NCBI GenBank assembly: GCA_038736825.1
Contig: JAVYME010000021.1
Coordinates: 1 to 23,199 of the forward strand
Direction: 5' to 3'
Length of the DNA: 23,199 nucleotides
Source of the DNA: Candidatus Iainarchaeum sp.
Lineage (GTDB): Archaea; Iainarchaeota; Iainarchaeia; Iainarchaeales; DTGL01
Shown: positions 1 through 23,199 of the stretch, one piece after another
Layout of the letters: each line of letters opens with the position of its first letter
Numbering within the stretch: the stretch's first letter is position 1
The notes under the pieces: generated by a model
Databases searched by the model: none
The model's input: the letters and a program-made list of their open reading frames with translations, nothing else
What the model was told of the DNA's origin: nothing
Program-made: the position numbers and the translations under genes

Positions 1-303
1 CGCTGCTTCTGCAATTTCAATCCCTGCATCAGCCAACAGAGCGCCGTATCCGTTGCCCAGATAAACGCCATCATTCATGAGGGGATCGAGTATTTTCGCA
101 ACGTGCTCAGAATTTGCCGGCATTTAATCCAGGAAGATTTGAAGGACCCCGAAGTTAGCGAAGACGTCAAAAGGCAAGTCAATGTCATCCTAAGCGACGA
201 TCCCCTCGTCCCGCTGCAAATGGAAACCATCCGGTTACTCAACAGGGCCATCCTCAAAAATGCTCGGGATTTTGTTTCGGAAATCCGCAAAATCAAAAAA
301 TAA
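1..303 (+). CDS. 3' end of a hypothetical protein, open to the window edge (alternatively a 66-aa ORF starting at GTG 103)
   Basis: Frame 1 is open from nt 1 to TAA at 301-303. The last ~75 aa (IIHEGIEYFRNVL...DFVSEIRKIKK) look protein-like, but I recognise no family. The first ~78 nt are also open on the minus strand (ATG at 78-76), so the 5' extent is uncertain. Confidence 0.35.
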   Translation, partial: RCFCNFNPCISQQSAVSVAQINAIIHEGIEYFRNVLRICRHLIQEDLKDPEVSEDVKRQVNVILSDDPLVPLQMETIRLLNRAILKNARDFVSEIRKIKK

Positions 304-334
304 CAATTTTTAAAAATGCCGCTTTTAAGAATGA

Positions 335-342
335 TTTAAATA
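335..342 (+). promoter_or_regulatory. Archaeal TATA-box candidate (TTTAAATA) upstream of the PPC-domain gene
   Basis: Exact TTTAAATA lies in the AT-rich intergenic region. The downstream gene has a GGGGTGAT Shine-Dalgarno-like site at 409-416, 3 nt before ATG 420. Confidence 0.35.
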
Positions 343-419
343 CTGATTGAAGTTATAGTTTATTTTGAGCACTTTTGCTAGCATTCAAAAAAAACCGCAA
401 AGTGCAATGGGGTGATTGC

Positions 420-794
420 ATGGCTGAAACAACCTGCGTTCTAAAGCTTGGAGACGGTGCAGACATAATGGAAGGCTTGCAAAAAATAGCCGACGAAAAA
501 GGAATAGATTATGGTTTTCTTGTAAGCTGTTCTGGGCGCATAAAAGAATTCGAGCTTCTCTCCACTTCCTCCGGCGGCGGAGTGGACAAAATGAAATTCG
601 TCAACCCATTCGAAGTCAACGCCATAAGCGGAAAAATCCAAAAACAAAAAGGCAAATTAACTTCACACATCAGGGTTTCAGTCACCAGCACTGGCTTTAC
701 ACCACTAGCAGGACAACTCATCAGCGGAAAAGCCGCAGGCAGTTTTGAAATCAGCATTAGAAAAGTAGACATGAAAAAAATCATAGAAGCATAA
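420..794 (+). CDS. PPC (DUF296) domain protein, a putative DNA-binding or unknown-function family
   Basis: ORF 375-794. I prefer ATG 420 because it is preceded by GGGGTGAT. The translation VLKLGDGADIMEGLQKIADEKGIDYGFLVSCSGRIKEFEL...NAISGKI...SHIRVSV...GQLISGKA..FEISI fits the PPC/DUF296 pattern (GxDl..i..f....gi..g.v...G........L.G.i.....HlH..v........GG.l..g). Confidence 0.7.
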   Translation: MAETTCVLKLGDGADIMEGLQKIADEKGIDYGFLVSCSGRIKEFELLSTSSGGGVDKMKFVNPFEVNAISGKIQKQKGKLTSHIRVSVTSTGFTPLAGQLISGKAAGSFEISIRKVDMKKIIEA

Positions 795-856
795 GCGCCT
801 GTTAACAACTTCACTTCTAGTGCAGCCTAAAAAAAATCAGCAAAAAATTAGAAAAA

Positions 857-1402
857 TCAACTTTTCTCGGAAGGCATTTCCAAGCTTATCTTTGCTTGGG
901 TGTTGCCTCCAGTGCAAGTAATACAAGCCAATAGATATTCCCAAGGCTCACTCCAAATAATGCCTTCAAATTCTTTTGGTGAAAGCGCTTTTTTTGTTTT
1001 TTCAAGTTCTTCACTTGAAAGCGGGTAATTTGTTATTATTTTGTCGGTTAATAGTTCACTGTTTGGTTTAATGGAAAAAGAATCAACATTTTCATAGTCG
1101 CTAGCAAGAGCCTTTTTTCTTAAAAAATTTATTGTATGTGCTTGACTGTCCTTATTCACAATTTTTGGAGTGACAAAAACATAAACTGGAACAACAAAAG
1201 AAGCTGGCATTAAACTGCCATTTTCAATGGTAAATACCACAATTTCTTCTCTAACATTTTTTTCCAAAAAAAGTTTTTGTTTTGGTGTTGGTGAAGGGCG
1301 CTGGCTTAAAAACAAAAAATAAAATACAGCAAAAAACAGAATAAAAAAAGCCAAGAAAAAAAGAAAGAGTTTAATCCTTTTGTTTTCTAAAAAAACCAAC
1401 AC
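857..1402 (-). CDS. N-terminally membrane-anchored hypothetical protein with a possible cupredoxin-like beta domain
   Basis: 181-aa ORF starting at GTG 1402, with GGGTGAT (1413-1407, minus strand) 4 nt upstream. It has a hydrophobic N-terminal helix (LFLFFLAFFILFFAVFYFLFL). The IVVFTIENGSLMPASF..V..KIVNKDSQAHTINF and YLLACITCTGG segments loosely resemble cupredoxin-like domains. T-tracts follow the stop. Confidence 0.6.
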   Translation of the reverse strand: MLVFLENKRIKLFLFFLAFFILFFAVFYFLFLSQRPSPTPKQKLFLEKNVREEIVVFTIENGSLMPASFVVPVYVFVTPKIVNKDSQAHTINFLRKKALASDYENVDSFSIKPNSELLTDKIITNYPLSSEELEKTKKALSPKEFEGIIWSEPWEYLLACITCTGGNTQAKISLEMPSEKS

Positions 1403-1491
1403 TCATATCACCCAAAAAAACAAAAGAAAAAGAAGCAATAACTTTAAAATTATAAATGTTTCAATTAGTTTCATATTTTAAAGGTTTTACC

Positions 1492-3204
1492 ATGGCAAAA
1501 AATTTTAAATTTCAGTTTTTGTTAGTTTTCTTGTTTTTTTTACCATTTGTTTTTGGTTGGGGCACTGGAGATGCTTGCGATAATAGTGGGCGTGTTTGTT
1601 GGAATCAAAAATGTGCCTGCCCTGAAGCAGCAATTTGTGACTCTGTTTGTTATGCTATTGGGCCAAATTGTGACGATTTTTGGTGCTTAGGAAAGGATTG
1701 TAGAGTAATGTGGTGTCCTGGAGGGTGCGATGACTCTCAATGTCAAGAGGAACCGCCTTCTTGTACTCAGGAGAATTTGTGCCGGAATGGGAATGTTTGG
1801 CGTTATGATAGTTGTGAGGGCTGGCTTTATGAGGTTCAAAAGTGTGATTCTGTTTCTTGTAGTGCTTGGGTTTGCAATGCTGCTAAGACTGCAAAGCAGC
1901 GAACTTGCACTGGTTCTTGTCAGAACGGGCAATGCACTGGCAGTTCCACTGAAACCGTAAACTGTCCTTTTGGTTGTTTGAATGGTAAGTGTCAACCGAA
2001 GGCGGATTTTTCTGTTTCTCCGCCTGCGCTTGTGCCTGGTTCTACGGTTTTGTTGGATGCTAGTCTTTCTATGGATCCTTATGGTTTGAGTTGTGGGGGT
2101 AGTGCTTGTTTGTCGTATGAATGGTTTTATAATGGGGTTTTTGCTGGCAATTCTAAGACTTTCAATTTGACTTTGTTGCCTGGCAGTCAGCAGTCTATAA
2201 GGTTGAAGGTTGTAACGGTTGGTTTGACTGGGGAGACGCGTTTGCCGGATAATGGTACTACGCACGAATTGACTCGTTCTAGGAATACTGTTATTAATGC
2301 TCCGGATTCTTGCACTTTGCCTTGTAATATAACTATTAATGCGGTTGGCACTACTGATGACAAGTTTGCATCAAACCAGTTGTCTTATAGGTGGGATTAT
2401 GATGGCGATGGAGTGGTTGATGCAACTTTTAATAGTGATGTTCTGCCTGGCGCTTACACTTATGCAAATCCTGGAAGTTTCACTATAAAATTGTCTGTGG
2501 TTAACCCGGATGGAGTGGAGTCTTTTGCTGAAAAGAACATTCAAGTGATTAATAATCCTCCAATTGTTGATTTTGACATGATTCCCAGTCCGCCTACTGG
2601 TTTTATTCCTTTGACTATAAAGTTTGTTAATAAAACTGTTGATCCAGATGGGCATGCTATTTCGAGTTATTTTTGGAGTTTTGGAGATGGGCAGACTAGT
2701 TCTCAAGAGAGTCCCACTCACCAATACAGTATTGAGGGCGAGTATACTGTTACCTTGACTGCCACAGACCAGTTTGGCGCTAGTGGTTCAAAAGATAAAC
2801 TGGTTATAGCCAAACAACAACCACTAATTAGTGGTTTGAAGGCAACCAATCCAAGCGATCCAAGTAAAACTGCTCTTATTACTGTTAATTGCACTAAAAC
2901 TGGAATGCCGACTAAAATTGAAATTTTTGACAAAGACAACAAGTTGCTGCATTCTCTATCAGGAATCTGTGGAAACACAATTACAGCGCCATTGCTGCCT
3001 TCAGGCGTGTACTTGGTGAAGGCAATGATTGTGAATGCAAGCGGAAACCAGCACCCAGATTGCACTAATTGCCCGAAAACAACCAATATAACTGTAGGAA
3101 TGCTGGCACCAGAAATGCAAACCCCAGAAATTCCAGCAATACTAACAGCAATAATAGCGCTTGCAGTGGTTTTGATTACTGGAAGGAAAAAGCATAAGGG
3201 TTAA
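1492..3204 (+). CDS. Secreted cysteine-rich surface protein with three PKD-like domains and a C-terminal transmembrane anchor
   Basis: ORF 1456-3204. I prefer ATG 1492 (MAKNFKFQFLLVFLFFLPFVFG is a signal peptide), and a TATA-like box sits at 1442-1455. There are 24 Cys in the ~145 aa after the signal peptide. PKD signatures are present (LSYRWDYDGDG; YFWSFGDGQTSSQESPTHQYSIEGEYTVTLTATDQFG). The C terminus PEIPAILTAIIALAVVLITGRKKHKG is a TM helix followed by a basic tail. Confidence 0.85.
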   Translation: MAKNFKFQFLLVFLFFLPFVFGWGTGDACDNSGRVCWNQKCACPEAAICDSVCYAIGPNCDDFWCLGKDCRVMWCPGGCDDSQCQEEPPSCTQENLCRNGNVWRYDSCEGWLYEVQKCDSVSCSAWVCNAAKTAKQRTCTGSCQNGQCTGSSTETVNCPFGCLNGKCQPKADFSVSPPALVPGSTVLLDASLSMDPYGLSCGGSACLSYEWFYNGVFAGNSKTFNLTLLPGSQQSIRLKVVTVGLTGETRLPDNGTTHELTRSRNTVINAPDSCTLPCNITINAVGTTDDKFASNQLSYRWDYDGDGVVDATFNSDVLPGAYTYANPGSFTIKLSVVNPDGVESFAEKNIQVINNPPIVDFDMIPSPPTGFIPLTIKFVNKTVDPDGHAISSYFWSFGDGQTSSQESPTHQYSIEGEYTVTLTATDQFGASGSKDKLVIAKQQPLISGLKATNPSDPSKTALITVNCTKTGMPTKIEIFDKDNKLLHSLSGICGNTITAPLLPSGVYLVKAMIVNASGNQHPDCTNCPKTTNITVGMLAPEMQTPEIPAILTAIIALAVVLITGRKKHKG

Positions 3205-3211
3205 GGAATTC

Positions 3212-3222
3212 CTTTTAAAAAT
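3212..3222 (+). promoter_or_regulatory. TATA-box candidate for the permease gene (implies a leaderless or near-leaderless mRNA)
   Basis: CTTTTAAAAAT is centred ~27 nt upstream of ATG 3244, and no Shine-Dalgarno site lies between them. Confidence 0.35.
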
Positions 3223-3243
3223 CCAGCCTTTCTATTTTTTTGT

Positions 3244-4524
3244 ATGCCTTTAAATAGAGCGCTTTCCTTATTGGAATTAACGCTTTGCGGTGTGGGCATT
3301 ATTTTGGGTGCTGGAATTTATGCCCTTATTGGTGCAGGTGCTGCTGTTGCAGGCAATGCTGTTTGGATGAGTTTTGCTTTTGGTGCACTAATTGCAATTC
3401 TTACTGGGCTGAGTTATGCTGAATTGAGTTCCATGTATCCTGAGGCTTCAGCTGAATACGAGTATGTAAGGCGTGCTTTTGGAGAAAAAGCTGCTTTTCT
3501 TGTTGGCTGGCTTGTTATTTTTGCTTCTGTTTTGGGTGCAACCACTGTTGCAATTGGTTTTGGCGGGTATTTTGGTGCTTTTTTTTCCATTTCCTGGATT
3601 TATGGTGCAATCACAATAATTGTTGTTTCTTCAATAATAATCCTTTTAGGCGTGAAATTTTCTGCAAAACTGGGTTCAATAATTACTTTGATTGAGGCAA
3701 GCGGGCTCCTCTTCATAATTTTTTTGGGGGCTCCGCATATTTTCTCTTTTGATTTCACTGAAATTCCATCCATTCAAGGAGTGCTTGGCGGAACCATTAT
3801 TGTCTTTTTTGCATTCCTTGGATTTGAGGAAATGGTTCGATTTTCAGAGGAAACAATTGATTCTAAAAATGTGATGCCAAAAGCGCTCTTGTTGTCCATT
3901 ATTGGTTCCACAATTCTTTACATTCTTGTCTCGGTTTCAGCGGTAAGCATTGCCGGTGCTAAAGCGCTCGCGCAATCTGAAAGCCCGCTTGCAACAGTTG
4001 CTCAAACCGCAATGGGAAGCCAGGCATTCTATTTTCTTTCAATAATAGCGCTTTTTGCCACAGCAAACACGGTTTTATTGGTGTTGCTTGCTGCTTCAAG
4101 GTTATTGTATGGCATTAGCAAGGAAAATGCAATGCCAAAAGCCTTAAGCCTTGTTTCAGCCAATGGAACGCCTTGGGTTGCAGTGATTGCAACTGGTGCT
4201 CTTTCAACAGTGTTTCTTGCAATTGGCACAATAGGTTTTGTGGCAAGCGCAGTGGATTTAGCGCTTTTCATAATTTTCATAATAATAAACCTTTCAATGA
4301 TAAAGCTAAGGTTTTCCCTTCCTGAAAAAGAAAGGCCTTTCAAGGTTCCAATTTCTTTTTTCAAGATTCCATTGCTTTCCGTGGCTGGAATAATCCTTAC
4401 AACAATATTTGTGTTTTCCATTCATGACGTCAAAATATTTGAAACAGTTTTTGTTGTAATAATAACTGGCATAATTGCAATGTTTTTGTTTTCAAAACCG
4501 AAAACCCAAAAGCAAAATATTTAA
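3244..4524 (+). CDS. Amino-acid permease, APC superfamily
   Basis: 426-aa polytopic membrane protein. The N terminus LSLLELTLCGVGIILGAGIYALIGAGA and FAFLGFEE are characteristic of amino acid/polyamine/organocation transporters. Confidence 0.88.
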   Translation: MPLNRALSLLELTLCGVGIILGAGIYALIGAGAAVAGNAVWMSFAFGALIAILTGLSYAELSSMYPEASAEYEYVRRAFGEKAAFLVGWLVIFASVLGATTVAIGFGGYFGAFFSISWIYGAITIIVVSSIIILLGVKFSAKLGSIITLIEASGLLFIIFLGAPHIFSFDFTEIPSIQGVLGGTIIVFFAFLGFEEMVRFSEETIDSKNVMPKALLLSIIGSTILYILVSVSAVSIAGAKALAQSESPLATVAQTAMGSQAFYFLSIIALFATANTVLLVLLAASRLLYGISKENAMPKALSLVSANGTPWVAVIATGALSTVFLAIGTIGFVASAVDLALFIIFIIINLSMIKLRFSLPEKERPFKVPISFFKIPLLSVAGIILTTIFVFSIHDVKIFETVFVVIITGIIAMFLFSKPKTQKQNI

Positions 4525-4546
4525 GGCTTTACAGCCTATTTTTTGC

Positions 4547-5176
4547 ATGAAAAACGCGAACACAAAAATAATTGATGTTTTGGCAGTAATCTATCTTTTA
4601 ACGGTTTTGGGTTTGATTGCTTTCAATCTTGACGCTTTCATTGCGCTTACAACCGCATTTCCTTTGCCAATGGGTTTTTTGAAGTTTGCTGTCCTTGCAA
4701 CCTTTGGCGAATTTGTGAAAATAAGAAAGGCAACTGGAAAATGGAATTTTAAGGATTGGCATTTGAAAACCATTGTTTGGGGATTGTTTGGGGTTTGGTT
4801 TGCAATAGTTTTTCCATTGTTTAGCGCCGGCGTTGCCTTTGTTACAGAAAAAGGCTTGTGGCCTGATTTGGGGCCCTTGTTTTTGGCGTTTTCCACTAGT
4901 TTGTGGATTAACATTTTGGCGCTTTATGCTTGGCCTATGATGCTAGTGCACGAATATTTCAATAAAGTGATTGAAAGGAAACGGCTTGTTTCAACTGTGG
5001 AGTTCGCTGAGGAATTGGATAAAAAGGCTTGGTTTAAGAGCATTCCTTTGACTGTTTTGCTGTTTTGGCTTCCAGCGCACACTGTCACTTTTAGCCTTCC
5101 AAACGAGTTCAGGGTTTTAATGGCTGCATTGCTGTCTCTTGCGTTGGGTTTTCTTATAACCACGAGAAAAAAATAA
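4547..5176 (+). CDS. Polytopic membrane protein of unknown function (C-terminal motif reminiscent of Mpv17/PMP22)
   Basis: ORF 4475-5176. I prefer ATG 4547 because it lies after the permease stop. There are about 4-6 hydrophobic helices. FWLPAHTVTFSLPNEFRVLMAALLSLALG resembles the W-x-P-A...F..VP...R motif of Mpv17/PMP22. This is a weak, by-eye comparison. Confidence 0.6.
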   Translation: MKNANTKIIDVLAVIYLLTVLGLIAFNLDAFIALTTAFPLPMGFLKFAVLATFGEFVKIRKATGKWNFKDWHLKTIVWGLFGVWFAIVFPLFSAGVAFVTEKGLWPDLGPLFLAFSTSLWINILALYAWPMMLVHEYFNKVIERKRLVSTVEFAEELDKKAWFKSIPLTVLLFWLPAHTVTFSLPNEFRVLMAALLSLALGFLITTRKK

Positions 5177-5215
5177 ACCAATCTTTTTTAAGCCTTAATC
5201 TGCTTAAATTTTGGA

Positions 5216-6385
5216 ATGCCGATTGCTCGATACATTGAGGTTGCGGAAAAGAATTCTTCTTGGATTAGGCGAATGTTTGAAAAAGGCTTGGAATTGCAGA
5301 AAAAGCATGGAGTGAATGCAATTGCTGATTTTTCCATTGGCAATCCCAACCTTGAACCACCAAAGGAATTCATTGAAGCGTTAAAAGTTCACGCTGGAGA
5401 TAAATACTTGCATCGTTATATGCCTAACGCTGGTTTTCCAGAGGTAAGGGAAAAAATTGCTTTTTGGCTTGCAGAGCACTATGGAGTTGCTTTTAAAATG
5501 CAAAATGTTTGCATGTCTGTTGGAGCCGCTGGCGCAATGAACACAATTCTTAAAACAGTTCTCAATAAGGGTGAAGAGGTTTTGTTGTTGGAGCCTTATT
5601 TTTGCGAGTACTGGTTTTACATAGAAAACCATGGCGGAAAGCCGGTTGTGGCAAAAACAAAAAAGGATTTCACCCTGGATTTTGAGGAAATAAATTCAAA
5701 GCTTTCCAGGAAAACCCGCGCTTTAATCATTAATTCGCCCAACAATCCAACCGGCAAAGTGTATGAAAAAAAAGAATTGAAAAAACTGGCTGGGCTTTTG
5801 GAGGAAAAGCAAAAAGAGTTTGGCTCGCAAATTTATGTTTTGTCAGATGAACCTTACAGGGAAATAGTTTTTGACTGTCAAGCGCCAAGCATTGTGCCCT
5901 ATTATTCTAATTCTTTCATGGTTTATTCTTGGTCAAAATCGCTTGGCATTCCAGGTGAACGAATTGGCTATATTGCAGTAAACCCTGAAATAGATGATTC
6001 AAGGATTGCGGAAAAACTGGCTTTTTCGACAAGGGTTTTGGGTTTCGTGAATGCGCCAGCGCTTTTGCAGAAAGCGGTTGCAGATGTGCTGGATTCAAGA
6101 GTGAAAATTGAAGTTTATAAAAACCGCAGGGACAAAATTGCAAGAGAATTAAAAAAAGCAGGCTATTCTTTTGAAATGCCCAAAGGAGCATTTTATTTTT
6201 TTCCAGAAAGCCCTTTGCCTGACGAAATTGAATTTATTGAAAAAGCAGCTGAAAAACTAGTGCTTTTAACCCCTGGAAGGGGCTTTGGAAGAAAAGGCCA
6301 TTTCAGGATATCCTATGCTGTTCCAGAGCAAGCAATTGATTTAGGGCTTGAAAAGCTTTCAAAATTAATGGAAGAATTGAAATGA
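5216..6385 (+). CDS. Class I/II pyridoxal-phosphate aminotransferase (aspartate/aromatic type)
   Basis: 389 aa. It has INSPNNPTGKVY, a SWSKSLGIPGERIGY segment (PLP-lysine motif SxSK) and a C-terminal RISYA. The stop overlaps the iorA start (ATGA at 6382-6385). Confidence 0.9.
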   Translation: MPIARYIEVAEKNSSWIRRMFEKGLELQKKHGVNAIADFSIGNPNLEPPKEFIEALKVHAGDKYLHRYMPNAGFPEVREKIAFWLAEHYGVAFKMQNVCMSVGAAGAMNTILKTVLNKGEEVLLLEPYFCEYWFYIENHGGKPVVAKTKKDFTLDFEEINSKLSRKTRALIINSPNNPTGKVYEKKELKKLAGLLEEKQKEFGSQIYVLSDEPYREIVFDCQAPSIVPYYSNSFMVYSWSKSLGIPGERIGYIAVNPEIDDSRIAEKLAFSTRVLGFVNAPALLQKAVADVLDSRVKIEVYKNRRDKIARELKKAGYSFEMPKGAFYFFPESPLPDEIEFIEKAAEKLVLLTPGRGFGRKGHFRISYAVPEQAIDLGLEKLSKLMEELK

Positions 6386-7944
6386 AGGAAATTGTTTTAG
6401 GGGATGAAGCGCTTGCCTTGGGAGCAGTGCATGCCGGCATTTCTGCTGCTTTCGCTTACCCTGGCACTCCAAGCACTGAAATAACCGAATTTCTAATAAA
6501 AAACAGGGAAAAATTCGGCATTCATGCTGAATGGTGCTCTAATGAAAAAACCGCTTTTGAGGCAGCACTCGGGGTTTCTTTTGCTGGAAAAAGAGCGCTT
6601 GTTTCAATGAAGCATGTGGGCTTGAATGTTGCAATGGATGCCTTTGTGAATTCAGCAATTTCCGGAATAAAGGGCGGATTGGTTGTCGCGGTTGCAGACG
6701 ATCCAAGCATGCATTCCTCGCAAAACGAACAGGATTCAAGGCATTTGGCAGAATTTGCAAAAGTTTTCTTTTTTGAGCCGGCAACAGCCCAAGAAGCCTA
6801 TGACATGGCTTTGCAAGCCTTTGACTTGTCTGAAAAACTCGGCATTCCAGTGTCAATTCGCTTGGTGACAAGGCTTTCGCATGCAAGGGAAAGCATTAAT
6901 ACTGCAAAGCAAAGAAAGCAAAACGAGTTGGATGCAAGAATGGCGTGCAAGGAATGGGTTTTATTGCCTGGAAACGCGCGAACCCAATTCCAAAAACTTT
7001 TGGAAAAGCAAGCCCTGCTTTTAAGAGAATCTGAAAAAAGCAAGTTCAACCAGTCAAGGAAACGCAAGGGAAAAAAATGCATTGTATGCGCTGGAAATGC
7101 CTGCAATTATTTTTTTGAATTGGGTTCAAAAATTTCTTTTTTTAAGATTTCAACCTATCCCTTGCCTGAAAAAAAAATCAAAAAATTTCTTTCAACCTTT
7201 AAGGAAATCCTTGTATTGGAGGAAGGCTGTCCATATATAGAGGAAAAAATTCGCTCCATAGTGGACTGGAAAACCAAAAAAATCACTGGAAAGCTTTCAG
7301 GGCACATTCCCTTAACAGGCGAACTGACTCCGGAAAAAACCAAAAAAGCCCTTGGAATAAAAATAATGCAATCCATTAAAGTAAAAATTACCCTTCCTTT
7401 AAGGCCGCCACAGTTTTGCGCTGGCTGTCCGCATGCAGACTTGTATCGTGCACTAAATGAAGCAAAAAATGATTCAAAAATAATGGTTTTTGGAGACATT
7501 GGCTGTTACACTTTGGGTGCACTGCCACCATTCACTGCAATAGGCTCTTGCATTTGCATGGGTTCTGCCGTAAACCTTGCGCGCGGAGCATCAATAGCTG
7601 GAGCAGAGCCAGCTGTTGGCGTTATAGGTGATTCCACTTTTGTGCATGGCGGAATGCCTGCACTTGTTGAAGCTGCAAAGCACAACAACAACATTAAACT
7701 TGTCATTCTTGACAATGGCACTGTGGCAATGACTGGCGGGCAGGAAACAATGGTTAAAGGCGATTCCTTGAGCGAGTTGGTTGCAGGGCTTGGCGTTCCA
7801 AGGGAGAGAATCCGCATAATAGAGCCATTGCCTGCAAAACACGAAGAAAACGTGAAAATTTTAAGGGAAGAATTTTCACATAAAGGAATTTCAGTCATAA
7901 TTTCCAGGCGTGCATGCATTCAATCCTTGAAAAAAGGGGTTTAA
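6382..7944 (+). CDS. iorA: Indolepyruvate:ferredoxin oxidoreductase alpha subunit, short form without a ferredoxin-type domain
   Basis: 520 aa. The N terminus LGDEALALGAVHAGISAAFAYPGTPSTEI is typical, as are FCAGCPHADLY and the TPP-binding segment GDIGCYT...GDSTFVHGGMPALV...ILDN. It is followed immediately by iorB (TAAATG). Confidence 0.85.
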   Translation: MKEIVLGDEALALGAVHAGISAAFAYPGTPSTEITEFLIKNREKFGIHAEWCSNEKTAFEAALGVSFAGKRALVSMKHVGLNVAMDAFVNSAISGIKGGLVVAVADDPSMHSSQNEQDSRHLAEFAKVFFFEPATAQEAYDMALQAFDLSEKLGIPVSIRLVTRLSHARESINTAKQRKQNELDARMACKEWVLLPGNARTQFQKLLEKQALLLRESEKSKFNQSRKRKGKKCIVCAGNACNYFFELGSKISFFKISTYPLPEKKIKKFLSTFKEILVLEEGCPYIEEKIRSIVDWKTKKITGKLSGHIPLTGELTPEKTKKALGIKIMQSIKVKITLPLRPPQFCAGCPHADLYRALNEAKNDSKIMVFGDIGCYTLGALPPFTAIGSCICMGSAVNLARGASIAGAEPAVGVIGDSTFVHGGMPALVEAAKHNNNIKLVILDNGTVAMTGGQETMVKGDSLSELVAGLGVPRERIRIIEPLPAKHEENVKILREEFSHKGISVIISRRACIQSLKKGV

Positions 7945-8499
7945 ATGAAAAAAGACATTGTTTTGTGCGGGGTTGGAGGGCAAGGCATTCTCACGATTTC
8001 CCGCATTATTGTAATGGCGGCACAAAAAGAAGGCTTTTTCTTCAAGCAAGCTGAAGTTCACGGCATGAGCCAGCGCGGCGGCTCTGTTTACGCACACCTC
8101 AGGCTTTCCAGAAAAAAAATATTCTCCCCAATAATTCCTGTAGGGGAAGCGGATTTAGTGCTTTCAATGGAACCACTTGAAGCGCTAAGGCACGCACATT
8201 ATTTGAAAAAAAACGGTTTACTGGTTTCAGCTTCAAAAAAACTGCCCAACATTGAATACGATGAAAACACAGTATTGGCAGAAATAAAGCGCCTTAAAGG
8301 CTGCTTGATTGATTCAAGGCTGTTGGCGGAAAAAGCAGGCAGTGCTCTTTCAGAAAACATGGTTTTGCTTGGAGCAAGCGTTAAAGCCATTGGGTTAAGG
8401 AAAGAACTCCTTGAAACAGCAATCCAAGAAGCCTTTTCTTCAAAAAAAGAAATTGCAGAAACCAACCTTAAAGCCTTCAGGCTGGGATTTTCAAGGTGA
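7945..8499 (+). CDS. iorB: Indolepyruvate:ferredoxin oxidoreductase beta subunit
   Basis: 184 aa. IVLCGVGGQGILTISRII...EVHGMSQRGGSV is the pyruvate/2-oxoacid oxidoreductase gamma-type domain typical of IorB. Confidence 0.85.
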   Translation: MKKDIVLCGVGGQGILTISRIIVMAAQKEGFFFKQAEVHGMSQRGGSVYAHLRLSRKKIFSPIIPVGEADLVLSMEPLEALRHAHYLKKNGLLVSASKKLPNIEYDENTVLAEIKRLKGCLIDSRLLAEKAGSALSENMVLLGASVKAIGLRKELLETAIQEAFSSKKEIAETNLKAFRLGFSR

Positions 8500-8503
8500 A
8501 AAA

Positions 8504-8845
8504 ATGAAAGCACTCCTTTTGGCTTTTTTGGGCTTTCTTGTTTTCGCAAGCGGTTGCAGTGTTCAATCCCAGCAAAACCCAGAGCAAAAAAAGGAAGTGC
8601 TTTCACCCTCTCCAATTGTTTCTGGCACTCAAAAGAATTGCATTTCAGTTCAACAATTGGAAAGCGCTAGTGCTTGCTGGGTTGCAGTTGACGGCATTGT
8701 TTATGACATGACTGGCATGAAGAGATGGGAGACTGGAAAGCATTTCAATTACAAGTGCGGGGATTCGCTTTCACTTAAAACCCTGCCTTCAAGTCATTCC
8801 AATGCAAAATATTATGGGCCAAGGGTTGGCGAATTGTGCAAGTGA
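8504..8845 (+). CDS. Lipoprotein with a cytochrome b5-like heme/steroid-binding domain
   Basis: ORF 8411-8845. I prefer ATG 8504 (MKALLLAFLGFLVFASGC), which gives a signal peptide plus the lipobox A-S-G-C (Cys codon at 8555-8557). CWVAVDGIVYDMTGMKRWETGKH...CGDSLS...SSHS resembles prokaryotic cytochrome b5-like domains (VYDVT...W..G.H). Confidence 0.65.
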   Translation: MKALLLAFLGFLVFASGCSVQSQQNPEQKKEVLSPSPIVSGTQKNCISVQQLESASACWVAVDGIVYDMTGMKRWETGKHFNYKCGDSLSLKTLPSSHSNAKYYGPRVGELCK

Positions 8846-8846
8846 T

Positions 8847-10466
8847 TCAAAACCCTTGCCCTATGGTTTGCACTATGTTTTTTGCGTGATCGCTTACCCT
8901 TTCAAGGTTTAATGCAGCCTCTAACAGGCATGCCTGGCAAGTGCTTGGCTTTGCTTTTTTTCCGGTTTCAAGTTTTTCTTGAAGGATTCTTTGCAGGTTG
9001 TCCAGTTTTTTCTCCACTTCAAAAACCGTTTCAAAATATTTTTTGTCCCTTGTTTTTATTGCCTTAGAGCATGCTTCAAAACCAGTTATTGCAAGCAAAA
9101 AATATTCTTTCAGTTCGCTTTTTTCTTTTGCGCTAAAAACAGAATTGCTCTTGTTCATTCTTTCAGCCAACTCGAAAAGATTGTTTGCATGGTCTCCAAC
9201 GCGCTCTATGTCTATGACATGCCCTTTGAGTATTGCCACTTCGCTTCTTTGTTTTCCGGATAACTCTCTTTTGCTGAGCTCTTCAAGCATCAAGAAAAGA
9301 CTGGTTTTTATTTCGTCAAGGCATTCTTCTTTTTCAGGAATTGCCATGGCTTTATCCATGTTTTCTTCCACGAGAGCTTTCCTTGAAAGGGTTAGCATTT
9401 CTAGCGCTATTTCAGCCATGCGCTCCACTTCCCTGGCAATCTGACCTATTGCGACAGCAGGCATTGCCATTATGCTTTTGTTGACAAATTTCAAGCCCTG
9501 TTCTGTTTTTTGCTCTTCGCCTTTAACGATTTTTTTTGAAAGCCATACCAGAAAGGCGGAAAAGGGAAGCATTATTGCAGTGACAATTAGGTTGAATGCA
9601 GTGTGCGAGTTTGCAATCTGTCTTGCAATGTCTCCTGGAGCGGTTAATGCAATAAGGGAAGCAAAATTGGAAATGAATGGAAAAAACAAGGCAACGCCGA
9701 TTATGTTGACTGCTGCTTGTGCCACAGCAAGCCTTTTCGCTGAAAGCCTTGAACCAATTGCTGCCAAAAGCCCTGTAACTGTTGTTCCAATGTTTGCTCC
9801 AAAGGTTAACGCTATAGCGGCTGGAAGCGTGAGAGCTCCAGCTGAACCCATTGCAATCACCAGCCCAGTTGTGGCTGAAGAGCTTTGGATTATGCCTGTA
9901 AAGACAGCGCCAGCCAAAACTCCAAAGAGAGGGTTTTCGCCAAAAAATGCAAGGATTGAAACTATTTCAGGCTCTTTTGTGAGCGGTTTTACCCCTGAAG
10001 ACATCAAGTTCATTGCAAGGAAAAGCAATCCAAAACTGAAAAGAATGTTGCCCAAATCCTTGTACGCTTCTTTTTTTGCAAAAAAAGAAATAAAAAAACC
10101 GACAGCCATTAAAGGAAAGAAAAACAATCCTATTTGGAAAGCAACAATTTGCGCTGTAATTGTGGTGCCTATTTCTGCACCCAACATCACCCAAATTGCT
10201 TGTTCAAGGCCAATCAAGCCTGCATTCAAAAAACCAATCAGTGTAACCATCATCATGGAGGAACTTTGAATTATTGTGACAACCATTGCGCCAATGCCAC
10301 AAGCTCGCAGCCTGCTTTTTGTGAGCTTTCCAAGCAATTCCTTCAAGCGATCGCCTGCAACCCGCTTAAGGGAATCCGACAAAAAATTAATGCTGAAAAG
10401 GAAAAGCGCGAGCCCGCCAGCAACAGAAAACAAAACCGAAACTGCATCGATTGCCATAAAATTCAC
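8847..10466 (-). CDS. Na+/phosphate cotransporter family protein with a C-terminal PhoU-like domain
   Basis: 539 aa. GLALFLFSINFLSDSLK...IQSSSMMMVTLIGF...LGAEIGTTITAQ and a second IQSSSATTGLVIA...FGANIGTTVT repeat are present, followed by a helical C-terminal half. The GTG start at 10466 overlaps the paaK stop (GTGA); ATG 10457 is an alternative. Confidence 0.88.
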   Translation of the reverse strand: MNFMAIDAVSVLFSVAGGLALFLFSINFLSDSLKRVAGDRLKELLGKLTKSRLRACGIGAMVVTIIQSSSMMMVTLIGFLNAGLIGLEQAIWVMLGAEIGTTITAQIVAFQIGLFFFPLMAVGFFISFFAKKEAYKDLGNILFSFGLLFLAMNLMSSGVKPLTKEPEIVSILAFFGENPLFGVLAGAVFTGIIQSSSATTGLVIAMGSAGALTLPAAIALTFGANIGTTVTGLLAAIGSRLSAKRLAVAQAAVNIIGVALFFPFISNFASLIALTAPGDIARQIANSHTAFNLIVTAIMLPFSAFLVWLSKKIVKGEEQKTEQGLKFVNKSIMAMPAVAIGQIAREVERMAEIALEMLTLSRKALVEENMDKAMAIPEKEECLDEIKTSLFLMLEELSKRELSGKQRSEVAILKGHVIDIERVGDHANNLFELAERMNKSNSVFSAKEKSELKEYFLLAITGFEACSKAIKTRDKKYFETVFEVEKKLDNLQRILQEKLETGKKAKPSTCQACLLEAALNLERVSDHAKNIVQTIGQGF

Positions 10467-11794
10467 ATTTTCCTCTTGTCAATCACGCGTTTTGCTTTTC
10501 CCTCGCTTCTTGGCAGCAATCCTGGTTCAACAAGTTTCAAGTCAGCCTTGATCTGCAATACTGATTCAAGTTTGTGGGAAAGCCTTTTGAGAAGGCTTGC
10601 CTCAATTTCATTCTTTTTAGCAAAAGATTCTTTGCTCATTTCAATTTCAACTGCAAGAGTGTCAAGATTGTTAACCCTGTCAACCGTTATCTGGTAGAAT
10701 GGCTCCAATTCCGGCATTTCAAGGACAACTGATTCTATTTGTGATGGAAAAACATTCACTCCACGGATTATCAGCATGTCATCTGTTCTGCCAGAAATCC
10801 TTTCAATTCTGGGATGAGTGCGCCCGCACTCGCATTTTTCCAAGTAAAGCTTTGAAATGTCTTTAGTGCGATACCTTAGCACTGGAAAGCCCTCTTTTGT
10901 GATTGTAGTGAAAACAAGCTCGCCCTCTTCCTCTGGGCCAAGCACTTCCCCAGTCTTTGAATCAATTATTTCCGGAATAAAATGGTCGTCAAAAACATGC
11001 AATCCGTTTTGTTTTTCGCATTCTGCTGCAACCCCTGGCCCTATGACCTCGCTCAATCCATACATGTCAAAAGCCTTTATTCCCATGCGCGATTCAATTT
11101 CTTTTCTCATGTTGTTGCTCCAAGGCTCAGCGCCAAACAAACCGCACTTCAATTTTATTCTGTTTTTGTCCACATTCATTTGCTCCATTGAGCCATAAAG
11201 GTAAAGGGAATAAGAGGGCGTGCAGCAAAGCACTGTAGTGCCAAAATCCTGCATTAACATTATTTGCCTTTCAGTGTTGCCTGTTGCAATTGGCACCACT
11301 GTTGCGCCAATTTTCAAGCCACCGTAATGGAATCCAAGCCCTCCAGTGAACAAGCCATAACCGTAAGCGTTTTGGATTATGTCTTTAGATGTAACGCTTG
11401 CAGCAGTGAAAGCGCGAGCCATCACTTCAGCCCACACCTTTTCAACATCGTTTTTAGTGTAACCCACAACAATTGGCTTTCCGGTTGTGCCAGAGGAAGC
11501 GTGAACCTCTATTATTTTTTGCAATGGCTCTGTGAACATGCCAAAAGGATAAGTGTCCCTTAAGTCTGTCTTGCTCGTGAAAGGAATCCGTGAAAGATCT
11601 GAAATTTTTTTCAGCTTTGAAGGAGAAAAATTGGCTTCCTTGAACCTTTTTTTATAAAAAGGGTTTTTTGCACACCTTGCAACCACCCATTTCAATCTCT
11701 TTAATTGCAGTTTTTCCCTTTCCCTTACCTTCATTGTTTCCATTTTTTTATTCCAAAACACTTTAAGCCCTCCAAAAAATGCAGACAATCGCAT
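10463..11794 (-). CDS. paaK: Phenylacetate-CoA ligase (PaaK / coenzyme F390 synthetase family, AMP-forming)
   Basis: 443-aa maximal ORF. FWNKKMETM..REKLQLKRLKWVV...NPFYKKRF...LSRIPFTSKTDLRDTYPFGMF...EVHASSGTTGKPIVVGYTKND matches the family N terminus. The true start may be GTG 11761 (giving MFWNKKMETM) because a TATA-like box lies at about 11803-11812. Confidence 0.88.
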   Translation of the reverse strand: MRLSAFFGGLKVFWNKKMETMKVREREKLQLKRLKWVVARCAKNPFYKKRFKEANFSPSKLKKISDLSRIPFTSKTDLRDTYPFGMFTEPLQKIIEVHASSGTTGKPIVVGYTKNDVEKVWAEVMARAFTAASVTSKDIIQNAYGYGLFTGGLGFHYGGLKIGATVVPIATGNTERQIMLMQDFGTTVLCCTPSYSLYLYGSMEQMNVDKNRIKLKCGLFGAEPWSNNMRKEIESRMGIKAFDMYGLSEVIGPGVAAECEKQNGLHVFDDHFIPEIIDSKTGEVLGPEEEGELVFTTITKEGFPVLRYRTKDISKLYLEKCECGRTHPRIERISGRTDDMLIIRGVNVFPSQIESVVLEMPELEPFYQITVDRVNNLDTLAVEIEMSKESFAKKNEIEASLLKRLSHKLESVLQIKADLKLVEPGLLPRSEGKAKRVIDKRKM

Positions 11795-11843
11795 TTATTG
11801 GAAAATAAAGGCTTAAAAAAGAAAGCCACTGCAATTCCCTATT

Positions 11844-12686
11844 GTGAGCGAACCAATTCAAAAAGTCCTTCTAGTGGACTACGATGGGCCTCTTGCAAAA
11901 AACCTCAAGCTTGACAGTGCTGCATTTGAAAGACTGGCATGCCTTGCAATTGAAGGCTTTAAGATTGCAGTGATTACTGGAAGAACTCCAGCATACATGA
12001 AAGAATTCATGCAAGCTGCAGAAAAATCAGGAATTGCTGGAAAAATAGCGCTTTTTTGCGAGCACGGCTGCATTGAATGCTCTTTTTCTAGGGGAAAATG
12101 GATTCAAAAAGTGTTAAACACAAGCTTTCCGCACTGGAAAAAAGAAAGAGCAACAATAAAAGAAGCCTTAAACAACACTGTTTTGCCCCAAGGCTTTCAG
12201 GGAGAGAGAAGCATTACAATAGCCTCGCTTTTCTTCAATTCCAGTGATCCATCCAAAGTACGACAATTACAACAAACAGTTGCCCTAAAAGTGAAAGAAA
12301 TAAACCTTTCTGGAAAGACAAAAACAAGACTGATAGCAATTCCAAGCAGGCACGGAATAGAGGTTTTGCCAGAAAAGGCAACAAAAAGCCATGCTGCTGA
12401 AAGATTCCTTGAAAGGATTGAAAGCCCATGTGCAGGTTTTGCCTTTGGAGACCTTTTTTCTGACAGGCTAATGGCAAGAGACCCAAGAATAAAGTTTGTG
12501 CCTACAAGAAACCCAAAACAGTTTTTAGAAAAAACCGAAAACCTTGCAAAAAAATTGCAGGCAAGCGCTATTGAAAGGCAAAGAAAAATGTCCCGCGCGC
12601 GCCTTGCACAAACCCAATCCCTTAAAAAAAAAGCAAAAAAATGGACAGGCAAGCCGGGAAAACCAATTCAAAAAAGAAGGCTTTGA
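11844..12686 (+). CDS. HAD-IIB family phosphatase (trehalose-phosphatase / sugar-phosphatase-like) with a long basic C-terminal tail
   Basis: 280 aa from GTG 11844. The HAD motifs are present: I LVDYDGPL, II VITGR, III K in EKATKSHA, IV FGDLFSD. The last ~45 aa are rich in Lys and Arg. Confidence 0.68.
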   Translation: MSEPIQKVLLVDYDGPLAKNLKLDSAAFERLACLAIEGFKIAVITGRTPAYMKEFMQAAEKSGIAGKIALFCEHGCIECSFSRGKWIQKVLNTSFPHWKKERATIKEALNNTVLPQGFQGERSITIASLFFNSSDPSKVRQLQQTVALKVKEINLSGKTKTRLIAIPSRHGIEVLPEKATKSHAAERFLERIESPCAGFAFGDLFSDRLMARDPRIKFVPTRNPKQFLEKTENLAKKLQASAIERQRKMSRARLAQTQSLKKKAKKWTGKPGKPIQKRRL

Positions 12687-12812
12687 AAAAAAGCAATTTG
12701 TTTTATTATTTTTGTTTCACTATTAAAATCTTACACTGGAAAAAACTTTCAAAAAAACCACAGAAAAGCATTAAAACCATTCAACAGTTTTCCTCTAAAA
12801 AAAGGTGTTTGA

Positions 12813-15488
12813 GTGAACCAAGAACAACTAAAAAAACTCTTCAACCCGCAATCCATTGCAGTAATAGGCGCAAGCAACACCCCCGGCAGCGTTGGCTTGG
12901 CATTAATGAAAAACCTGGTTGGCTCAGGCTTTGAAGGAACAATCTTTCCAGTAAACCCAAAAAGAAAAAACGTTATGGGAATCCACTGCTATAAAAGCGT
13001 GCAAGAAATACCTGAAACACCGGAAATGGCAATAATAGCAATTCCAGCAATTGCAGTGCCATCAATAGTAAAAGAATGCATTGCAAAAGGAACCAAAGCC
13101 TTTGTGGTTTTAAGCGCTGGCTTTGGAGAAATCGGCGAAGACGGAAAAAAAATAGAACTAGAACTAAAAAAAATAATTGACGAAAACAATTGCGCTCTCT
13201 TGGGACCAAACTGTTTGGGTTTCATAAGACCAGACATAAAACTCAACGCAAGCTTTGCCACAAGAAACGCTTTACCTGGAAAAATAGCCTTAATAAGCCA
13301 GAGTGGCGCCCTATGCTCTGGAATCCTTGACTGGGCTTTAAAACAAGAGGTTGGCTTCAAATACTTTATCTCGGTTGGCGCAATGATTGACATCGGCTTT
13401 TCCGACCTAATAGACTTTTTCTCCTCAGACCCAGAAGTGCAATGCATTGTAATGTATGTTGAAACAATAAAAAACGCAAGAAAATTCATGAGCGCAGCAA
13501 GAGCCTTTTCCAGGAGCAGGCCAATAATTGTAGCCAAATCAGGAAAATACGGTGAAAGCGCCAAAGCAGCAATATCCCACACTGGTTCCATGGCTGGAAA
13601 CAGCGAGGTTTTTGACGCTGCCTTCAAGCGCGCAGGCATAATCCGTGTAGACACAATATTAGACATGTTCAATTGCTCTGAAGCACTGGCAAAACTGCCA
13701 TTGCCAAAAGGCAACAGGCTGGCAGTTGTAACAAACGCTGGCGGTCCAGGCGTAATGGCTGCAGATGCAATAATAGAAAACAAGTGCAGGCTTGCAAAAC
13801 TTTCACCGAAAGCAATGGCAGAACTGGAAAAAGAAATGCCAATGCATTGGAGCAGAAACAATCCAGTGGACATTTTAGGCGACTCTTTGCCTCCACGCTA
13901 TGGCAAAGCCTTGGAAATAATCGCGAGAGAAGAAGAGGTTGACGGCATAATAGTCATTTTTGCCCCTCAAGCAATATCCGAACCACTGGAAACAGCAAAA
14001 ACCGTCATAGAAGTCTGCAAAAAATACAACAAGCCAGTGCTTGCAGCATGGATGGGGGAAAGCTTTGTAGACGAAGCAAGAGAATATTTTAGAAAAAACA
14101 ATGTGCCAGACTATAGCACTCCAGAAGAAGCAGTAAAAGTCTTCAGCTACCTGTACTCTTACTCTGAAAACAGAAAACTCTTATACGAAACCCCAAAAGA
14201 AATACCCCTTAAAGTGAAAAAAGACAGCGCCCTAATAAAAAAAATAATCTCTTCCTATAAAAAAAACCACATTCCTGTAATGAACGAAAACGATTCCAAA
14301 AAAATCCTTGCACAATACGGTCTTCCAGTCAACGAAACCCTTTTCGCAAAAACCGCAAAAGAAGCAGTAAAAAACGCCAAAAAAATCGGTTTTCCGGTTG
14401 CAATGAAAATCTCCTCCAAAAAAATAACACACAAAACCGATGTAGGCGGAATAGAATTAAACCTTTTAACCGAAAGCGCAGTCATAAAAGCATTCCATGG
14501 ATTAAAAAAAAGAGTAAAAGAAAAAACAGGCATTTCAATAGAAGGAGTAAGCATACAACAAATGGTGAAATCAACAGGGCCGGAAGTGATAATTGGGGCA
14601 AGCAGAGACCCAATATTTGGCTCCATCATTCTTTTCGGGGCAGGCGGAATATCAGTGGAACTCTATAAAGACAAAGCCATTGCATTGCCACCATTAGACC
14701 AAACCCTTGCAAAGAACTTGATTGAGGAAACAAAAGTCAGCAAAATGTTGAAAGGCTTTAGAGGAAAGCCCCCGGTTAACATGCCAGAACTTGAAAGGAT
14801 TTTAGTGCATTTTTCCAAGCTGGTTGTAGACTATCCTGAAATAAAAGAAGTGGACTTGAATCCAGTGATTCCCTCAGAAGACAAACTGTTTGTAGTGGAT
14901 GCAAGAATTGTGCTGGACTTGGAATTTGAAAAAACAGAGCAAAACAAGTTTTCACATCTTGCAATAATGCCCTATCCAGAACACTTGACAAAAGAAGTAA
15001 GGCTCTTGAACGGAGCAAAAGTCAAATTGCGCGCAATAATGCCAGAAGACGAGCCAAGGCACCTTGCAATGCTGAGAAAGTTTTCCCCAAAAACAGTAAG
15101 GCAAAGGTTTTTCCACATGGTGCGAGACTGGGACCACGAAGCACTCATAAGGTATTGCTTTAACGATTACGACCGAGAAATAGCAATTGTGGCTGAAAGA
15201 GGCAAAGGCGAGCAAAGGGAATTGCTTGGAGTTGTAAGAATAATGAGCGATCCAGGAAAAAACACAGCAGAATTCGCAATAGTTGTCACAGATGAATGGC
15301 AAAGAAAAGGCTTGGGCACAATAATGTTGCGATACATAATGGACATTGCAAGGCAAAAAGGGCTTTCCAAAATCTGGGGGCACGTATTAGTGGACAACGC
15401 AGAACTAGTCAGCATTTTGCACAAAGAAAAATTCTCCTTTTCAACCTCAGAAGACAAGGGAGTGTACTATGTTGAAAAACCCTTATAA
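12813..15488 (+). CDS. ADP-forming acetyl/acyl-CoA synthetase (fused alpha-beta) with a C-terminal GNAT acetyltransferase domain (Pat/YfiQ-like architecture)
   Basis: 891 aa from GTG 12813, preceded by AGGTG. It has a CoA-binding N terminus (LFNPQSIAVIGASNTPGSVG), a phosphohistidine-loop motif SHTGSMAG (His codon at 13578-13580), an ATP-grasp region (GFPVAMKISS..ITHKTDVGGIELNL) and GNAT motif A (VTDEWQRKGLGTIML). Confidence 0.9.
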   Translation: MNQEQLKKLFNPQSIAVIGASNTPGSVGLALMKNLVGSGFEGTIFPVNPKRKNVMGIHCYKSVQEIPETPEMAIIAIPAIAVPSIVKECIAKGTKAFVVLSAGFGEIGEDGKKIELELKKIIDENNCALLGPNCLGFIRPDIKLNASFATRNALPGKIALISQSGALCSGILDWALKQEVGFKYFISVGAMIDIGFSDLIDFFSSDPEVQCIVMYVETIKNARKFMSAARAFSRSRPIIVAKSGKYGESAKAAISHTGSMAGNSEVFDAAFKRAGIIRVDTILDMFNCSEALAKLPLPKGNRLAVVTNAGGPGVMAADAIIENKCRLAKLSPKAMAELEKEMPMHWSRNNPVDILGDSLPPRYGKALEIIAREEEVDGIIVIFAPQAISEPLETAKTVIEVCKKYNKPVLAAWMGESFVDEAREYFRKNNVPDYSTPEEAVKVFSYLYSYSENRKLLYETPKEIPLKVKKDSALIKKIISSYKKNHIPVMNENDSKKILAQYGLPVNETLFAKTAKEAVKNAKKIGFPVAMKISSKKITHKTDVGGIELNLLTESAVIKAFHGLKKRVKEKTGISIEGVSIQQMVKSTGPEVIIGASRDPIFGSIILFGAGGISVELYKDKAIALPPLDQTLAKNLIEETKVSKMLKGFRGKPPVNMPELERILVHFSKLVVDYPEIKEVDLNPVIPSEDKLFVVDARIVLDLEFEKTEQNKFSHLAIMPYPEHLTKEVRLLNGAKVKLRAIMPEDEPRHLAMLRKFSPKTVRQRFFHMVRDWDHEALIRYCFNDYDREIAIVAERGKGEQRELLGVVRIMSDPGKNTAEFAIVVTDEWQRKGLGTIMLRYIMDIARQKGLSKIWGHVLVDNAELVSILHKEKFSFSTSEDKGVYYVEKPL

Positions 15489-15529
15489 AAAAAACCAATT
15501 CATGGAATTAAAAGCTGGGCTGATAAAAA

Positions 15530-16171
15530 ATGCTTGAATTTTTCACAATTTCCTTTTTTTCGGTTTTCCTTGTAGTTGACGCTTTGGGCAACCTTCCACT
15601 GTTCATTACCCTCTTAAACCGCTTCAACCAAAAAGAACGCATAAAACTGATAAGAAAAAGCTTTTTTGTAGCACTAGTGCTTTTTTATATCTTCAGTTTT
15701 TTTGGCAAATACATTTTTGAAATATTAAGCATAGAATTCTACTCTTTTTACATTGCAGGCGGCTTACTGCTTTCAATAATCGCCCTTGAAATGCTGCAAG
15801 GAAAAAGAGTGGAAACAAGGTCCTCAGAAAAAGAAGAAGAGCTCATGGCGGAAAAAGAACACTTGGCAATCACACCATTAGCAATACCCCTCTTGACAGG
15901 CCCTGGTGCAATAACCACTGGCTTGCTTTTGTTTGAAAGCATTGGATTGCATGCCAACATTTCAAACATTGCAAGGCTTGCTGAATTCATGATTGGCACT
16001 TTCTTGGCATACCTTTTATCATACTTTATTCTTTCAAGGTCAATTTTTTTCAGCAAATTGCTTGGCGACCTTGGATTGAAAGTAATGGCAAGAGTAATGG
16101 GTTTGCTCTTGCTTTCCCTTGGGATACAGTTTGTTTGCCGTGGAATAATCCAGTTCATGGCGGCAATGTAA
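15530..16171 (+). CDS. MarC family (UPF0056) integral membrane protein
   Basis: 213-aa polytopic protein. The N-terminal FLVVDALGNLPLFITLL and AITPLAIPLLTGPGAITT are the two signature segments of MarC-family proteins. Confidence 0.82.
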   Translation: MLEFFTISFFSVFLVVDALGNLPLFITLLNRFNQKERIKLIRKSFFVALVLFYIFSFFGKYIFEILSIEFYSFYIAGGLLLSIIALEMLQGKRVETRSSEKEEELMAEKEHLAITPLAIPLLTGPGAITTGLLLFESIGLHANISNIARLAEFMIGTFLAYLLSYFILSRSIFFSKLLGDLGLKVMARVMGLLLLSLGIQFVCRGIIQFMAAM

Positions 16172-16181
16172 ACCAAAAAGC

Positions 16182-17198
16182 TTAATCCAAAAAGGCTCCA
16201 GCAACAATCAATGGAAAAACAAGAGTGGCATCCGCATACACTTTTATCATTCTGCCATCTGCCTTGATTTTGCCCCATGAAACCGCTTCATCAGGTCTTG
16301 CGCCACTGTCAGAACCGCCTTCCTCTGTTTCTGTGGTGACATAAACAGCGAAATCCGCGCCCTCTCTTAAAAGGTTTGCATTGCACACATGGTGCTTTAC
16401 AAATCCCCCGCCTAAAACAATTATTCCGCTTTTTTCAGCGTTTATTGCAAGCGCTCCAATTTTCACAATGTCATCACTGATGTCCAGCTTGAAATCAGGG
16501 TGCTTTTGTTTGAAGAAAAAAATGTTGTCACCGATTGCCCCGTCAGTGATTGGAGGGCAAAAGCAGGGAATATTGTTTTTTGCAGCCCAATAATAAATGG
16601 ATTTTTCGTCGTTCATTTCTTGCCCTAATTCCATAATAAACTCTGAGGTTGTAATGATTTTCCCTGTCTGTTTTTGTTTTTTGTAAAGTTTTTCCAAAAA
16701 CTTTTGCATGAAAGCCTCAAATTCTATGTACCGGTTGTTTGCAACCAAAATGTTTCCAATGCGATTAATGCCTTTTTTTCGCAAGCCTTTTCCTTCAATG
16801 CCAAAACTGCCGAGCACAAAGGGACCCATTGTTTTCATTATGTCTTCTTCTATTCCTCCAGCAGTGGTAACCAAAACATGCACCATTTTGTTTTTTGCAA
16901 GAAAGGCAATGAGTTCCCTCAAGCCAGAGCTCACCATGTTCGAGTTATAGGCTAAAAAAATCGTGGCTTTTTCTTTGCGCATTTCCTTTATGATGTCTAT
17001 GGCTATTGCGAGATGGCTTGCCTGAAAACCAGTTGTTTTATAGGATTCAAGGAATTTTTTGAAATCAAAGGGCTTTGAAAAATCAAAACCCTCTATTTTT
17101 ATGCCGTCAATTTCACTGGCAAGACCGTATTCTGCCATGTACGCTTTTTGAAGTTTTTCTTCACTCAAAGGGGAATCCATAAAAACACTGCTCGGCAA
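16182..17198 (-). CDS. dys: Deoxyhypusine synthase
   Basis: 338 aa. It has VTTAGGIEEDI, GINRIGNILV, PITDGAIGD, GGGFVKHH and GGSDSGARPDEAVSWGKIK (catalytic Lys motif). The TTG start at 17198 lies 3 nt after the aIF5A stop; ATG 17180 is an alternative. Confidence 0.92.
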   Translation of the reverse strand: MPSSVFMDSPLSEEKLQKAYMAEYGLASEIDGIKIEGFDFSKPFDFKKFLESYKTTGFQASHLAIAIDIIKEMRKEKATIFLAYNSNMVSSGLRELIAFLAKNKMVHVLVTTAGGIEEDIMKTMGPFVLGSFGIEGKGLRKKGINRIGNILVANNRYIEFEAFMQKFLEKLYKKQKQTGKIITTSEFIMELGQEMNDEKSIYYWAAKNNIPCFCPPITDGAIGDNIFFFKQKHPDFKLDISDDIVKIGALAINAEKSGIIVLGGGFVKHHVCNANLLREGADFAVYVTTETEEGGSDSGARPDEAVSWGKIKADGRMIKVYADATLVFPLIVAGAFLD

Positions 17199-17201
17199 TT
17201 T

Positions 17202-17591
17202 TCACTTTGTCCTTACAAGGGCGGCAAGATCGCCATAACGCAAGTATTCCACTTCATCGCCATTCTTTAAGTCAGGCAGGTCCTCTGGTTTTTTCACTGA
17301 AATCAATTCATAAGATTTCATGTCCATTATTTGAACTTGGTCATCTGTTATTGCCACAACCTGCGCATTGCTTCTCTGAACTATGGGCACTTCCACGTCA
17401 GTGCTGGCTGGACCCAAAAACTGTCTTTTTTTGTCATCAAACAAGCCAAAAGCGGTAATGCGGCATTTGGCTGCACCGTGCTTTCCAGGCTTGCTTTTCT
17501 CTATAGCCTTTATTTTGCAGGGCTCTCCGTCAATCAACATGTAATTGCCTTCCTTTAACTGGCCAGCTTGCTTGAAGATCTTTTCAACCAT
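17202..17591 (-). CDS. eif5a: Translation initiation factor 5A (aIF5A)
   Basis: ORF 17202-17645. I prefer ATG 17591, which is preceded by GGGGTGG. The hypusine-site motif SKPGKHGAAK is present (Lys37 codon at 17483-17481). The length of 129 aa is typical. Confidence 0.92.
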   Translation of the reverse strand: MVEKIFKQAGQLKEGNYMLIDGEPCKIKAIEKSKPGKHGAAKCRITAFGLFDDKKRQFLGPASTDVEVPIVQRSNAQVVAITDDQVQIMDMKSYELISVKKPEDLPDLKNGDEVEYLRYGDLAALVRTK

Positions 17592-17699
17592 GATTCCACC
17601 CCTTAAACAACCAAACAATGAAATGAAAGTGTGAAACGCAATCAATAAAAGAGTATGGCAAGGGTTTTTTATTTAATAGTTGCTTTTTTTTGGGATAAA

Positions 17700-18866
17700 A
17701 TGACTGGAAAATTTTTAGTGTTATCATTTCTGCTTTTCGCTTTATGTGTTGCAAGCGCAGCAAACATGGTTATTGCGCCTTCTGTGGCTTTGGAAGATGG
17801 CAACATAAATGTTGTCATATTTTATGGCAGGGAGTGCCCGCACTGTCATAAGGCTTTAACGCTTCTTGAAGAGCTTGCAGTGAAAAACCCTGCAATAAAA
17901 ATTGAAAAAATTGAAACCTGGCATTCACCAGAAAACTATCAATTGTTTAGGGAAACATTACAAAAATACGGTTATGATCCAAACCGCCCTGGAGTGCCAT
18001 TCATTATAATAGAAGACCAAATCATAGAAGGCTATAACCCTGAAAAAATAAGGGCTGCAATTGTTGCTTGCGGACTTTCTTTAGACCAAAACCAGCAATG
18101 TGTTGATGAAAACCTTCCCCAAACAGTCAACCTTTTGTTTTTTGGACCAATTGACATTAGGGGTTTTTCGCTTCCAATGCTTTCCATTGTGCTTGGCCTT
18201 GCTGATGGATTCAATCCATGTGCTATGTGGGTTTTAATATACCTTATATCGCTCATGGTGGTAACTGATGACAAGAAAAAAATATTGTTGTTGGCTGGCA
18301 CTTTTGTTTTTGCCTCTGGTGTTCTTTATTTTCTTTTTTTGACTGCATGGCTGAATCTTTTCCTTTTCATTGGTTTTTTGACTCCAGTGCAAATTGCAGT
18401 GGGCATTGTGGCATTAATCACTGGTGCAATGCACTTGAAAACGCATTTGTCTAAAAAAGAGGCAAAATGTGAAGTTACAACTGACAAGCAGAAAAGAAAA
18501 ATCATTGACCGCATAAATGCAATGTCCAAGCAAGCGATTGTGCCAGCCACTTTTCTTGGAATTGTTTTTCTTGCATTCACTGTAAACTTGATAGAATTTG
18601 TTTGCTCTGCAGGCATTCCAGCGGTTTTCACCAAAATCCTTGCAGCCAAAAACCTTTCCATGATAGAATATTATTTTTACATTCTCTTGTACGATTTGGC
18701 TTTCATGTTTGATGACCTTATTATTTTTGGAGGTGCTGCGCTTACATTGCAATACACTGATTTTTCACACAAATATGCTCGCATTGGCGGCATCATTGGC
18801 GGCATTCTCTTGATTGTTCTTGGCATAATTCTGATTTTCTTTCCAAGCGCTCTTGCAGCCATTTAG
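17700..18866 (+). CDS. Membrane thiol:disulfide oxidoreductase candidate: exported thioredoxin-fold domain (CPHC) fused to a DsbD/CcdA-like polytopic domain
   Basis: ORF 17655-18866. I prefer ATG 17700 because a TATA-like TTTTATTTAATA lies 12-25 nt upstream and MTGKFLVLSFLLFALCVASA is a signal peptide. FYGRECPHCHKA is a Trx/Grx-fold CxxC (17835-17846). The membrane part carries LGLADGFNPCAMW and EFVCSAGIP, single cysteines in separate helices as in DsbD-superfamily proteins. Confidence 0.68.
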   Translation: MTGKFLVLSFLLFALCVASAANMVIAPSVALEDGNINVVIFYGRECPHCHKALTLLEELAVKNPAIKIEKIETWHSPENYQLFRETLQKYGYDPNRPGVPFIIIEDQIIEGYNPEKIRAAIVACGLSLDQNQQCVDENLPQTVNLLFFGPIDIRGFSLPMLSIVLGLADGFNPCAMWVLIYLISLMVVTDDKKKILLLAGTFVFASGVLYFLFLTAWLNLFLFIGFLTPVQIAVGIVALITGAMHLKTHLSKKEAKCEVTTDKQKRKIIDRINAMSKQAIVPATFLGIVFLAFTVNLIEFVCSAGIPAVFTKILAAKNLSMIEYYFYILLYDLAFMFDDLIIFGGAALTLQYTDFSHKYARIGGIIGGILLIVLGIILIFFPSALAAI

Positions 18867-18940
18867 GCAGGATTTTAAAAACTTGCCATTAAAAAACAAT
18901 TTAATCTCAACACTGTTTTTTTTTGTAGGAGGTTTAAAAA

Positions 18941-19513
18941 ATGGTTGACTTGAAGGCGAACCCTGCGCCTTTGGGCTTGATGGGGTTTGGAATGACTACA
19001 ATATTGTTGAATTTGCATAATGCTGGATTGTTTGGCTTGGGTTCCATGATTTTGGGAATGGGCATATTTTATGGAGGCTTAGCCCAAATAATTGCTGGAA
19101 TAATGGAATTCAAGAATGGCAACACTTTTGGCACAGTTGCATTCACTTCCTATGGGCTTTTCTGGCTTTCACTTGTTGCCATTTGGGCAATTCCAAAATT
19201 TTCTTGGGGTACTTCTTTTGCAAACACGCCAGTCGCAATAGGCTTTTACTTGCTTTGCTGGGGTGTTTTCACTTTAATGATGTTTTTTGGCACTCTTAAA
19301 ACCAACAGGGTTTTGCAGTTTGTTTTCGCTTCACTTGCATTGCTTTTCTTTTTGCTTGCAATAGGCGATTTCACTGGAAACAAAGTGATAACCCAAATTG
19401 CGGGCATTGAAGGCATAATATGTGGTGCTTCTGCATTCTATCTTGCAATGGCGGAAGTTTTAAACCTTCAAGCAGGCAAAACTGTTTTGCCAGTGTTTCC
19501 AGTAAAAAAATAG
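18941..19513 (+). CDS. GPR1/FUN34/YaaH family acetate (short-chain carboxylate) channel
   Basis: 190 aa with six hydrophobic helices and the N-terminal family signature [29 protein letters not shown] lies 8 nt upstream of the ATG. Confidence 0.88.
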
Positions 19514-19561
19514 GAAAGACGGCTTGCCTTCCTTTCTATTTTTACTTTTTTTTCTTTTTTT
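19514..19561 (+). terminator. Imperfect hairpin plus oligo-T tract between convergent genes (candidate bidirectional terminator)
   Basis: GAAAG(19514-19518)/CTTTC(19532-36) and GGC/GCC pairings are followed by TATTTTTACTTTTTTTTCTTTTTTTT. On the minus strand the same tract encodes the poly-Lys end of the 196-aa ORF, and an A7 run at 19504-19510 gives a T-tract for the minus-strand gene. Confidence 0.3.
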
Positions 19562-20132
19562 CTAATCCGCCAAAGTCCAGCAAAAGCGCCACACACTTTT
19601 TTTCTTTTGAATCAAAAAAGGGTTCAAATTTGTCACGCCAAAAATTAGCAGTATAGCCTTCCCTTTCAAGAATCAGCGCTTGCCGCTCCATGTCCTCCAA
19701 GAACTGCGCTTTTTCTTTTTCTGACAATTCAGCCGTTTTCCTTAACCCTTGGCTTTGCCCATCCTTATGCCAGGAAAGCAACAGCCTTGGATTTTCATTT
19801 TTTCCCCTTAAAAGCCTTACTGTTGCCGGCAGCCTCAACCCAAGCCTTTTCTTTTTATTCAATTCAATTAATTCCCTTATAATTTCAAATTGTGGTTTAG
19901 GATGCCGCATGTTGGTGTAATAATCTCCAACTTCTCTTGCAAAAAATTCTTTTACTGCAAACCCCCTTGAGCGCTCGCGCTTTCCATTCCTGCTTTTGAC
20001 AGAAAAACGCACTCCATAAACATTGCCTTCAACCCCCCTGCCAAGAAAAACCTTTTCAGGCTCTTCAAAAACCCAAGTGCCCTTGTGATCCTTTTTTTCT
20101 GCAAAAACCCTTCTCCTTCCGCGAACAGGCAT
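19542..20132 (-). CDS. Small protein-kinase-like ORF that ends shortly after the DFG motif (function unknown)
   Basis: ORF 19542-20135; ATG at 20132. In order it has GRGVEGNV (GxGxxGxV), FAVK (AxK), an EIIRELIEL helix, WRDKFEPFF at the catalytic-loop position, and LLLDFGG 19 residues later, then GLEKKKKK and the stop. Confidence 0.6.
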   Translation of the reverse strand: MPVRGRRRVFAEKKDHKGTWVFEEPEKVFLGRGVEGNVYGVRFSVKSRNGKRERSRGFAVKEFFAREVGDYYTNMRHPKPQFEIIRELIELNKKKRLGLRLPATVRLLRGKNENPRLLLSWHKDGQSQGLRKTAELSEKEKAQFLEDMERQALILEREGYTANFWRDKFEPFFDSKEKKCVALLLDFGGLEKKKKK

Positions 20133-20166
20133 CAAAACACCAGAATAGAATTACTAGCATTTCATA

Positions 20167-21303
20167 TTAAATAGGTTGGCAAAAATCGCTGATTCTTGCC
20201 TGTCTTTCTTTTTCCAATTGCAGGAATGGCATTGCCTTTTGCAAAACCACTCCATATCGTTTCAAGTCTTTGAATTCTTGAAACCTTTCACCGTTTTGCT
20301 TTGCCAATTCAATTTTTTCCACTGTTTTCAAGCCAATGCCTGGCACTCTCAAGAGTTCTTCTTTTTTGGCATTGTTTGGGTTGACTGGAAACCTTTCAAG
20401 GGAATTCAATGCAATTGCAAGTTTTGGGTCTTTTTCAAGGGAAAGCATTCCCTTTTCATTCAATGCCATTTTTAATTCTTTTAATTTAAAACCATACACT
20501 CTTAAAAGCCAGTCTGACTGGTACAAGCGGTGTTCTCTTAATGGGTTTTCGCCTTTTTTGTTTTCCAGTCCAGTTCCTTTTACAGGCGAAAAAGCGGAAA
20601 AATAAGAGCGCCACAAAAAAGTTTTTTCATACAAGGAATTCATTTTTGATAAAACTTCCAAATCGGTTTCACCGGCTGCACCCAAAATGAATTGAGTGGT
20701 GAAACTTATGCGAAAGCCCTTTTTGCGCGCTACATTAATCCATTCCAGTCTTTTTTCCAAATCTTTAAAGTAATCCTTTGTTGAACCCAATTCTGAAAAG
20801 CGTTGTGCTGACGGCGCTTCAATGTTTAAGGAAAGCCTGTCAGCATATTTTGCCATTTCAAAAATTTTGTCTTTTGACATTCCAGGCAATACTTTTAAGT
20901 GAATGTATCCTTGAAAGCGCTTTTCCTGCCTTAAAATGCGCGCGCTTTCAATCATTTTTTCAGCAGTAGAATCAGCATTTCTTGTAACAGCGGAACTCAA
21001 AAAAAGCCCTTCCACAAAACCCTTTCTTGCAAGCAAAGAAAAAGACTCTGCAATCTCTTTGGGTTCAAGCTCCTTCTTTAAACCATTAGAAATAGAGTTA
21101 ACACAGTATTTGCAATCATGAATGCACTTGTTGGATTGCAACACCTTCATCAAGCGGCATTTTTCGCTTGTTGCAGCACAATCCTGAATGAAGGGCGAGA
21201 ACTCCAAGGGAATGCCTGCCTTCCTGAAACTCTTTTGCTTTACTCCACCGCAAGAATCCCATGAAGCAGCAATGCCAAGCACTTGCAATTTTTGCAACAA
21301 CAT
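20167..21303 (-). CDS. Radical SAM protein with a C-terminal helix-hairpin-helix domain ('putative DNA modification/repair radical SAM' family, TIGR03916-like)
   Basis: 378 aa. The N-terminal ASWDSCGG patch, the CIHDCKYC CxxxCxxC triad (21103-21126) and the C-terminal LLRVPGIGLKTVEKIELAKQNG (HhH) are present. A TATA-containing palindrome is centred 27 nt upstream of ATG 21303. Confidence 0.82.
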   Translation of the reverse strand: MLLQKLQVLGIAASWDSCGGVKQKSFRKAGIPLEFSPFIQDCAATSEKCRLMKVLQSNKCIHDCKYCVNSISNGLKKELEPKEIAESFSLLARKGFVEGLFLSSAVTRNADSTAEKMIESARILRQEKRFQGYIHLKVLPGMSKDKIFEMAKYADRLSLNIEAPSAQRFSELGSTKDYFKDLEKRLEWINVARKKGFRISFTTQFILGAAGETDLEVLSKMNSLYEKTFLWRSYFSAFSPVKGTGLENKKGENPLREHRLYQSDWLLRVYGFKLKELKMALNEKGMLSLEKDPKLAIALNSLERFPVNPNNAKKEELLRVPGIGLKTVEKIELAKQNGERFQEFKDLKRYGVVLQKAMPFLQLEKERQARISDFCQPI

Positions 21304-21321
21304 GAAAAAAATGTGGTTTTT

Positions 21322-21338
21322 GCGCTTTTAAAAAGCGC
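21322..21338. promoter_or_regulatory. 17-nt perfect palindrome GCGCTTTTAAAAAGCGC containing a TATA-like core (promoter and/or operator of the radical SAM gene)
   Basis: 8-nt arms GCGCTTTT/AAAAGCGC flank a single central A. It is centred at 21330, 27 nt upstream of ATG 21303 (minus strand), in the 108-nt divergent intergenic region. Confidence 0.4.
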
Positions 21339-21380
21339 GAGGGCTGGTTTCCGCTGAAAATCACATAATTGAAAAAAAAG

Positions 21381-21391
21381 TAATATATTTA
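21381..21391 (+). promoter_or_regulatory. TATA-box candidate for the GNAT-like gene
   Basis: TAATATATTTA is centred ~26 nt upstream of ATG 21412, with no Shine-Dalgarno site in between. This suggests a leaderless mRNA. Confidence 0.35.
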
Positions 21392-21411
21392 GGTAAGCAA
21401 ATTATTTGTTT

Positions 21412-22197
21412 ATGCCTCTTAGGTTGAGGGTTCCAAGGATTTTGCGCTTAAAACCTTGGATTGGAAGAAACAAGGTGGCAAAAAACCTGCCAGCAAATGC
21501 CTTTGAACTGGCATTGAGTGCAGCAGAGCTCTGCCGCTCGCAAAGCATTCTTGTCACTGAGCCTTCTTTGAGAAACGCAATAGCCGAACTGGCAAGAAAA
21601 AGAAAGGTTTCAATTGAAGCCCTGCCACATCTTGAAATAAGCGATGACCTGGTAAGGCGCCTGCAGCTTTTGAACCTTTATGCCAAGCAAAGAACGCCGG
21701 AAATGAGGAAAATCCACGGGCGCGTGAAAAAGGAAGACTTAAAGGCATGCCTTTCATTCCTAGAAAAATTCAAGGAAGACGGGTTTGCCTTCCTTGCTGG
21801 CACAAAATACGAAAGCAGCATAGGCATAATCGCCATCGATCCAAATGGAAACACTTTTGGGACAATCAAACTTAATTTTTTGGGCAAAAAAAGAAAAGTG
21901 CTCTGCATTGACGCAATCCAAGGCTCGCGAGGCAGAACAATGGCATTGTGGAAAACCAACACTGGACAAATCCCTTGGCCTAACCTGTTAGTCCAGCATG
22001 CAATAGAAACAGCAAGGCGCGCTGGCTTTTCAGAGGTTAGGCTGCTTAAGCCACAAGCAAATCCTTGGTGCAAGGATTATTATAATAAAAAAAACACAAA
22101 AGTAACTGTTTCAATGGAAAGGCTTTATTACTCTGTGGCAAAAAAGGAAGGCTTTAGGAAAGCAAAGGGAAAATTCTTTGTTCTCTATCTAACCTAA
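21412..22197 (+). CDS. Hypothetical protein with a GNAT-like (acyl-CoA N-acyltransferase) C-terminal half
   Basis: ORF 21406-22197; ATG at 21412. The C-terminal VLCIDAIQGSRGRT...WPNLLVQHAIETARRAGFSEVRLL..QANPW...RLYYSVAKKEGFRK follows the GNAT beta4-alphaA-beta5-alphaB pattern. I do not recognise the N-terminal ~130 aa, which is helical and Arg/Lys-rich. Confidence 0.55.
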   Translation: MPLRLRVPRILRLKPWIGRNKVAKNLPANAFELALSAAELCRSQSILVTEPSLRNAIAELARKRKVSIEALPHLEISDDLVRRLQLLNLYAKQRTPEMRKIHGRVKKEDLKACLSFLEKFKEDGFAFLAGTKYESSIGIIAIDPNGNTFGTIKLNFLGKKRKVLCIDAIQGSRGRTMALWKTNTGQIPWPNLLVQHAIETARRAGFSEVRLLKPQANPWCKDYYNKKNTKVTVSMERLYYSVAKKEGFRKAKGKFFVLYLT

Positions 22198-22340
22198 AGC
22201 TCTGCAACAAAAAAGGCATGGCAATCCTGTTTTTGCTCCACTCTTTTGGTTCCAACAAAGTTTTAGCAAATGTCGCAATCCCAAAAAAAAGCCAATTTTC
22301 CATTAAAAAAAAGGCAAACCAAAAAAAATAATGCTAAGCA

Positions 22341-22348
22341 CTTTTTAA
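22341..22348 (+). promoter_or_regulatory. TATA-like box upstream of tRNA-Arg
   Basis: CTTTTTAA lies 28-35 nt upstream of tRNA position 1 (22376). Confidence 0.3.
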
Positions 22349-22375
22349 CCCTTTGCAACTCCTTTTTCTTTCAAT

Positions 22376-22447
22376 GCCCCCATAGTATAGTGGATAGCAC
22401 GCCGGCTTCCGGAGCCGGAAACCAGGGTTCAAATCCCTGTGGGGGCA
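22376..22447 (+). tRNA. tRNA-Arg (anticodon CCG), 72 nt, no encoded CCA, no intron
   Basis: I folded the cloverleaf manually. The acceptor stem GCCCCCA/TGGGGGC has 7 bp, plus discriminator A. The anticodon stem is CCGGC/GCCGG with loop TTCCGGA (anticodon CCG). The variable loop is AAAC. The T arm is CAGGG-TTCAAAT-CCCTG. The D arm is GTAT-AGTGGATA-GCAC with one A12-C23 mismatch. Confidence 0.9.
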
Positions 22448-22463
22448 ATCTTGTTTTTATTAA

Positions 22464-22583
22464 ACAATTTACAATCAGATTGTATCAGAACAGCCAGCAA
22501 TACTAACAACAATAATAGCGCTCACAGTGATTGCCATAACAAACAGGAAAAAGAAATGGTTTGCCAGGAACCTTTTTAAATAA
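22464..22583 (+). pseudogene. Orphan remnant of a surface-protein C-terminal anchor, paralogous to the 3' end of the 1492-3204 gene
   Basis: A 40-codon open frame with no start codon, closed upstream by TAA at 22461-22463, encodes ...SEQPAILTTIIALTVIAITNRKKKWFARNLFK*. Nucleotides 22494-22522 match 3133-3161 at 28 of 29 positions. Over 68 nt (22486-22553 versus 3125-3192) about 78% match, with no gaps (manual alignment). Confidence 0.45.
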
Positions 22584-22604
22584 GAAAAGCGTTATTTGGA
22601 ATAG

Positions 22605-23199
22605 ATGGCTGCAAGCAATTCTTTTCCTGAATCCAAAAAATACCCCAAGGATACTGCTGGAGCGAACATGTCCACTGCTGTGCCAGTGGTTGGATTAAAT
22701 GACACAATTGGCCAAATAAAGAGAATGCTTTCAGAAAAAGCAGAGTCCTTTGACACAATCAGTTATATTTATGTGGTTGACAGCGAAAAAAAGCTTGCCG
22801 GGCTTTTTTCAATAAAAGAAGTGTTTAAGGCAAAAGAGAATGTTAGGGCTTCAGAGGTAATGAAAAAAGAGGTTGTTGTTGTAAGGCCTTACACTGACCA
22901 AGAAGAGGTTTCAATTCTTGCTCTCACCAAAGACATGAAGAACATTCCAGTTGTGGACAAAAACGGTGTTTTTTTGGGCACTGTTAGGTCGCGCACTATT
23001 TTCAATATTCTTTATTTAGAGCATGTTGAGGATTTTTTGAAGCTTGCTGGAATTCATAGTGCGCCTGGAAAGGCTTTGCGTGCTCCTGCATTCCAGCTTG
23101 TCAAGGCAAGAATTCCTTGGCTTTTGCTGGGATTGGTGGGAGGCATTATTGCAGCGCAAATCACTGGTTTTTTTGAAGAGCCTTTAAAAGAATTTTTTG
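22605..23199 (+). CDS. mgtE: Magnesium transporter MgtE, 5' part (runs off the window); CBS pair followed by the first TM segment
   Basis: The frame is open from ATG 22605 (TAG immediately upstream) to the window end. Two CBS-like modules are visible (STAVPVVGLNDTIGQIKRML...YVVDSEKKLAGLFSIKEV; VMKKEVVVVRPYTDQEEVSILALTKDMKNIPVVDKNGVFLGTV). They are followed by LEHVEDFLKLAGI and RIPWLLLGLVGGIIAAQI, which are typical of MgtE. Confidence 0.82.
   Translation, partial: MAASNSFPESKKYPKDTAGANMSTAVPVVGLNDTIGQIKRMLSEKAESFDTISYIYVVDSEKKLAGLFSIKEVFKAKENVRASEVMKKEVVVVRPYTDQEEVSILALTKDMKNIPVVDKNGVFLGTVRSRTIFNILYLEHVEDFLKLAGIHSAPGKALRAPAFQLVKARIPWLLLGLVGGIIAAQITGFFEEPLKEFF

Follow-up and report, generated by a model that had tools for sequence, protein, structure and literature searches.

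A TIGR03916-type radical-SAM gene, probably stand-alone, and its lineage-restricted neighbours in a Candidatus Diapherotrites contig

Does a radical-SAM gene that lies between a kinase-like gene and a GNAT-like gene belong to a three-gene system, or does it act alone among incidental neighbours? The question arises from the window analysed here, an entire contig of 23.2 kb from a Candidatus Diapherotrites MAG (Iainarchaeia), for which an earlier note had proposed an uncharacterised nucleic-acid modification, repair or defence module. We refer to the three genes as rSAM, k197 (downstream) and g263 (upstream and divergent).

Inspection of the contig places the radical-SAM/HhH ORF, both flanking ORFs, their motifs and the tRNA-Arg where they had been read before (Table 1). 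The other genes of the window serve ordinary metabolism and housekeeping, and its G+C is even. The supposed boundaries of the trio fared less well. What had been described as a "gene remnant" beyond the tRNA is a CBS-domain (MgtE-like) gene whose 5' portion is intact and which runs off the contig end; its truncation is an assembly effect, and the orphan fragment taken as a cue for accessory DNA is a product of where the contig stops. On the left, k197 and YaaH converge on a hairpin that is sensibly placed for the terminator claimed there, though such sites are no commoner in the region than in shuffled sequence (7 found versus 5.1 +/- 2.7 expected). To judge from its sequence, the palindrome ahead of rSAM is a candidate operator or TATA-like promoter element.

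Table 1. Positions of the features discussed, numbered from the first letter of the window.
Feature	Position	Strand	Basis
k197, 196/197 aa, downstream of rSAM	19542-20135	minus	ORF; kinase-like predicted fold
rSAM, radical-SAM/HhH gene, 378 aa	20167-21303	minus	ORF; Pfam; TIGR03916 alignment
W-D-S-C-G-G patch of rSAM, N-terminal, residues 15-20	21244-21261	minus	sequence read
CxxxCxxC motif of rSAM (C60-I-H-D-C64-K-Y-C67)	21103-21126	minus	sequence read
ComEA-like helix-hairpin-helix of rSAM, DNA-binding region, residues 307-350	20254-20385	minus	Pfam HHH_3
Spacer of 34 nt, rSAM stop to k197 ATG	20133-20166	minus	sequence read
Perfect palindrome GCGCTTTTAAAAAGCGC, centre 27 nt upstream of rSAM ATG	21322-21338		
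g263, 261/263 aa, orphan, divergent, upstream of rSAM	21406/21412-22197	plus	ORF; one homologue
tRNA-Arg (CCG)	22375-22448	plus	ARAGORN
CBS-domain (MgtE-like) gene, 5' part	22605-23199	plus	translation; Pfam CBS 6e-16
Hairpin, 7 bp, between convergent k197 and YaaH genes	19512-19533	unassigned	

The radical-SAM protein and its DUF4130-free clade

The rSAM protein is identical to the NCBI entry 'MAG: radical SAM protein [Candidatus Diapherotrites archaeon]' (P0006). It matches the Pfam models Radical_SAM (2.3e-14) and HHH_3 (1.6e-6), and a profile of its family hits HhH domains in the ComEA structures 2duy and 8dss. Comparison with 35 relatives indicates that C60, C64 and C67, the predicted ligands of a SAM-binding [4Fe-4S] cluster, are all invariant, as are D16 and C18 of the N-terminal patch, with G19 nearly so. 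The TIGR03916-like (rSAM_link_UDG) character earlier attributed to this protein is borne out by an end-to-end alignment (residues 3-368, E 1.3e-86), though its 291.3 bits fall short of the 343.5 bits that NCBIfam sets as its curated cutoff. Three rSAM proteins with DUF4130 encoded downstream score 392, 375 and 329 bits, two of them passing the cutoff, and partner-less proteins score 291, 283, 280, 263 and 244 bits, a split that parallels the presence or absence of the DUF4130 partner. In its N-terminal Cys patch, CxxxCxxC motif, partial TIM-barrel core and C-terminal HhH the protein resembles the radical-SAM member of the TIGR03916 pair; it differs in its shorter length (378 versus ~400-415 aa), in its score, and in a locus devoid of a DUF4130/UDG gene, as in the whole of its clade.

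In bacteria the canonical rSAM-DUF4130 pair has a link to the DNA-damage response (PMC3765255; PMC12392091); it is biochemically uncharacterised (PMC3765255; PMC12392091; bioRxiv 10.64898/2026.08.19.745780). Formation of a complex between the two is predicted, and no member of TIGR03916 has a characterised activity (bioRxiv 10.64898/2026.08.19.745780).

Pfam scans of all major ORFs and a six-frame DUF4130 HMM search detected no DUF4130 or UDG gene in the window, in agreement with what had been observed before. The wider distribution of the partner was assessed in 83 rSAM loci, counted as informative where the sequence extends 700 nt or more downstream. An NJ tree of these loci, built without support values, clusters the window protein with those of Iainarchaeia, Micrarchaeota and other DPANN. 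DUF4130 lies downstream in 0/36 informative loci of this DPANN clade versus 30/43 among the remaining loci, in a census confined to the rSAM loci. The absence of an adjacent DUF4130 is therefore a trait of the clade, not a quirk of the window locus. Across DPANN the rSAM gene is vertically conserved in varied core contexts. In five Micrarchaeota loci an endonuclease III gene is convergent with rSAM and overlaps it; in six loci a SAM synthetase gene lies at most two genes downstream on the opposite strand, immediately convergent in four. These contexts in sister lineages fit a chemistry involving DNA and SAM.

The two flanking genes

The k197 protein comprises 197 aa if read from a TTG and 196 aa if read from the ATG that NCBI annotates (20132), and the distance from the rSAM stop to its start is 31 or 34 nt depending on the start codon. 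Because the 34-nt spacer holds a Shine-Dalgarno-like GGTG (20138-20141) ahead of the ATG, its sequence suggests that rSAM and k197 are co-transcribed in the window genome. k197 matches no family in Pfam, NCBIfam, PADLOC or PHROG, and the Pfam/NCBIfam kinase models Pkinase, RIO1, Kdo and APH gave no match. Its AF2 model has a pLDDT of 62 and a pTM of 0.64, and Foldseek searches of the PDB with this low-confidence model returned protein kinases for all of the top 50 matches (E ~3e-3, TM 0.40-0.46), RIOK2 among them. The predicted fold thus agrees, weakly, with the kinase-like character guessed for this ORF.

Among 63 members of the k197 family, conservation reaches at least 90% at E36, G37, K62, D187 and G189. 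The motif order, GxGxEGxV, A-x-K, helix, conserved D and DFG, fits a kinase. k197 is likened to the small atypical kinases (RIO, Bud32) and to the wider protein-kinase-like fold by a predicted structure that matches kinases alone; it differs from them in that it ends 8-10 residues past DFG, with the C-lobe absent or mostly missing, in that no catalytic-loop Asn (HxDxxxxN) is found in its sequence, and in the missing kinase-model match. Pfam scans of the same 63 members yielded one RIO1 (0.039) and one Kdo (0.054) match, both at noise level, and k197-family profiles matched no kinase among PDB sequences. RIO/Bud32-type kinases, sought as a profile-profile control, were absent from the fetched loci. 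The family as a whole is archaeal, is without a Pfam model and spans ~139 clusters; MP is its commonest N-terminal start (45/140 sequences recovered). A metagenome scan with a 3-sequence k197 alignment returned no relatives. The diversity of the 63-sequence alignment precluded the design of a pattern; one from a 15-sequence subset identified five loci, none with rSAM.

The g263 gene starts 108 nt from the rSAM start on the opposite strand. Its product is predicted to combine a helical N-terminal half with a GNAT-like C-terminal half (~residues 128-261, nt 21787-22188). With an AF2 model of pLDDT 71, Foldseek returned the GNAT domains of KKT23, NatD, Elp3 and GCN5 (E 4e-4 to 1e-2, probability ~1.0, low TM), and the predicted fold is in weak agreement with the acetyltransferase-like nature suggested earlier for this half. 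The likeness to GNATs (NatD/Naa40, GCN5, Elp3 KAT) lies in the modelled arrangement of C-terminal beta-sheet and helix. Unlike these enzymes, g263 carries an unrelated helical N-terminal domain of ~120 aa, and no canonical acetyl-CoA loop (Q/RxxGxG/A) can be seen in its sequence. No family in Pfam, NCBIfam or PADLOC matched g263, and the GNAT Pfam model matched neither the whole protein nor its isolated C-terminal half. The sole homologue found, P0005, resides on a contig without rSAM. GNAT genes also occur beside k197 relatives at three loci (L028, L032 and L087), where orthology to g263 or among themselves was not detectable.

Neither flanking ORF is a DUF4130/UDG partner in disguise, a case that the earlier note had raised: against a 20-sequence DUF4130 profile, hhalign gave probabilities of 0.3% for k197 and 0.7% for g263, no match was obtained for either in Pfam/NCBIfam at E<=1, and the folds predicted for the two are kinase-like and GNAT-like. 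Both proteins start with MP[V/L]R, and their N termini are basic.

Gene neighbourhoods and competing readings

Examination of the closest relatives by rSAM identity (L007, 79%; L008, 78%) reveals neither k197 nor g263. The window and these relatives are syntenic downstream through YaaH, a thioredoxin-like membrane protein, aIF5A and deoxyhypusine synthase, and a Pat-like acetyltransferase is also in common synteny in L004/L007. The gap between rSAM and YaaH holds k197 in the window, a 51-nt spacer in L004/L007 and two methyltransferase genes in L008. The 3' flank of rSAM is a variable spot, at which close relatives differ in the genes they carry. At this position k197 is absent from L004/L007, from L008 and from every other Iainarchaeia locus; in L001, which is ~47% diverged, an intact k197 homologue follows a frameshifted 3' remnant of rSAM. 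The nearest relatives have upstream genes (clusters c34 and c83) that were tested as diverged forms of g263 or k197 and proved to be neither. The complete trio recurs in 0 of the 97 loci examined, and the proposal of a three-gene module is not supported, a lack of conserved linkage being one of the outcomes that the earlier note had named as refuting it. k197 and g263 look like incidental, lineage-specific neighbours, not parts of a new three-gene system.

Members of the k197 family are found mostly in housekeeping contexts without rSAM, beside FtsZ/PyrBI, aIF2alpha/PAC2 or RNA-polymerase genes, and five of the seven contexts that were found independently of rSAM and have usable flanks lack it. 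L087 carries a k197 relative with no rSAM left. In L028 and L032, distant relatives of k197 are located 2.3 and 4.1 kb downstream of rSAM; both loci were found via rSAM and carry an ascertainment bias for this linkage. Some signal of rSAM-k197 linkage is seen in the adjacency in the window, the adjacency to the L001 remnant, the proximity in L028/L032 and the 34-nt spacing.

We favour, at a probability of roughly 0.6, the reading that rSAM is a stand-alone, DNA-directed radical-SAM enzyme of a DPANN-specific TIGR03916-type branch and that its flanking genes are lineage-restricted rather than elements of a conserved system.

An unlikely alternative, albeit the best placed of those considered, takes the flanks of rSAM as a strain-variable hot spot that collects small, lineage-specific enzymes with basic N-terminal tails for a common target, for instance nucleic acid or a ribosome-like particle, independent of rSAM. 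The collected genes would be k197, g263 and the methyltransferases of L008 and L001. The rSAM-YaaH gap differs in each of three close genomes, with k197, a pair of methyltransferases or nothing inside it, as such a spot would leave it, and the L008 methyltransferases share 41% identity with the one beside the L001 k197 homologue. The methyltransferases of both loci have 'MPVK/MPVN' starts and basic N termini, a feature common to them, k197 and g263, and the prevalence of MP starts in the k197 family points the same way. Basic N termini are, however, common, and no common motif is demonstrated; the sample amounts to three or four genomes, mobility genes are absent, and the contig breaks may have trivial causes.

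Slightly less credible is k197 as the true partner of rSAM in this lineage, a nucleotide- or nucleic-acid-binding accessory subunit replacing DUF4130. k197 occupies the position held by DUF4130 in 30 other loci, directly downstream on the same strand, at a similar size (197 versus 144-247 aa) and behind a short spacer with its GGTG, and the order rSAM then k197 is kept in the diverged L001, with distant relatives no more than 4.1 kb from rSAM in L028 and L032. k197 has no homology to DUF4130. The gene is missing at that place in L004/L007, L008 and all other Iainarchaeia loci, it outlasts rSAM in L001 (k197 intact, rSAM decayed) and in L087 (rSAM gone), and it occurs apart from rSAM in the 5/7 independently found contexts. 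The L028/L032 cases were found through rSAM itself. We regard as more doubtful still an extended version in which some DPANN lineages that lost DUF4130 recruited a hitherto undescribed ~190-aa 'half-kinase' family, a kinase N-lobe ending at DFG with ~139 clusters and no Pfam model, as an accessory subunit of rSAM. The operon form would then persist in the window and L001, and a looser arrangement in L028 and L032; if true, this would amount to a non-homologous partner replacement in a DNA repair or modification system that is itself uncharacterised.

It is highly improbable that rSAM, an ATP-binding module and an acyltransferase form an island for nucleic-acid modification or anti-virus defence that was acquired near the tRNA-Arg: three enzyme-like genes do sit together beside a tRNA, gene content varies at both rSAM flanks in close relatives and the contigs of three MAGs all stop 1.4-1.9 kb upstream of rSAM, but none of the three proteins matches PADLOC-DB v2 at E<=1, PHROG gave just weak radical-SAM-domain or E ~0.1 matches, viral contigs scanned for g263 and k197 yielded no relatives, the window contains no integrase, flanking direct repeats, att-like tRNA duplication or G+C shift (a search for tRNA or island-bounding repeats found chance-level short matches only), rSAM itself is inherited vertically across DPANN, and the trio is repeated nowhere among the 97 loci.

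Proposed mechanism and significance

For the stand-alone enzyme, the following scheme may be drawn. C60, C64 and C67 would hold the [4Fe-4S] cluster, which would reductively cleave SAM to a 5'-deoxyadenosyl radical, while the C-terminal ComEA-like (HhH)2 domain would grip DNA non-specifically. The radical might then abstract a hydrogen from a damaged or target nucleotide, by analogy with spore-photoproduct lyase, with the invariant Cys18 as a possible hydrogen donor or second ligand. In the DPANN branch the enzyme would act without an adjacent DUF4130 (TIGR03915) subunit; k197 would be a minimal kinase-like protein, probably co-transcribed with rSAM in the window genome, and g263 a putative GNAT-like orphan in divergent transcription. 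Both mechanism and substrate we infer purely, because no family member is characterised. The analogy to spore photoproduct lyase (SplB) extends to the presumed radical-SAM action on DNA and to an extra conserved Cys that could serve as hydrogen donor. Unlike SplB, rSAM matches no SPL family model in an NCBIfam search, and SPL lacks a C-terminal ComEA-like HhH.

A three-gene modification or defence module is unsupported, and the locus warrants no new system category; probably it represents a stand-alone form of an rSAM family that is known but uncharacterised, set among incidental neighbours. The k197 family, unannotated and with a minimal kinase-like fold, may merit a family description. The wider meaning concerns the TIGR03916/DUF4130 pair, a widespread module that is associated with the DNA-damage response and whose chemistry is uncharacterised. 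A large archaeal clade that has rSAM without an adjacent DUF4130 suggests that rSAM can be catalytically self-sufficient; DUF4130 would therefore be an accessory or specificity factor, and the DPANN protein offers a simpler, one-protein target for biochemistry.

Locus layout and the radical-SAM protein

The window is one whole contig (23,199 bp) from a Candidatus Diapherotrites (Iainarchaeia, DPANN) metagenome-assembled genome. Inspection of it confirmed, at their stated positions, the features that the earlier note had listed, namely the 378-aa radical-SAM/HhH gene (rSAM) with its motifs, the ORFs flanking it (k197 and g263), the MP[V/L]R start and basic N terminus common to both, and the tRNA-Arg gene. 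The 'gene remnant' placed past the tRNA belongs to a CBS-domain (MgtE-like) gene whose start is intact and which continues beyond the contig end. As for the proposed terminator, a short hairpin is present, but such hairpins are no commoner here than in shuffled sequence.

Features of the rSAM locus and its surroundings
Feature	Position	Strand	Description
891-aa fusion	12813-15488	+	acyl-CoA synthetase-like region plus GNAT
403-aa membrane protein	17655-18866	+	N-terminal CxxC domain
k197	19542-20135	-	196/197 aa; same strand as rSAM, 31-34 nt downstream
rSAM	20167-21303	-	378 aa; WDSCGG at residues 15-20; HhH at C-terminus
rSAM cluster motif	21103-21126		C60-IHD-C64-KY-C67
Palindrome	21322-21338		8+1+8, perfect
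g263	21406/21412-22197	+	261/263 aa; divergent from rSAM, 108 nt upstream
k197, g263 in NCBI			QXK06_04240 and QXK06_04250, the two ORFs flanking rSAM
tRNA-Arg(CCG)	22375-22448		

The remaining contig genes are ordinary (permease, aminotransferase, 2-oxoacid:ferredoxin oxidoreductase, Na/Pi transporter, CoA ligase, Pat-like acetyltransferase, MarC, deoxyhypusine synthase and aIF5A). The 891-aa fusion joins an ADP-forming acyl-CoA synthetase-like region (CoA_binding, Succ_CoA_lig, ATP-grasp_5) to a C-terminal GNAT, which is the architecture of Pat-type protein acetyltransferases and is kept in the syntenic relative L004. The 403-aa membrane protein (cluster c7), whose CxxC domain is glutaredoxin/thioredoxin-like, lies near rSAM in several Iainarchaeia loci (L004/L007, L008, L019, L021, L048). 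The palindrome, GCGCTTTTAAAAAGCGC, has its centre 27 nt upstream of the rSAM ATG and could be a TATA element (of a leaderless transcript) or an operator/regulator site.

Profile searches with rSAM returned Pfam Radical_SAM (2.3e-14) and HHH_3. The NCBIfam model TIGR03916 aligned to residues 3-368 with an E-value of 1.3e-86, a near full-length match that leaves the TIGR03916-like assignment largely right, though the score of 291 bits is under the curated cutoff of 343.5 bits. The HhH region is similar to ComEA DNA-binding domains, and no solved structure was found for the family. Homologues number in the thousands; the best 50 (54-79% identity, ~375 aa) all come from Iainarchaeia/Diapherotrites where the source is named.

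The two flanking protein families

Neither k197 nor g263 matched Pfam, NCBIfam or PADLOC models, and PHROG gave only matches at E ~0.1 to families of unknown function. Comparison by hhalign ruled out either as a diverged DUF4130, with probabilities of 0.3% for k197 and 0.7% for g263. For k197, a word-based search gave just two close homologues; HMMER against 1.84 billion representatives expanded the family to 139 clusters at E<=1e-3 and 108 at E<=1e-10 (clusters defined at 50% identity; relatives P0126-P0262, loci L087-L097). These proteins, mostly 170-240 aa long and often beginning MP.L.GG+K, share a G-loop-like LGxGxEGxV, a lysine in LAEKxF, the block NPxxQF...LN+xKKLGLR+xPT+RL and a D-F-G, and they stop a few residues past the DFG. 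The AF2 model of k197 is of low confidence (pLDDT 62, pTM 0.64), and its best 50 PDB matches are all protein kinases, IRE1, TTBK1, DAPK and RIOK2 included (E ~3e-3, TM 0.40-0.46). Such predicted-structure matches tentatively support the kinase-like fold guessed earlier, and we take k197 to be a putative minimal ATP-binding fold of the kinase-like type, missing most of the C-lobe. An unannotated, Pfam-less archaeal family of putative minimal kinase-like proteins is a modest new claim that can be defended.

The g263 model is better (pLDDT 71), and its C-terminal half matches GNAT domains with E-values from 4e-4, which hints at the GNAT-like fold suggested before; GNAT sequence models gave no match to g263. 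GNAT genes also adjoin k197-family genes at L028:8930-10372, L032:8987-12061 and L087:3860-5437, and the window has the GNAT-like g263. These GNATs have no detectable orthology to one another, and their recurrence may therefore be coincidence.

Gene order across related loci

The earlier note had proposed the three genes as a modification, repair or defence module; that module is not supported, and the three do not form one unit. The nearest relatives, L004/L007 (79% rSAM identity) and L008 (78%), share with the window a downstream order of YaaH, thioredoxin-like membrane protein, aIF5A and deoxyhypusine synthase, extending to the Pat-like acetyltransferase in L004/L007, and both k197 and g263 are absent from them. 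L004 has a 51-nt spacer at the k197 position, the rSAM-YaaH gap of L008 holds two paralogous class-I SAM methyltransferases (2532-3942, minus strand), and upstream of rSAM both relatives carry unrelated genes. The single g263 homologue (46% identity over the C-terminal 60%) lies on a contig without rSAM. Among seven k197-family contexts found independently of rSAM and with usable flanks, only the window and L001 associate the two genes; the other five (L087, L089, L092/L093, L094, L096) do not.

The neighbours in those five are a Zn-ribbon gene, aIF2alpha-PAC2 (preceding the k197-family gene in L089), DEAD helicase and RNA polymerase genes, and FtsZ together with PyrBI. The family is found in housekeeping surroundings, and its gene immediately precedes pyrB-pyrI in two lineages (L094, L096). 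L001 carries a Top1-type Zn-ribbon gene, a frameshifted 3' rSAM remnant (985-1166; HhH and C terminus, 64% identity over 36 aa) and an intact k197 homologue in that order, and L087 has the same Zn-ribbon-then-k197 arrangement with the remnant gone. The evidence of L001 is two-sided: the rSAM-then-k197 order is old within a subgroup, yet the retention of k197 when rSAM decayed argues against an obligate partnership. Distant k197 relatives 2.3 and 4.1 kb downstream of rSAM in L028 and L032 are biased evidence, since these loci were found via rSAM. In the window genome, a 34-nt spacer and a GGTG 5 nt before the k197 ATG indicate that k197 is probably co-transcribed with rSAM. That k197 replaces DUF4130, the usual partner of TIGR03916-type genes, in some lineages is very improbable.

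The L008 methyltransferases have basic 'MPVK/MPVN' N termini, and a methyltransferase 41% identical to L008's adjoins the k197 homologue in L001 (75-521, minus strand). Basic MP-start N termini thus recur in k197, g263 and the L008/L001 methyltransferases.

A reading of the region as a defence locus or island gained no support: the trio proteins had no PADLOC match, no viral relatives of k197 or g263 were found, and the window, with a flat G+C of 0.38-0.43, contained no integrase, bounding repeats or tRNA duplication. This leaves a locally variable spot, where the gene content of the rSAM-YaaH gap takes three different forms across three close genomes. Contigs from three MAGs (window end 23199, L007, L008) stop 1.4-1.9 kb upstream of the rSAM start and differ there in gene content, which suggests a strain-variable or assembly-breaking region.

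The missing adjacent DUF4130 gene in a DPANN clade

To survey the partner gene, ORFs were called and clustered in 80 loci from GTDB species representatives, plus others, and cluster c1 was identified as DUF4130/TIGR03915 by Pfam and NCBIfam. In 30 loci, DUF4130 directly follows rSAM on the same strand; these come from Asgard, Thermoplasmata, Methanothrix, Methanofastidiosa, Nanoarchaeota, Undinarchaeota, Margulisiibacteriota and WOR-1. A neighbour-joining tree places the window rSAM with Iainarchaeia, Micrarchaeota and other uncultured DPANN, and none of the 36 loci of this clade with enough downstream sequence has DUF4130, in contrast to 30 of 43 other loci. A six-frame HMM search covering all loci plus the entire window found no DUF4130 besides the 30. 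The note's call that the partner is absent was largely right. TIGR03916 scores follow the same split, at 392, 375 and 329 bits for three rSAMs with a downstream DUF4130 gene and 291 (window), 283, 280, 263 and 244 for partner-less ones. The missing adjacent DUF4130 is thus a trait of the clade, as judged by adjacency in the surveyed loci.

Gene neighbours differ within the partner-less clade, with a ZIP transporter in several Iainarchaeia. Endonuclease III (HhH-GPD, Fe-S) is convergent with rSAM in all five Micrarchaeota loci (L024, L029, L031, L035, L037), with 3' ends that meet or share a few bases (~7100-7770 in 6-kb-flank loci). SAM synthetase (MetK) is encoded on the opposite strand, at most two genes downstream, in six loci (L028, L030, L032, L036, L040, L049), a DPANN subclade whose rSAM is ~450 aa with a ~70-aa insertion after the N-terminal Cys patch. 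Endonuclease III and SAM synthetase fit DNA-base and SAM chemistry, in an arrangement that is not operonic. Mechanistically, C60, C64 and C67 most likely bind a [4Fe-4S] cluster for SAM cleavage, which would yield a 5'-deoxyadenosyl radical; the (HhH)2 domain would hold the DNA acted on. The putative action on DNA is proposed by analogy with spore-photoproduct lyase, and the invariant Cys18 is a candidate hydrogen donor.

The canonical pair is tied to SOS and the DNA-damage response in bacteria (PMC3765255; PMC12392091), and a preprint from 2026 predicts that rSAM and DUF4130 form a tight complex, in which DUF4130 would have no catalytic role and would serve as the subunit for nucleic-acid binding or specificity (bioRxiv 10.64898/2026.08.19.745780). 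A modest new claim is defensible here, that the TIGR03916-like family has a DPANN-wide branch without adjacent DUF4130, which would be a partner-free version of that pair.
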